Below the pieces are notes generated by a model, which worked only from the letters and a program-made list of their open reading frames with translations, ran no database searches and was not told where the DNA came from. From the NCBI GenBank assembly GCA_015062235.1, contig SUUZ01000004.1:17497-81496 (forward strand): a stretch of 64,000 nucleotides of DNA, read 5' to 3'. Source of the stretch: Alphaproteobacteria bacterium (GTDB taxonomy: Bacteria; Pseudomonadota; Alphaproteobacteria; RF32; CAG-239). Each line of letters begins with the position of its first letter. Positions within the stretch are counted from its first letter, which is position 1. Below are positions 1 to 64,000 of this stretch, one piece after another. The translations under genes were made by a program, and so were the position numbers.

Positions 1-284
1 ACAGGGCAATTTAATTTTGGTAAAATATGACCTATAGCCCCAAAATGATCTTCATGACCATGAGTTATGAAAAGAGCTTCAATGTCATTGCAGTATGCTT
101 CTAAAAAAGAGGCATCAGCAAGCCCCATTTCCATACCAGGAAAATCATCTTGTAAAAAACCATAACCTGTATCAACAACAATTATTTTGCCATTTATAAT
201 ATAGGCAAACATATTATAGCCAACCTCTTCTGCTCCGCCAAGAGCGACAAAATAAATTCCTTCTTTATTAAATTCTTGTATCAT
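1..284 (-). CDS. RNase J / metallo-beta-lactamase (beta-CASP) family ribonuclease, N-terminal part (gene runs off left edge)
   Basis: Reverse translation starts MIQEFNKEGIYFVALGGAEEVGYNMF...ITHGHEDHFGAIGHILP (HxHxDH metallo-beta-lactamase motif). ATG at 282-284 follows an AAGGTAGG SD. This is the typical birA-RNase J neighbourhood of alphaproteobacteria. Confidence 0.7.
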   Translation of the reverse strand, partial: MIQEFNKEGIYFVALGGAEEVGYNMFAYIINGKIIVVDTGYGFLQDDFPGMEMGLADASFLEAYCNDIEALFITHGHEDHFGAIGHILPKLNCP

Positions 285-296
285 ACCTACCTTCTT

Positions 297-1007
297 TTAT
301 AAAAAGACATCGCCTGCTGCAATTTTTTTTATTGAACTATTTGTTTCTAGCAACAATAAACCTTGTTCGTCAATACCTTTAAATATTCCCTCTTCTACAA
401 TATCTTTTAAGCTTACTTTAATCAAGCTGTTTATGTATAAAGCATGTTCTAACCATTTTTGCCTAATTAAAGCAAAGTCTTGTTGGCAAATATTCATATT
501 GTTATCAAATTTGCTTAGGTAATTTTGCAAAAAATCTTTGCACGATATTGAAAAACCTAAACTAGCTAGATCAGTAGTTGGATAAATTATATCTCTATTA
601 TCAGGATGTGATTTTAAATTAACACCAACACCAATTATTACATTACCATTATCCGCTTGTTCAATTAAAATTCCACATATTTTCTTATTGTTTACTAAAA
701 CATCGTTTGGCCATTTGATACCTATAGTCAAGCCATTGGTTAAGTCAGATAATGTTTCAGCTATGCTAACCGATGTTACAAATGTTAGCTTGGAAATATC
801 TATATCTGTAGAAATTAGTTGGCTCAAAAATAAATTTCCAGTCTGTGAAATCCACTGTCTTCCTCTACGTCCACGCCCTACTGTTTGCTGTTTTGCTGTA
901 ATTATTAATGCTTTTGCTTCTGGTGGTATATTATATTTTTTTACAAGATCGTTTGTTGATGTGGTTTCTTCAACATTTAGCCATTGCCATGAATTATTTA
1001 ATATCAT
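297..1007 (-). CDS. birA: biotin--[acetyl-CoA-carboxylase] ligase
   Basis: 236 aa with the GRGRRGRQW biotin-ligase signature and overall BirA catalytic-domain similarity. Confidence 0.8.
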   Translation of the reverse strand: MILNNSWQWLNVEETTSTNDLVKKYNIPPEAKALIITAKQQTVGRGRRGRQWISQTGNLFLSQLISTDIDISKLTFVTSVSIAETLSDLTNGLTIGIKWPNDVLVNNKKICGILIEQADNGNVIIGVGVNLKSHPDNRDIIYPTTDLASLGFSISCKDFLQNYLSKFDNNMNICQQDFALIRQKWLEHALYINSLIKVSLKDIVEEGIFKGIDEQGLLLLETNSSIKKIAAGDVFL

Positions 1008-1011
1008 CTGA

Positions 1012-2436
1012 TTAAGAAATTCCTCCTAATATTACAAGAGCATCATGAAGCAACCATGCTGGATTAATTAAAGATATTAATATAAATAATACATTGATAA
1101 ATAAGCAAATGTAAATTGATTTATCTGTGCGGTCAAACTTTGTTGTTGGAGATTCAAAATAGATAATTCTTACAATTTGCAAGCAAGCTCCTGCAACAAA
1201 TAATAAACTTCCTAGCAATAATGTGACCCTAAACCACTCATTGCTAGAAACTAAATTGTTAATCACGGAAAGATAGCCAAAAAAACCTAAGGTTGGCGCA
1301 AGTCCAATAAGTGAAAACATAAAAACTAAAAGTGCGGCAGACATATATGGTCGCATGGTATAAAAACCACTTATTGAATTTACTTCACTTAAATAATCTC
1401 CTCGTGATTTTAGGCTTAAAAATACGGTATATACACCTGTTAATGATAGAATAGCTATGGTAATATATGCAAATGAGGCGATAATAGATTTGTCAGAAAA
1501 ATTTTGTAATCCTATTATAGCAAAGCTCAAACAATAAATACTCAGGTAACCAAAAAGACGGCGAATATTAGTCTCGCGATTGGATGATAATGCCCCTATG
1601 ATAATAGATAACGTAGCAAAAATACTTATTAGTGGAACAATAAAATTAGATAACGGAGCTAAACATTTGCTTATCAGATTGATAAAGGCACATAAATATA
1701 TGAGTGGAGGAACAAGTGTTATGAAACCACAAACAGGTAAAACACCATTTGAGACAAAAGCTACAAACCAGTGATGAAATGGCACAATTGCCATCAAAAA
1801 CATAAAACAACTTAAAATAAACAAAATACCTAATAAAAATTGAAAAGTATATGTTTTATTCATCAACAAATATTGCTTAATTTTCAGATATTCAAAACTT
1901 TCAGTTTGAAAATATATAATGCTAACACCAACAAATAGCAAAATACAAAATAGAGTTGAACACCAAGCATAAGTTGACGCTGTTGTTCGCACTCGTTCAA
2001 TATCCCAGTGTCTTAAAATTAATAAATAATGCAAATAACATATTATTGGTATTATTAATGCTAAAGTAATAATTGAGGAACTGGAGGCTAAAATAGAAAA
2101 ACTAAATAAAAGTCCAAAACAAATTGAATAAAATTTTAATGATGGTCTATTTTTGTTTAGAAACCACTTGGAAGATAAATAAAACCAAGCCCACGCTAGT
2201 AAATAAACAAAAGTTTTAAACAATGTTGTAAAAGAAGAATTTTGCCACAAATACGGAAAAGCACTTTTATTATAAAATAAAATAGTTGAACTTAGGGATG
2301 CTAGTAGGAAGAATTGAGCAATTGAATAAAATGTTTTAGCTGTTTTTTCTTCTCGTAAAAGCTCTGTTAGCCATGCGACAACTAAAAAACTAACTAAACA
2401 AATTTCAGGTAATAAGATAAACCAATTTTGTAACAT
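1012..2436 (-). CDS. NuoN-like proton-translocating antiporter-type membrane subunit (complex I subunit N family, divergent)
   Basis: 474 aa polytopic membrane protein, NuoN-like in length and hydropathy, placed directly after a NuoM-like gene. The conserved TM5 Glu appears replaced (FSFSILASS). Confidence 0.55.
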   Translation of the reverse strand: MLQNWFILLPEICLVSFLVVAWLTELLREEKTAKTFYSIAQFFLLASLSSTILFYNKSAFPYLWQNSSFTTLFKTFVYLLAWAWFYLSSKWFLNKNRPSLKFYSICFGLLFSFSILASSSSIITLALIIPIICYLHYLLILRHWDIERVRTTASTYAWCSTLFCILLFVGVSIIYFQTESFEYLKIKQYLLMNKTYTFQFLLGILFILSCFMFLMAIVPFHHWFVAFVSNGVLPVCGFITLVPPLIYLCAFINLISKCLAPLSNFIVPLISIFATLSIIIGALSSNRETNIRRLFGYLSIYCLSFAIIGLQNFSDKSIIASFAYITIAILSLTGVYTVFLSLKSRGDYLSEVNSISGFYTMRPYMSAALLVFMFSLIGLAPTLGFFGYLSVINNLVSSNEWFRVTLLLGSLLFVAGACLQIVRIIYFESPTTKFDRTDKSIYICLFINVLFILISLINPAWLLHDALVILGGIS

Positions 2437-2445
2437 TTTATATCC

Positions 2446-3882
2446 TTACTCGCTAATAACAAACCACAAAGGTTTAATAAATGACATTAATAATAAAAAG
2501 ACAATAAACATCATAAAAATAAAAAGACCTAAAGATATATCATTATCTTTACCTAATTGACATTCTTTGGTATCTGTCTTTAATCTAAACATTTCAGAAA
2601 TGAGTGTTGCAGCAACAATTGTGCAGCTAAGCATTAGAACAACTCCCATTTGAATATTGATGGTAAAAAGTTCAGATAATATCAAGAAATTATTGATAAA
2701 CATGGCGGACACAGGAAAACCTGCTGCGGCACAAGTTAAAAAAGAATATGCCAATGAAAGTCTTTTGGCTCGACATAAAAATCCTTTAGCATCTGAACCA
2801 TTTTGTTGTTCTTGATAATAAATATATCCTGATAAAACCTCTAGTGCACCAAAAACCATCAGAAAACTAAATAAAGCGTAGCCAATATTGAGCATTATAA
2901 GTTCATTTTGGCTGAATATTCCAAGTAAATACATAATATAGTACACTGTAACAAAAGCAAATATTTTGTATTGAGCTTCTTTATGGATAAAAGCTATTAA
3001 GGCAATAAACAACATTGTTACCGCACCAACAACATTTAACCAAACAAAATATTGTGATATCTCTAGCGGAATATGTCTAGGCCAAAACCTAATCAAACCA
3101 TAGATACCACTTAAGGGCAAAATAGATGAAGCTAAAAAAACTAATGGATTATGAATCTTGGAATTTATTGATGAAATCCAATAGTGAAAAGGCCAAATTG
3201 GAATACGTGATATAAAGCCAAAAGCTAAAGCGCTCCAAATATACCAACCAAAATTTTTGTGCCAAAGTATTTTGAATGACTTATCTAAACTTAAGCTTCC
3301 ATAATATTTATATATGAGTAAAATACCTGTAAATAGAATAAAAGCTCCGATTAAATTATAGATAAAAAATCCGCCTAATTTTTCTGGGCGTTTGAAGCCT
3401 CCAAACATTCCTATTATCATAAATAATGGTAACAGCATTGCTTCAAAAAATATAAAAAATGAAAAAATATCAGCCGAAACAAATAAACCTGTTGTCATAC
3501 TCAGGAACAAAAGTACGAACGCCATTAACGACTTTTGACCTTGTGATGTAGCTCGAACTAATACTATTCCCATTAATATTACTAAATGAACAGCCAATAT
3601 CATCATTAACGATAAATTATCGACCGCAAAAACAATATTGATATCAGGAACAGAAAGCCAATCAAATTTTTCAAATAGTTGTAATTTTAATCGTTTTTCA
3701 TCAACGAGCATAAACACACGCCAAATTAAAACCAGATTAGCAACTATGGTAAACAGTGCAACATTTGAGCTGTTGTGTCCCTGTGAATCTGCATTTTCTT
3801 TAGATGTTAAAACAAACAACATCCCAAGAAATGGCACACACACAATAAGTGATAATATTGCAAAAGGACTACTCATAAACAT
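2446..3882 (-). CDS. NuoM-like antiporter-type membrane subunit (complex I subunit M family)
   Basis: 478 aa. FFIFFEAMLLPLFMIIGMFGG matches the conserved NuoM/MrpD TM5 region (FFEAML.P....IG.WGG). Confidence 0.65.
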   Translation of the reverse strand: MFMSSPFAILSLIVCVPFLGMLFVLTSKENADSQGHNSSNVALFTIVANLVLIWRVFMLVDEKRLKLQLFEKFDWLSVPDINIVFAVDNLSLMMILAVHLVILMGIVLVRATSQGQKSLMAFVLLFLSMTTGLFVSADIFSFFIFFEAMLLPLFMIIGMFGGFKRPEKLGGFFIYNLIGAFILFTGILLIYKYYGSLSLDKSFKILWHKNFGWYIWSALAFGFISRIPIWPFHYWISSINSKIHNPLVFLASSILPLSGIYGLIRFWPRHIPLEISQYFVWLNVVGAVTMLFIALIAFIHKEAQYKIFAFVTVYYIMYLLGIFSQNELIMLNIGYALFSFLMVFGALEVLSGYIYYQEQQNGSDAKGFLCRAKRLSLAYSFLTCAAAGFPVSAMFINNFLILSELFTINIQMGVVLMLSCTIVAATLISEMFRLKTDTKECQLGKDNDISLGLFIFMMFIVFLLLMSFIKPLWFVISE

Positions 3883-5179
3883 AGCTCCCTAAATATGTTA
3901 GCATAATTACAAAACCTAAAACTATACTAATAAGACAGCTCCATTTTCCTGTTTCTTGTATTTTGTGTACGCTATTTACAATTAGTCTTGAACCATGAGA
4001 TATTGAAGCGATTATACTACGCTCTATTACAACGATATCAAAAACGAGCCATAAAATGCGTCCTAAAAATTTTAAAGGATTGATAAAGAATGTTTCGTAA
4101 AAATTTGATAAAAGATCATCACGTAATATATTTATTTTATTTAGTTTAGTTAAAAAGAAGATATTGTTTTCATCTTTTGAAAATTTGGCAATTAGAATAA
4201 AAATAAATGAAATAAGTAAAACAAAAATTGTTACTTTGGGTAATAAACTATATAAGTTATTTGTATCACTATAAATCATCAGTAACAAAAAAGCATTACT
4301 TGCCATAGCTAATGATATATTTTTTGATTTTATACTTTTGCTAAGCAAAATTCCACCCAAACCAATAGCAACGGATATAAAGCACCAATAAGTTATAATT
4401 AATGAGCTTATTGGAGAGGCATCTAACAATGGGCGCAATTTTGATACTAGAATAAATCCTGATAGTGGAACAGATAATAAAAGCATACTTAATAAGCGAT
4501 TATAAGAAACATTTTTCATTGCGTAATATTGGCCATTGAACAAAAAAAGCCCACATTTGCTAGCAATGCAAAATAGCAACAAACAAATAACTAAATCTTT
4601 ATGGTTACCATTCTTTATAAAAGGAGTAATGTTGTTTAAATCTATGGAATTTGTTGTACTATAAACAATGGCCAAAGCCATAAAAAGAGCCATTTCTGAT
4701 AAAAAATTGAAAATAAATATTTTCTTTTTAGCCGATATTATGTCTGGCATATAAAAGGTAATAATTGAAAACATTGAGCTAGCAAACATTAGTTGTAGAA
4801 AATCATTACTTGATACTAGTAAAATTAGGTTTGTAAAATTTAGAAGAAGCAGGGTGTTGAAATGCAATGAATGATATTCATCGTGATATGTGGTATTAAA
4901 TAAGATTAAATTTAATAAGATAATCAGTAGCCAAATATACATTTGGCTAATTTTTAGAGATGAGATAATACTAAAATTAGCATAAAGATTATCGTAAGTT
5001 AGCCAGTTGTAAATAAAGTTGGTATGATTGAAGGTATTTGTATTAGTTGCAAAAAAATAACAGATACAAGCCAAAATAGCAAGTAACCCAAAAGACCAAA
5101 TACGTCTGCGACGACCTTGAATAATAAGTATTGAGGCAGAGGCAATTACGAATAGAGCTATAAATAAATGTAGAACCAT
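3869..5179 (-). CDS. NuoL/MrpA-like antiporter-type membrane subunit, short and divergent (possibly degenerate)
   Basis: 436 aa (canonical NuoL is ~620-660). The C-terminus (FDIVVIERSI...HKIQETGKWS) resembles the NuoL/MnhA C-terminal motif FD..V.DG.VN......LQTG. The conserved GWEGVG region is replaced by ASSMFS. No nuoA-K upstream. Confidence 0.5.
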   Translation of the reverse strand: MVLHLFIALFVIASASILIIQGRRRRIWSFGLLAILACICYFFATNTNTFNHTNFIYNWLTYDNLYANFSIISSLKISQMYIWLLIILLNLILFNTTYHDEYHSLHFNTLLLLNFTNLILLVSSNDFLQLMFASSMFSIITFYMPDIISAKKKIFIFNFLSEMALFMALAIVYSTTNSIDLNNITPFIKNGNHKDLVICLLLFCIASKCGLFLFNGQYYAMKNVSYNRLLSMLLLSVPLSGFILVSKLRPLLDASPISSLIITYWCFISVAIGLGGILLSKSIKSKNISLAMASNAFLLLMIYSDTNNLYSLLPKVTIFVLLISFIFILIAKFSKDENNIFFLTKLNKINILRDDLLSNFYETFFINPLKFLGRILWLVFDIVVIERSIIASISHGSRLIVNSVHKIQETGKWSCLISIVLGFVIMLTYLGSYVYE

Positions 5180-5271
5180 AAAAAAACCTTATTAATTATC
5201 ACCGAAAATTAATATATAAAAAAAATAAGGGCTTTTAAAGCCCTTATTTAAAAGCTTTGTATAAGATAAAA

Positions 5272-5595
5272 TTAGCTTAATACAGCTTTAAGATCTCTTA
5301 CTAAACGCACAGGAACAATATATTCTCTTGCAACTTCGTCACCATCAATTTCTGCAACCAAAACTTCATCAACAGCTTTTAAGGGTTGACGTGCATTTTC
5401 ATTAATACCACCTAAAAAAACGGAGCTTTCACGACTTCTATATAGCAAAGCTGTTTCACCACCATCGTAAACAAAACGTGGATTTTCAGGTCCTCCTCGA
5501 CGTTGCTTAATGATTAGAAGGATTTCTCCTGCTCCATTTTGAAGAATTTCGTATGTGCCTTCGTTGGTTTCTGGCGTATTTGTAGTATTTTTCAT
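5272..5595 (-). CDS. hypothetical soluble protein (107 aa)
   Basis: Intact ORF with good coding character and no recognisable motif. Not hydrophobic, so not nuoK. Confidence 0.4.
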   Translation of the reverse strand: MKNTTNTPETNEGTYEILQNGAGEILLIIKQRRGGPENPRFVYDGGETALLYRSRESSVFLGGINENARQPLKAVDEVLVAEIDGDEVAREYIVPVRLVRDLKAVLS

Positions 5596-5708
5596 ATCTG
5601 CCTCATAGATTCTTTTAGCAATTTTGAGGCTAGTTTATCAGATAATTATTAACAAATATCTTACATTTTTATTTTTTTTAACTTTTTTTATTTTTTTGTT
5701 TTTTTTAG

Positions 5709-5737
5709 TTGACTTAATATTTTTTATCTTCTATACA
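5709..5737 (+). promoter_or_regulatory. sigma70-type promoter for tRNA-Lys (TTGACT-N17-TATACA)
   Basis: The -35 TTGACT (5709-5714) and -10 TATACA (5732-5737) are 17 nt apart. The tRNA starts ~20 nt downstream. Confidence 0.55.
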
Positions 5738-5757
5738 TAGCTTCGACCGATTGATAT

Positions 5758-5833
5758 GGGCTCGTAGCTCAGTCGGTAGAGCATTTGACTTTTAATCAAA
5801 GGGTCGGCGGTTCGAACCCGCCCGAGCTCACCA
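5758..5833 (+). tRNA. tRNA-Lys (anticodon UUU)
   Basis: 76-nt cloverleaf GGGCTCG TA GCTC AGTCGGTA GAGC A TTTGA CTTTTAA TCAAA GGGTC GGCGG TTCGAAC CCGCC CGAGCTC A CCA. It has 7-bp acceptor, D, anticodon and T arms, a TTCGAAC T-loop and an encoded CCA. Confidence 0.93.
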
Positions 5834-5835
5834 AT
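5817..5835 (+). repeat. 19-bp direct repeat copy 1 (tRNA-Lys 3' end, CCCGCCCGAGCTCACCAAT)
   Basis: Identical 19-mer recurs at 6043-6061. att-like duplication of the tRNA 3' end. Confidence 0.85.
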
Positions 5836-5837
5836 TT

Positions 5838-5868
5838 AACCCTAGGTTATCCTAGGGTTTTTCTTTAT
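5838..5868 (+). terminator. rho-independent terminator after tRNA-Lys
   Basis: AACCCTAGG-ttat-CCTAGGGTT hairpin followed by TTTTTCTTTATTT. Confidence 0.7.
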
Positions 5869-6042
5869 TTGGCGGGTTCCAACTAAAGTTCGTCTGGCTC
5901 ATAAGCTCAATAAATTTCGCTAACTCGCTGCGGTCACTCCTTTTGTAATATTCGCTACGCTTCGTTATTAACTCGCTTGCTCAATAACAAAATTTCGTCT
6001 GTCGTGAAAAATCGCTCCACTGGAGCAATTTTTTGCCTCCAG

Positions 6043-6061
6043 CCCGCCCGAGCTCACCAAT
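6043..6061 (+). repeat. 19-bp direct repeat copy 2 (duplicated tRNA-Lys 3' end; attR-like scar)
   Basis: CCCGCCCGAGCTCACCAAT is identical to 5817-5835. The 180-bp segment between the copies begins GGCGGGTTCCAAC (T-arm-like), so it looks like a displaced tRNA 3' half. Confidence 0.8.
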
Positions 6062-6064
6062 AAG

Positions 6065-6098
6065 AAATCCCCAATCTTAAAGGGCTGGGGATTTTTTA
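6065..6098. terminator. hairpin terminator (AAATCCCCA...TGGGGATTT + T-run), usable on both strands
   Basis: 9-bp perfect stem with a T-run on the plus strand. It lies just downstream of the stop of the minus-strand 639-aa gene. Confidence 0.55.
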
Positions 6099-6117
6099 TA
6101 TACGTATTTTTACATTA

Positions 6118-8037
6118 TTAATGAGATGCTTGTGATGCAGCTTTGTGCTTTTGAATGCTATTGTATAAAATTTTACTATAAATAGCTTTACCGTTTTCTT
6201 GGACTTTTTTAAATACATTCTTATATCTATCATCTTGCCCGCAAACTAATGTTTCTGTGTCTGCTAATAGCTCATTTCTTATTGAACCACTTACACCATT
6301 AACTATTGCTCTACCAGAAAATGCCAAAATAGCCTTTCCTTCTTTGGATAGTCCTTTTTGGTTTATATCATAACCAACAAAATTGTGTTGCTCAACCTCC
6401 TCACCCAAACTTGAACAAATAAAAACATTTCCTTGTTTTTCTGGGAAATAGCTTAGCTTCATTTCCCCCTGTGTATTGAGTTTTACAATTTCTGTATGAA
6501 AATTATTGTAATGACTAACCTCATCATCTTGTGCTGAACAAAATGAAATTAAGGTAGATTTTGAGACTCCTAAAGGACAATACGGGGCATGAGCAACACA
6601 AAGAAGTTGTTTTTGAATTTGTTGTTGCTCTTGTTTAGTATAGCCAAGTTCTTTCATTTTATCCATCATCATTTCTTCTAATTTTAAGAATGTATAAGCA
6701 CCATGACAATGCGCAACAATGTTTAGTTTCCTTATATTTTGCATTGCTTCTTCTTTTGAAATCTTTTTACCATCTTTATCTGATATGCGTGGTAAAAAAG
6801 CTACATCAAATATTTTTTTAATGTATCTAGGGTTTATTGTATCATCATTTAATGGAGATTTTGTTTTTATATTGCGCTTATATTTTTGCATAAGGCTGGT
6901 TCGAGCATTGTTTGCGTTAAAAACAATGCTTCGGTCATCCCAACTTCCAAAATCATATACAACAGAATATAATGCTACATCTTCATCCATTTGTTCTCTT
7001 TGAAGTAATTGTTCTAATGATTTTAGATAGCCGTTAGCTCTTTTGTCTGAGATTGTACCATCTCCTCCTAAAAATAAAATACAAGTTTCTGTTGGCTGTA
7101 TCTCATCTATATTTTTCCAACCCACAGGATTGTCCTCATCTTTTTCGACACGTTGCCCAATAGATATGCTACTGCATAGTTCTTCGTAATTTCCTAAAAT
7201 TCTATGAGCCAATTTTCCTGATTCTTTACTGTTATTAGGATTGGATAATCCTAAACGAACTATATCATCAATTTCATTTTGAAATTTTTCATGTGTTCGC
7301 ATACTTTCTAGTGATTTGTATGCAGATTTAAGAGTTTCTGCGTCGTTTTGCGAAGATAAAATATATTGTTTAATTATAGATAAACTATCTGGTATTTTAG
7401 TGGGAGAAACACTGCATATTTGGGATAAATTTTTATATAATGTAGAAAGTTGTGAAGAGTCTTTAGGAGTAGTTGTGGTGATGATTTTCCATATATCTTC
7501 AGATATTTCTGTTTTTTGTTGGTATATAGATGGTAGATTTTCCATCATCTTGTTTTCAATTGAAGGAAATAAGGATAAACTTTCATTTAGTATTTCTAGT
7601 GAAACATCCGAAGATGAAGCCATTATGATTGAGTTTAAAGCAGAAACATATCCATATTGATTATTTATATTTATATTTTGAGATGATTTTTTAATTTCCT
7701 CATATATCAGACCTGACAGCTCAGGACGAGATTTGAGTATATCGCTTGTACATCTTGCAATTAACCAATCGTTTCCTTGCGATTTAATTATATCAAAAGA
7801 ATCTTCAATCTCAGGCTGAGATAAATTGCTTATAATGGCTGCATATGTTGTACATAGACTTGGTCGCAAATCACTGGATTGCGCTACCTTGTCGTTACTT
7901 ATATGATAAAAAGCTGGGAGGTATAAAGATGAATCAGAAGGATGTTGATGTGTAAGCTCTTGTAAAGTTTTAAGGTAATTAGCAACATCTGAAAAACTAA
8001 ACTCTTTCTGATCTAATATTGCTTTTATTGTGTCCAT
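6118..8037 (-). CDS. large effector-like protein (639 aa): helical N-terminal region plus C-terminal putative alpha/beta-hydrolase-like domain with Cys nucleophile
   Basis: No housekeeping family recognised. The C-terminal half has ILFLGGDGT (HGGG-like oxyanion strand), NIVAHCHGAYT (small-x-Cys-x-small nucleophile elbow) and a later VAHAPY His. It sits next to the tRNA/att scar and has its own consensus promoter. Confidence 0.6.
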   Translation of the reverse strand: MDTIKAILDQKEFSFSDVANYLKTLQELTHQHPSDSSLYLPAFYHISNDKVAQSSDLRPSLCTTYAAIISNLSQPEIEDSFDIIKSQGNDWLIARCTSDILKSRPELSGLIYEEIKKSSQNININNQYGYVSALNSIIMASSSDVSLEILNESLSLFPSIENKMMENLPSIYQQKTEISEDIWKIITTTTPKDSSQLSTLYKNLSQICSVSPTKIPDSLSIIKQYILSSQNDAETLKSAYKSLESMRTHEKFQNEIDDIVRLGLSNPNNSKESGKLAHRILGNYEELCSSISIGQRVEKDEDNPVGWKNIDEIQPTETCILFLGGDGTISDKRANGYLKSLEQLLQREQMDEDVALYSVVYDFGSWDDRSIVFNANNARTSLMQKYKRNIKTKSPLNDDTINPRYIKKIFDVAFLPRISDKDGKKISKEEAMQNIRKLNIVAHCHGAYTFLKLEEMMMDKMKELGYTKQEQQQIQKQLLCVAHAPYCPLGVSKSTLISFCSAQDDEVSHYNNFHTEIVKLNTQGEMKLSYFPEKQGNVFICSSLGEEVEQHNFVGYDINQKGLSKEGKAILAFSGRAIVNGVSGSIRNELLADTETLVCGQDDRYKNVFKKVQENGKAIYSKILYNSIQKHKAASQASH

Positions 8038-8071
8038 ATTTCCCTCACAATGTTTTATTTTTATGAAGTAA

Positions 8072-8100
8072 ATTATAGCAAATCAATTGATTTTTATCAA
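8072..8100 (-). promoter_or_regulatory. consensus sigma70 promoter (TTGATA-N17-TATAAT) for the 639-aa gene
   Basis: On the minus strand, TTGATA aaaatcaattgatttgc TATAAT lies ~30 nt before the GAGGGAA SD and ATG at 8037. Confidence 0.6.
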
Positions 8101-8138
8101 CTGCTTTTTCAATGGGATGAAGCTTTGAAATTGAAATA

Positions 8139-10721
8139 TTATTTGGATTTTACTATTTCTAATCCACCATTTAAAACAATTATGTCAGCGCTATCGTTAT
8201 CGCCTATTTCGCCATTTAATATTTTGATAGCTAATTTGTTTTCAATATTGTTTTTTAATAGACGTTTTAGCGGACGTGCACCATAAATAGAATCATAACC
8301 ATTGTTTACAATCCAAACAAAAGCTGTATCATGAACATTAAGTTTTATATTATGTGTTTGAAGTCGCTTTTCAATAAGCTCTATTTGGATTTTTGCAATT
8401 TCTTTAATATTTGATTTATCAAGCTTGTGGAATATTGTAATTTCGTCAATTCGGTTAATGAATTCTGGACGAAACGATGCTTTAACAATATCCATAACTT
8501 GGGCTCGAATCTTTTTACCATCATCAGCACCAGTTGCATTGCTTAAAATTTCTGAGCCTAGATTTGATGTCATAATTATAAGCGTATTTTTAAAATCTAC
8601 TGTGCGACCTTTACCATCAGTTAATCGTCCATCATCTAGAACTTGTAGCAATATATTAAATACATCTGGATGAGCTTTTTCAATTTCATCAAATAAGATG
8701 ACTTGATATGGACGTCTCCTAACAGCTTCTGTTAAAAAACCTCCTTCATCATATCCAACATATCCTGGAGGCGAACCAATCAATCGGGCAACAGAATGTT
8801 TTTCCATATATTCTGACATATCAACTCGTAAAATAGCCCGTTCATCATTGAATAAAAATTCTGCTACAGCTTTACTTAATTCTGTTTTACCAACACCAGT
8901 GGGACCAAGAAACAGAAAAGATCCTATTGGTTGATTGGCGTCTGAAATACCTGCTCGAGAACGTCTAATTGCATTTGATATTGCAGAAATAGCTTCTTTT
9001 TGCCCAATAACACGTCTACTTAAAAAATCTTCCATTTTTAGAAGCTTTTCTCTTTCGCCGCCTAGCATCTTGTCAACAGGAATACCTGTACGTTTAGAAA
9101 CAATGGCTGCAATATTCTCTTCATCTACCGTTTCGCTAAAACTATTGTGTTTGTTTTTATCTTTATCTTCAGCCTTTTCTATTTTCTTTTCCAATTCGGG
9201 AATAATACTATATTGCAACTCCCCTGCTCGTTCCAGCATTCCTTCTCGTTTAGCTATTTCAACCTCATTACGTGCTTTATCTAGTTTGTCTTTTAGAACT
9301 GTGTAATTTGCTAAGCCTTGTTTGTCTTCACGCCAACGATCTTCTAGTCCTTTAGCTTTTGCTTCTAATCCTGAAATCTCATAATTTATAAGCTCTAGAC
9401 GTTCACGTGATTTACTGTCATTTTCTTTTTTTAGCCCTTCTCGTTCAATCTTAAGCTGTAAAATGCGCCTGTCTAACTCGTCAAGCTCTTCTGGTTTAGA
9501 ATCTATTGTCATTCTAAGGGCGCTTGCAGCTTCATCCATAAGATCAATAGCTTTGTCTGGAAGAAAACGGTCTGAAATATAACGATTAGATAGTGTTGCA
9601 GCAGCAATTAAGGCGCTATCTGCAATTTTAACACCATGATGCAATTCAAACTTTTCTTTTATTCCACGCAATATTGATATTGTATCTTCAACTGTTGGCT
9701 CGGCAATATAAATTTCTTGAAAACGTCGTGCTAAAGCAGCATCTTTTTCGACATATTTTTTATACTCATTAAGAGTTGTAGCTCCCATACAATGAAGTTC
9801 ACCTCTAGCTAATGCTGGCTTTAATAAGTTTGATGCATCTAAAGCTCCTTCCGTTGCTCCAGCTCCAACGAGAGTATGCATTTCATCAATAAATAAAATT
9901 ATTTCTCCATTTGATGCTTCTATATCTTTTAATACAGCTTTTAATCTTTCTTCAAATTCCCCCCTAAATTTAGCTCCAGCAATTAAAGCTCCTAAGTCAA
10001 GTGCTAATAGTCTCTTTCCTTTTAGACTTTCTGGAACATCATTATTTATAATTCTGATAGCCATTCCTTCAACAATAGCTGTTTTACCAACACCTGGCTC
10101 ACCAATAAGTAAAGGATTATTTTTAGTACGCCTAGAAAGCACTTGAATAGCTCGTCTAATTTCTTGTTCTCGTCCAATTACGGGGTCTATTTTTCCTTCT
10201 TTGGCTTTTGCAGTAATGTCTATTGTAAACTTTTTTAAGGCATCAAAATTATCTTCACTAGTCTCTGTTTCGGCTAAGCGCCCTTTACGGTATTCATTAA
10301 TTGCTTGATTAAGTTTAGCTGCATTTACTCCTGAACTAACCAAAATATCATAAGCTTCATTTCCAGCTGTCATTGATAAAGCTTGAAGCAATCTTTCTAT
10401 TGTAACAAATTTATCGCTAGATTTATCAGCTAATTTTTCAGCTTCCATCATTAAAGATGTAAATTCTTGACTCATCAATGTTTGAACGGAAGTTCCTGCA
10501 ACTGACGGTAACTTGGTAAAGGCATCTTCTAGTTTTGAACGTATCTGTGTTATACTTCCTCCTGATTTAACAATCAAATCAAGCACAAGTTCATATTTTC
10601 CATCAAGCAGAACTTTTAATAAGTGTAATGGGGTAATATACTGATTTTTATTAGCTGCGGCCAAATTGACTACTGCTTCTATAACTTCTTTTGATTTATT
10701 GGTAAGTTTTTCAAAATCCAT
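8139..10721 (-). CDS. clpB: ATP-dependent chaperone ClpB
   Basis: 860 aa with two AAA+ modules ([16 protein letters not shown] Walker A), a coiled-coil M-domain between them, and an N-terminus [17 protein letters not shown] typical of ClpB. Confidence 0.95.
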
Positions 10722-10750
10722 AACTAAAATACTCCTTGCTTATACCTATA

Positions 10751-10782
10751 ATATAGGAAACAAGGAGCATTTAAATCAAGAG
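10751..10782 (-). promoter_or_regulatory. RpoH (sigma32)-type heat-shock promoter candidate upstream of clpB (CTTGAT-N16/17-CCTATAT)
   Basis: Minus strand reads CTCTTGATTTAAATGCTCCTTGTTTCCTATATTATAG, matching the alphaproteobacterial sigma32 consensus CTTG-N17-18-CYTATNT. It sits 30-60 nt upstream of the clpB start, and rpoH is encoded nearby. Confidence 0.45.
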
Positions 10783-10790
10783 TTTTGCAA

Positions 10791-11924
10791 TTATTTTTTC
10801 AACAAATTAATAACTACGATATCAGATGGTGCAAATAAGCGCATTTGTGGTCCCCATGCTCCAGCCCCTCTTGATACATACATATCAATACCATTAACTT
10901 TATATTTGCCAGCTAGATAATCATTGGCTTGTTTTACTAACCAATGAAATGGAAATATCTGTCCTCCATGAGTATGACCAGCCAAAACTAAATCCACAAT
11001 ACCATCACTTAGACTATTGATAATAATTGGTGTATGTGAAAGCAAAACTTTGAAATCTTCCTTCTTGGAGGGATTAAGTGTTCGCCAAAAATTGACTCGT
11101 TCAAACATTGTATTCAAATCGGGAATTCCAGCAATAAATACATTTGTATTATTTATATGAACACCACCATTAAATAAAAACTTTAGCCCTAAAGAATCTA
11201 AAACACGCTTTGCGGCATAAACGTCATTATAAAATTCATGATTGCCCATAATACTGTATGTACCATAAGGAGCGCTAATTTCCTTTAGCATATTAAGTTG
11301 CTCTTCAATTAGAAAAACATTATCATCTATTGTATCACCTGTTAAAACAACAACATCGGGATTAAGCATATTAACTTGTTCAACTAATTGACGTAATCTT
11401 GTTGTTGATGTAGCCCGTGTAATGTGAAGATCACTTAACTGAATAATTCTTAGATTTGAATTTATTTTATCTGAATATATAAACTCTTCATGAACTTGAG
11501 GTAGTTTATTTCCTTCATATATGGCATAAGCGCAAACCATTATACTAAATAAAATTACGATAAAGTTTGCTTTACTTAAAAGGGATACATTCTTAGGATC
11601 AATATGCCAACCATCGTTTTTTAAAAGTTTTGCAATGCCAAAAATTGTATACCAAACAATATCTCGCATCATAATAACGATGAATAAGATAAATACAAAG
11701 CCCATTAAATAATAAAGACCATTTGCAACAATAGGATATGCTTCTGCATTTAGGATGTTGTACTTACGGATAAAACCGACAATCAAGAATGCAAACCATC
11801 CTAAAACAACTACTGTACCAACTATCAATTTATAGACGAGTTTCAAATCAGTATAACCGACAAGTGTCCTGATAGTAATTATAGAACAAGCTACTGCGAC
11901 AATTAATCCTGCAAGAAAAAACAC
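10791..11924 (-). CDS. membrane-anchored calcineurin-like metallophosphoesterase
   Basis: N-terminal TM helices, then LSDLHI, GDTIDD, GNHEFY and GHTHGG metallophosphoesterase motifs. Confidence 0.8.
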   Translation of the reverse strand: MFFLAGLIVAVACSIITIRTLVGYTDLKLVYKLIVGTVVVLGWFAFLIVGFIRKYNILNAEAYPIVANGLYYLMGFVFILFIVIMMRDIVWYTIFGIAKLLKNDGWHIDPKNVSLLSKANFIVILFSIMVCAYAIYEGNKLPQVHEEFIYSDKINSNLRIIQLSDLHITRATSTTRLRQLVEQVNMLNPDVVVLTGDTIDDNVFLIEEQLNMLKEISAPYGTYSIMGNHEFYNDVYAAKRVLDSLGLKFLFNGGVHINNTNVFIAGIPDLNTMFERVNFWRTLNPSKKEDFKVLLSHTPIIINSLSDGIVDLVLAGHTHGGQIFPFHWLVKQANDYLAGKYKVNGIDMYVSRGAGAWGPQMRLFAPSDIVVINLLKK

Positions 11925-11938
11925 CTCACAAATCTCCT

Positions 11939-12445
11939 TTACTGATTAGCTACCGTTTCTTCATTAGCCTTTTTAGCTCTTGGTTTAGAAGCTCTTTTTG
12001 TCTTTGGAGCTTCTTTAGTAACATCAATAACCGTAAATGATTTTTTAGAAACTTTAGGCTTTGTTTCAACTAGCACTTCTTTAGCTGTTTCAACCTCTTT
12101 GACTTCAGTTTTTTTGTCATTAACTTCCATAGATGTTTCTTGTTCTTCTTTTATTTCAGAATTTTCAACATTTTGCTCAACTTCTTTATTATTGACAAAA
12201 CGTAAATTTTTACGTTCATTAATTTCTGTCACAATCTTACGATAGTGCTCAGCATACTGACGAAAAACTTCTGCTTCAACATAATTACCATTACTTTGAG
12301 CTTCTTTAGCTAGCTCATTGTATCTTTTTATTAAATCAAGGGCTGTGCCACAACACTTACCAGCTGGTGAAACACTATCAAATTTATAGTTAATAGAATA
12401 AACTTGATTGTTAAAATTATTATTGCGATATTTAATTTTCTTCAT
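11939..12445 (-). CDS. DUF4167-family conserved alphaproteobacterial protein
   Basis: GNYVEAEVFRQYAEHYRKIV matches the DUF4167 core (..AENYLQHAEHY.RI.). It sits in the conserved prmC-DUF4167-clpB position. The start was chosen at MKKIKY (the ORF-track start at 12499 is probably too long). Confidence 0.6.
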   Translation of the reverse strand: MKKIKYRNNNFNNQVYSINYKFDSVSPAGKCCGTALDLIKRYNELAKEAQSNGNYVEAEVFRQYAEHYRKIVTEINERKNLRFVNNKEVEQNVENSEIKEEQETSMEVNDKKTEVKEVETAKEVLVETKPKVSKKSFTVIDVTKEAPKTKRASKPRAKKANEETVANQ

Positions 12446-12584
12446 AAACAAATTACCATAAAAAACTGTGCACCTTAAAGATGCTGATAACCAAAACAAA
12501 AAATTGAAAAATATGTAATGCTAAAACAAAAAACTTAAGCATTTAACACTTGAGTATAATAATCAATCTTTTAACAAATGCAAA

Positions 12585-13436
12585 CTATTTTTTTAAAATT
12601 ATACAGCGCTCAATATTATTTAAATCTTTTACAACATCAATAGCTTTTAACCCATTATTATTGCCTATTTTAATAATATCACTCGCTTGATCAATTCCAG
12701 CCTCTAAGATAAGTATACCACTATTTTTCAATAAAGATGGCACTATTTCTATAATTTGACGATAGTCACGTAGCCCATCGCTTCCACCATCTAATGCTAA
12801 TATAGGATCAAAAATTTTTACTTCTTTATCTAGGGAATTAATATCTTGTGTTGGAATATACGGAGGATTGCTAATAATTAAATCAAAAAGTTTATCCTGT
12901 GTTTGCCAAAGGTCATCAAACCAACTTATATTTTTTAGCTCTAGCCTATCACTAACTCCGATTTTTTTTGCATTCTTCTTACATATAGTCAAAGCTTTTG
13001 GCGATATATCAACCCCCAAACCTTGAGCTAAGGGCAAATCAGACAGCAATGAAATTATAATACAACCTGAACCAACACCAAATTCTAAAATATTTGTATT
13101 TGTGGTTCTATCTATGTTTTTTAATGCCTGTTCAACCAATATTTCCGTGTCTGATCTGGGCGATAATACATCTTGGTTTACAATAAAATCATGTTTATAA
13201 AAACCTTTATAACCTAATATTTTATCAACAGGACAAAATGAAGCCCTCTGTTCAATCATTTCATTAAACTTATTTAAAGTATCTTGAGAAATATTGTCAT
13301 GAAAAAAACGCAAATTGCCAACCTCAATATTTAATAGGTTGGCCAACATTAATTTTAATTCAAAATTTGATGATTTTACACCTTTGTCTTCTAAGTAACG
13401 TAATTTTTCTTTTATAATTTCTTGAATATTTTGCAA
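12585..13436 (-). CDS. prmC: release factor glutamine N5-methyltransferase PrmC (HemK)
   Basis: 283 aa with the NPPY motif (ISNPPYIPT) and an SAM-binding GVGSGCI fold. Confidence 0.85.
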   Translation of the reverse strand: MQNIQEIIKEKLRYLEDKGVKSSNFELKLMLANLLNIEVGNLRFFHDNISQDTLNKFNEMIEQRASFCPVDKILGYKGFYKHDFIVNQDVLSPRSDTEILVEQALKNIDRTTNTNILEFGVGSGCIIISLLSDLPLAQGLGVDISPKALTICKKNAKKIGVSDRLELKNISWFDDLWQTQDKLFDLIISNPPYIPTQDINSLDKEVKIFDPILALDGGSDGLRDYRQIIEIVPSLLKNSGILILEAGIDQASDIIKIGNNNGLKAIDVVKDLNNIERCIILKK

Positions 13437-13507
13437 AGTTATATCTCTATTTCAGGCAACAAAAAAGCATCTTTACCTACCAAGATGCAATAAAAAAACA
13501 AATAAAA

Positions 13508-13708
13508 TCAATTTTGATTATTGGAATACTCTGTATAATTATGACGCCATAAAAATGCATCGGTAGTAGTCGCATCTTCGCCACGCACTTTTCTTAGGCG
13601 AAGAGCCATACGTTTAACTAAGGACGGCATGTCACAACCATGATCTTTTTTTTCTTTTTCAGACCACAATGTAAAGTTCATAGTATTATTAACAGAACGA
13701 GCAACCAT
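13508..13708 (-). CDS. small hypothetical protein (66 aa) immediately downstream of rpoH
   Basis: GGGAAGG SD 7 nt before the ATG and a hairpin+T terminator after the stop. No recognisable family. Confidence 0.4.
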   Translation of the reverse strand: MVARSVNNTMNFTLWSEKEKKDHGCDMPSLVKRMALRLRKVRGEDATTTDAFLWRHNYTEYSNNQN

Positions 13709-13746
13709 TTTAATGCCTTCCCTTTTGTTGCATTTTTGTTAGTCTA

Positions 13747-14640
13747 TCATTTTTTTACAGAAATTGCAAGTAAAACCATTTGTTTAAGTTTCTTTAAAGC
13801 AACTTCTTCAATTTGCCTTACTCGTTCGCGACTAACATTTAGTTGTTCACCAATTTCGCTTAAAGTCTTAGGCTCACTAACCATTAGACGATTTCTTATA
13901 ACAAGTTGTTCACGCTCATTTAACTGTTTTAGACAATTGCGCAACACTTCTTTTTTGTACTCAACTTCTTGCTTGTTGGCTAATTTTTCTTCAATATTTT
14001 GACTCTTATCAACCAAAAAGTCGAGTCGTTCGCTTTCATCTTCATCTGAAATAGTTACATTTAATGAACTATCGCCCCCAAGACGCATATTCATTTCTTT
14101 AACATCGCTCTCATCAACAACTAGCTCTCTAGCTATAGCTTTAACTTCTTGAGGCGCTAAGTCTTTATTGTCATAAAGACCCAGACGTGCTTTAATTTTC
14201 TTTAAATTGTAAAAAAGCTTTTTTTGTGCAGCACTTGTTCCTAGCTTTACTAGTGACCAAGAGCGCAAGATATAATCATTAATCGCAGCCTTAATCCACC
14301 AAATAGCATATGTAGCCAAGCGAACTTTTTTTGATAAATCAAACTTTTTAACGGCTTGCATTAGACCAATATTTGCTTCAGATATGATGTCAGCTAGGGG
14401 CAACCCATAACTACGATAAGTCATAGCAATTTTTGCAGCTAGACGCAAGTGAGAGGTAACCAGTACTTGCGCTGCTTGCATATCACCTTTTTGATGCAAG
14501 TCATTGATTAGTTGGGTTTCTTGTTCCTCTGTTAATACAGGAAAAGTTTTAATCTTATCCAAATACGCAACCAACGAATTGTCATTAACAATCGCTGGCA
14601 AATTACATTTTTTAACTACAAGACCTTTTTCACAACTCAT
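13747..14640 (-). CDS. rpoH: RNA polymerase sigma-32 factor RpoH
   Basis: Sigma70 regions 2-4, with the RpoH box QKKLFYNLKKIK and a DLHQKGD...LVTSHLRLAAKIA region 2. Confidence 0.9.
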   Translation of the reverse strand: MSCEKGLVVKKCNLPAIVNDNSLVAYLDKIKTFPVLTEEQETQLINDLHQKGDMQAAQVLVTSHLRLAAKIAMTYRSYGLPLADIISEANIGLMQAVKKFDLSKKVRLATYAIWWIKAAINDYILRSWSLVKLGTSAAQKKLFYNLKKIKARLGLYDNKDLAPQEVKAIARELVVDESDVKEMNMRLGGDSSLNVTISDEDESERLDFLVDKSQNIEEKLANKQEVEYKKEVLRNCLKQLNEREQLVIRNRLMVSEPKTLSEIGEQLNVSRERVRQIEEVALKKLKQMVLLAISVKK

Positions 14641-14747
14641 AAATCACGCCTTCATAACTACAATAAATATAATATAGGATAAAGTAGTTCCAATATCAAT
14701 ATTTAGCGAATGATTATGCTATATCATTTTTTCTAAATTCGCAAGCT

Positions 14748-15344
14748 TTATTGTGGTCTAAAAATAAAACGAGGAGCTTCTTTTTCTAAAAAGTTGAGAA
14801 TTTCTACGATAATCTGATCTCCTGCATCGTACATAAGCAAATAAAGCTGATTCTCGGAAACAGGATTACTATTGTAGCAAACCTTAATATTTTTACTTTC
14901 TATTCCACCATTTACTTTTAATTCGATTATTTTTGCTGCAATCAACGGATTATTATTACCATTTACATTGTCAAGTTTAACATCCTCAAAATCTGCAATA
15001 TTTCTTAATGTCAATTCAATTTTTCTTCTTTCATTGATAGATGCACGATTGTTGGATATATATGGTTCTAATGTCGACCTTACTTGCTCAGCTAGTTTAG
15101 CATCATTACACGCTGGTTTGATGTTGACCTTTGTGTCAGTAATATGTTCCCTATTTTTGTTGTCAATTTCTACAACAAAACTCTTATAAGGAAAGCCGAA
15201 AGCATTAACTTCTTCTTCTGGTTCAATCTCAACATCTTTTATATCAACCTTTTTAGCTTTAGGCAAAGCATCTAAGTTGATTTTTTGTGCATAAACCTCA
15301 CTAGCAAACAACAAACTTAAAAATAATATCGCTAGATTTTTCAT
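14748..15344 (-). CDS. hypothetical secreted protein (signal peptide, 198 aa)
   Basis: N-terminal signal peptide MKNLAILFLSLLFASEVYA. No known motif. Confidence 0.5.
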   Translation of the reverse strand: MKNLAILFLSLLFASEVYAQKINLDALPKAKKVDIKDVEIEPEEEVNAFGFPYKSFVVEIDNKNREHITDTKVNIKPACNDAKLAEQVRSTLEPYISNNRASINERRKIELTLRNIADFEDVKLDNVNGNNNPLIAAKIIELKVNGGIESKNIKVCYNSNPVSENQLYLLMYDAGDQIIVEILNFLEKEAPRFIFRPQ

Positions 15345-15357
15345 TAATTCTAACTCC

Positions 15358-16746
15358 TTAAAAACTTATAGATTTAGGTGTGCGAGGAAAAGGAAGCACA
15401 TCTCTAATATTACCAATTCCTGTTAGCAACATCATCATTCTTTCAAAACCCAAACCAAAACCAGCATGCGGAACCGAACCATAACGACGAGAATCTAGAT
15501 ACCAGTCATAATCTTGCTCGGTCATTCCCATTTCTTTGATACGCTGAACCAAAATATCAAGCCTTTCTTCACGCTGAGACCCTCCTATAAGTTCGCCAAT
15601 ACCTGGGACAAGGACATCCATAGCTGCAACCGTCTTTCCGTCATCATTCAAACGCATATAAAATGCTTTGATTTCTTTAGGATAGTCGCGAACAATAACG
15701 GGGCGTTTAAAATGAACTTCTGCTAAATAGCGTTCGTGTTCGGTTTGCATATCAATACCAAATTCTGGAATATATTCAAATTTATGCCCTGATGCTTTCA
15801 TAATATCAATAGCTTCGGAATATGTAATCCTAGCAAAACCGCTATCCAATATATTTTTGAGTTTATCTAAGAGACCTGGTTCAACGAATTTATCAAACAA
15901 AGCTAAATCATCAGCACAAGTATTCATGACATGTCTAATACAGAATTTAACCATATCCTCGGCTAAATCCATATCATCAAAAATATCGGCAAAGGCCATT
16001 TCTGGTTCAATCATCCAAAATTCTGCGGCATGGCGAGTTGTATTGGAATTTTCAGCCCTAAAAGTTGGACCAAAAGTATAAATATCACCCAAGGCGCAAG
16101 CATACATTTCGCCATTTAGCTGACCAGACACTGTCAAATGAGCTTCTTTACCAAAAAAGTCTTGCGAATAGTCAATTTTGCCATCAGATGTACGTGGCGG
16201 ATTGCTCATATCAAGAGTTGTAACTTGAAACATTTCGCCTGCACCCTCACAATCTGACCCAGTAATAATTGGTGTGTGAACGTAGCGAAAGCCTCTTTCA
16301 TTAAAAAATTTATGAATAGCAAACGAAAGTTCTGAACGAACTCTAAAAGCAGCTCCATATTTGTTAGAACGAGGACGTAAATGAGCTATAGTACGCAAAT
16401 ATTCATCAGTATGCTTTTTCTTCTGTAAGGGATAATCTTCTGGAGCCAAAGAGTAAATTTCGATATTTTCAGCTTTTACTTCAAACTTTTGATTACCACC
16501 TTGTGAAGCAACCAAAGCACCTTTAATAGCAACAGATGAACCTGTTGTAAGCTTTTTTATTGCTTCATAATTTGATAGATTATTGGGCGCAATTACTTGA
16601 ATATTTTTTAGGCAAGAACCGTCGTTAACCTCAACAAATGAGAAATCTTTAGCATCACGACGCGTCTTAACCCAGCCCTTTAACAAAACTTCATCAATAG
16701 GTTGTTCTGCTTGTAATAATCTAGCAATTTTAGTTCTTCTTAACAT
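15358..16746 (-). CDS. asnS: asparagine--tRNA ligase (class IIb)
   Basis: 462 aa (AsnRS size; AspRS is ~590). [24 protein letters not shown] matches the AsnRS motif 2 region, with an N-terminal OB anticodon-binding domain. Confidence 0.8.
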
Positions 16747-16890
16747 ATTATATCAAATCCTTAACACATTCATTTACTACATTTCTTGAAACTATATTAC
16801 AGCTTTGGTAAAATGTCCAGCATTGACAAATATTATTCTACAGATTAGATTAAAAATCACAATTATAATCTTTTTAGCGAGGGTATAAAA

Positions 16891-17343
16891 ATGAAAAATA
16901 AACTTTTGGCTGCTAGTGCTTTTGTGTTTTTAGCAACTGCTTGTGCTCCAAACATTAATTCTAATCATTATGCAACTTCTTCCACGGGCGCTGTTGGTCA
17001 AGTTCTCGCTTGTACAGTAGTTAGTGTGCGTCAAGTTAATGTATCGTCTTCAGATTCATCAACAGGTGCTGTTTTGGGTGCTATTGGTGGTGGTGTTGCT
17101 GGTTCAACCATTGGTCATGGGCGTGGTAGTTTACTTGGTGCCTTGGGAGGTGCAGCATTAGGTGGTTTAGCTGGTGAATACGCTCAAGAAGGTCTAAGTC
17201 GTCAGGCTGGTGTTGAATATATTGTAAAATTAGATAATGGAACAATGCGCACCATCACACAAGGAACAGATGTTTATATGCAACCAGGACAAAAATGTTA
17301 TTTATTGTATGGCGATCAATCGCGTATAATTCCTGCCAATTAA
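16891..17343 (+). CDS. glycine-zipper outer-membrane lipoprotein (Rickettsia 17-kDa antigen / SlyB-like)
   Basis: Lipoprotein signal with ATAC lipobox, a Gly-zipper GAVLGAIGGGVAGSTIGHGRGSLLGALGGAALGGLAG, and a C-terminal conserved tail. Confidence 0.75.
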   Translation: MKNKLLAASAFVFLATACAPNINSNHYATSSTGAVGQVLACTVVSVRQVNVSSSDSSTGAVLGAIGGGVAGSTIGHGRGSLLGALGGAALGGLAGEYAQEGLSRQAGVEYIVKLDNGTMRTITQGTDVYMQPGQKCYLLYGDQSRIIPAN

Positions 17344-17403
17344 CGTTATAAAAATAAGGGCGTTTATGATAAACGCCCTTATTTTTATACAAATTTAGCT
17401 TTA

Positions 17404-18612
17404 CTATTTCTTCAAAACCACAACGCCAGGTAGCTCTTTACCTTCCATCCATTCAAGGAAGGCACCACCAGCTGTTGAAATATAAGAAAACTTCTTTTCA
17501 ACACCAGCGTTAGCTAGAGCAGAAACTGTATCGCCACCACCAGCAACAGACATCAATTTGCCATTTGAAGTAAGTTCAGCAGCATGTTCTGCAACAGCAT
17601 TTGTTGCTGTGTCAAAAGGTTTCATTTCAAACACACCCAAGGGTCCATTCCAAACGAGTGTTGCACTTTCATCTAGTTCAGCATTAATTGCAGCTATAGT
17701 CTTAGCTCCAACATCAAGCAAGCTCCAACCCTCAGCAGGAATATCTGCCAACTCAACGGTTCTGTGTTCAGCCATTGGTTTAAATTCCTTAGATACAACG
17801 ACATCTAAAGGTAAAATAATTTTGCAATTATTTGCTTTAGCTGTTGCCATAATTTCTTTTGCTGTGTCCAACATATCCATCTGAACCAACGAGTTTGCCT
17901 CATTAACGGTGTCAATACCATTTGCTTTCATAAAGGTATGAGCCATACCACCAGAAATGACCAATTTATCAACTTTTTTTACCAAATTATTTAACAAATC
18001 TAGTTTTGTTGAAACTTTCGATCCTCCAACAATGGCAATCAATGGACGTTTTGGATCATTAAGTCCTTTAGATAAAGCATTTACTTCTTCTTCCATCAAA
18101 CGACCAAAAGCTGATGGACGCATTTTAACAGCAGCAACCATAGATGCGTGATCACGATGAGCTGTTGAAAAAGCATCTGTTACATAAGCATCAACATGAG
18201 CTACCAATTCTTTAGCAAAATTTTCATCACCTTTCTTTTCTTCTTTATAAAAACGAAGATTTTCAAGCAACAAAACTTCATCAGCATTCATATTTTTAAT
18301 TGCATCAGCAACTTCATTACCGATACAGTCAGCAACAAAAACAACTTTCTTGCCCAAAGATTTTTCCAAATCTTTAACAATATGAGATAATGAATTTGCC
18401 ATATCGCCTTTGCCTTCAGGACGACCAAGGTGGGAAGTAACAACAACCTTAGCCCCTTTAGACATCAACTCTTTAATTGTTGGAACTGTACGATCAATAC
18501 GAGCGGTATTTGTTACTTCAAAATTTTCGTTCATAGGAACATTTAAATCAGCACGAAGCATAACAACTTTACCATTCAAGTCGCCCAAATCATCAATAGT
18601 TTTATATGACAT
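17404..18612 (-). CDS. pgk: phosphoglycerate kinase
   Basis: 402 aa, typical PGK N- and C-domains (MLRADLNVP..., GGGDT...). Confidence 0.95.
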   Translation of the reverse strand: MSYKTIDDLGDLNGKVVMLRADLNVPMNENFEVTNTARIDRTVPTIKELMSKGAKVVVTSHLGRPEGKGDMANSLSHIVKDLEKSLGKKVVFVADCIGNEVADAIKNMNADEVLLLENLRFYKEEKKGDENFAKELVAHVDAYVTDAFSTAHRDHASMVAAVKMRPSAFGRLMEEEVNALSKGLNDPKRPLIAIVGGSKVSTKLDLLNNLVKKVDKLVISGGMAHTFMKANGIDTVNEANSLVQMDMLDTAKEIMATAKANNCKIILPLDVVVSKEFKPMAEHRTVELADIPAEGWSLLDVGAKTIAAINAELDESATLVWNGPLGVFEMKPFDTATNAVAEHAAELTSNGKLMSVAGGGDTVSALANAGVEKKFSYISTAGGAFLEWMEGKELPGVVVLKK

Positions 18613-18675
18613 TTATTTTTCCTTTATAAAAAAACATTAACCCCTGACATAATATGACAGGGGTTATATTATCAA

Positions 18676-19752
<1,077 letters not shown>

Positions 19753-19898
19753 TTAATTTAGCATTGTATGATTTTTTTTCAAGTTATTTTTGATAATTTT
19801 CACATTGGTTTCTTAAACCATACTAAGCAACAAAAAAGTGCCTTCTTGACGATAATTAGTTAAATAGATACCATTTGGGTGATTGCGGAGAAAAAGAA

Positions 19899-20549
19899 AT
19901 GACAACAACTTTAACAAAATATACCCCAAAGGAAGAATTATGGAATTGTATTATTCACGGTATTGGTATTGGGTTAAGTATCGCAGGACTAGTTTTATTG
20001 GCTGTTTTTTCTTCTATTTATGGTGATGTATGGGTTATTGTTTCAACTATCGTTTTTGGGATTAGCATGACTATTTTATATACTGCTTCCACACTTTATC
20101 ACGCATTTAAAGATGAACGCATTAAACGAGCGTTGAAAAAATTTGACCATATATCAATATATTACCTGATTGCTGGAACATATACACCTTTTTTACTAGT
20201 TAGCCTTAGAGGGGTTACTGGATGGATTTTGTTTGGAATAATTTGGGGATTGGCTATATTAGGAACAATCTTGAAGCTTATAACATCAGGTAGTGGAACT
20301 AAAATTTGGTCAATTTCTTTGTATTTAGCAATGGGGTGGTTGATTATCTTTGCTTCAAAATCTTTGGCCAAAGCAGTCCCTGATTTAGGACTAATCTTTT
20401 TAGTCTTAGGTGGATTGTTCTATACGTTTGGTGTATTGTTTTATATTTGGAAAAGTAAAAAGTATACTCATGCTATTTGGCATTTTTTTGTTTTAACTGG
20501 AACAATAATGCACTTCTTTGCAGTGTTATATTCTTGTGTATTGGTTTAG
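19899..20549 (+). CDS. hemolysin III / PAQR family channel protein
   Basis: 7-TM protein with conserved His residues of the HlyIII/YqfA family (HGIG..., HAIWHFFV). Start chosen at MTTTLTKY after a GGAGAAAAAG SD. Confidence 0.8.
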   Translation: MTTTLTKYTPKEELWNCIIHGIGIGLSIAGLVLLAVFSSIYGDVWVIVSTIVFGISMTILYTASTLYHAFKDERIKRALKKFDHISIYYLIAGTYTPFLLVSLRGVTGWILFGIIWGLAILGTILKLITSGSGTKIWSISLYLAMGWLIIFASKSLAKAVPDLGLIFLVLGGLFYTFGVLFYIWKSKKYTHAIWHFFVLTGTIMHFFAVLYSCVLV

Positions 20550-21130
20550 TTTACCGTTCTTTTGATATCTTCAATACGAGGAATTACAGAATTTTCAATA
20601 ATAAATGCTATTGAACGTTCAACTACTTTATCTGTATGTTTTACCGCATCCCAAGTAGCAGTTGATGTTTCTCCCTTAGCAGCTATTTTTTGGTAAAGCA
20701 AAGCCATTTCTGACAACGAATCGACAATTTGAGCAATATAGCCTGGCATTTTTAGATTTTCTTCACCACCAAAAAAACCTTCAACATACCCATGCTCAAC
20801 TTCTTCAAAGCGATTTTGACAGTAGGAAACAATATCTTTTTCTTTTAAATTAGGGAGTTTTACCTTGGCTAATTTAATACTCTCAAAAATATCATCCCAA
20901 AGCCCCATAAAAAATTTAAAAAATAAATCAGCTTCTGACTTTGTTTCTAAGCGTGGAGCGCGCCCATTTTCCCAAAAAGATGAAATAACATCCGTTGGAC
21001 GAAGATTTAAATTAGGTGAACAAATGGCACCCGCAAAACGCATTTTAATAACATTAAGCGGTGTTGGACAGGAATAATGTTCCAACATTTTAATAAAACT
21101 CTCATCTCCAATATATTTGTTTGCTTGCAT
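20546..21130 (-). CDS. hypothetical protein (194 aa)
   Basis: Intact ORF, family not recognised. Confidence 0.4.
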   Translation of the reverse strand: MQANKYIGDESFIKMLEHYSCPTPLNVIKMRFAGAICSPNLNLRPTDVISSFWENGRAPRLETKSEADLFFKFFMGLWDDIFESIKLAKVKLPNLKEKDIVSYCQNRFEEVEHGYVEGFFGGEENLKMPGYIAQIVDSLSEMALLYQKIAAKGETSTATWDAVKHTDKVVERSIAFIIENSVIPRIEDIKRTVN

Positions 21131-21174
21131 TTTTTGTTCTTCTTGTTATAGTTGTCAGAAAATATTTATGGTAG

Positions 21175-21516
21175 TTGAGTATAAGGAGTTTTAGTAAATT
21201 GGCAAGTATCAAATTAATAAATATTGCTGTTTTGACCTCTCTGCTTTGTGGTTGTGCGCAGTTTGGACCTTTTGTGGATAGACGACGTGAAGCAGGAGGT
21301 TTGGCTGATGGTGCTCTTTATGTGGGAAAATCAACTCCACAAGAACCCGCTGTTTGTTACAACAAACTATATACTAGTTTTACTGAGGTACAGGCTTTGG
21401 CTGATGAAGAATGTAAAAAATATAAGACAGGCACAAAAGCTGTTCCTGTTAGACAGACTATTTTTACTTGCCGTCTTTTGATACCTAACCATTACTATTT
21501 TAAATGTGAAAATTAA
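21175..21516 (+). CDS. hypothetical lipoprotein (113 aa)
   Basis: Signal peptide with LLCGC lipobox. Confidence 0.45.
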   Translation: MSIRSFSKLASIKLINIAVLTSLLCGCAQFGPFVDRRREAGGLADGALYVGKSTPQEPAVCYNKLYTSFTEVQALADEECKKYKTGTKAVPVRQTIFTCRLLIPNHYYFKCEN

Positions 21517-21527
21517 GGAAAACAAAA

Positions 21528-23267
21528 ATGAATTTATCTTTAGAAAATTTAGTTAATCAGAAAATGCAAAATGCTTTTGCTAAACTTGGACTTGATAGCA
21601 AATTTGCTTTGGTTAAAGTTTCGGATCGTCCAGATTTGAGTGATTTTCAATGTAATGGTGCTTTAGCTTTGGCAAAAAGTGAGAAGAAAAATCCACGTGA
21701 AATAGCTACACAAATAGCAGATATTTTGGCAACCGATGCTGATTTTGCTAAAATTTCAGTTGATGGTCCAGGATTTTTAAATATTTCGGTTGCCAACGAA
21801 TATATAGCAAAAAACATGCAAAATATTGCAGATGATAAAATGCTAGGTGTCGAAAAAATTGATAATCCTAAAACCGTTGTTCTTGATTATGGCGGACCAA
21901 ATGTGGCCAAGGCGATGCATGTCGGCCACTTAAGAGCTGGTGTTATCGGCGAATCTGTTTCAAGAATCGAACGTTTTTTAGGTAATAATGTAATATCTGA
22001 TGTTCACTTCGGCGATTGGGGCACTCCAATGGGTATGATTTTGGCTGAAATCATCAATCATGACGGCGATTTAAGTAAAGCAACAACTTATAATGTTGAT
22101 GAAATAACCGAATTTTATAAAAATGCCAACATTCGTTGCAAAGAAGATGAAGATGCTAAACAAACTGCTCGTGTTATTACCGCAAAATTGCAAGATGGTG
22201 ATGCAGAATATCGCAATGCTTGGCAGCACATCCGAAACATATCCGTTGATGCGGTGAAGCAAAATTATGAAGCATTAGATGTTAATTTTGATTTGTGGCT
22301 CGGCGAAAGTGATGCCCACGAAGCAAGTGGCGATGTAGTTGAAATGGCAAAACAAATGGACTTGGCTGAAATGGATGACGGCGCACTTATTATGCGTTTG
22401 GAAGAAACAAATAAGCCTATGCCTCCAACAATTTTGATTAAACGCGATGGAGGTTTTGGATATCAAATTACTGATATTGCAACTATTAAGATGAGAGTTG
22501 AAGATTTGAAGGCTGATGAAGTTTATTACTTTGTTGATCAGCGCCAATCTCTTCACTTTGAACAAGTTTTTCAATCAGTAGAAAAATTGAAATTTGCACC
22601 AAATTTAGTGATGAAACACTATGGATTTGGCACGGTTAACGGTAAAGATGGTAAACCTTTCAAAACTCGTGATGGCGGTGTGATGACATTGGAAAATCTA
22701 ATTAAAATGTCTAAAGATAAGGTACGTGAATCAATACCTGAGGCAGGCGAAGTTGATGGATATGGCGATGTTGAAATTGAAAAATTGGTTAATCAAGTTG
22801 CTATTGGTGCAATAAAATTCCAAGATCTTAAAAATAATACTGCATCAGGTTATATTTTTGATTTGGAAGATTTTGCTAAATTTGAAGGAAAAACAGGACC
22901 ATATATTCAATATGCTATTGCACGTATAAATTCAATTTTACGCAAAGCAAAAGACAAATCTATGGAGCCAGCTCAAATTGTTATTAATAATAAAGAAGAG
23001 CGTGATTTGGCTTTAAAAATAGCGCAACTAAATGCAGCCATTATGCGTGCTCATAATGAGAAAGAACCAAGTGTTATTGCTGATTATGCATATACTTTGG
23101 CGCAAGTATTCTCTAGTTTTTATAATGCAGCCCCTATTATGAGTGCTGAAACTAAAGAAATAGCACAATCACGCTTGTCTTTGGCTAAATTGGTTAGAGA
23201 TATTTTAGTTAAGCTTTTATACTTATTAGGAATTGAGTCTCCTGAGGTCATGTTGAAAAAGAGTTAA
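21528..23267 (+). CDS. argS: arginine--tRNA ligase
   Basis: 579 aa with an ArgRS N-terminal domain, HVGH (HIGH-type) motif and C-terminal DALR anticodon-binding region. Confidence 0.92.
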   Translation: MNLSLENLVNQKMQNAFAKLGLDSKFALVKVSDRPDLSDFQCNGALALAKSEKKNPREIATQIADILATDADFAKISVDGPGFLNISVANEYIAKNMQNIADDKMLGVEKIDNPKTVVLDYGGPNVAKAMHVGHLRAGVIGESVSRIERFLGNNVISDVHFGDWGTPMGMILAEIINHDGDLSKATTYNVDEITEFYKNANIRCKEDEDAKQTARVITAKLQDGDAEYRNAWQHIRNISVDAVKQNYEALDVNFDLWLGESDAHEASGDVVEMAKQMDLAEMDDGALIMRLEETNKPMPPTILIKRDGGFGYQITDIATIKMRVEDLKADEVYYFVDQRQSLHFEQVFQSVEKLKFAPNLVMKHYGFGTVNGKDGKPFKTRDGGVMTLENLIKMSKDKVRESIPEAGEVDGYGDVEIEKLVNQVAIGAIKFQDLKNNTASGYIFDLEDFAKFEGKTGPYIQYAIARINSILRKAKDKSMEPAQIVINNKEERDLALKIAQLNAAIMRAHNEKEPSVIADYAYTLAQVFSSFYNAAPIMSAETKEIAQSRLSLAKLVRDILVKLLYLLGIESPEVMLKKS

Positions 23268-23303
23268 AACTTGAAGGCTCCAATAATTTGGAGCCTTTAA
23301 GTT

Positions 23304-24734
23304 TTAAGCAAGCTTTTTAATTGCGGTGTCAATTCGTTTTAGACATTCTTCTTTGCCCAAAACTACAGCTAATTCTGTTGCACCTCCAGGTGTTGTTTCA
23401 AGACCTGAAAAAGCTATACGAGCAGGATATAAAATTTGACCGTTCTTCATCTCGTTTGTTTCAGCTAGATATTTTAAGCTTGTAAACAAAGCATCGTTGT
23501 TCCATTCAGTTTGATTTTGCAATACATCTTTTATTAACGGTAGAGCTTTTTTGGCAACTTCGATATCTGTTTTCATCTTTTTGTTAATAAATAACTCAAT
23601 CGAATAGTCTGGAAGTTCTTTAACAAATGCAATTTGGTCGGCAATTTGAGCAAATGTTTCGATACGTGGCTGCAAAGCTTTTGCCAGAGCTTTTTTATCG
23701 ATATTTGATGGTAATTCTGCAAAATATGATTCAGCATATTTATAAAAATCTTCTTCACTTAAATTGCGGATGTAAACACCATTCATCCATGTTAATTTTA
23801 CTATATCAAAAATTGCTGGTGATTTGTTTAGGCGTTCTACAGAAAATATTTTTTCTAAATCTTTTATAGAAAAAATTTCTTCTTCAGTTCCAGGGTTCCA
23901 CCCCAAAAGGGCAATATAGTTAATAATGGCTTCTGGTAGATATCCTTTTGCTAACAAATCTTGAAAAGATGCATCGCCATTGCGTTTGGAGAGCTTGTGT
24001 TGTGCGTCTTTCATAACTGGAGGAAGATGAACATAAATAGGACGTTTAAAACCAAATGTATCGTACATAAGATTGTATTTTGGTGTTGATGGTAAATATT
24101 CGCTACCACGAACTACATGAGTGATTCCCATTAAATGATCATCTATAACATTGGCAAAATTATAGGTTGGAAAACCATCTGATTTAAGTAATACGCCTTC
24201 GTCAAGCTCATCATAATCTATTTCAATTGTACCATAAACCTTATCCTCGTATTTTGATTTTCCCGTTTGATTTATAGTTTGGCGAATAACAAATGGTTCG
24301 CCATTAGCTATGCGTTTTTTTGCTTCTTCTAACGAAATCTTTTTGCAAGGATCTTCTAATTTGCAAATTATTTCGTTGCCCTCTTCATCAAATTGTTTTT
24401 CTCTTTCACCACAAAAACAATAATGTGCACCACCTAATTCTACTAATTTGTGAGCATATGGAGCATAGATATCTTTGCGTTCTGATTGAATATATGGACC
24501 AAAATCGCCACCAATATCTGGACCTTCGTCCCAATTCATTCCAACCATTTTTAAGGTGTTATATATTATATCTGTTGCACCTTCGACATAGCGTTTTTGG
24601 TCTGTATCTTCAATACGCAATAAGAAATCTCCACCTTGGGCTTTAGCAATCAAATACTCATAAAGAGCTGTACGCAAATTGCCAATATGCATATACCCTG
24701 TAGGACTTGGAGCAAAACGAGTGCGAGTTTTCAT
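23304..24734 (-). CDS. gltX: glutamate--tRNA ligase
   Basis: 476 aa with PSPTGYMHIGNLRTAL (HIGH) and KLSKR (KMSKS) motifs. Confidence 0.92.
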   Translation of the reverse strand: MKTRTRFAPSPTGYMHIGNLRTALYEYLIAKAQGGDFLLRIEDTDQKRYVEGATDIIYNTLKMVGMNWDEGPDIGGDFGPYIQSERKDIYAPYAHKLVELGGAHYCFCGEREKQFDEEGNEIICKLEDPCKKISLEEAKKRIANGEPFVIRQTINQTGKSKYEDKVYGTIEIDYDELDEGVLLKSDGFPTYNFANVIDDHLMGITHVVRGSEYLPSTPKYNLMYDTFGFKRPIYVHLPPVMKDAQHKLSKRNGDASFQDLLAKGYLPEAIINYIALLGWNPGTEEEIFSIKDLEKIFSVERLNKSPAIFDIVKLTWMNGVYIRNLSEEDFYKYAESYFAELPSNIDKKALAKALQPRIETFAQIADQIAFVKELPDYSIELFINKKMKTDIEVAKKALPLIKDVLQNQTEWNNDALFTSLKYLAETNEMKNGQILYPARIAFSGLETTPGGATELAVVLGKEECLKRIDTAIKKLA

Positions 24735-24749
24735 ATTTTTATTCCTTTT

Positions 24750-26408
24750 TTATTTCATTAATTTTAGAGCAGCTGCTCGAGCTTCGTCAGAAATTGTTTC
24801 ACCAGCAAGCATGCGGGCAATTTCTTCTTGTCTTTCGTCAGCTGATAATGGATAAACAACAGTTGAAGTTATATCATTTTGGGTATGTTTGGCAACTTTA
24901 AAATGGTAAGCACCTAAAGCTGCCACTTGAGGAGAATGAGTAACAACTAGAACTTGAACACCTTGTCCAAGACGAGATAACCTCTCACCAACAGCTTGAG
25001 CTACAGCTCCACCAATACCTGTGTCTACCTCGTCAAAAATCATGGTTGTAATATTTGACGAAGATGCCAAATTAACCTTTAGTGCTAACATAAAACGTGC
25101 TAATTCGCCACCTGAGGCAATTTTGTTAATTGGTCCTTGCGGTGAATTTGGATTAGTAGCTACCGTAAAACAAACGTCATCGAAACCAAGTGAAGACCAT
25201 TCATTTTCTGCTTTTTTATTGATAAGTGTTACAAATTTGGCTTTTTCCATTTTTAGCGGAGGTAGTTCGTTCATAACCAAAGTATCAAGATTTTGAGCCG
25301 CTTCAACCCTTGCTTTGTGTAGATTATTGGCCGTTTCAATATAGTTTATTCGTTTGTTTTGTTCGTCTTGGCGAAGAATATTGAGTCCATCTTCGCCCAT
25401 CTCAATTGATGAGAGTTGTTGTTTGAAATTTTCAAGTGTTACAGCTAAATCATCTACAGAAACGCTATGTTTGCGAGCAATATCTTTGAGAGCAAAAATA
25501 CGACTATCAATACTTTCTTGTTCGCTGGAATTAAGAGCAATATCTGATGATGCACTCTCAATTTGTTCGACAACATCTGTTATTTCTATCAAAGCTCGGT
25601 CAAGAGCTGAATAAATTTCGTCGTATTTACCATCAACATAACTATTTGCTTTATCAATACCATTTTGAGCTGCTCGCAAAGATGATGAAACATCTTTGCC
25701 TTGAGTTAACGCAGAATAGGCATAGTTTAGATTTTCTATGATTTTTTCGGCATGCATCAATTCTTGTCGTCTGGTCTGGAGTTCTTCAATTTCGCCAATA
25801 CGAGGTGATAGCTGTTCAAGCTCGTTAATCCAATGGCGCAAATTATCTTCATCTTCTTTAGCTTTAGCTATATTATTTTCGGCACTTATACGTTTTGCGG
25901 TAGCTTCTTTATATGCAGTATAAGCTGTTTGACAATTGTCTAACAGACTTTTATAACCACCAAAGTTATCTAAAATTGATAAATGATTTGCAGGATTTAA
26001 TAAGCCTTGATTATCAAATTGCCCATGTATTTCAACTAGATATTTACCTATTTCTTTTAATAGTTTAGCTGATATGGGCTGATCATTAAAAAATATTTTA
26101 CCAGAACCAGATGTTGAAAGTGTACGCTTTATCATAATTTCTGATTCGATATCTAAATCATTGTCAGTTAAAAGTTTTTGAAATTCAGTATTGTCAATAT
26201 TATCAAAAACTGCGGTAACTGAAAGTTTTTCACATCCTTTACGAATGAGAGAGGTTTCTGCTCGTTTACCTAGAACAAGCCCTAATGAGTCTAGCAAAAT
26301 AGACTTTCCTGCACCTGTTTCACCTGTAAGAACACCAAACCCAGCTTTGAAATCAATATCAAGCTGTTCAATCAATACAACATTAGATATATTAAGCGAG
26401 CGTAACAT
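24750..26408 (-). CDS. recN: DNA repair protein RecN
   Basis: 552 aa SMC-like protein with N-terminal GETGAGKS Walker A and a C-terminal signature/Walker B region, in the lpxC-bamD-recN order. Confidence 0.9.
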   Translation of the reverse strand: MLRSLNISNVVLIEQLDIDFKAGFGVLTGETGAGKSILLDSLGLVLGKRAETSLIRKGCEKLSVTAVFDNIDNTEFQKLLTDNDLDIESEIMIKRTLSTSGSGKIFFNDQPISAKLLKEIGKYLVEIHGQFDNQGLLNPANHLSILDNFGGYKSLLDNCQTAYTAYKEATAKRISAENNIAKAKEDEDNLRHWINELEQLSPRIGEIEELQTRRQELMHAEKIIENLNYAYSALTQGKDVSSSLRAAQNGIDKANSYVDGKYDEIYSALDRALIEITDVVEQIESASSDIALNSSEQESIDSRIFALKDIARKHSVSVDDLAVTLENFKQQLSSIEMGEDGLNILRQDEQNKRINYIETANNLHKARVEAAQNLDTLVMNELPPLKMEKAKFVTLINKKAENEWSSLGFDDVCFTVATNPNSPQGPINKIASGGELARFMLALKVNLASSSNITTMIFDEVDTGIGGAVAQAVGERLSRLGQGVQVLVVTHSPQVAALGAYHFKVAKHTQNDITSTVVYPLSADERQEEIARMLAGETISDEARAAALKLMK

Positions 26409-26416
26409 AAACTAGG

Positions 26417-27142
26417 TTATTCCTTTAGTGCTAAAGCCATTTTGTACCACTTACTATCAGGATAGTTATGTCCTAAAACTTTTAATACACCGCTAGCTTC
26501 TTTATTAAGCCCCAAAATAACATAAATTTCTATTTGTCGATAAAGAGCTTCTTCAATTTGTGGAGTTGTTTGATAATTTTCAACTACAGCAGAAAACCTA
26601 TTTAATGCTGAAAGATAGTTTTTTTGGTTTAGATAATAGCGGCCAACGTCCATTTCTTGTCCTGCTAGATGGTCGCGAATAAGAGCCATTTTGCCTTGAG
26701 CATCTTTGGCATATTCTGAATTAGGAAAGCGAACAATAACTTGATTGAAGGCTTCTTCGGCTTTGGCTGTATTGTCTTGATCTTTTTCTGCGCCAACGAT
26801 TTGGTCGTAATAGCACATTCCTTTCATATAATAGGCATAGGCAATATCTTTATTTCCAGGGTGATAGCGAATGAACCTATCAAGTGCTAGGATAGCATCG
26901 TCATATTTTTCATTTTTATAATACGAATAGGCCGCCATAAGTTTAGCTTTGGTTGCCCATTTTGAGTAAGGATGCTCTAGTTCAACTTTTTCAAATGTAG
27001 CTGCAGCTTTAGCCCAAGCGGTTTGATCCATCTCAGCATATCCTTGATTATATAAATCTTCGGCTGTTGGATTTGTAACTTCGGTCGAGGTCGAAGCGCA
27101 AGCGGCTGTAAAAAGTAATAAACCCAAAACAATTTTTTTCAT
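26417..27142 (-). CDS. bamD: outer membrane protein assembly factor BamD (TPR lipoprotein)
   Basis: Lipoprotein signal (LLFTAACAS), TPR repeats, and the conserved position between lpxC and recN. Confidence 0.8.
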   Translation of the reverse strand: MKKIVLGLLLFTAACASTSTEVTNPTAEDLYNQGYAEMDQTAWAKAAATFEKVELEHPYSKWATKAKLMAAYSYYKNEKYDDAILALDRFIRYHPGNKDIAYAYYMKGMCYYDQIVGAEKDQDNTAKAEEAFNQVIVRFPNSEYAKDAQGKMALIRDHLAGQEMDVGRYYLNQKNYLSALNRFSAVVENYQTTPQIEEALYRQIEIYVILGLNKEASGVLKVLGHNYPDSKWYKMALALKE

Positions 27143-27143
27143 T

Positions 27144-28004
27144 TTATTTATCCTTTTGTATTATTTGATAATTTGTGTTATCAGCAAATAATCTTTTTAA
27201 TAGCTGATTATTATGATAATGACCCGTCTTGTAAGCAGTTAGCTTACCAATTATAGGAAAGCCTGCGGTGTACATATCCCCTATTGCATCTAAAACTTTG
27301 TGATTTACACATTCATTTTTAACTCTAAAACCGTCGGGATTTAAGATGGTTTCGCCATCTAGTACAACGGCATTATCTAGGCTTCCGCCTTTGATAAGGC
27401 CAATAGAACGTAGATAATCTATTTGATATTTTTCACAAAAAGTTCGGCAAGGAGCTATTTCTTTAATGAAGATATCCTCAGTAATTGAATTGCAAAATTC
27501 TTGATGACCAACAATTTTTGAAGGAAATTCTATTGTAAAATTAATTTGAAACTCGTCAGCTGGTTCTAGTGATACTTTATTTCCTTTATCATCGGCAAAT
27601 TCAACTTGTTGCAATATTTTGATGTATTTGCGTGGCGTGTTTTGTTTTTTTACGCCTACTTGTTGCAATTTTTGCCAAAATATTGTAGCTGCACCGTCTA
27701 AAATTGGCATTTCAGGGGAATCTATTTCAACAAGCAAATTGTCAACATGCATAACAGATAGAGCTGCCATTAAATGTTCAATAGTTGAAATTGTATTACC
27801 TTTTTTATCTCCCAAACATGTGCAATTTTGTGTATCTACAACATTAGAGTAAAGTGCTTTTAGGGGAATAAAATCATTAATATCTGTACGTTTAAAAACA
27901 ATACCATGATTTTCAGCAGCAGGTTTGAGAACAAGTTTTGAGGTAACTCCTGAATGAAGCCCTACCCCATTAATTATTATTTCATTTGCAATAGTTTGTT
28001 GCAT
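27144..28004 (-). CDS. lpxC: UDP-3-O-acyl-N-acetylglucosamine deacetylase
   Basis: LpxC fold motifs (HTLEHLMAAL-like EHLMAALSV, zinc-binding His/Asp). Start placed at MQQTIANEII; the ORF-track start at 28091 would overlap the RNase P RNA. Confidence 0.9.
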   Translation of the reverse strand: MQQTIANEIIINGVGLHSGVTSKLVLKPAAENHGIVFKRTDINDFIPLKALYSNVVDTQNCTCLGDKKGNTISTIEHLMAALSVMHVDNLLVEIDSPEMPILDGAATIFWQKLQQVGVKKQNTPRKYIKILQQVEFADDKGNKVSLEPADEFQINFTIEFPSKIVGHQEFCNSITEDIFIKEIAPCRTFCEKYQIDYLRSIGLIKGGSLDNAVVLDGETILNPDGFRVKNECVNHKVLDAIGDMYTAGFPIIGKLTAYKTGHYHNNQLLKRLFADNTNYQIIQKDK

Positions 28005-28035
28005 TGTATGCCTTTTTCTACCCATTGTAACAAAC

Positions 28036-28426
28036 AAATAAGACAGCCTATAAGCCGAGTTTTGTAGTTTGGAAACCAAACCGACAGCCATTCATCTTGG
28101 CCAATTGTCACCAATTGGCTCGTCGCGACCTACCTCTGGAGTGGAGAGAGAACGCCCCATGTCATCTGGTTTGTTAAAAAACACCTAGACGCTCCTAACT
28201 TGGTCTTGCATCAGGTAGGGTTTACCTGGACCAGCGATGTTACCACCGCCGCGGTGAGCTCTTACCTCGCCTTTTCATCCTTACCAAACTAAAAAGTTGG
28301 CGGTATATTTCTGTGGCACTTTCCCTTGGGTTTCCCCAGCCAGACGTTATCTGGTACCATGTTCCCTTGATGCTCGGACTTTCCTCACTATAGGCATAAA
28401 GCTATAGCGCGACTGTCCAGCTATCT
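28036..28426 (-). ncRNA. rnpB: RNase P RNA (rnpB), bacterial type A
   Basis: The minus strand carries GGAAAGTCCGAGC (P4 5' strand), ...GGTAAGAGCTCACCG (P10-12 GNRA region), AGATGAATGGCTGTC and ACAAAACTCGGCTTATAGGCTGTC (P4 3' strand / ACAGAA-like). These line up with E. coli M1 RNA, and the region is GC-rich with no ORF. Confidence 0.88.
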
Positions 28427-28547
28427 TATTTGCTAGTTTATAAGAATAAACGCATAGTTTAATGATTGCAAGAGGTTTGTTAGAATTTATAAGCATAAAA
28501 AAAGTTTTGCACCGTATTGGTACAAAACTTTTTTGTCACTTAACAGA

Positions 28548-29312
28548 CTAAGCAATCTTTTTCTGTCTGCGTAGAGATTTTGGTGGTTCGAATGTAGCTT
28601 CCCGCACTCCGACTGGCATTGCCAATGGCGCGGAGAAGAACAATGTTCCACATGCACGGAAAAATGCGAGCACTACGTGAGTTCCGACTGTCTGATCATC
28701 GCCCCAAAAACGAATATAATTACATCCGTATACATCTTTGGGGTTATCAATTCTTAACATAGGTGTCGCCAAGAACTGAATACCACCCCAAAGGGCTGCG
28801 AAAATATTGATCTCACAATACGTCCACTCTTGGATGTCTCCAGTATATTCGTAGACATCACAAATGCCCTCATTGCGAACGAAAGAATAATTATGATTAA
28901 GATACTCTTTCGTCTGTACATAGAACTCTCCACCGATTATATTCTGCACAAGGCAGCTATTCTCGTCCACGCTCAAACCAGCAGCTTCTCGTACTCCGTT
29001 GATAACACTCTCAACATCGGCATTCGTCTTAACTTTATACACACGAATAGGCTGATTTTTGCTACACTTCCACACTCCATGCTTTCTTGCCATTTTTGTT
29101 CCAAGCTCTTTTAGATTGGAAATGTAATAATACGCTCTTCCTACCTCGTTATAAAGTACTCTGGGCACTTTCACTTTTTTACCATTTACAAAGGCTACAA
29201 CCTTACCATCAATATTGGTAATGAAGCCACCTTCATTAGTTACTTCGTCAGAATTTACCCAACGGAAACTTCTCTGATTCTTGTCTGTAAAGACTTTGTT
29301 TAATGTTGCCAT
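28548..29312 (-). CDS. hypothetical protein of foreign composition (255 aa from MATLNK)
   Basis: The ORF is clearly more GC-rich (~44% by eye) than its neighbours (~30%) and has different codon usage. No recognisable family. Flanked by rnpB and a 430-bp AT-rich spacer. Confidence 0.55.
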   Translation of the reverse strand: MATLNKVFTDKNQRSFRWVNSDEVTNEGGFITNIDGKVVAFVNGKKVKVPRVLYNEVGRAYYYISNLKELGTKMARKHGVWKCSKNQPIRVYKVKTNADVESVINGVREAAGLSVDENSCLVQNIIGGEFYVQTKEYLNHNYSFVRNEGICDVYEYTGDIQEWTYCEINIFAALWGGIQFLATPMLRIDNPKDVYGCNYIRFWGDDQTVGTHVVLAFFRACGTLFFSAPLAMPVGVREATFEPPKSLRRQKKIA

Positions 29313-29480
29313 AATTGTAATTTTTTTAATTAATTGATTAATGTTAATTTCAAAAAGCAAAGAGTTCTACTATTTGAAATAGAGCAACAATAACCATAAA
29401 ATGAAGAACAAGCTTCAAATTACAACTATGCAATAACCAATCAAATAATAGAACATAATAACTTTTTATATGAATTTATT

Positions 29481-29500
29481 GTACAGTTTTTTACAATGTT
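29481..29500 (+). repeat. 20-bp direct repeat copy 1 (GTACAGTTTTTTACAATGTT) in the mraZ upstream spacer
   Basis: Second copy at 29565-29584 (19/20 identical). The first copy is embedded in TTGTA-N8-TACAA dyad symmetry. Confidence 0.7.
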
Positions 29501-29564
29501 TTTGTTTTAGTTAATGTGTTGAAAATGCAAATTTATTAATTGTTGCGTAGCGTTGAAAAAAATG

Positions 29565-29584
29565 GTACAGTTTTTTGCAATGTT
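29565..29584 (+). repeat. 20-bp direct repeat copy 2 (GTACAGTTTTTTGCAATGTT)
   Basis: 84 bp downstream of copy 1; candidate operator pair. Confidence 0.7.
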
Positions 29585-29828
29585 GTGTTGTTATATTAAA
29601 AAATTTTAAGATATAAACAGCCTAAAAAAATATTTAAAAAAAGTGCATTTTTTTTGATTTTGCGCAAAGTCTTGCTGTGCTTAAAATACACAAAAACGAA
29701 ACAGAACATTACAAGAACAGTTAAAAAAATACTAAAATTTCCCATTGATTCCCATAAAATCCCGTGTTATACCATATATATAAAATCAAGAAATGAGGAT
29801 TTTGGATTTGCGTAAAACATTTTTATTT

Positions 29829-30278
29829 ATGGATACAGTAGTAAACAAGGTCGATGCAAAAGGCCGTGTTTCTTTGCCTGCTGACTACCGTTCTATAGTA
29901 AAAACCAAAGAATCTGAAATTGTCTGTTATCGCAGCCTTACTGCCCCTTGTATTGAGGGATGTCTGGAAGATTTGCTTGATAAATTGGCATCTGAAATGG
30001 AAGATGCTTTAGACTTTTTTTCTGAAACTCAAGATGATTTGACGAATTTAGTGTTTGGTGATGCCAAGCGCTATTCTTTTGATTCGACTGGTCGGATTAT
30101 GTTGTCGGACAAACTATTGAAACATGCTCAGATTAGCGATGCTGCTGTTTTTGTTGGTAAAGGGCGTAAGTTTCAAATTTGGAATCCTGAGAATTGGGCA
30201 AAAGAAGAGGCACGTATAAGAGCTGAAGTTATGAAAAAAAGACCCTCTATAAGAACAGTTTCAGAGGGGGATAAATAA
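29829..30278 (+). CDS. mraZ: transcriptional regulator MraZ
   Basis: Two MraZ/SpoVT-AbrB-like halves (DAKGRVSLP... and DSTGRIML...). Start chosen at MDTVVNKVDAKGRV; the ORF track begins 12 codons earlier. Confidence 0.8.
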   Translation: MDTVVNKVDAKGRVSLPADYRSIVKTKESEIVCYRSLTAPCIEGCLEDLLDKLASEMEDALDFFSETQDDLTNLVFGDAKRYSFDSTGRIMLSDKLLKHAQISDAAVFVGKGRKFQIWNPENWAKEEARIRAEVMKKRPSIRTVSEGDK

Positions 30279-40440: not shown

Positions 40441-40633
40441 TTTTAATAACAATGAAGATACCAAGTTATCCCAAGTTTAGAATTAATTGTTTGAGATATA
40501 GTTAATAATATAAGCCTTTTTTAGAGTAAATTTATAAAATTTTGCACAAAATTTTTAATTAACCATTTGAAATTTTCAAATCAATGATGTAATGTTAGCG
40601 GTAAGTTGAATATGAGTATTTTGAGGAAATAAA

Positions 40634-41986
40634 ATGAAAAAAACACTTTTAACAGTATTATTGATTTCTACATCTTTAGGCTTTTCAACATTAGCTCATG
40701 CTGATGATATATTTGCTGTTTTGGCACAAACTTATGCATCTAATCCTACGTTGCAAGCTGAACGTGCATATCTCCGCTCGGTTGATGAAAATGTTGCTTT
40801 GGCTAAGTCTGGATATCGCCCAAATTTAAGCCTTCAGGCAGGATATCGTGATGGTGAAAACAAAATAAAAAAAGGTGTTGGTAATGGTGGCGAATATAAT
40901 AATTTAAGCGGAGCTGCTGTTGTATCTCAACCAGTATTCAGTGGTTTTTCAACTGTAAATTCTGTTAAAGCGGCTGATCGTAATGTTAAGGCAGCTCAAA
41001 ATAATCTTGCAAATATTGAGCAAAATGTTTTGCTTAGTGCCTCTACTGCTTATTTGGATGTCGTCCAAAACAGAGCAATTGTTGAATTGCAAAAAAATAA
41101 CGAGGAACTTTTGCAAAAGAAACTTGATGAAACATTAGAACGTTTTAAAGTTGGTGAAGTTACTCGTACAGATGTTTCTCAGGCTCGTGCACGTCATTCT
41201 CAAGCTGTTTCTGATCGCATTGCGTCTGAAGGAACATTACAAGCATCTATTGCAGCTTATGTTGAACTCATTGGTGCAGAACCAACTGAATTAACCGAAC
41301 CTACACAAATTAAAAATCTTGTTCCAACAAGCTATGATAGCGCTTTGGATGTTGCATTGAAAAATAGCTATACAATTAAACAAGCTCAGCATTTATATGC
41401 AGCTAGAGGATATGAAGTATATGCTAATACGGGTGCTTTGTTCCCAACATTAACTCTTGATGGATCGCTAAGTCGTAATAAGTCTGAACAAGAAGCTTTT
41501 GACACAACAACCAACAATGCTGAATGGGGAGTTAATTTGAATATTCCTCTTTATACAGGAGGAGCTACCAGAGCTAAAATACGACAGAGCAAATATTTGA
41601 AATGGCAAGCCCAAGAAGGTGTTTTGGAAGCTAAACGTTCGGTTAAGGCCGCTGTTCAAAGTGCTTGGGAATATATGAAATCTAATGAATCTCAACTCAA
41701 GGCTATTGAGGCGCAAATTAATGCCAATGCTATTGCCCTAGAAGGTGTACAAAAAGAAGAAGCTTTGGGTAATCGTACAATTTTAGATGTTTTAGATGCT
41801 TATCAAGAGTTGCTTAACTCTAAGGTAAATGATGTTAAAGCACGTCGTACATATTATGTTTCGGCAATGAATTTACTTGCTTCTATGGGTAAAATGACAG
41901 CCAAAGAATTAAAACTTGATGTCGAACTTTATGATGCTGAAAAGCACTATAAAAATACGAAAGGTAAGTGGCTTTCTCTTAATTAG
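40634..41986 (+). CDS. tolC: TolC-family outer membrane efflux protein
   Basis: 450 aa with a signal peptide and two tandem OEP repeats. Conserved tolC-popZ-valS synteny. Confidence 0.85.
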   Translation: MKKTLLTVLLISTSLGFSTLAHADDIFAVLAQTYASNPTLQAERAYLRSVDENVALAKSGYRPNLSLQAGYRDGENKIKKGVGNGGEYNNLSGAAVVSQPVFSGFSTVNSVKAADRNVKAAQNNLANIEQNVLLSASTAYLDVVQNRAIVELQKNNEELLQKKLDETLERFKVGEVTRTDVSQARARHSQAVSDRIASEGTLQASIAAYVELIGAEPTELTEPTQIKNLVPTSYDSALDVALKNSYTIKQAQHLYAARGYEVYANTGALFPTLTLDGSLSRNKSEQEAFDTTTNNAEWGVNLNIPLYTGGATRAKIRQSKYLKWQAQEGVLEAKRSVKAAVQSAWEYMKSNESQLKAIEAQINANAIALEGVQKEEALGNRTILDVLDAYQELLNSKVNDVKARRTYYVSAMNLLASMGKMTAKELKLDVELYDAEKHYKNTKGKWLSLN

Positions 41987-42062
41987 TGATAAAGATGCTT
42001 GATTAAAGGAAATTTTTTATATAACATAACAGGCAGATAAAATAAAAATGGAAGTTATACCT

Positions 42063-43148
42063 ATGGCTGAAGATAATCAAAATAGCGAAATGGAAGATAT
42101 TTTGTCTTCAATAAAAAATATTTTGGAAGAAGATGAACAACGCCAAAAAAATCAGAATACCATTGATGTTTTGGATGATGTTCTTGCTGATGCAACTGAT
42201 GATGTGGATGATATTTTAGAGCTTTCTCCTGATATGCGTATTGAGGAAAAAGCAGAAGTTAACGCAGAATTGCAAAATGATAATGCTCCTGAGATAGATG
42301 TTTTTGCCGATATTGATTTGCCAAATAACAACACTACAGAACCAGAATTTGTTATTGATGAACCTGTTGGCACAATAGATGATATTCCAGAGGTTGTTGT
42401 TAATGACGAGCATTTGCCTTTAGCCAATGACCAAGATGAAGTTTTACAAACAAACGATGATAGCTTCATTGACGATATTACACCAATAGAAGACATTCTT
42501 GCAGAAGATAACAATAATCAGTATGTAGACAATACCATAGAAGACCGTCCTAATACTAATTTTGAAACAACTTTGCCAGAAGAATTGTCTTTTGAAAATT
42601 TGTCAGATAACAAGGTTGACGATATTGTTGTTGATAAATTTGAAGAAATAGGTCAAGCTCCTGCAATTGTTGACGAACCTATAATGCCTGAACAAATAGA
42701 GCTTGTTGAAAATGCGATTGTTGCTGATGCCCCTGCAATAATTGAAAATGCTGAAGTTATTGATAAACCTATAGCAATTAAAGAAACTCCTGTTGTTGAG
42801 AAAACAGAAACCCAAAAAAGTGATGCGTCTTCTAAATTAATAAGTAGCTTTGCCAAAATGTTTTCTCGTGAAGAAGCAACTGTTGAAGAAAAAGTAGCAA
42901 CGACCGAAAACATTATCGCTGTAGGTAATGCTCAAAAAACTTTAGAAGAATTTGTTTTGGAAGCAATTACCAAAGTTATCGGTAACGAAATTAGCTATAA
43001 ATGGAACAAAGGTGAAGATTTTCGTACTTATGCTGAAGCAGAAATAAATCATCAAATAAGTGCTTGGGTCAATGAAAACCTTCCATCAATGGTTGAAAAC
43101 ATTATCAAACAAGAAATTCAACGAGTGATTGCAAAGGTTGGTTCTTAA
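42063..43148 (+). CDS. popZ: PopZ-like polar organising protein (DUF2497)
   Basis: N-terminus MAEDNQNSEMEDILSSIKNILEEDE matches the PopZ N-terminal helix (..MEEILASIRRIISEDD). It has a long acidic low-complexity middle and a conserved C-terminal DUF2497-like region, in the classic position between tolC and valS. Confidence 0.7.
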   Translation: MAEDNQNSEMEDILSSIKNILEEDEQRQKNQNTIDVLDDVLADATDDVDDILELSPDMRIEEKAEVNAELQNDNAPEIDVFADIDLPNNNTTEPEFVIDEPVGTIDDIPEVVVNDEHLPLANDQDEVLQTNDDSFIDDITPIEDILAEDNNNQYVDNTIEDRPNTNFETTLPEELSFENLSDNKVDDIVVDKFEEIGQAPAIVDEPIMPEQIELVENAIVADAPAIIENAEVIDKPIAIKETPVVEKTETQKSDASSKLISSFAKMFSREEATVEEKVATTENIIAVGNAQKTLEEFVLEAITKVIGNEISYKWNKGEDFRTYAEAEINHQISAWVNENLPSMVENIIKQEIQRVIAKVGS

Positions 43149-43256
43149 AAAAGCTTTTATTGCCTGAACCGACCTCATTATTTAATGCCCATAAAGTGCG
43201 AAAGCTTTTTGGGCATAGCGTTTAGTAATATCACTCAAAATTTGTAGGATGAAAAA

Positions 43257-45893
43257 ATGTTAGAAAAAAATTATAACCCCAAAGATTTCGAAGAAAAAAT
43301 TTATGCCCAATGGGAAAATGATTGCGATTTTAAAGCCAACGCCAAAGATGATAAAGATTCTTTTTGTATTGTAATTCCACCGCCAAATGTTACAGGTGTT
43401 TTACACATGGGACATGCCTTAGACTATACATTGCAGGATATATTGATTCGTTATAATCGTATGCTTGGCAAAAATGTTTTGTGGCAACCAGGAACAGACC
43501 ATGCGGGCATTGCAACTCAGATGGTGGTTGAACGTAATTTGGCGCAACAAGGATTGACTCGCCATGATTTAGGACGTGAAAAATTTATTGAAACAGTATG
43601 GAAGTGGAAAGAGCAATCGGGTGGTACTATTTGTAAACAACTTCGCCGTTTGGGTGCATCTTGTGATTGGTCTAGAGAACGCTTTACTATGGATGAAGGT
43701 TTGAGCCGTGCTGTTCGCAAAATATTTGTAAACTTGTATAAAGATGGCCTTATATATAAAGCTAAAAAATTGGTAAACTGGGATTCCAAATTTATGACCG
43801 CAGTTTCTGATTTGGAAGTTATTCAAAAAGAGTGCATTGGTAAAATGTATTATTATCGTTATCCTATTGAAGGAGAAGATAGTCAATATGTTCATATTGC
43901 TACAACTCGTCCAGAAACAATGTTTGGCGATACAGCTGTTGCTATTTCTAAAGACAACGAAAAATTAAAACATCTTATCGGCAAAAATTGTATTATTCCG
44001 ATTATCAATAGGTCGATTCCTATTATTGCCGATGATCATGCCGACCCTGAAAAAGGAACTGGAGCTGTTAAAATTACTCCAGCACATGATTTTAATGACT
44101 TTGAAGTTGGAAAACGCCATAATTTGCCATTGATAAATGTTTTAAACCCTGATGCAACTTTGAATGAAAATACTCCATATTCAGGAATGACAACTCAAGA
44201 AGCTCGTGCTAAAACAATTGAGGCATTAAACGAACTTGGTCTAATGGATAAAATTGAAGATCATCCTATGGTTATTCCTTACGGAGATCGTTCAGGTGTT
44301 GTGATTGAGCCTTTAATGACAGACCAATGGTTTGTAGATGCACCTGTTTTGGCAAAAGAAGCTTTGCGTGTTGTTGAACAAGGTGAAATGGAATTTATTC
44401 CTAAATCTTATGAAAAAACATATTTTGAATGGATGAGAAATATTCAACCATGGTGTATTTCTCGCCAACTTTGGTGGGGACATCAAATGCCGATTTGGTA
44501 TGGACCAGATGGACACATTTTCTGTGAAGAAAATGAAGAAGAAGCTCAGGCTGAGGCAGATAAGTTTTATGGAAAACATGAAAAATTAACACGAGAAACC
44601 GATGTTTTAGATACGTGGTTTTCATCAGGATTGTGGGCTTTTTCAACACTTGGTTGGCCAGATAAAACAGAATTTTTAGATACTTTCTATCCAACATCTG
44701 TTTTGGTTACTGGTTTTGACATTATTTTCTTCTGGGTTGCTCGTATGATGATGATGAGCATGTATATGATGAAAAAAGTTCCATTTAAGAAATGCTATAT
44801 CCATGGACTTGTTCGTGATGAACATGGTCAAAAGATGTCAAAATCTAAAGGCAATACTGTCGATCCTATGGAAACAGTAGAAAAATATGGAGCTGATGCT
44901 CTTCGTTTCTTTATGGCCGCAATGGAAACCCAAGGTCGTGATATTAATATGAGTGAAGCTCGTATTGCTGGTTATCGTAATTTTGCTACCAAATTATGGA
45001 ATGCTGCTCGTTTTGGCGAAATGAATGAAGCTAAACCTGTTGCTAATTTTAATCCAGACAATGTTACTTTGGCTGTAAATAAATGGATTATAGCCAAAGC
45101 AAAAGAAGTTACTTTTGAGGTTAGTCGTAATATAGAAGCTTATCGCTTTTCGGATTCTGCTAACAGTATCTATCAATTTGTTTGGGGTACATTCTGCGAT
45201 TGGTATATCGAAATGATTAAGCCTATTTTATATGGTGAAGATGAAAATTCTAAAGCGGAAACAAGGACAACATTTGCTTGGGTATTAGATAGAATATTGG
45301 TTGTTTTGCATCCATTTATGCCATTTGTAACAACTCAACTTTGGAATAGTTTAGCACAACGTGATGTTAAGCTTATTCATCATTCATGGCCAAAAGATAA
45401 AAATGTTGATAATCAAGCTAAAGCCGCTATTGATTGGGTTATTGATGCTGTTTCAACAATTCGTTCGCTTCGTGCTGAGATGAATCTGCCTGCAGGCGCT
45501 AAACTTAAAGCTTATCTAAAAGAAGCTTCAACAGATATTTTGTCATATGCTAAAGATTTTTCTAGCATAATCTGTTCTTTGGCTCGTTTAGATAGTATTG
45601 ATATTTTGCAAGGAGAAATTACTCCAGATATGGTTCAAACCGTATGTCAAGGTACAATAATATTGCTTCCTTTAAAAGGAATAGTAGATTTTTCTCAAGA
45701 ACGTGAGCGCTTGCAAAAAGAATTATCAATATTAGAAAAAAATTTGGCAGGATATGCTGCTAAACTATCCAATGCTAACTTTGTTGAACGAGCTCCAACA
45801 AAGGTTGTTGAAGAAGAGAAAAAACGCCAAGCCGAAGCTTTAGAAAACAAAGCCAAAGTAGAAGCAGCATTATCACGCATTGCTAATTTGTAA
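43257..45893 (+). CDS. valS: valine--tRNA ligase
   Basis: 878 aa with PPPNVTGVLHMGHAL (HIGH), KMSKSKGN (KMSKS), editing domain and C-terminal coiled coil. Confidence 0.95.
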   Translation: MLEKNYNPKDFEEKIYAQWENDCDFKANAKDDKDSFCIVIPPPNVTGVLHMGHALDYTLQDILIRYNRMLGKNVLWQPGTDHAGIATQMVVERNLAQQGLTRHDLGREKFIETVWKWKEQSGGTICKQLRRLGASCDWSRERFTMDEGLSRAVRKIFVNLYKDGLIYKAKKLVNWDSKFMTAVSDLEVIQKECIGKMYYYRYPIEGEDSQYVHIATTRPETMFGDTAVAISKDNEKLKHLIGKNCIIPIINRSIPIIADDHADPEKGTGAVKITPAHDFNDFEVGKRHNLPLINVLNPDATLNENTPYSGMTTQEARAKTIEALNELGLMDKIEDHPMVIPYGDRSGVVIEPLMTDQWFVDAPVLAKEALRVVEQGEMEFIPKSYEKTYFEWMRNIQPWCISRQLWWGHQMPIWYGPDGHIFCEENEEEAQAEADKFYGKHEKLTRETDVLDTWFSSGLWAFSTLGWPDKTEFLDTFYPTSVLVTGFDIIFFWVARMMMMSMYMMKKVPFKKCYIHGLVRDEHGQKMSKSKGNTVDPMETVEKYGADALRFFMAAMETQGRDINMSEARIAGYRNFATKLWNAARFGEMNEAKPVANFNPDNVTLAVNKWIIAKAKEVTFEVSRNIEAYRFSDSANSIYQFVWGTFCDWYIEMIKPILYGEDENSKAETRTTFAWVLDRILVVLHPFMPFVTTQLWNSLAQRDVKLIHHSWPKDKNVDNQAKAAIDWVIDAVSTIRSLRAEMNLPAGAKLKAYLKEASTDILSYAKDFSSIICSLARLDSIDILQGEITPDMVQTVCQGTIILLPLKGIVDFSQERERLQKELSILEKNLAGYAAKLSNANFVERAPTKVVEEEKKRQAEALENKAKVEAALSRIANL

Positions 45894-45917
45894 AATAAAT
45901 CTTCTAAACAACAATAA

Positions 45918-45954
45918 AATTCCCTTCAATAAAAATTATTGAAGGGAATTTTGT
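45918..45954. terminator. bidirectional hairpin terminator between valS and the convergent DUF1013 gene
   Basis: AATTCCCTTCAAT-aaaaatt-ATTGAAGGGAATT, a 13-bp perfect stem with T/A runs on both sides. Confidence 0.7.
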
Positions 45955-45968
45955 AGATAGACTGTATT

Positions 45969-46724
45969 TTATTTTTTAGTAGTTTTCTTTGTTGTTGCTT
46001 TTTTTGCTGTTGTTTTCTTAGTTGTAGTCGTTTTTTTAGCAACAGTTTTTTTTGTTGTTGATTTTTTAGCAACCTTCTTTTTGGTTGTTTCTTTTTTAGT
46101 TGTAGTTTTTTTAGCCAAAGATTTTTTTACAGCGTTTTTTTTGGTTACTGTCTTTTTAGCCGCTACCTTCTTTTTAGTTGGTTTTGCCTTTTTTTCTGCC
46201 TTTGGTTTTGGCTGTGATGCCAATAATGCCTTTTCAATATCGATTTCTGAACACAAACCAATAGTAACTGGATTCTTAGGACGAATATTTGCAAAATCTT
46301 TGTGTGAACCATCACGAATGGATGCGATGGTACTTTTAGTTGTACCAATTAATTTGCAAACGTAGGTATCTTTTATTTGTGGATAGTTTTTTAAAACCCA
46401 CAGAATTGCATTTGGTTTGTCTTGACGCTGAGATGGTGACAAAACTTTTTTGGCTTTTTGATTGCGCAATTTAACATTGCGTTCCATTTGGGCTGCTTCA
46501 AGATTAGCTTTTTTATCAGCTTCACAACGGCGAATTTCTTCCCATGTAAGCTGTCCATTATCTATTGGTGAAAGACCACGAATATTACTAGAAACATCGC
46601 CGTCTGCCATAGCTTGGATTTCAAGCTCATGAATTTCACAAAAAACAGCTATTTGACGAAATGTCAAAGTTGTATTTTCAACAAGCCATACTGCTGTTGC
46701 ACGAGGCATTAAAGGAGCTGTCAT
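45969..46724 (-). CDS. conserved alphaproteobacterial protein (DUF1013-like) with Lys/Thr-rich histone-H1-like C-terminal tail
   Basis: Globular N-terminal ~170 aa, then ~80 aa of KKxT/KKTT repeats (KKTVTKKNAVKKSLAKKTTTKKETTKKKVAKK...). The underlying DNA is low-complexity T/G repeats. Confidence 0.55.
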   Translation of the reverse strand: MTAPLMPRATAVWLVENTTLTFRQIAVFCEIHELEIQAMADGDVSSNIRGLSPIDNGQLTWEEIRRCEADKKANLEAAQMERNVKLRNQKAKKVLSPSQRQDKPNAILWVLKNYPQIKDTYVCKLIGTTKSTIASIRDGSHKDFANIRPKNPVTIGLCSEIDIEKALLASQPKPKAEKKAKPTKKKVAAKKTVTKKNAVKKSLAKKTTTKKETTKKKVAKKSTTKKTVAKKTTTTKKTTAKKATTKKTTKK

Positions 46725-46825
46725 ATTTTATATCCTTTCTATAAATAACAATCATCATAAAAAACTGCCTACAGGATAGTTTTTTTATTCGAAATATACA
46801 AGTTTTTTTTATCGCTTTAGAGCAT

Positions 46826-48442
46826 TTAATATTTTAGTTTATAAAGTTCTTCGTTTATTCCTGTTCCTTTAAGAAGTTTATCCCCTAAAAACTCTACTTC
46901 ATATCCATCACCATCAAGAAGTAACGCAATATCTTTTATAACAATAATTTCATTGTTATAAATATGTTCAAAAATATCTAAAATATATGTATTTAAGTTG
47001 GGCTCAATTGAAGTATCTGCTTTAGTTATAGCACAGCAATTGCGTAAAATTTTACGTTCATCATTATTTTCTTCATTATACATGGCTATGTCTTTTAGAT
47101 ATTCAATAGCAAACTTGGCAGCATCACGAATTTTGACAAAATCAACTGTAGTAATACCATTATCTTCAATAATGTTTTGACCATTGTATTTATCGACCTG
47201 TTTAGAAATAATGGTTCTTATGGTAGCACTAGTCTTACTGGCTATATCATCTTGATTAGGCATTGAGGCATCTAAAAACTTTAGATCACTTTTAATATTT
47301 ACACGATAGGCGATAACCTCTTTATTAGTAGCTATACTAATTTCTTCGCTAACAACTTCATCTTTATTTGATGAAACATTACTAGTATTACTATTTTCTA
47401 TTACTTTGTTACGAACAGCAGGATTCCTTTGTGCCTCCCATTTGTCAAATGCTTGATTTAATATTTTGGTATAAAGCTTTTGGTCATTAATAATTTGGTG
47501 CATTAAAAAAGCACCAATACCTGTTAAATAAATAGCTATCTTGTTATCACTGTAACTCTGCTTAGCTTCATAAAATTCTTCTAAATCTGCTTTATCACCA
47601 TCAGTAATTTTAAAAGCATCAAATAATATTGAGTTTGCTTCACTAAGTTTTAAACCTCCATATCTACCAAGTTCTAAACATGCGCCAAAAAGTAATAGTT
47701 TAACACCCATTTTAGAAAATTGATTTTGTAAAGCTGATCTAACATTAAGGTTAGATAAAATTTCGCTCAAAAAATAAATAAGATATTGTTTATATTCTAT
47801 AGGAGCTTCTGGATATGCAGAAACTTTTAAGTTATTTATATTGGAGTTGATGTTATAGGCTTTAACTAAAGTCTGGGCTTTTTCAAAAAATTTTTCTTCC
47901 GCTACTTCCTTTTTATCGTTTTCTTCTTGATTTATAAAGATATACCATGGAATATTTTTTAGTACCAACGGAATTGCCATAGCTAAAAATACAACAAAGA
48001 AAACAAAAAACATCAAAGAGCTGTTATTTTCTTCAGTTACAAAAATTTCTAGCAGTGGAAAAACTAGACTAACAAAAATATTGGCAAAAACCAAACTAAC
48101 GATGATTAATGCAAAAAATTTAATTATCGCTTTGTAAATGTTGCGGCGACTATCTGCAATATCTTGAACTACTTCATTTGATGACTTGTGATAATCGATT
48201 TTACTTAACGATTTTTTAGATCCTTTTTTATTATTGCCATTGCTTATATACTCAACAGCCTCTGTATAGGAACTATCTGTAATTTCAAAGGTTTCTTTGA
48301 TTATCTTTACTTTTACATTACTAGCCTCTTTTTCCTTTGCTAGTTGATAAGCTTCTGATCTCTGTTCTGTAGCAAATCTTTCTATGAGCTGCCAACCTGA
48401 ACCAGAATCAATATAAACCTCATAATGAGCAATTTTTGTCAT
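46826..48442 (-). CDS. hypothetical inner-membrane protein (538 aa, 4 predicted TM helices, large C-terminal domain)
   Basis: Two hydrophobic hairpins (residues ~105-170), otherwise soluble. No family recognised. Confidence 0.5.
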   Translation of the reverse strand: MTKIAHYEVYIDSGSGWQLIERFATEQRSEAYQLAKEKEASNVKVKIIKETFEITDSSYTEAVEYISNGNNKKGSKKSLSKIDYHKSSNEVVQDIADSRRNIYKAIIKFFALIIVSLVFANIFVSLVFPLLEIFVTEENNSSLMFFVFFVVFLAMAIPLVLKNIPWYIFINQEENDKKEVAEEKFFEKAQTLVKAYNINSNINNLKVSAYPEAPIEYKQYLIYFLSEILSNLNVRSALQNQFSKMGVKLLLFGACLELGRYGGLKLSEANSILFDAFKITDGDKADLEEFYEAKQSYSDNKIAIYLTGIGAFLMHQIINDQKLYTKILNQAFDKWEAQRNPAVRNKVIENSNTSNVSSNKDEVVSEEISIATNKEVIAYRVNIKSDLKFLDASMPNQDDIASKTSATIRTIISKQVDKYNGQNIIEDNGITTVDFVKIRDAAKFAIEYLKDIAMYNEENNDERKILRNCCAITKADTSIEPNLNTYILDIFEHIYNNEIIVIKDIALLLDGDGYEVEFLGDKLLKGTGINEELYKLKY

Positions 48443-48530
48443 TATTTTAATCCTATAGACAGTAAAACCTGCGCCTATGATAACAAGCGCAGGTTAATAA
48501 ATCGTAAGCTATATAAACAATTGGTGTATA

Positions 48531-48767
48531 TTATTCACTATCACCTGTTTTGATGCCAAAAGCACCAAATTTGCTTTTGAATTTAGAAAGCTGACCGCCA
48601 GTATCGACTAAACGACGAACACCTGTCCATACTGGGTGTGATTTTGGATCAACTTCCAAATTGATAACATCACCCTCTTTGCCCAAAGTTGAGCGAGTAG
48701 TATATTTTTGACCATCTGTCATTACATAAGTAATGTTGTGATAATCTGGATGAATACCTTTTTTCAT
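48531..48767 (-). CDS. rpmE: 50S ribosomal protein L31
   Basis: [27 protein letters not shown]... is the canonical L31 N-terminus (this copy lacks the CxxC zinc ribbon). Confidence 0.9.
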
Positions 48768-48862
48768 CTTTAAAAACTCCTGATTCTTACATTAAGCGCA
48801 ATAAATTTTATGCCCCTTATACATTATGGAATTAAATAACGCAAGCATTATTTAAATATTTT

Positions 48863-49732
48863 TTAATTTTTTTTGATTTCTTCAAGCTCAACAGTATTAA
48901 CTTTGTTTGAATTTGAGTTAATATTGATAACCTTTATACTAAAATTTTTATAACCTTGTTTAATTAGATAACCTCTTACTTCGACTGCACGATTAAGACT
49001 TACACGTTTTTTCTTAAAGCTGTCAACACCATCATCTAGATTATAAGAGTAAATAGCAATTTTGTTTGTATTTGTGTCTTCAAAACTTTTTATAATTGTA
49101 TCAATTTTACTCATTTGTTCTAAAGATAATTCATCAACACCTTCAGCAAAAGAAATTGAGTTTACAGCTGGTTCATAATTTGGTGTTGTAGGGATTAGAA
49201 GCTCTGGAGAAGCTGTTGTATCATCAGCCGTAGTATTGTCAGCTTCTGAAACTTTGCTTGGAACTGTATTTGTAGGCTCATTAGTTGCAGGAACAACAAC
49301 CGCAGGTAATGAGCTATCCTCTGTAGCTGTTGCTTTTAATTCAGCTTTTATATCACCAGATACAGCTTTATGATTGGAAGTACCTTGCTCTGATTCTATA
49401 ATTTTAGGTGTAGATAATGCATCAAAATTTACAGGTTTAGGCTCAACATCTACCACAACTATAGGTTCAACATCTACAACCTTAATGTCTTCTTTAGGCT
49501 TACTAATCTTGGCTTTGATAGCAGCTTTAGTACGAGTTTTAGATGCTTTTTTTACTTTTTTAATTACAGGCTTTGTTTTTTTAGGCAAAACAGGAAACAA
49601 AGGTTCTGAAGGAGCAATATAATTAGAAGTTAAACTATCCAACACAGATAAATCAACAACAACTTCATCTTGAGCATTAGCTACAGTACAAAAACTTAAG
49701 ACAATAACTAAAGCTAATCTTCCAAAACGCAT
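48863..49732 (-). CDS. OmpA-family (peptidoglycan-binding C-terminal domain) outer-membrane/periplasmic protein
   Basis: Signal peptide, a Pro/Thr/Val-rich linker, and a C-terminal OmpA-like domain (..VSLNRAVEVRGYLIKQG..). Confidence 0.6.
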   Translation of the reverse strand: MRFGRLALVIVLSFCTVANAQDEVVVDLSVLDSLTSNYIAPSEPLFPVLPKKTKPVIKKVKKASKTRTKAAIKAKISKPKEDIKVVDVEPIVVVDVEPKPVNFDALSTPKIIESEQGTSNHKAVSGDIKAELKATATEDSSLPAVVVPATNEPTNTVPSKVSEADNTTADDTTASPELLIPTTPNYEPAVNSISFAEGVDELSLEQMSKIDTIIKSFEDTNTNKIAIYSYNLDDGVDSFKKKRVSLNRAVEVRGYLIKQGYKNFSIKVININSNSNKVNTVELEEIKKN

Positions 49733-49746
49733 TGTTTCCTCCTTTT

Positions 49747-50505
49747 TTATTTTGCTAAATCGAACAATTTTTTACCAATATCGGAATTAGAGGCAATAAT
49801 ATTACCTGAGACTAATATTGCAGCAACATCTGCTGTTCTTATATCTTTTTGCTCTGCAGCAAAAACTTGTCCTCCAGCCTCTTTTACCAATAAAATACCT
49901 GCTGCTATGTCTGTAGCATCGTTATTAAAAGATACGATACCATCTAGTTTCCCAGACGCAAGATTTGCTAGATCAAGACTTGTTGCCCCATAATTACGAA
50001 TAGCCGATACTGATGTTGCTAATCTGTCTGGACCTGCAATTAGTGCTTGAGATAAGTCTTTACGAGCTGAAACGCGTAAACGCTCGTGATTACGATATCC
50101 TTCTTTAAATGCACCATTTCCCTTCTCAGCAAAAAATAAATCTGATGTTGCTGGATTGTAGATTACTGACGAGATAACATTTCCATCAACAACTTCAGCT
50201 ATACTAACTGCAAAATATGGAACTCCATGGATAAAATTTATGGCTCCATCTAGTGCTGAAACTAAAAAATGTGGAGCATTAGGAACTTTATCACCTTTAG
50301 CTACAACAGCATATTGAGGACGGCTCTTTTGCAATTCTGTTTGCAAAATTTTTAATGTACGATCCATTGCTGCCTTAGTAAATTCAGCATGACCTTTAAT
50401 AGATGTTTGTAATTTTTCAATTTCACTAAAATCACGAGAAAGCCCCCCCGTTGCTTTTTTAGCTATTGAAATTAACATATTAAGATTGGTTGAAATGTAT
50501 GACAT
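49747..50505 (-). CDS. inositol monophosphatase family protein (SuhB-like)
   Basis: LDGAINFIHGVPYFAVSIA matches the IMPase motif DPIDGT.NF..G.P.F.VSIA, plus a C-terminal WDxAAG-like region. Confidence 0.8.
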   Translation of the reverse strand: MSYISTNLNMLISIAKKATGGLSRDFSEIEKLQTSIKGHAEFTKAAMDRTLKILQTELQKSRPQYAVVAKGDKVPNAPHFLVSALDGAINFIHGVPYFAVSIAEVVDGNVISSVIYNPATSDLFFAEKGNGAFKEGYRNHERLRVSARKDLSQALIAGPDRLATSVSAIRNYGATSLDLANLASGKLDGIVSFNNDATDIAAGILLVKEAGGQVFAAEQKDIRTADVAAILVSGNIIASNSDIGKKLFDLAK

Positions 50506-51068
50506 TATTTAGCTCTTTCAACATAAGATGCATCTGCGGTAGCTACGACAATTTTATCACCTACACCAACAAATGGAGGAACAGCCGTTCTAACACCATT
50601 GTCTAAAATTGCTGGTTTGTATGATGAAGATACTGTTTGACCTTTAATAACAGGCTCTGTTTCGACAACCTCACAAATAACTTGCAGTGGAAGCTCTACA
50701 GAAATTGGCTTACCATCAATAACACTTACTTTAACTTCCATACCATCTGCTAAAAATGGACGAGAATCACCCAAAATATCTGCAGGCATTGCAAATTGTT
50801 CGTAAGTATCGCTTTCCATAAAAGTTAGACCTGTAGCATCTTCATATAAAAATTGACAATCTCTAGTTTCAACCATCAATTTTTCTACCATATCTTCTGT
50901 ACGAAAACGTTCGTTAGTTTTAGTTCCTTCTTCAACAGCCTTCATTTCAACTTGCATAAAAGCACCGCCTTTGCCTGGCTTTACAAAGTTGGTTTTTATA
51001 ACAGTCCAAGGTTTACCTTTGTATTCGATTACCCAACCAATACGAATAGAACCTGCTTGTTGTTTCAT
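50505..51068 (-). CDS. efp: elongation factor P
   Basis: 187 aa. KPGKGGAFMQVEMK matches the EF-P loop around the modified Lys, and the N-terminus MKQQAGSIRIG is typical. Confidence 0.92.
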   Translation of the reverse strand: MKQQAGSIRIGWVIEYKGKPWTVIKTNFVKPGKGGAFMQVEMKAVEEGTKTNERFRTEDMVEKLMVETRDCQFLYEDATGLTFMESDTYEQFAMPADILGDSRPFLADGMEVKVSVIDGKPISVELPLQVICEVVETEPVIKGQTVSSSYKPAILDNGVRTAVPPFVGVGDKIVVATADASYVERAK

Positions 51069-51133
51069 TTATTTTACTCCTTAAAAAATTCTTAAAGCTA
51101 TTTTACTTAGCAAACTAATATATCTAAAGTTTT

Positions 51134-51640
51134 TTAGCAACCAAAATTTTCAAATTTTTTTGTGTCTATAATTATAAAGTCTGTATTAGGTGTGTTTGTT
51201 TGGTTATTGTCATCATTAGCAACCCATGCTACAGGAATTAAAAACAAATCATTATACCATAAAATAATTTCGTCATCTTTATTTGGATTATCACTATAAA
51301 AAGCTATAAAATCTGGCTCAACCTCACCTGCCAACATAGCCTCGTGCCTACGAGCAGGGATTATGACACCTAGGGTCTTTTTCTTTAATGCTTCGCGTAA
51401 ATGTTTAAGTTGTACTTTAACAGGCTTTGAAACATCAATCTCTTTCACTATACCATCAAGATTTAGCTCTTTACATTTTTCGAGAGCCTTATCCCCTATA
51501 GTTAGTACCATTTTTCCAGTAGCTATAGCCTCTTGAAATTTGGATAATGGTAAGCTATCAGATAAAATATAGCAGCTAATATCTGAATTTTTATGGATTA
51601 TATCTTCGTTATTTTTAATAAAAAGGATTATTTGTGGCAT
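51134..51640 (-). CDS. hypothetical protein, distant TMP-TenI (thiamine-phosphate synthase-like) fold
   Basis: GVIIPARRHEAMLAGEVEPDFIAFYSD resembles the ThiE/TenI ..S.H...E...A...GADY..FGP segment; a weak match. Confidence 0.35.
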   Translation of the reverse strand: MPQIILFIKNNEDIIHKNSDISCYILSDSLPLSKFQEAIATGKMVLTIGDKALEKCKELNLDGIVKEIDVSKPVKVQLKHLREALKKKTLGVIIPARRHEAMLAGEVEPDFIAFYSDNPNKDDEIILWYNDLFLIPVAWVANDDNNQTNTPNTDFIIIDTKKFENFGC

Positions 51641-51713
51641 AATTTGCTTTATCTCTTGTAAAAGTTGAACAGATGTTTATTATTGCCTCAATAATAAGGT
51701 AATATTTTTTAAA

Positions 51714-51971
51714 GTGAAAGAAAAATCAGCAATGGATGATAAAATTTTTGATTTTGATAAAACCAGAAATGCTTTGAGCCAAATGTCAACTGATTTGTTG
51801 GAGCTTGAAACAACTATTAGAATAAAAAGTTCAGAAGTTGAAAGTCGCAAAATGGATGCTATTGATAACATTAAAGAAAAGGAACAAAAAATTGCTGAAC
51901 TAACTAAAGCAACTCAGGATGCTTTAGAAAAAATAGATTCTATAAATAATTATATTAGTGAGGTATTATAA
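51714..51971 (+). CDS. ZapA-associated coiled-coil protein (ZauP / DUF4164-like)
   Basis: 85 aa, all coiled-coil, directly upstream of and overlapping zapA, as in Caulobacter zauP-zapA. Confidence 0.55.
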   Translation: MKEKSAMDDKIFDFDKTRNALSQMSTDLLELETTIRIKSSEVESRKMDAIDNIKEKEQKIAELTKATQDALEKIDSINNYISEVL

Positions 51972-52311
51972 AATGGCTCAAGTTACTATAAGCATAAATT
52001 CTCGTGAATATGCTATTGCCTGTGAAGATGGACAAGAATTGAGAATTTTGCAACTGTCTCGAATACTTGACGAAAAAGCAAAACTATTAACTGATGGTTC
52101 AACACAAATAAGTGAAAGTATGCTTTTGGCAATGATTGGGCTTTTGTTGGCTGATGAGTTGAGTGAACTTAAAAAAAATAAAGGAATACCTGAAACAGAT
52201 TCTAAAATTAGTAATGAGAAACTACAAGGAATCGATGATGAATTAGCCGATTTAATAAAAAATTTAAATGACAAAGTAAAAACTCTTGCAAATGAAATAA
52301 AAATGCTATAG
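51958..52311 (+). CDS. zapA: cell division protein ZapA
   Basis: 117 aa. The N-terminus MAQVTISINSREYAIACEDGQE matches the ZapA pattern (..V.I.I.GR.Y...C...Q..). Confidence 0.75.
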   Translation: MRYYKMAQVTISINSREYAIACEDGQELRILQLSRILDEKAKLLTDGSTQISESMLLAMIGLLLADELSELKKNKGIPETDSKISNEKLQGIDDELADLIKNLNDKVKTLANEIKML

Positions 52312-52337
52312 CATTGTCGCATAAGGTTATATTAGAG

Positions 52338-52512
52338 ACTGCGTAGTTCGTAGTTTAAGCAGGTCTTCCGAGCCAACATTACATTTTAGGGAGCTGTCGC
52401 TGAATAGATCGAGGTTTATTTATATGGCACCCACTTATTTGACCCGCGGTTCGTTTCAAGAATGTATATATACGGCTAAACGGTTTCTAGTAATTTTATA
52501 GATATGAACTAC
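52338..52512 (+). ncRNA. ssrS: probable 6S RNA (ssrS)
   Basis: ~175-nt ORF-free, GC-enriched segment directly after zapA (the conserved ssrS location). The ends pair (GUAGUUC/GAACUAC and GUUUAAGC/GGCUAAAC) into a long interrupted hairpin, followed by an intrinsic terminator at 52514-52542. Confidence 0.55.
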
Positions 52513-52513
52513 A

Positions 52514-52542
52514 AACCTCGTTGAAACCAACGAGGTTTTCTT
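52514..52542 (+). terminator. rho-independent terminator after the putative 6S RNA
   Basis: AACCTCGTTG-aaac-CAACGAGGTT followed by TTCTT. Confidence 0.7.
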
Positions 52543-52568
52543 ATACAACAATTGATAGGAATTTCATA

Positions 52569-53357
52569 GTGAGAATTGTTTATTTAGGTGATATTGTTGC
52601 ACGTTCGGGTCGTGAGGCTGTTAAAAATGCTATTCCTTTATTGAAGCAAAATTATAAGTTTGATGCTTTGATTGTAAATGTTGATAACGCAGCCCATGGT
52701 TTTGGTTGTTCTCCTAAGATATGCAATCAATTACTTAATGCTGGTGTATCGGCTATTGTTACAGGTGATCATGTATGGAATCAAAAGGATATTATCCCAT
52801 TTTTAGATGACAACAAAAGAATTGTTAGACCAATAAATCACTCTGCTAATCTTGCTGGAACTGGTGCAAAAGAAATTCCTCTAGACAGTGGTAAAAAAAT
52901 ATTAGTAGTTGAAGTAGTGGGACGTGTTTTTATGGAAGCTGTGGACTGTCCTTTACAAGCTTTAGATAATCTTTTATTGGAATATAATTTAGCAAAAAAT
53001 ATTGATGCTATTTTTGTTGATATTCACGCTGAAGCAACAGCAGAAAAACAAGCTTTTGCAAGATATTTTGATGGAAGAGTTTCTGCTGTAATAGGATCTC
53101 ATACCCATGTACCTACTAGTGATGCTTGTATATTACCTAAAGGAACAGCTTATCAAACTGATGCTGGTATGTGTGGAGATTATAATAGTGTTATTGGTTT
53201 TGATGAAAAATCACCAATTGAACGATTAAAAAATAGGTTTTCACCTCATCGTTTGGAACCAGCGACAGGTACAGGAACTGTTTTTGGTACATTTATAGAA
53301 ACAGATGATAGAAGTGGATTAGCCATTAAAATTGAGCAGATAAAAATTAGTCAATAA
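52569..53357 (+). CDS. YmdB-like metallophosphoesterase (TIGR00282 family, 2',3'-cNMP phosphodiesterase-like)
   Basis: RIVYLGDIVARSGREAV..., GDHVWN and HAEATAEK match YmdB-family motifs. GTG start chosen at 52569 after a TAGGA SD; the ORF-track TTG at 52521 lies inside the terminator. Confidence 0.75.
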   Translation: MRIVYLGDIVARSGREAVKNAIPLLKQNYKFDALIVNVDNAAHGFGCSPKICNQLLNAGVSAIVTGDHVWNQKDIIPFLDDNKRIVRPINHSANLAGTGAKEIPLDSGKKILVVEVVGRVFMEAVDCPLQALDNLLLEYNLAKNIDAIFVDIHAEATAEKQAFARYFDGRVSAVIGSHTHVPTSDACILPKGTAYQTDAGMCGDYNSVIGFDEKSPIERLKNRFSPHRLEPATGTGTVFGTFIETDDRSGLAIKIEQIKISQ

Positions 53358-54507
53358 TTGAACTTCCATATGGTATTTCTTTACCAATTCCCTGTTCTAT
53401 ATCTTCAAAATAAACAAAACCTATCTCTCCATTGTCAATCATTACCCTTGCCCATACTTTATCTGGAGTATATCCTGTAAGACGGACGGTTGTGTTATCT
53501 TTAAGCACTTTAATGATATCAAATTCATCCGATGGACCATACATTATCTTGCTTTCTTTCTTCAAATGGTACAACCCTGATATGTCGGATTTATTAACTG
53601 CTACACTTACTATTTTTCCAACAACAACATCATCAACGCTACGCCCTCTCTTACCAAAATCTACTGTTTGATAATAGTCTATTTTTTTATTTTTTGAAAA
53701 TATAGACCACAACTCGCTCTCTGTAACATTTAGAACTCCACCAACTGATGAGAAAAATAATAATACAAACATTGCTATTGGCACAATTAGTTGAGCTAAA
53801 CGTAGATTTAAAACGTTCCAATCTTTCGGTTTTACTGTTTTTACGCCTAAATTCGCAATAAATCTGTCAATATAGCTTTTTTCTATGGAATTAAGATGTT
53901 CTTTGGCTCTTAGTGCGCATTTGGTCGATGCTAAATTTTCACCCTCTTTAGCATATGCAATCATATTATGAATTAATAAACGCAAACTTTCTTTTTCTGA
54001 TATTGGATTTTTAAGATTATTTATTATTGCTTTGAAATTTCTTATAAACGTTTTATGATGCCACCAACCCAACAACCAATTTTTAGCTGAAATAATAGCG
54101 CTAAGCTTTAACGCTTCACGATAATTAGCTATTTTGGTTTTGTTATCATATTTGTATCCTGTAATCCATGATTGAAAACTCTCAAGCGTTAGTGCGTTGA
54201 CATCTACTCCATTACCATCGTCTTTGTACGGGGTTATTGTTTCCATGTCTGGATAATTTGAAGCTTGATATACTAATGACATAATATCATAAATTAATCT
54301 GCTTTTATTATCACCCAATATGTCATAAGCAACTGATAATTTTTGAAAAAAATCAGTTGTATCTTTATCTTGATTATTATCTGGGTGCCAAATCTTTGCT
54401 AAATCACGATAAGAACGTTTTATAGTTTCAGAGTCAGCATCTGTCGCAACTTGTAGAATTTGATAATAGCTTAGTACATCTTTCATATTAGATATAAATT
54501 CCTTCAT
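53347..54507 (-). CDS. J-domain (DnaJ-like) inner-membrane protein, last gene of the flagellar operon
   Basis: N-terminal J domain with HPD (YYQILQV...IWHPDNN), one TM helix around residue 240, and a C-terminal domain of unknown function. It overlaps the upstream gene by 20 nt. Confidence 0.7.
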   Translation of the reverse strand: MKEFISNMKDVLSYYQILQVATDADSETIKRSYRDLAKIWHPDNNQDKDTTDFFQKLSVAYDILGDNKSRLIYDIMSLVYQASNYPDMETITPYKDDGNGVDVNALTLESFQSWITGYKYDNKTKIANYREALKLSAIISAKNWLLGWWHHKTFIRNFKAIINNLKNPISEKESLRLLIHNMIAYAKEGENLASTKCALRAKEHLNSIEKSYIDRFIANLGVKTVKPKDWNVLNLRLAQLIVPIAMFVLLFFSSVGGVLNVTESELWSIFSKNKKIDYYQTVDFGKRGRSVDDVVVGKIVSVAVNKSDISGLYHLKKESKIMYGPSDEFDIIKVLKDNTTVRLTGYTPDKVWARVMIDNGEIGFVYFEDIEQGIGKEIPYGSSIID

Positions 54508-56017
54508 TTATTATGTTAGTATCTTGCAAATTAATAAAATTTTCTTGCCTATTTATTTTAATTGTTCCTGAATAATCCAGATTATAAAGAGACTTTTTAA
54601 ATAAATTGATAATATTTGAACAAAAATCATCAGGTAATAATGAACTAGTTCTAATAACTAAATCTAAGTTTCGTTTAGCTATATTAGAAAAACCATCAAA
54701 CTGAAAACTTCCTAATTTGGAAAATTCTGTTTCAACAATAAACCTTGTACCATTTTGCTTTTTGTGTTTAGTTTTTTTAGAATTACTAGAATCTTTTTTT
54801 ACTGCTAACTTAAGCGTATTTATTTGACTTCCATCAAATATTGGCATTTCAACAATGCGCCAAGATGATGTTTCTTTTAGTGCTGTTGAAACAAAATTGT
54901 TAAGTTCTGAAATAACTTTTATTTCTGTAGGATTATTGTGACTAATATTTTTTAGTGTATCCTTGCCTAGCCATTTAGATATATCACCTTTTGTTGCTGC
55001 CTGATAAAAATTGTAGATATTTTCAAATAAATTATTAGGCTGAAAAGGAAGTTTAGAAAAAACAATATTTAAAATATTAGTAGGTATTTCTGCTGATAAT
55101 CTTAGTAAAGGTTTTGAATTTTCGGAGTGCATAATGTGTTCAAAATCAACTACATTCTTGTTCTCTGGAAGTATTATTTTAATAAGATTATCAATAAACT
55201 GTAAATTCATTTGAGGAGATGATATTTTGCTTGAAATATTTACTATGACATTTTCATTAAGAGGAAGTTTTACTTTAGAATTAAAAAAAGCATCTCCTAG
55301 AATGGTTTTTACTGTAGTAGTATCATTAACTCTTTTAGTAATCTTTCCATCAATTTGTTGACCAATTAAATTATTTACCTCTGTTTCAAGTTGTGGTTTT
55401 AGAGAAACTAAACTTTCAGGATTAGTAGCAATCTGGCGAATAATATTCTGCAATGGTTGCAATATTAATTTATTATCTTGAGATATCTTACTTCCTACTT
55501 TAGTAATATTGGCATTTATTGCACCAACAATCTCTATAATTTGTTGCTTAATATTTGAAGAAACTTTTATATCTTGTAAAGTAGTATCAACAAATTGTTT
55601 AAGCTTTATCGGAGATAGTTCTACATCTATATTGATACTTTTATCATTAGGTGTTGAGAATGATAGGTGATTAGTAGTTATTTGTTCTTGTGGTAATAAA
55701 GATTGTGTTTTTTCAGGTAAAAATTGAGGGTATAAACGTCCAGAAGCGCCTATTTTTACAGGTATATTTATAACACTATTTTCAGTTGAATTTAATATTA
55801 GTGAATTTTTTAATTCAACTAAAAATACCTTATTATCAATTAATAAATTATGGGATATTTTACCATCTTTATTAATTAATACTTCGAGTATGGCACTCTT
55901 ATTGTCTTGCATTATAGCAAGAAGCTCTGGAGATGGCTTAGCTATTTGTATAATCGGAAAATTTTCTGATGTTGGCAAAAGATTATTTATATTAAAAAAA
56001 CTAATTAGATTGTTCAT
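54488..56017 (-). CDS. hypothetical protein co-transcribed with flagellar genes (509 aa, Asn/Ile/Ser-rich)
   Basis: Overlaps both neighbours. No GTPase motifs (so not FlhF). Possibly a FliK-like or lineage-specific flagellar protein. Confidence 0.5.
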   Translation of the reverse strand: MNNLISFFNINNLLPTSENFPIIQIAKPSPELLAIMQDNKSAILEVLINKDGKISHNLLIDNKVFLVELKNSLILNSTENSVINIPVKIGASGRLYPQFLPEKTQSLLPQEQITTNHLSFSTPNDKSINIDVELSPIKLKQFVDTTLQDIKVSSNIKQQIIEIVGAINANITKVGSKISQDNKLILQPLQNIIRQIATNPESLVSLKPQLETEVNNLIGQQIDGKITKRVNDTTTVKTILGDAFFNSKVKLPLNENVIVNISSKISSPQMNLQFIDNLIKIILPENKNVVDFEHIMHSENSKPLLRLSAEIPTNILNIVFSKLPFQPNNLFENIYNFYQAATKGDISKWLGKDTLKNISHNNPTEIKVISELNNFVSTALKETSSWRIVEMPIFDGSQINTLKLAVKKDSSNSKKTKHKKQNGTRFIVETEFSKLGSFQFDGFSNIAKRNLDLVIRTSSLLPDDFCSNIINLFKKSLYNLDYSGTIKINRQENFINLQDTNIINEGIYI

Positions 56018-56810
56018 TCTTTAAAATCCTTTGTGCAACAGAAATAATATCTAAAGCTGCTTCAGATTGAGGATAACGGCTAATAATTGTACTCTGGTTT
56101 CTAATAGAATCGCGTACACGAGTATCTTGGCGTATGATTCCTAAAAGAGGGGGCGATATTTTTAAAAATTCACGACAAGCTTTATCTAATATCTGATACG
56201 CTCGCATTCCCTCCTCTATTGAATTTACTTGATTGATAACAACATTTATAGATGTTCTTGGATTACGTGTTGTTATTAGTTTAATTAGGGCATAGTTATC
56301 CGTTATTGATTGGGGCTCATCAGTACAAATGATAATAGCTGACTGACACATACTAACTAAAACCTTTGCTGAATTTGCTGGGCCAGAACTCGTATCTAAA
56401 ATCATTTTATCATAATTTTGTGCCCAAATATTTAAGTCATCGCCTAATATTTGTAGCCGACCAATAGACATTGTTGATAATCCTGACGAACCAGGGTTAC
56501 CTATGGCAATGTCAAAATGACCTTTATCATAATTAAAAACCACCTGATTAAGGCTTTTATTTCCATAAATAACTGCGTCAAGATCATTAGCAAAATCAAG
56601 TCCTAACTGTATCTTGGTATTATTTAACCCACAATCACCATCAAACAATATAACCTTTTGTTTGAATAAACTTAAAGCATGAGCTAAATTAATTGAAAAC
56701 CAAGTTTTGCCACTTCCTCTACGACCAGAAACTACTGCAATCATATTTTTACCTTTATTGGCAGAAGCTTCCTCGGCTAGTATTGCAGAATTTATCTCAC
56801 TATTTGTCAT
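56001..56810 (-). CDS. MinD/ParA-family ATPase, FlhG/FleN-like, with deviant Walker A (SGRRGSGKT)
   Basis: 269 aa with a ParA/MinD fold and Walker A VVSGRRGSGKTW in place of the canonical SGKGGVGKT. It sits directly after flhA. Confidence 0.65.
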   Translation of the reverse strand: MTNSEINSAILAEEASANKGKNMIAVVSGRRGSGKTWFSINLAHALSLFKQKVILFDGDCGLNNTKIQLGLDFANDLDAVIYGNKSLNQVVFNYDKGHFDIAIGNPGSSGLSTMSIGRLQILGDDLNIWAQNYDKMILDTSSGPANSAKVLVSMCQSAIIICTDEPQSITDNYALIKLITTRNPRTSINVVINQVNSIEEGMRAYQILDKACREFLKISPPLLGIIRQDTRVRDSIRNQSTIISRYPQSEAALDIISVAQRILKNEQSN

Positions 56811-56815
56811 GATTT

Positions 56816-58933
56816 TTATATTTGACCTACAGTTTTAATTTTGGCTTTGGGATGAATCTCATTTTGTGACATTACTACACTTAGCGGACGGAAACGTTCA
56901 ATTATTGAGCGGACAAAAGGTCTTATATTAGGACTTGTTAATATTACAGGACTTTCACCTTTAACTGCTAAATCTTCTAAAATATTACGAACTTTTGTAA
57001 TAAAAGACTGCAACATAGTTGGTGCCATAGCCAGTTGTTTATCATCTCCATCTCCGATTATTGCTTGAGCAAAATTTTGTTCCCATTCTGCTGATAAAGG
57101 AACAAGCGATATAACGCCAAACTCATTAGCATAAGCATTTGATAACTGACGAGATAGACGAGCTCTAACGTGCTCAGTTATTAACATTAAGCTATGTGTT
57201 GTAGTAACAGCTTCGGATATTCCCTCTAAAATAGTTGGCAAATCACGAATTGATACACGTTCTTGTAACAAGTTTTTAAGAATACGCTGTACAGCTGCCA
57301 AGCTAATTTTATTAGGAATTAAATCTTTAACTAGTTTTTGGTGTTCTTTATCCAGTTCATCCAATAATTTTTGGGTTTCGGCATAAGATAATAATTCTGG
57401 CATATTTTCTTTAACTAGTTCTGTAATATGAGTTGTTACAACGGTAGCTGGATCTACTACGGTATATCCTCTAAACATTGCCTCTTCACGATATGAAGGA
57501 TCTATCCACATTGCTTTTAAACCAAACGTTGGTTCTGATGTTTCTTCACCTGGTAAATTAATTCGGTCTCCTCTCGGATCCATAACTAGTAACTGAGTTG
57601 GTCGTAATTCACCTCTACCTGATTTAACCTCCTTTATATAGATATTGTATTCATTTGCTTCTAGTTGCATATTGTCTTGAATACGGATTGAAGGCATTAC
57701 AAATCCTAGCTCTGATGCTAGAGCTCTGCGCAAGGCTTTTATTTGGTCGGTTAATTTACGATTAGTATCTTCATTAATTAATGGTAATAATCCATAACCA
57801 ATTTCAAGTCTAATTAAATCAACCTTTAAAACATTAGCTATTGGTTCATCTGTCATTTTACTTATAGCAGATTGCTTTTGCTCTTGCTCCATAACAGCTT
57901 GAGCTTGTGCAACTTGCTCTTGTTGACGTTTTTGAAGATAATAAGCTGTACTTCCTGTTAAAACAGCTAAAATAACAAATGGAATAGCAGGTGTTCCTGG
58001 TAACATTCCTAGAGCAACAGCCAAACCTGAACTCATACCTAATGCTTTAGGATAATTGGCTACTTGTTCAAACAAAACTTTATCTGTTGATTCTGTCATA
58101 CCTGCTTTAGAAACCAGAATACCCGCAGCAACAGATACTATCAAAGCGGGAACTTGACTTACTAAACCATCACCAACAGTTAGTCTTGTATAAGTTTCAC
58201 TTGCTTCAGAAAATCCCATATCATTTTGAACCATACCTATAATAATACCAGCAATGATATTAATAAAGGTAATCAATAAACCAGCTATAGCGTCTCCTCG
58301 TACAAACTTAGAAGCACCATCCATAGCTCCATAAAAGGAACTTTCTTTTGATAAATCTTCTCTTCGTTGCTTTGCTTCTTCTTCGTTTATTAACCCTGAA
58401 GATAAATCAGCATCTATTGCCATTTGTTTGCCTGGCATAGCATCTAAAGCAAAACGAGCAGCAACTTCAGCAATACGTCCTGAACCTTTGGTAATAACAA
58501 TGAAATTTACTAAAACTAAAATAGCGAAAACAATTACACCTATAACAAAATTGTTTCCCATAATAAAACCACCAAATGCCTTAATTACCTCACCTGCAGC
58601 ATCTGGTCCCATATATCCTCTAGATAAAATGAGTCTTGTTGATGCCAAGTTTAAAGCTAAACGAAACATTGTGGTTATTAATAAAACTAGAGGAAATGCG
58701 CTAAATTCTATAGGCCGCTCAATAAATATTGCCATCATTAAAACAACACATGACATAGTTATTGACAATGCCAAAGATATATCCAAGAGCCATACAGGCA
58801 TTGGCATAATTAATATAACTAGCATTAAAATTATTGCTAAAGCAAACAATAAATCACCGCGCTTGGCCGAGTTTAAGAACATATCCTTAAACGATAAACC
58901 AAGACTATTTATTGCTGTAGGTTGTTTTGCCAT
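56816..58933 (-). CDS. flhA: flagellar biosynthesis protein FlhA
   Basis: 705 aa with 8 N-terminal TM helices and a FHIPEP motif region, plus the large cytoplasmic domain typical of FlhA. Confidence 0.92.
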   Translation of the reverse strand: MAKQPTAINSLGLSFKDMFLNSAKRGDLLFALAIILMLVILIMPMPVWLLDISLALSITMSCVVLMMAIFIERPIEFSAFPLVLLITTMFRLALNLASTRLILSRGYMGPDAAGEVIKAFGGFIMGNNFVIGVIVFAILVLVNFIVITKGSGRIAEVAARFALDAMPGKQMAIDADLSSGLINEEEAKQRREDLSKESSFYGAMDGASKFVRGDAIAGLLITFINIIAGIIIGMVQNDMGFSEASETYTRLTVGDGLVSQVPALIVSVAAGILVSKAGMTESTDKVLFEQVANYPKALGMSSGLAVALGMLPGTPAIPFVILAVLTGSTAYYLQKRQQEQVAQAQAVMEQEQKQSAISKMTDEPIANVLKVDLIRLEIGYGLLPLINEDTNRKLTDQIKALRRALASELGFVMPSIRIQDNMQLEANEYNIYIKEVKSGRGELRPTQLLVMDPRGDRINLPGEETSEPTFGLKAMWIDPSYREEAMFRGYTVVDPATVVTTHITELVKENMPELLSYAETQKLLDELDKEHQKLVKDLIPNKISLAAVQRILKNLLQERVSIRDLPTILEGISEAVTTTHSLMLITEHVRARLSRQLSNAYANEFGVISLVPLSAEWEQNFAQAIIGDGDDKQLAMAPTMLQSFITKVRNILEDLAVKGESPVILTSPNIRPFVRSIIERFRPLSVVMSQNEIHPKAKIKTVGQI

Positions 58934-58948
58934 TTATGTCTGCAGTCC

Positions 58949-60256
58949 TTAATTTGATGAAGGGATATTGTATCCCTCCTCCTGATATTGTTTTAGCTTA
59001 TTGCGTAGTGTACGAATAGATATGCCCAAAATAGTAGCCGCTGTAGAACGGTTCCAAGAAGTGTTTTCAAGAGTATCCAGTATAAGTTTACGTTCTACTG
59101 CTGCAACGGTTTGTCCTACTTGAGATGGTGCTATTTCATTATTGCCTTTTATTGCTGTTTTATCTTGTAATATAACAGCATTTTCATCAATTTCTTCACC
59201 TGTTGAAAGCAATACTGCACGATGCATTGTATTCTCTAGTTCTCGAACATTTCCTGGCCATAGATAGTTTAAAAGCATTTCTTCTGCCTTTGATGATAAA
59301 TCCTTCATAGGCAAATCATTAAGTTCAGAATATTTTTTAATAAAGTGTTTTGCTAAAACTATAATATCACCTGGTCTATCTTTTAGATCGGGAATATTTA
59401 AATTAATGACATTTAAGCGATAATATAAGTCTTGACGAAAAGTTCCATCTGCAACACATTTTTCAAGGTTGCGATTTGATGTAGCAATGATACGTGTGTC
59501 AACTTTTATTGGAGCTTTACCTCCTAATCTATCTATTTCTTTTTCTTGAATTGCACGTAGTAGTTTTGCCTGTAAACCTATGTCCATTTCAGATATTTCA
59601 TCAAGCAATAATGTACCGTTTGATGCTTCTTCAAATTTACCTATACGCCTAGCAACTGCTCCTGTAAAAGCACCTTTTTCATAGCCAAACAGCTCTGATT
59701 CCAACAGTGCTTCTGGTATAGCTGCACAGTTTACAGCAACAAATTTTTGGTTTGCCCTTTTAGAATTATCATGAACAAATCGTGAAAAAATTTCTTTACC
59801 TGTACCTGACGAACCAGTTAATAAAACGCTAGCTTCAGATGGTGCTATTTGCTTGGCCATTTTTAAAATAGCTTCGGTTTTTTTATCGCCATATATAAGA
59901 GCGTGATTTTCTCGTGTTGCAGCAGCCAATACAGCTCCAATTAATTCTGGATCAGGAGGGAGAGGGATATATTCTCTAGCTCCAGCTTTAATTGCTTTTA
60001 CAGCCAAAGATGTATCGTTAGCTACGCCACAAGCAACGACCAAAACATTAATACGTGCATTCTCTAAAGAAGAAATAAGTTTGTGTACATCTAAGGTTAC
60101 ATCTACCATAACTAATTCTATAGTTTTGCCAGAACATAAAATATCTAAAGCTGCTTCTACACTATCAGCCAAAGATACTTGTCCTCCTTTGGATATGGCA
60201 ATTTTACTTGCTGCACCAATTTGTCCATTTAATGTTCCGACAATAAGTAGCTCCAT
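58949..60256 (-). CDS. flbD: sigma54-dependent transcriptional activator, FlbD-like (receiver-AAA+-HTH)
   Basis: GSSGTGKE Walker A, GAFTGA sigma54-contact motif, ESELFGYEKGAFTGA and a C-terminal Fis-type HTH. Its position after fliN matches the Caulobacter fliF-fliG-flbE-fliN-flbD operon. Confidence 0.8.
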   Translation of the reverse strand: MELLIVGTLNGQIGAASKIAISKGGQVSLADSVEAALDILCSGKTIELVMVDVTLDVHKLISSLENARINVLVVACGVANDTSLAVKAIKAGAREYIPLPPDPELIGAVLAAATRENHALIYGDKKTEAILKMAKQIAPSEASVLLTGSSGTGKEIFSRFVHDNSKRANQKFVAVNCAAIPEALLESELFGYEKGAFTGAVARRIGKFEEASNGTLLLDEISEMDIGLQAKLLRAIQEKEIDRLGGKAPIKVDTRIIATSNRNLEKCVADGTFRQDLYYRLNVINLNIPDLKDRPGDIIVLAKHFIKKYSELNDLPMKDLSSKAEEMLLNYLWPGNVRELENTMHRAVLLSTGEEIDENAVILQDKTAIKGNNEIAPSQVGQTVAAVERKLILDTLENTSWNRSTAATILGISIRTLRNKLKQYQEEGYNIPSSN

Positions 60257-60267
60257 ATCTATTAACC

Positions 60268-60645
60268 CTATTTATTACTTGCTTTAACAATTTCGGTCAT
60301 AGTAATGCCTAGCTTGTCATCAACCACCACTACTTCTCCTCGAGCAACTAAACTATTGTTAACATAAATGTCTATAGCCTCGCCAACTTTGCGATCTAAT
60401 TCAATTATTGCTCCTTTATTAAGTTTCATTAATTGACTAACTTTCATACTTGTTTTACCAAGAACAGCCGAAACTTTTACTGGAATATTATAAACAGCCT
60501 CTAAATCTGAGGTTGAAGTTGGAATATCAAAATCTTCTACTCCTACATCTTTGCGCAAAATTGGTTCATCATCCAATACTGATGTTTCACTAATTTCATC
60601 TAATTCTAAATTATTATCCATTTTCCCTCTCTTCTGTATTATCAT
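60268..60645 (-). CDS. fliN: flagellar motor switch protein FliN
   Basis: 125 aa with a SpoA/FliN C-terminal domain (..VSQLMKLNKGAIIELDRKVGEAIDIYVNNSLVARGEVVVVDDKLGITMTEIV). Confidence 0.85.
   Translation of the reverse strand: MIIQKRGKMDNNLELDEISETSVLDDEPILRKDVGVEDFDIPTSTSDLEAVYNIPVKVSAVLGKTSMKVSQLMKLNKGAIIELDRKVGEAIDIYVNNSLVARGEVVVVDDKLGITMTEIVKASNK

Positions 60646-64000: not shown

Follow-up and report, generated by a model that had tools for sequence, protein, structure and literature searches.

What is the short segment that separates a tRNA-Lys gene from a second, orphan copy of its own 3' end, and does the large gene just beyond that copy belong to it? We addressed both questions in a 64,000-nucleotide stretch of an alphaproteobacterial contig (hereafter the window) and in related loci of the same clade, the uncultured gut Alphaproteobacteria.

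A duplicated tRNA-Lys tail bounds a 226-bp non-coding unit

ARAGORN detects a single tRNA in the window, tRNA-Lys(UUU). The final 17 nt of this gene, followed by AT, form a 19-mer, CCCGCCCGAGCTCACCAAT, that is repeated a short distance downstream. The features of the locus are listed below (window positions, strand where one is assigned, description).

5709-5738, plus: putative promoter-like TTGACT-N17-TATACA 5' of tRNA-Lys, read from the sequence
5758-5833, plus: tRNA-Lys (anticodon UUU), intact, CCA encoded (ARAGORN; Rfam tRNA model, 74.2 bits)
5817-5835, plus: left direct repeat (T-stem 3' strand, acceptor 3' strand, CCA, AT)
5838-5866, plus: T1, terminator hairpin (5838-5859) and T-run (terminator scan)
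5871-5883: inverted copy of the tRNA T-loop/T-stem, GGCGGGTTCCAAC against GTTCGAACCCGCC
5888-6042, plus: non-coding body B
5926-5939, plus: conserved CGCTGCGGTCACTC in body B
5940-5946, plus: body B helix, pairing with 5987-5993
5993-6006, plus: conserved unpaired TTTCGTCTGTCGTG in body B
6014-6026, plus: body B hairpin and T-run
6035-6042, plus: GCCTCCAG, end of body B
6043-6061, plus: right direct repeat, orphan tRNA-Lys tail copy
6065-6094: T2, hairpin and T-run (14-nt-arm hairpin at 6060-6099 in the inverted-repeat search)

The two copies of the 19-mer, first pointed out in an earlier note on this DNA, are exact and non-random: none of 100 shuffled sequences matched the repeat (chance expectation, 0 matches). 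No third site was found in the window with up to 3 mismatches tolerated, and the similarity to the tRNA-Lys tail reaches 24 nt with 2 mismatches. Upstream, the orf107-tRNA-Lys synteny is retained across species, as is the TTGACT-N17-TATACA motif in related species, which the promoter scanner did not list because its -10 element ends in A; downstream, the DNA differs directly after the CCA in all of them. Assignment of the duplicated tail to the tRNA-3'-end direct repeats that bound insertions at tRNA genes is supported.

The unit (5836-6061, 226 bp) contains no ORF; its parts are a terminator, an inverted fragment of the T-arm, a structured body without coding sequence and a copy of the tRNA tail. 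The two terminators said in the earlier note to bracket the segment are both present, T1 being recovered by the scan and T2 by its hairpin and T-run, since its loop is too long for the terminator scanner. T1 is repeated together with the unit: in the tandem locus L087 the second unit again begins with it. T2 separates the unit from the 3' end of the convergent 639-aa gene, and has no counterpart 3' of the orthologous gene in other species. The evidence supports T1 as part of the inserted DNA and T2 as part of the old flank; T2 is probably the original tRNA terminator, usable bidirectionally. The T-arm-like segment noticed at 5871-5883 is also real, and is best described as an inverted T-loop/T-stem copy: GGCGGGTTCCAAC matches 5810-5822 (T-loop and T-stem 3' strand) in inverted orientation at 12 of 13 positions. 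This inverted match is an exact 13-mer in the sister species (species B) and a 12-mer in L107, and analogous inverted tRNA-derived segments occur in units at tRNA-Trp, Gly and Met.

Both helices of body B are backed by covariation, with 12 double-change pairs, a level reached in 0 of 500 shuffles. No covariance model of Rfam 15 matched the 226-bp unit, the tRNA gene alone giving a hit, and scanning the window revealed no sigma-70-like promoter 5' of body B. A small ORF in body B was rejected on inspection, as neither start nor frame is conserved; a two-piece (permuted) tmRNA or other tRNA-like RNA was rejected, with no tmRNA by ARAGORN and nothing in Rfam.

Unit copy number varies among strains and species

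The earlier note had proposed a check for strain variation at tRNA-Lys, and such variation is extensive: strains and species carry 0 to 3 copies, empty sites included. Within the window's species, a single unit is found in L086, L088 and L160-L162, and two tandem units in L087 (spacer longer by 226 bp), where the right repeat has a C-to-T change; no empty allele was seen among the contigs of this species. Species B has 0 units in L117, 1 in L104 and 3 in L123. A third species (species C) carries a 198-bp unit in L090, L118 and L119, and clean empty sites in L109, L102 and L120, where the tRNA abuts the sequence otherwise found after the right repeat. These within-species breakpoints fall exactly at the tRNA tail. 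Near-identical tandem units (two in L087, three in L123, two in L074, three in L076) point to recent amplification, and a copy number of 0 to 3 disfavours an essential RNA. In some species the repeats extend to 60-80 nt and include the terminator, so that plain homologous recombination can explain gain and loss there.

Units of the same architecture occupy other tRNA genes

Homologous or analogous units occupy at least five tRNA species besides tRNA-Lys. Units of the same architecture lie at tRNA-Phe, Trp, Gly and Met, with a partial unit after tRNA-Pro; nhmmer detected body B homologues at tRNA-Lys, tRNA-Phe and tRNA-Glu of other species, and a second body type, G, is associated with tRNA-Trp, Gly, Met and Pro. 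Each complete unit is flanked by the tail of its local tRNA, beginning in the T-loop, and one body family can carry differing tRNA tails, always that of the local gene. The repeats measure 17-21 nt (19 nt in four independent Trp, Gly and Met cases). Among 43 tRNAs, those of the loci fetched with the hydrolase described below plus that of the window, 10 have a tail copy 3' of the gene (tRNA-Phe, Trp, Gly, Met and Arg).

In some units body B stands in inverted orientation with respect to the tRNA, and T1 nonetheless remains adjacent to the tRNA. Arrays may mix inserts, the tRNA-distal insert being more decayed (for example L048 versus L055), and L072 combines a 3.3-kb methylase island with a G unit. 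Beside tRNA-Glu in L019, body B shares a common terminator with the tRNA, and no flanking repeat was seen by eye. A crRNA-like "homing spacer" of a CRISPR-associated transposon was rejected by inspection: the sequence preceding the tail varies with the orientation of the body, so there is no constant repeat.

No recombinase or parent element was found with the units

The earlier note had seen no integrase at the locus, and this stands: the unit is ORF-less and the neighbours encode ClpB, a phosphoesterase, PrmC, a sigma factor, PGK and GAPDH. Across about 160 loci, no integrase or transposase adjoins any unit, apart from unrelated IS3-type transposases, which inspection by eye revealed in L096 and L124. 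IMG/VR yielded no integrase-bearing parent, the unit and tail patterns giving only chance, high-G+C or host DNA matches there; a phage or plasmid origin of the units was rejected, as the IMG/VR patterns gave either no hits or chance high-G+C ones. The left part of the unit runs on into longer, different DNA in L111, L094, L112, L098 and L101, and no recombinase was found in these larger elements. In the host-like contig L164, the tRNA-Lys flank matches that of strains in which it codes for a GNAT enzyme and a giant RTX protein rather than a prophage.

The neighbouring 639-aa gene encodes a predicted Cys-type alpha/beta hydrolase

6118-8037, minus: 639-aa gene (ORF list), convergent with tRNA-Lys
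8072-8100, minus: promoter-like TTGATA-N17-(TG)TATAAT of this gene (scan, 11 of 12 matches, TG extension)
7177-8037, minus: residues 1-287, all-helical HEAT/ARM-like solenoid (AlphaFold, pLDDT 95; Foldseek)
6118-7176, minus: residues 288-639 and stop, alpha/beta-hydrolase domain (domain model, pLDDT 96; Foldseek), with an oxyanion-type loop at G324-G325
6706-6708, minus: Cys444 codon
6526-6528, minus: Asp504 codon
6385-6387, minus: His551 codon

The 639-aa ORF and its TTGATA-N17-TATAAT promoter (8100-8072, minus strand), both reported in the earlier note, are real, and a TG extension was also seen. The same note had suggested that the gene might be cargo of the integrated element. This is not borne out: the gene is located past the right-hand repeat and not within the segment that the repeats enclose, its G+C (0.29-0.34) is like that of the housekeeping flanks, and its family, restricted to gut Alphaproteobacteria, is found throughout the clade, often beside tRNA genes. 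A compositional anomaly was rejected on the same G+C values.

The AlphaFold model of the whole protein (pLDDT 95) has an N-terminal HEAT-like solenoid, matched by Foldseek to importin-beta, CAND1 and PP2A-A, and a C-terminal alpha/beta-hydrolase domain. The alpha/beta/alpha core of the latter, built on a central sheet, matches members of the alpha/beta-hydrolase fold (model pLDDT 96), Obc1 being the best (E 1e-7, TM 0.52), followed by lipases, Lp-PLA2, esterases, PETase and dienelactone hydrolase. The motifs singled out from the translation map to residues 319-326 (ILFLGGDG) and 439-449 (NIVAHCHGAYT), and the call of a hydrolase with a Cys elbow agrees with the modelled fold: the nucleophile elbow A442-H-C444-H-G446 lies between strand 438-443 and helix 445-464 in the model. 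Among 60 sequences, C444, H443, H551 and G325 are invariant (60/60 each) and D504 is conserved in 58; the order C444, D504, H551 fits nucleophile-acid-His, each residue following the expected strand in the model. Cys444-His551-Asp504 would be a probable catalytic triad, and the predicted activity is likely that of an acyl, ester or thioester hydrolase or transferase. The solenoid likely holds a partner, which would probably be a protein.

The closest solved fold is the Obc1 C-domain (PDB 5IKY/5IKZ; PF21498). The corresponding Pfam model (PF21498, Obc1_C) matches the nucleophile region of 22 of 55 family members only weakly, at 20.4-21.6 bits, under the gathering threshold of 27 bits, and the C-domain is only a distant relative of Obc1_C. 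The two proteins share about 12% identity, and Obc1 has a citrate-synthase-like N-domain where the 639-aa protein has the HEAT-like solenoid. The Obc1 nucleophile is a Ser, in place of which the 639-aa protein has a Cys. Dienelactone hydrolase and the PHA synthase PhaC resemble the 639-aa protein in their Cys elbow, Cys-His-Asp order and alpha/beta fold; no kinship to these Cys-nucleophile hydrolases was detected at the sequence level, and the elbow A-H-C-H-G, with His on both sides of the Cys, is unusual in comparison with them. Sequence searches of the PDB with the catalytic domain, and tblastn searches of plasmid and phage collections with the protein, returned nothing; a defence-system or phage family was rejected, with nothing in PADLOC or PHROGs.

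The HEAT-like domain, the ankyrin repeats fused to the catalytic domain in relatives (P0186, P0193, P0165) and the tRNA-proximal loci are indirect hints of a possible effector; the enzyme's target is possibly a host or eukaryotic protein. No obvious signal peptide was seen by eye at the N-terminus (MDTIKAILDQ...).

Origin of the unit

The account that we favour, and hold to be somewhat better than an even bet, is that 5836-6061 represents one copy of a gene-less, non-autonomous insertion element of about 200-240 bp that targets tRNA 3' ends in this clade, and that the 639-aa gene is a resident neighbour encoding a HEAT-like/hydrolase protein with a probable triad. The unit would insert by site-specific recombination within the T-loop-to-CCA segment of the tRNA, through a recombinase encoded elsewhere and acting in trans on what would be a miniature cis-mobilizable element; copy number would then shift as further units insert or as the repeats recombine by unequal crossing-over. 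Because a second tail copy, from T-loop to CCA, forms the right boundary of the unit, the tRNA would remain whole while the old tail and T2 are displaced downstream. With the unit would come a terminator for the tRNA (T1) as well as an inverted T-arm-like segment and a structured body of non-coding DNA. This body would either be or contain a small structured RNA or an accessory site for recombination. The earlier reading of the segment as the scar of a tRNA-integrated element thus stands for the tRNA-tail repeat and the absent integrase, and needs revising for the recurrent unit, its variable copy number and the covarying body.

Two observations sit uneasily with the favoured account, namely the same body with the tails of different tRNAs and the inversion of body B in some units. 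Neither would be expected of a classical attP that has one fixed core. In a reading that we consider unlikely, the units could form an undescribed class of miniature elements for tRNA 3' ends, with bodies B or G and an inverted T-arm mimic; they would take the tail of whichever tRNA they enter, which would imply an insertion unlike classical attP x attB. Such elements might make a staggered cut, anchored at the T-loop, by which the tail is duplicated, or might use a folded single strand resembling the duplex of the tRNA gene, and would build up a CRISPR-array-like stack of inserts with tRNA tails between them.

Quite improbable, in our estimation, is a resident sRNA (body B with its own terminator) that slippage or unequal crossing-over copied together with the tRNA tail, no mobile element being involved. 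The two covarying helices, the Rho-independent-terminator-like 3' end, the conserved unpaired motif, the body B at tRNA-Glu in L019 and the recombination that 60-80-nt repeats permit would all suit an sRNA; however, it accounts poorly for within-species presence and absence whose breakpoints coincide exactly with the tRNA tail, for the same body flanked by different tails that are always the local one, for the uniform start of the repeat in the T-loop, and for a body lacking both a sigma-70-like promoter in the window and an Rfam family.

We give equally little credence to a target-duplicating transposition, in which an enzyme acting in trans would read the T-arm palindrome and cut in the T-loop and after the CCA, fill-in leaving the 17-21-bp repeat, in the manner of casposases or of CRISPR Cas1 at the leader-repeat junction; in a variant, the folded single strand of the unit would mimic the tRNA-gene duplex. 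This would explain why one body family bears perfect tails of each local tRNA, why the repeats start uniformly in the T-loop, why arrays grow on the tRNA-proximal side and why both body orientations occur, and the inverted copy of the local T-arm in every unit is able to pair with the tail. Against it, no Cas1-solo, PolB or other transposase was seen in the approximately 160 loci (IS3-type aside), the unit ends have no clear terminal inverted repeats, T1 is tRNA-adjacent even where B is inverted, and some repeats run through the terminator (60-80 nt). We know of no precedent for a 17-21-bp duplication lying wholly inside a tRNA. In favour of such a mechanism, the A. boonei casposase has the T-psi-C-loop segment of tRNA-Pro for its landmark and leaves a duplication of 15 bp (PMC5137440).

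Least probable of all is an inactive scar, in which a large tRNA-Lys island decayed to about 210 bp, leaving attL/attR and the 639-aa gene as leftover cargo: the flanking tail repeats, the missing integrase and the longer DNA continuing from the unit's left part in L111, L094, L112, L098 and L101 would fit, but near-identical tandem copies that point to recent amplification, recurrence of the short architecture, its bodies conserved and covarying, across many tRNAs and species, and a 639-aa gene of host-like G+C outside the repeats all speak against it.

If the units are mobile, as in our favoured account, tRNA genes would be hotspots of insertion and variation in reduced-genome gut Alphaproteobacteria that seemingly lack the usual integrase-bearing islands, and the units would offer a tractable model, on a 200-bp scale, for the targeting of tRNA tails. 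Two conserved non-coding modules that lack annotation, bodies B and G, also emerge from the analysis, as does a Cys-type alpha/beta hydrolase confined to the clade, joined to HEAT-like or ankyrin domains and found repeatedly beside tRNA genes.

Comparison with known systems

Elements that lack integration genes and retain attL and attR, and that accrete in tandem at tRNA genes, are established (PMC5704250). The CIMEs of the Streptococcus ICE/IME literature share with our units the attL/attR at tRNA 3' ends, the lack of integrase and transfer genes of their own, the tandem insertion and the intact tRNA; the units differ in being 160-240 bp long, devoid of protein genes, stereotyped and spread over many tRNA species, and in that no parent element or integrase was found for them (about 160 loci; IMG/VR). 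Partial-tRNA scars and tandem junctions are also known from tRNA-seeded islands (bioRxiv 10.1101/2020.12.28.424599): in the tycheposon-type islands of the same study, as here, repeated partial tRNAs mark successive insertions in streamlined genomes. Similarly, the Dehalococcoides islands are variable islands seeded at the 3' end of the tmRNA gene (ssrA), with repeats of its tail (PMC3146451). Islands of both kinds carry tyrosine recombinases and kilobases of cargo, whereas most inserts here are miniature and gene-less. [quoted passage not shown] MITEs, finally, are non-autonomous derivatives, mini-elements mobilized in trans, as we propose for the units.

The tRNA-Lys locus

The only tRNA gene of the window is followed by a second copy of its own 3' end. 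The tRNA, the 19-nt repeat, the T-arm-like piece, the terminators, the ORF and its promoter, all described in the earlier note, were present:

5758-5833, plus strand: tRNA-Lys(UUU), sole tRNA gene of the window (Rfam, 74 bits)
5817-5835 and 6043-6061: the two copies of the repeat, CCCGCCCGAGCTCACCAAT
5838-5866: terminator hairpin and T-run, between the repeat copies
5871-5883: GGCGGGTTCCAAC, inverted match (12/13) to the T-loop and T-stem 3' strand of tRNA-Lys
remainder between the repeats, about 155 nt: ends with a second hairpin and T-run (6014-6034), then GCCTCCAG
6060-6099: larger hairpin and T-run past the second repeat copy
6118-8037, minus strand: ORF of 639 aa, its stop codon coming next after the 6060-6099 hairpin
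8100-8072: TTGATA-N17-TATAAT promoter of the 639-aa ORF

A search of the window allowing up to 3 mismatches returned exactly these two copies of the repeat, which was matched in none of 100 shuffles; a weaker similarity runs 5 nt further into the T-loop. The 639-aa gene indeed lies beside the tRNA, but it is convergent on it rather than trailing it. The surroundings are of the housekeeping type (G+C about 0.31), with Proton_antipo_M-type membrane subunits and a 107-aa ORF on one side and ClpB, a metallophosphoesterase, DUF4167, PrmC, a sigma-70-family factor, a class II aaRS, PGK and GAPDH on the other. No recombinase turned up in the neighbouring genes that were examined. The metallophosphoesterase adjoining ClpB (10791-11924, minus strand) weakly matches PDC-S10 of PADLOC (E 5.8e-5).

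Copy-number variation at tRNA-Lys

Contigs of the same species were obtained by exact-protein look-ups. Five of them (L086, L088, L160-L162) repeat the layout of the window; a sixth, L087, is 226 bp longer, the segment from the end of CCA to the next CCA being present in two tandem copies, each starting with its own terminator (T1). We also scanned metagenomes with the 3' 49-mer of tRNA-Lys, which yielded 36 human-gut loci. The upstream orf107-tRNA-Lys arrangement is kept across species (orf107 at 100, 89, 80, 69 and 49% amino-acid identity), and downstream the sequences diverge directly past CCA in every species, often among strains too. The earlier note had suspected an element at this tRNA, and strains do vary here. 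One relative, species B, carries 0 (L117), 1 (L104) or 3 (L123) copies of a homologous 235-240-bp unit, whose repeat includes the terminator (about 60 nt). Another, species C, has a 198-bp unit in three loci (L090, L118, L119); in three other alleles (L109, L102, L120) the tRNA abuts exactly the sequence found past the right-hand repeat of the filled alleles, and these alleles represent a clean empty site. The 226-bp segment is a copy-number-variable unit. The clean empty and filled alleles, the divergence at CCA, the unit-borne terminator and the tandem growth together argue for insertion at the tRNA tail, and speak against a conserved leader as well as against a one-off scar.

Other variation was seen at these loci. 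The gene at window 3869-5179 (minus strand), whose 436-aa membrane-protein product matches no Pfam family, is just 82% identical to its L087 version, unlike ClpB and the 639-aa gene (at least 99.8%); it is locally hypervariable or recombined. In a sister species, the DNA past tRNA-Lys that differs among strains encodes a 399-aa protein (L111 2753-3952, minus strand) bearing a ubiquitin domain of eukaryotic type (PF00240, E 2.9e-29), with two HTH genes alongside. Species-C loci carry ORFs of 1400-2100 aa convergent on tRNA-Lys, different ones in different strains. L092 encodes an RTX-repeat protein (2771-8989, minus strand; HemolysinCabind, E 1.5e-116), with a GNAT acetyltransferase between its gene and tRNA-Lys. 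The first downstream ORF in L096 and L124, inserted directly after the tRNA, is an IS3-family-like transposase (by eye: HTH, FHSDQGTQYTS motif), followed in L096 by a cytosine methyltransferase-like ORF.

Related units on other tRNA genes

Each tRNA in the fetched loci was checked for a second copy of its tail further downstream. The check turned up copies at tRNA-Phe (L035-L037), Trp (L074, twice, and L072), Gly (L010), Met (L048 and L055, twice each) and Arg (L059). Taking the hydrolase-fetched loci and the window together, 10 of 43 tRNAs have such a copy. Short units have repeats of 17-21 nt that begin in the final T-loop bases; for Trp, Gly and the two Met cases the length is exactly 19 nt (AAT plus the rest). 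The complete units are all built alike, from tRNA tail, unit-borne terminator, inverted T-arm piece, body and perfect tail. The inverted piece is an imperfect inverted copy of the T-arm or 3' third of the local tRNA (for example GGGGCGGTTGAGGAGAACTCACGAC in L074, against GGGGCAGTAAGATTCGAACTCACGAC in the tRNA-Trp reverse complement).

The non-coding bodies fall into three families. Bodies homologous to B were detected with nhmmer at tRNA-Lys (species B and L107), at tRNA-Phe (L035-L037) and beside tRNA-Glu (L019), and the orientation of B to the tRNA is reversed in the species-C and Phe units. Body G is found at Trp, Gly, Met and Pro (the last a partial copy after tRNA-Pro in L017), and in three tandem copies in L076; body H is found at Met. 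Mixed arrays also occur: L048 has G before H, L055 has H before a decayed G whose repeat is shortened, and in L072 a G unit comes after 3.3 kb of DNA containing an N6-methylase/specificity gene. This looks like successive insertion beside the tRNA, with older inserts displaced outward. Tail-repeat units are general in this clade.

The L072 array (2242-6000) reads tRNA-Trp, the 3.3-kb N6_Mtase and Methylase_S segment, a partial tail and terminator, the G-type unit, a 14-nt tail repeat and a hydrolase paralogue. Insertions are stacked at this site, their cargo is of defence type, and no integrase was seen there. Both strands of L048 8039-8279 match Rfam WsnRNA46 (Wolbachia sRNA 46) at about 51 bits, against a gathering score of 65.3; this is probably a palindromic repeat.

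A consensus structure for body B

In the RNAalifold consensus, derived from only seven B bodies, window 5940-5946 pairs with 5987-5993 in a long-range helix of 7 bp; a 3' hairpin is also present, preceded by a conserved unpaired stretch, ACTTCGCCTGTCGT (5993-6006). Both-sided changes were found in 12 of 21 pairs (for example UUUUG/CAAAA, UUUGG/CCAAA and GUCUUG/CAAGAC), and standard pairs filled 84% of all pair cells, against 42-50% when partners were slid; the observed values were not attained in any of 500 shuffles, the structure being tested on the alignment from which it was derived. A promoter scan found no sigma-70-like promoter upstream of B in the window, and no unit matched Rfam. Body B may act either as a small RNA or at the DNA level, as a structured site.

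The neighbouring gene encodes a predicted Cys-type hydrolase

By sequence methods, the sole match of the 639-aa protein was a sub-threshold one to Obc1_C (Pfam). An AlphaFold model of the full-length protein, built with a 60-sequence alignment (pLDDT 95.2), shows an all-helical solenoid (residues 1-287) and an alpha/beta domain (288-639; pLDDT 96 when modelled separately). In Foldseek searches of the PDB the full-length model matched Obc1 first, then, through its N-terminal region, importin-beta, CAND1, PP2A-A and other HEAT/ARM solenoids. The C-domain matched Obc1 (5IKY/5IKZ; E 1e-7, TM 0.52), followed by lipases, Lp-PLA2, esterases, PETase and a dienelactone hydrolase. The hydrolase fold proposed earlier is therefore supported by the model, with Cys444 at the elbow position: it lies in an A-H-C-H-G context between strand 438-443 and helix 445-464. 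Cys444, His443, His551 and Gly325 (in the LGGDG loop past strand 319-323) are conserved in 60 of 60 sequences and Asp504 in 58, and the order of the predicted triad, Cys, Asp, His, is canonical. The only sources of homologues were MAGs of uncultured gut and rumen bacteria, listed as "Alphaproteobacteria bacterium" and in some cases as Azospirillum sp., Rhodospirillales or Ca. Enterousia. On this modelling, the protein is a new, putative alpha/beta hydrolase of the Cys type, restricted to the clade and carrying a HEAT-like partner domain. A 6724-aa protein (P0241) has 12 stretches matching its N-terminal helical domain.

Genomic settings of the hydrolase family

The family comprises 814 representatives in a 50%-identity library (E <= 1e-3). 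A word-indexed profile search gave 215 proteins, all source-named ones from gut Alphaproteobacteria. The catalytic domain also stands alone in paralogues of about 380 aa, or is fused to ankyrin repeats (P0186, P0193, P0165). No family member was matched in PADLOC, PHROGs, plasmids or phages.

The 639-aa gene, earlier suggested as possible cargo, lies in the window beyond the right-hand repeat, hence outside the bounded unit, and has the G+C of its neighbours; it is therefore at most putative cargo. Orthologues at 84% and 64% identity occupy other, tRNA-free contexts. A tRNA of one of at least 10 species lies within 1.5 kb in 28 of 80 genomic loci, a rough estimate of enrichment because these loci, phylogenetically non-independent, were fetched through the hydrolase gene itself. 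In L059 (895-3296), tRNA-Arg(ACG) has two tandem C-domain-only paralogues next to it, and an exact 30-nt repeat of its T-arm and tail (about 80 nt when the terminator is counted) encloses the first of them. A paralogue follows a unit stack in L072 and L074-L076, with tRNA-Trp at the head of the stack in L072, L074 and L075, and in L021 an 82% orthologue abuts an orphan tRNA-like tail. This 3' fragment (about 7960-8010, ending in GTTCGAGATTTATCTCATTGGGCCCACCA), with its terminator, is convergent on the orthologue; neither ARAGORN nor Rfam called a tRNA there. The family clearly tends toward tRNA-proximal variable sites, which fits horizontal shuffling, though this is no proof for the window copy. 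Altogether, what the earlier note had observed was borne out, and its interpretation was supported in part.

Origin of the units

The att-like scar proposed earlier stands as an insertion bounded by a tail repeat; it is one of a family, and the units are better described as miniature, repeat-flanked, structured units on tRNA tails, a variant of known tRNA-tail insertions. We favour the view that they are non-autonomous mini-elements that would be mobilised in trans, their copy number shifting by unequal crossing-over. This reading is weakened by the finding of no recombinase beside any unit in the fetched loci and of no parent element in IMG/VR, and by two further features, which a target-duplicating insertion process generating the tail repeats would explain better: a body of one kind carries the tail of whichever tRNA hosts it, and B is present in both orientations. 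Such a process has a precedent in the A. boonei casposase, for which the T-psi-C-loop segment of tRNA-Pro serves as a landmark and which produces a 15-bp duplication (PMC5137440). However, neither a casposase-like enzyme nor terminal inverted repeats were seen at the units, and target duplication is therefore kept as a rival.

Mobilisation in trans is favoured for its parallels with known systems. Among described concepts the CIME comes closest: such elements have lost their integration genes but retain attL and attR and take part in tandem accretion at tRNA genes (PMC5704250); tRNA-seeded islands with partial-tRNA scars provide a second parallel (bioRxiv 10.1101/2020.12.28.424599).

Follow-up and report, generated by a model that had tools for sequence, protein, structure and literature searches.

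The gene lying between rnpB and mraZ in this 64-kb stretch of DNA (hereafter the window) differs in base composition from the genes around it, and the question that it raises is whether this marks a recent arrival and, if the gene is foreign, how much of it is so. The gene, here called X, carries an allele of the type that we term group A and occupies 28548..29312 (minus strand); it starts with an ATG at 29312 and encodes a protein of 254 aa, 28.9 kDa and pI 8.9; the original prediction placed the reading frame correctly and both peptides that it quoted occur in the translation, but it gave the length as 255 aa. Its neighbours are also as had been claimed, namely rnpB (RNase P RNA, class A; 28035..28428, minus strand; Rfam RF00010, 281 bits), directly downstream of X on the same strand, and mraZ (29793..30278, plus strand; PF02381), which opens the dcw cluster (mraZ-rsmH-ftsL-ftsI) and is divergent from X. 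AT-rich spacers do flank the gene, measuring 119 bp (GC 0.277) and 480 bp (GC 0.233).

All composition and codon statistics given here refer to the window. The X coding sequence (CDS) has a GC content of 41.3% (0.413) and a GC3 of 38.8% (0.388), compared to means of 0.340 (sd 0.031) and 0.2145 (sd 0.045) among the 53 ORFs that are 120 aa or longer, of which it is first for GC3 (z ~3.9) and joint first for GC. It also displays the most atypical synonymous codon usage among 49 window genes (log-likelihood per codon -1.239 vs -0.910 ± 0.063, z -5.2), e.g. TTC at 71% vs 11%, CAG at 88% vs 17% and GAG at 60% vs 18%. GC1 and GC2 are ordinary, thus the excess is located at third codon positions. X therefore stands out by composition as originally proposed, although the contrast is smaller than the ~44% vs ~30% put forward (~41% vs 34% as measured), and the 'many' CGC, GCG and CCG codons number only 2, 3 and 0 in frame.

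Homologues of X are found at this locus in 12 GTDB species with the gene order of the window (ftsI-ftsL-rsmH-mraZ / X - lpxC-bamD-recN), with rnpB between X and lpxC, ~110–190 bp after X, in all ten of the occupied GTDB slots that were scanned. At least two further species (L053/L055; L056-58) hold long forms of 345–348 aa there, and the slot is filled by the X family in at least 14 species besides that of the window. The slot is empty in four relatives (L013-16, L062, L063 and L064-68), among them the L013-16 species, which lacks the segment 28504..29556 of the window (homology to L013/L015 ends at 28503 and restarts at 29557). Since the occupied slots are this numerous and some of them lie in much more distant species, the empty ones are more likely losses. 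The slot, bounded by the mraZ control region on one side and by the rnpB promoter on the other, has long been home to the X family, which does not agree with a gene newly inserted into a vacant spacer. Relatives do differ in presence and absence: beside the empty sites, other types of the same family are found in L026, L053/55, L056-58 and 11 more species. Decayed remnants of X were sought in the empty slots, including by tblastn of the L013/L015 spacer, and none were found.

The closest relative with an occupied slot, L026, carries a different allele, which we term type-1. The window and L026 are homologous over 27002–28534 and 29290–31000 at 76–78% identity; the X CDS itself is 44% identical to that of L026 at the amino acid level, and the nearest copies of X (86–89% amino acid identity) lie at unrelated loci in other species. 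Group-A copies elsewhere match the nucleotides of the window only over 28549–29316, and the breakpoints fall at 28534–28549 and 29290–29316, at most ~25 nt away from the start and stop codons. Upstream of the CDS, the promoter region and ~125-nt 5' leader (29313..29490, minus strand; defined by identity to type-1 units and RNA fold) are 65–88% identical to the type-1 upstream regions of L026 at the same locus and of L027/L025 at other loci, while the terminator hairpin downstream is homologous to those of the L026 and L025 type-1 units. Group-A units elsewhere are sharply bounded, extending ~935 bp from promoter to terminator, and the window shares neither leader nor terminator with them; the 100–270-bp interspersed repeats that flank group-A copies in L018-L020 are likewise absent from the window. 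In the species with the most similar flanks the slot is either empty or holds a family member 44% or 24–28% identical to X, and no group-A allele was found in the slot of any possible donor among the slots examined. Read from these alignments, X is a mosaic of native regulatory parts and a CDS of another lineage: the promoter, leader and terminator have their orthologues in L026, which leaves the CDS as the only foreign part. Horizontal acquisition, as first suggested, is therefore supported for the CDS and not for its regulatory frame. It could be that the conservation of leader and terminator stems in part from purifying selection rather than orthology, or that group A is ancestral here and the CDS of L026 is the one that was replaced.

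The phylogeny of X, which was to be checked according to the original suggestion, does not follow that of housekeeping genes: X identity and housekeeping identity are uncorrelated (Spearman 0.05–0.10). Between the window and L026, MraZ is 94% and RecN 80% identical (housekeeping range 74–94%) against 44% for X, and L049 and L040 share 79% identity in housekeeping genes but 39% in X. The reverse is seen between L039 and L040, where X is 96% and housekeeping genes 82% identical, with nucleotide identity of ~89% across X and ~72% in its flanks. Group A and the clade of L026 are deeply apart in the family tree and, judged from these sequences, the slot types are deeply different and do not follow the species tree.

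Composition does not date the exchange. At 31 of 38 loci, independently of host GC content, X-family genes have a GC3 above the mean of their neighbours, and at 24 it is the highest of all, while the GC content of the family stays at ~41–54% irrespective of host. As elevated GC3 is a family-wide property it cannot serve as a clock, and dS between the X of the window and its nearest known relative is ~1, thus the transfer was not recent. The original reading of the composition as a sign of recent transfer is thus not supported. Atypical GC3 here marks a family with a stable composition and a history of exchange, which corrects a common shortcut.

We propose, with a probability of about two in three, that X is a functional single-gene unit of which the CDS alone was replaced within a long-held polymorphic slot. 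A native frame around a group-A CDS of another lineage makes replacement of the CDS alone the simplest history. The unit would comprise promoter, structured leader, CDS and terminator, all predicted to form one single-gene transcription unit; recombination would have replaced the CDS while keeping the regulatory frame native, in the direction that we infer, with crossovers probably lying in short stretches conserved in the family (approximately the first 24 nt and the end of the CDS). The putative donor would be a related gut alphaproteobacterium rather than the host, and the GC-rich codons would have come with the family, having been shaped by exchange via a higher-GC gene pool, by biased gene conversion or by selection. 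The tracts at the CDS ends are ~15–25 nt long, which is little homology for RecA-type exchange. On this reading X provides a clean case in which a CDS alone was replaced and the native promoter, leader and terminator were kept.

The regulatory elements of the slot can be considered individually. X has no Shine-Dalgarno sequence, while neighbouring genes have one. In its leader the upstream CAUAGUUGU pairs with ACAAUUAUG, and the start codon is sequestered in the predicted RNA fold (-31 kcal/mol, z -4.15), which includes inverted repeat I1 (29295–29323 / 29417–29445) and a helix kept in all four sequences compared; as these are close sequences with compensatory change in just 2 of 28 pairs, the structure is a prediction only. 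Leaders that sequester the start codon are known from RNA thermometers and from toxin and transposase genes. The X leader resembles these in that the gene has no Shine-Dalgarno sequence and a stable leader is predicted to pair with the AUG region in four units, but unlike the known examples it matches no Rfam family. An Rfam search over 28430–29800 returned nothing credible, only a chance mir-70 match. Downstream of X, a hairpin flanked by A- and T-runs (28496..28540, minus strand; arms 28498–28513 / 28519–28534, 94% complementary; DNA fold -14 kcal/mol, z -4.8) is the probable intrinsic terminator of the gene, insulating the rnpB promoter. A simple terminator scan missed it because it contains too few G-C pairs, and simple scans for promoters and terminators gave signals no higher than the shuffled background.

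The putative promoter of rnpB itself lies at 28429..28495 on the minus strand (TTGCAA at 28471–28466, 17-nt spacer, TATTCT) in invariant alignment columns, and is conserved where X is absent, with the motif TGATTGCAAGA at the empty sites of L062-L065. On the mraZ side, the repeat ATTGTACAGTTTTTT[A/G]CAATGTT is present in two copies (29478..29593, plus strand; 29478–29509 and 29562–29593, 84 bp apart), the second of which forms an imperfect palindrome that the L013-16 species, which is without X, has kept in front of its mraZ. Conservation of this repeat region is seen in L013-16 and L026, and the second copy may be an operator. Closer to mraZ are three TCCC[A/G] boxes (TGGGA on the other strand; 29740..29764, plus strand) that start at 29740, 29750 and 29760, an exact 10-bp spacing; they are invariant in L012, L013 and L015 and present in L062-L065, and they fit the MraZ operator pattern known from E. 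coli.

Three independent searches recovered 17, 28 and 36 homologues of the X protein, the 36 being GTDB matches that all come from separate assemblies, while a metagenome scan gave three short, uninformative contigs. Every sequence homologue is a MAG or metagenome contig, most of them from animal or human guts, and those that are labelled are nearly all Alphaproteobacteria; the MAGs probably belong to the RF32 order. This is a very small orphan family, with short forms of ~250 aa and long forms of 338–367 aa. The statement that the protein matched nothing recognisable is thus right as regards known domains and folds but not as regards homologues, which do exist in uncultured gut Alphaproteobacteria, and this distribution gives no hint of a donor among eukaryotic hosts or giant viruses.

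The product is predicted to be a cytoplasmic, mostly beta protein (AF2 model pLDDT 81, pTM 0.76). Searches of Pfam, PHROGs, NCBIfam and PADLOC with the protein gave no match, nor did any domain linked to defence, mobility or division turn up. Against the PDB, the best Foldseek hit had an E of 0.22 and a TM of ~0.1, i.e. no fold match, while profile searches gave a best E of 0.2 with a 13-sequence profile and no match with a 32-sequence profile. A distant 160-aa relative, P0161, belongs to a three-member family without names, which has one weak match to a Yersinia phage hypothetical protein. Pfam searches with the long forms and with 32 family members brought up only Pox_A31 (PF05771), with sub-threshold matches at residues ~124–170 in 9 of the 32, a best score of 15 bits (E 0.025) against a cut-off of 22.4 and no match in the X of the window itself. 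In BFVD there is a weak and partial fold match (E 4e-4; TM 0.41 by query, 0.61 by target) to uncharacterised proteins, A0A345MMK3 and, from the giant virus Orpheovirus, A0A2I2L347. The likeness to these viral proteins is therefore partial and below cut-off, and the matched proteins are themselves without known function. As tblastn against 50,697 phage records and against plasmids gave no match and an IMG/VR scan found no homologue, the weak BFVD match is the only link that remains to the viral origin that had been raised for checking. On present evidence X is best regarded as an accessory gene of some interest, anonymous in function.

One could suppose that X is an anti-phage defence gene or another conflict gene, such as an abortive infection gene or toxin, and that this underlies the polymorphism of presence and type. 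Its patchy spread, the divergent types within one slot, the losses, the deletion within the species of the window (see below) and a translation that appears from the predicted leader to be tightly gated would all suit such a role, as would the weak fold likeness to viral proteins and the surroundings of some copies outside the slot, since two lie beside integrases (one of these also beside AAA_21/RloB genes) and one near a zeta toxin. Against this, the PADLOC-DB 2.0 defence HMMs gave no family at E up to 1, phage, plasmid and IMG/VR data hold no homologue, and the protein shows no nuclease, NTPase, TIR, SIR2 or transmembrane feature and has no partner gene. Moreover, of the contexts examined only those three have such genes nearby (integrase, Rlo-type, zeta toxin); housekeeping genes surround the others, as they do most non-slot loci, and the slot itself is bordered by essential genes. 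We therefore regard a conflict role as unlikely. A two-gene cassette of X with a neighbour was also considered and rejected, since L001 and L004 have unrelated genes beside X.

It is rather improbable that X is a vertically inherited, fast-evolving native gene in which GC3 is held high by codon or mRNA selection or by biased gene conversion, with no transfer at all. Its regulatory flanks are native and the family is present at the same locus in a wide range of relatives; furthermore, its high GC3 persists in several AT-rich hosts despite dS of ~1, which points to an active force and not to too short a time for amelioration. However, strict vertical descent does not account for a CDS that shares 86–89% identity with copies placed elsewhere in the genomes of other species and only 44% with the same-locus copy of L026, nor for the deep separation of the two clades or the L039/L040 pair, in which X is far closer than the housekeeping genes. 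Within types dN/dS is 0.02–0.10, thus X is not fast-evolving. In the window, the typically highly expressed genes that we take from their translations to be pgk, gap, efp and clpB have GC3 of 0.18–0.23, which also counts against this explanation.

The conserved position might instead reflect an accessory factor tied to the dcw cluster and MraZ, or to the RNase P RNA. X is divergent from mraZ and directly upstream of rnpB, has been kept there in at least 15 species, and shares with mraZ an intergenic region containing the conserved palindromic motif and the MraZ boxes. Yet MraZ forms more than 1200 clusters compared to ~28–36 members of the X family, ~24 of the 36 GTDB loci (23 intact and the L052 remnant) lie outside the slot with no dcw gene or rnpB nearby, and the slot is empty in several relatives. 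In addition, rnpB is served by a conserved promoter of its own and X by a terminator of its own, and two highly conserved flanks acting as homology arms explain the position equally well, so that we give such a functional tie little credence. A kinship of X with MraZ/AbrB-type swapped-hairpin proteins was likewise discarded, as hhalign to MraZ (PF02381) gave a probability of 0.3% and Pfam no match.

That a foreign mobile cassette recently entered a formerly empty rnpB-mraZ spacer, in line with the original reading, would readily account for the atypical codon usage, for the absence of the gene from the slot in the L013-16 species, among the closest relatives sampled, and for the sharply bounded ~935-bp unit as which group-A copies elsewhere move; there is also a 13-nt inverted repeat (28494–28506 / 29460–29472) near the ends of the unit, which has no other terminal repeats. 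We nevertheless consider it very unlikely, because the orthology of both CDS flanks to the occupied slot of L026 extends right to the start and stop codons, the leader and terminator of the group-A unit are missing from the window, and the same slot holds a family member in no fewer than 14 other species. The locus shows no integrase, no transposase and no target-site duplication, the 13-nt repeat is probably a chance A/T-run sequence overlapping the terminator tail, and the dS of ~1 fits poorly with a recent event.

A spurious ORF, or one over a non-coding feature causing the GC bump, might explain the missing Shine-Dalgarno sequence, annotation and known domains, but can practically be dismissed given the confident fold prediction, the empty Rfam result, a frame unbroken in more than 35 species at identities down to 22–30% with invariant residues, and dN/dS of 0.02–0.10 in 12 pairs (0.066–0.099 for the X of the window against group-A homologues), substitution rates that mark X as a real gene under strong purifying selection.

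The history of CDS replacement proposed here invites comparison with known systems. The agr specificity groups and the comC/blp pherotype loci undergo allelic replacement, with deeply diverged alleles between conserved flanks. The X slot resembles these idiomorph-like loci in its orthologous flanks and sharp breakpoints, in alleles (at most 44% amino acid identity) that are unalignable at the nucleotide level and incongruent in their tree with the species, and in purifying selection within each allele type. It differs from them in that the slot is often null, X also occurs singly at unrelated loci, there is no signalling, receptor or immunity partner, and the polymorphism separates species for the most part, not members of one population. 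With ordinary transferred ORFans X shares atypical GC3 and codons and a patchy distribution in one lineage, but only its CDS is foreign, mobility genes are lacking and the composition is a stable family trait.

Tentatively, X may be a dispensable accessory factor under diversifying selection between lineages, with translation gated by the start-sequestering leader. That in RF32-type gut Alphaproteobacteria the slot is a dedicated exchange site of interchangeable, deeply diverged alleles whose CDSs are swapped from species to species at breakpoints on the codon boundaries, with X a hitherto unrecognised conflict or cell-cycle factor that has a translation-gating leader and whose diversity is kept by selection, is in our view doubtful; phage exclusion and a division checkpoint are examples of the roles that such a factor could have. 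Were the family to prove such a factor, the slot would allow the exchange of alleles among species to be studied as a tractable natural experiment. The family is in any case a small and uncharacterised one with no fold match in the PDB, held near a cell-division cluster in reduced (~1.6 Mb) genomes of uncultured gut bacteria.

Within the species of the window, 21 of the 22 conspecific contigs read carry X at 99.35–100% identity and one has a partial deletion, thus all 22 hold group A or its deleted remnant and differences of type lie between species. The deletion, in strain L012, removes 28804..29552 between flanks that are 98.6–99.5% identical, and leaves only the last 86 codons of X (residues 169–254). 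The junction reads GGGCTG/CAAAAACATTGTAAAAAACTGTACA/GTTTTTTGCAATG, in which the reverse complement of 29481–29505 is fused to the second copy of the repeat upstream of mraZ, forming a near-perfect palindrome.

The orphan gene (X) occupies 28548–29312 on the reverse strand, where it starts from an ATG at 29312 and encodes 254 aa; it falls, as originally predicted, between rnpB (28035–28428, reverse strand, 281 bits) and mraZ (29793–30278). Its compositional deviation was also borne out. With the 64-kb window, rather than the whole genome, as the reference for all composition statistics, its GC3 of 0.388 is the highest among 53 ORFs that are ≥120 aa long (mean 0.2145, sd 0.045; z ~3.9), GC1 and GC2 being ordinary, and its synonymous codon choice, scored by leave-one-out likelihood, is the most atypical of 49 window genes (-1.239 vs -0.910 ± 0.063, z -5.2), with strong over-use of TTC, CAG, GAG and GTG. 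X is richer in GC than its surroundings, but by 41% to 34% (0.413 vs a window mean of 0.340, sd 0.031) and not the 44% to 30% first claimed, while the supposedly many CGC, GCG and CCG codons number just 2, 3 and 0 in frame. The flanking spacers are indeed AT-rich (GC 0.277 and 0.233), but measure 119 and 480 bp instead of ~100 and ~430 bp; both peptides quoted earlier are found in the translation. One other ORF (16891–17343) ties for the top overall GC in the window (0.413), with GC1 of 0.56, GC2 of 0.51 and a normal GC3 of 0.17, which is an effect of amino acid composition and not of foreign codon usage; its N-terminus, as we read the translation, presumably resembles a lipoprotein signal.

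High GC3 is a property of the X family and cannot date a transfer, because it is elevated family-wide, including in the copies of group A (the allele group of the window gene), whose mutual dS is ~1 yet whose GC3 is 0.38–0.44 in all. Across 38 loci the GC of family members is ~0.39–0.54 while their host loci span 0.30 to 0.50; GC3 exceeds the neighbour mean in 31 and is the highest value in 24. All allele types are outliers where the host is AT-rich, and at L026, the closest relative with an occupied mraZ–rnpB interval (the slot), X has a GC3 of 0.476 vs a neighbour mean of 0.285. Selection, biased gene conversion at a locus prone to recombination, or ongoing exchange via members of higher GC may keep GC3 elevated.

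Neighbour clustering of all homologues placed X between divergent mraZ and lpxC-bamD-recN, in a window-like order, in 12 GTDB species, with rnpB between X and lpxC, ~110–190 bp downstream of X, in 10 of the 10 of these loci scanned. The longest lpxC ORF in the window (27144–28091, 315 aa) runs past 28035, where rnpB begins; as lpxC is called at 282–286 aa in relatives, translation probably starts instead from the ATG at 28004 (MQQTIANE...). Presence or absence of X at the locus, proposed earlier as a check, proved to vary by species in an outward walk via MraZ homologues (>1200 clusters), given here in order of falling MraZ identity with the window. Within the species (100%), 21 of 22 contigs read, including L009–L011, carry X at 99.35–100% identity, and L012 has a partial deletion that keeps the final 86 codons. 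At 94%, L026 carries a short form of type-1, 44% identical to X in amino acids; at 93%, L013–16 are empty, without a remnant; at 88–89%, L053/55 and L056–58 carry long forms of 345–348 aa (24–28% identity); at 86–87%, L062, L063 and L064–68 are empty; and at 75–85%, 11 further species carry type-1 or a long form belonging to any of three other types. Identity in X does not track that in RecN, RsmH or FtsI (Spearman 0.05–0.10): L049 and L040 share 39% in X vs 79% in housekeeping proteins, and L039 and L040 share 96% vs 82%, with nucleotide identity of ~89% across X vs ~72% in the flanks. Since slot states vary and X is untracked by these proteins, the slot has been occupied long-term or repeatedly, and its content exchanged or lost many times. 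The empty slot of L013–16 most plausibly reflects a loss of 28504–29556, because the slot is occupied in more distant outgroups. A functional link to MraZ or the dcw cluster would account for the conserved position, but no more economically than would two very conserved flanks (rnpB on one side, mraZ and its control region on the other) acting as homology arms for interspecies exchange. A second independent remnant, at L052 (6001–6180), lies outside the slot: of a type-1 gene, the final 60 codons are left, and these are 93% identical to the L027 copy; here too the 3' end is kept, as in L012.

By sequence comparison, the window copy is a mosaic, with a type-1 regulatory frame (promoter, leader and terminator, as in L026) around a group-A coding sequence, since its flanks match type-1 and its coding sequence matches group A. 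Nucleotide homology with L026 is 76–78% over 27002–28534 and 29290–31000 and extends to 15–25 nt from the stop and start codons of X. Ahead of the ATG, ~175 bp are 65–88% identical to type-1 units, including those of L027 and L025 at unrelated loci, and the terminator hairpins of window X and type-1 units are homologous. Within the coding sequence, identity to L026 drops to ~0.5 per 60-nt bin (44% for the protein). The group-A relatives, from five contexts (L001/L017, L018, L019 and L020 at 86–89% aa identity, L021/L004 at 72%), align to the window over 28549–29316 only; group-A copies elsewhere have a distinct leader, in which a hairpin (CCTTTCGGT...ACCGAAAG) is conserved, and a distinct terminator, in a sharply bounded ~935-bp unit. 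Either combination could be ancestral, and both cases call for some recombination precise to the coding sequence. Thus the horizontal acquisition put forward in the original prediction applies to the coding sequence of X, which does have a horizontal history, but not to the family and regulatory frame, which are native to the slot; nor was the event recent, and the donor was probably a related bacterium and not the host. Composition alone would not have revealed the native slot and frame, the bacterial donor or the non-recent event. Exchange of an accessory gene at a conserved locus is itself a known phenomenon, of which X is a new, uncharacterised case, notable for an unusually clean mosaic confined to the coding sequence.

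X lacks the Shine-Dalgarno sequence that neighbouring genes have. For its leader (29310–29445, reverse strand) the computed fold reaches -31 kcal/mol (z -4.15); in it, CAUAGUUGU pairs with ACAAUUAUG in a helix that covers the start codon, and we predict that the leader sequesters its own start codon. The helix is kept in four type-1-frame units, with compensatory change in just 2 of 28 pairs among these four close sequences, and the inverted repeat also emerged from a mechanical repeat scan (family I1; leader feature 29295–29445, reverse strand). At the X–rnpB boundary lies a hairpin with A and T runs (28498–28534, z -4.8); rnpB has a probable promoter of its own, conserved also where X is absent. 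Just upstream of mraZ, three TCCC[A/G] boxes with exact 10-bp spacing (29740–29764) are invariant in all relatives examined, those with empty slots included, and match the MraZ operator pattern of E. coli (TGGGN repeats). A 32-nt direct repeat, GTACAGTTTTTT[A/G]CAATGTT, is present in two copies 84 bp apart (29478–29509 and 29562–29593); copy 2, which is imperfectly palindromic, is conserved ahead of mraZ in the L013–16 species. In L012 the junction (3754–3795) has copy 1, reverse-complemented, fused to copy 2; the resulting near-perfect 32-nt palindrome implies that this motif underwent template switching or else an inversion together with a deletion.

X is a genuine gene, and its orphan family is very small. 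Word-indexed searching across 5.8 billion proteins returned 17 relatives, exhaustive profile searching across 1.84 billion cluster representatives returned 28, and a GTDB scan in which each species was represented by a single genome returned 36 loci, each in a separate assembly. These last are labelled nearly all Alphaproteobacteria or Proteobacteria (one record is Eubacteriales) and come, where a source is named, from animal or human gut (roe deer, goat, buffalo, water deer, human); the RGIG-named assemblies agree by name with a ruminant-gut catalogue, which describes uncultured Alphaproteobacteria of order RF32 with reduced genomes of ~1.59 Mb (PMC8199421). The window probably belongs to RF32 as well. 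dN/dS is 0.02–0.10 in 12 pairs, and invariant residues are kept over a range of 22–89% identity. The AlphaFold2 model is mostly beta and confident (pLDDT 81, pTM 0.76). The protein has no match in Pfam, PHROGs, NCBIfam or, for defence systems, PADLOC; the PDB yielded no fold match to the model (best E 0.22, TM ~0.1) and nothing significant with sequence profiles, and no homologues were found in phage, plasmid and IMG/VR collections. Matches in BFVD are partial and all to uncharacterised viral proteins, and those to Pox_A31 are sub-threshold, in 9 of 32 family members. Kinship with MraZ was rejected, profile similarity being absent.

Against a functional link to MraZ or the dcw cluster, the family is absent from most MraZ-bearing relatives, and ~24 of the 36 GTDB loci lie outside the slot (23 intact copies and the L052 remnant). 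Nor do the neighbours there point to defence: they are mostly housekeeping genes (histidine phosphatase, class II aminoacyl-tRNA synthetase domain, GNAT acetyltransferase, amidohydrolase, serine dehydratase, DNA methylase), with an integrase nearby in just two contexts and a zeta toxin in one. Tentatively, X is possibly a dispensable accessory protein, under purifying selection, diversifying between lineages and gated in translation; a conflict-type role would be its likeliest functional class, and a rather doubtful one.

At L007 (1–5703) the homologue adjoins a tRNA gene, beyond which come an integrase and an island carrying AAA_21 and RloB-type genes; the homologue is not part of this island, being across the tRNA from it. 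In L001/L017 the homologue has a convergent neighbour (6885–7625, reverse strand; 246 aa) with an internal repeat, GGGYIFNSG.GFSVLSCS, no Pfam match, and a GC3 of 0.55, making it a stronger compositional outlier than the homologue. Interspersed repeats of 100–270 bp (82–94% identical), each with a terminator-like hairpin, cluster around X in three AT-rich relatives (L018 5555–5848; L019 6810–6876 and 8006–8362; L020 4701–4940, 5568–5684, 8751–8845 and 10161–10274); they may be MITE-like elements, and none is present in the window. The window also contains a 6S RNA (52333–52490, 52 bits) and a tRNA gene (5758–5830), and L032 has a 6S RNA too, near the dcw cluster.
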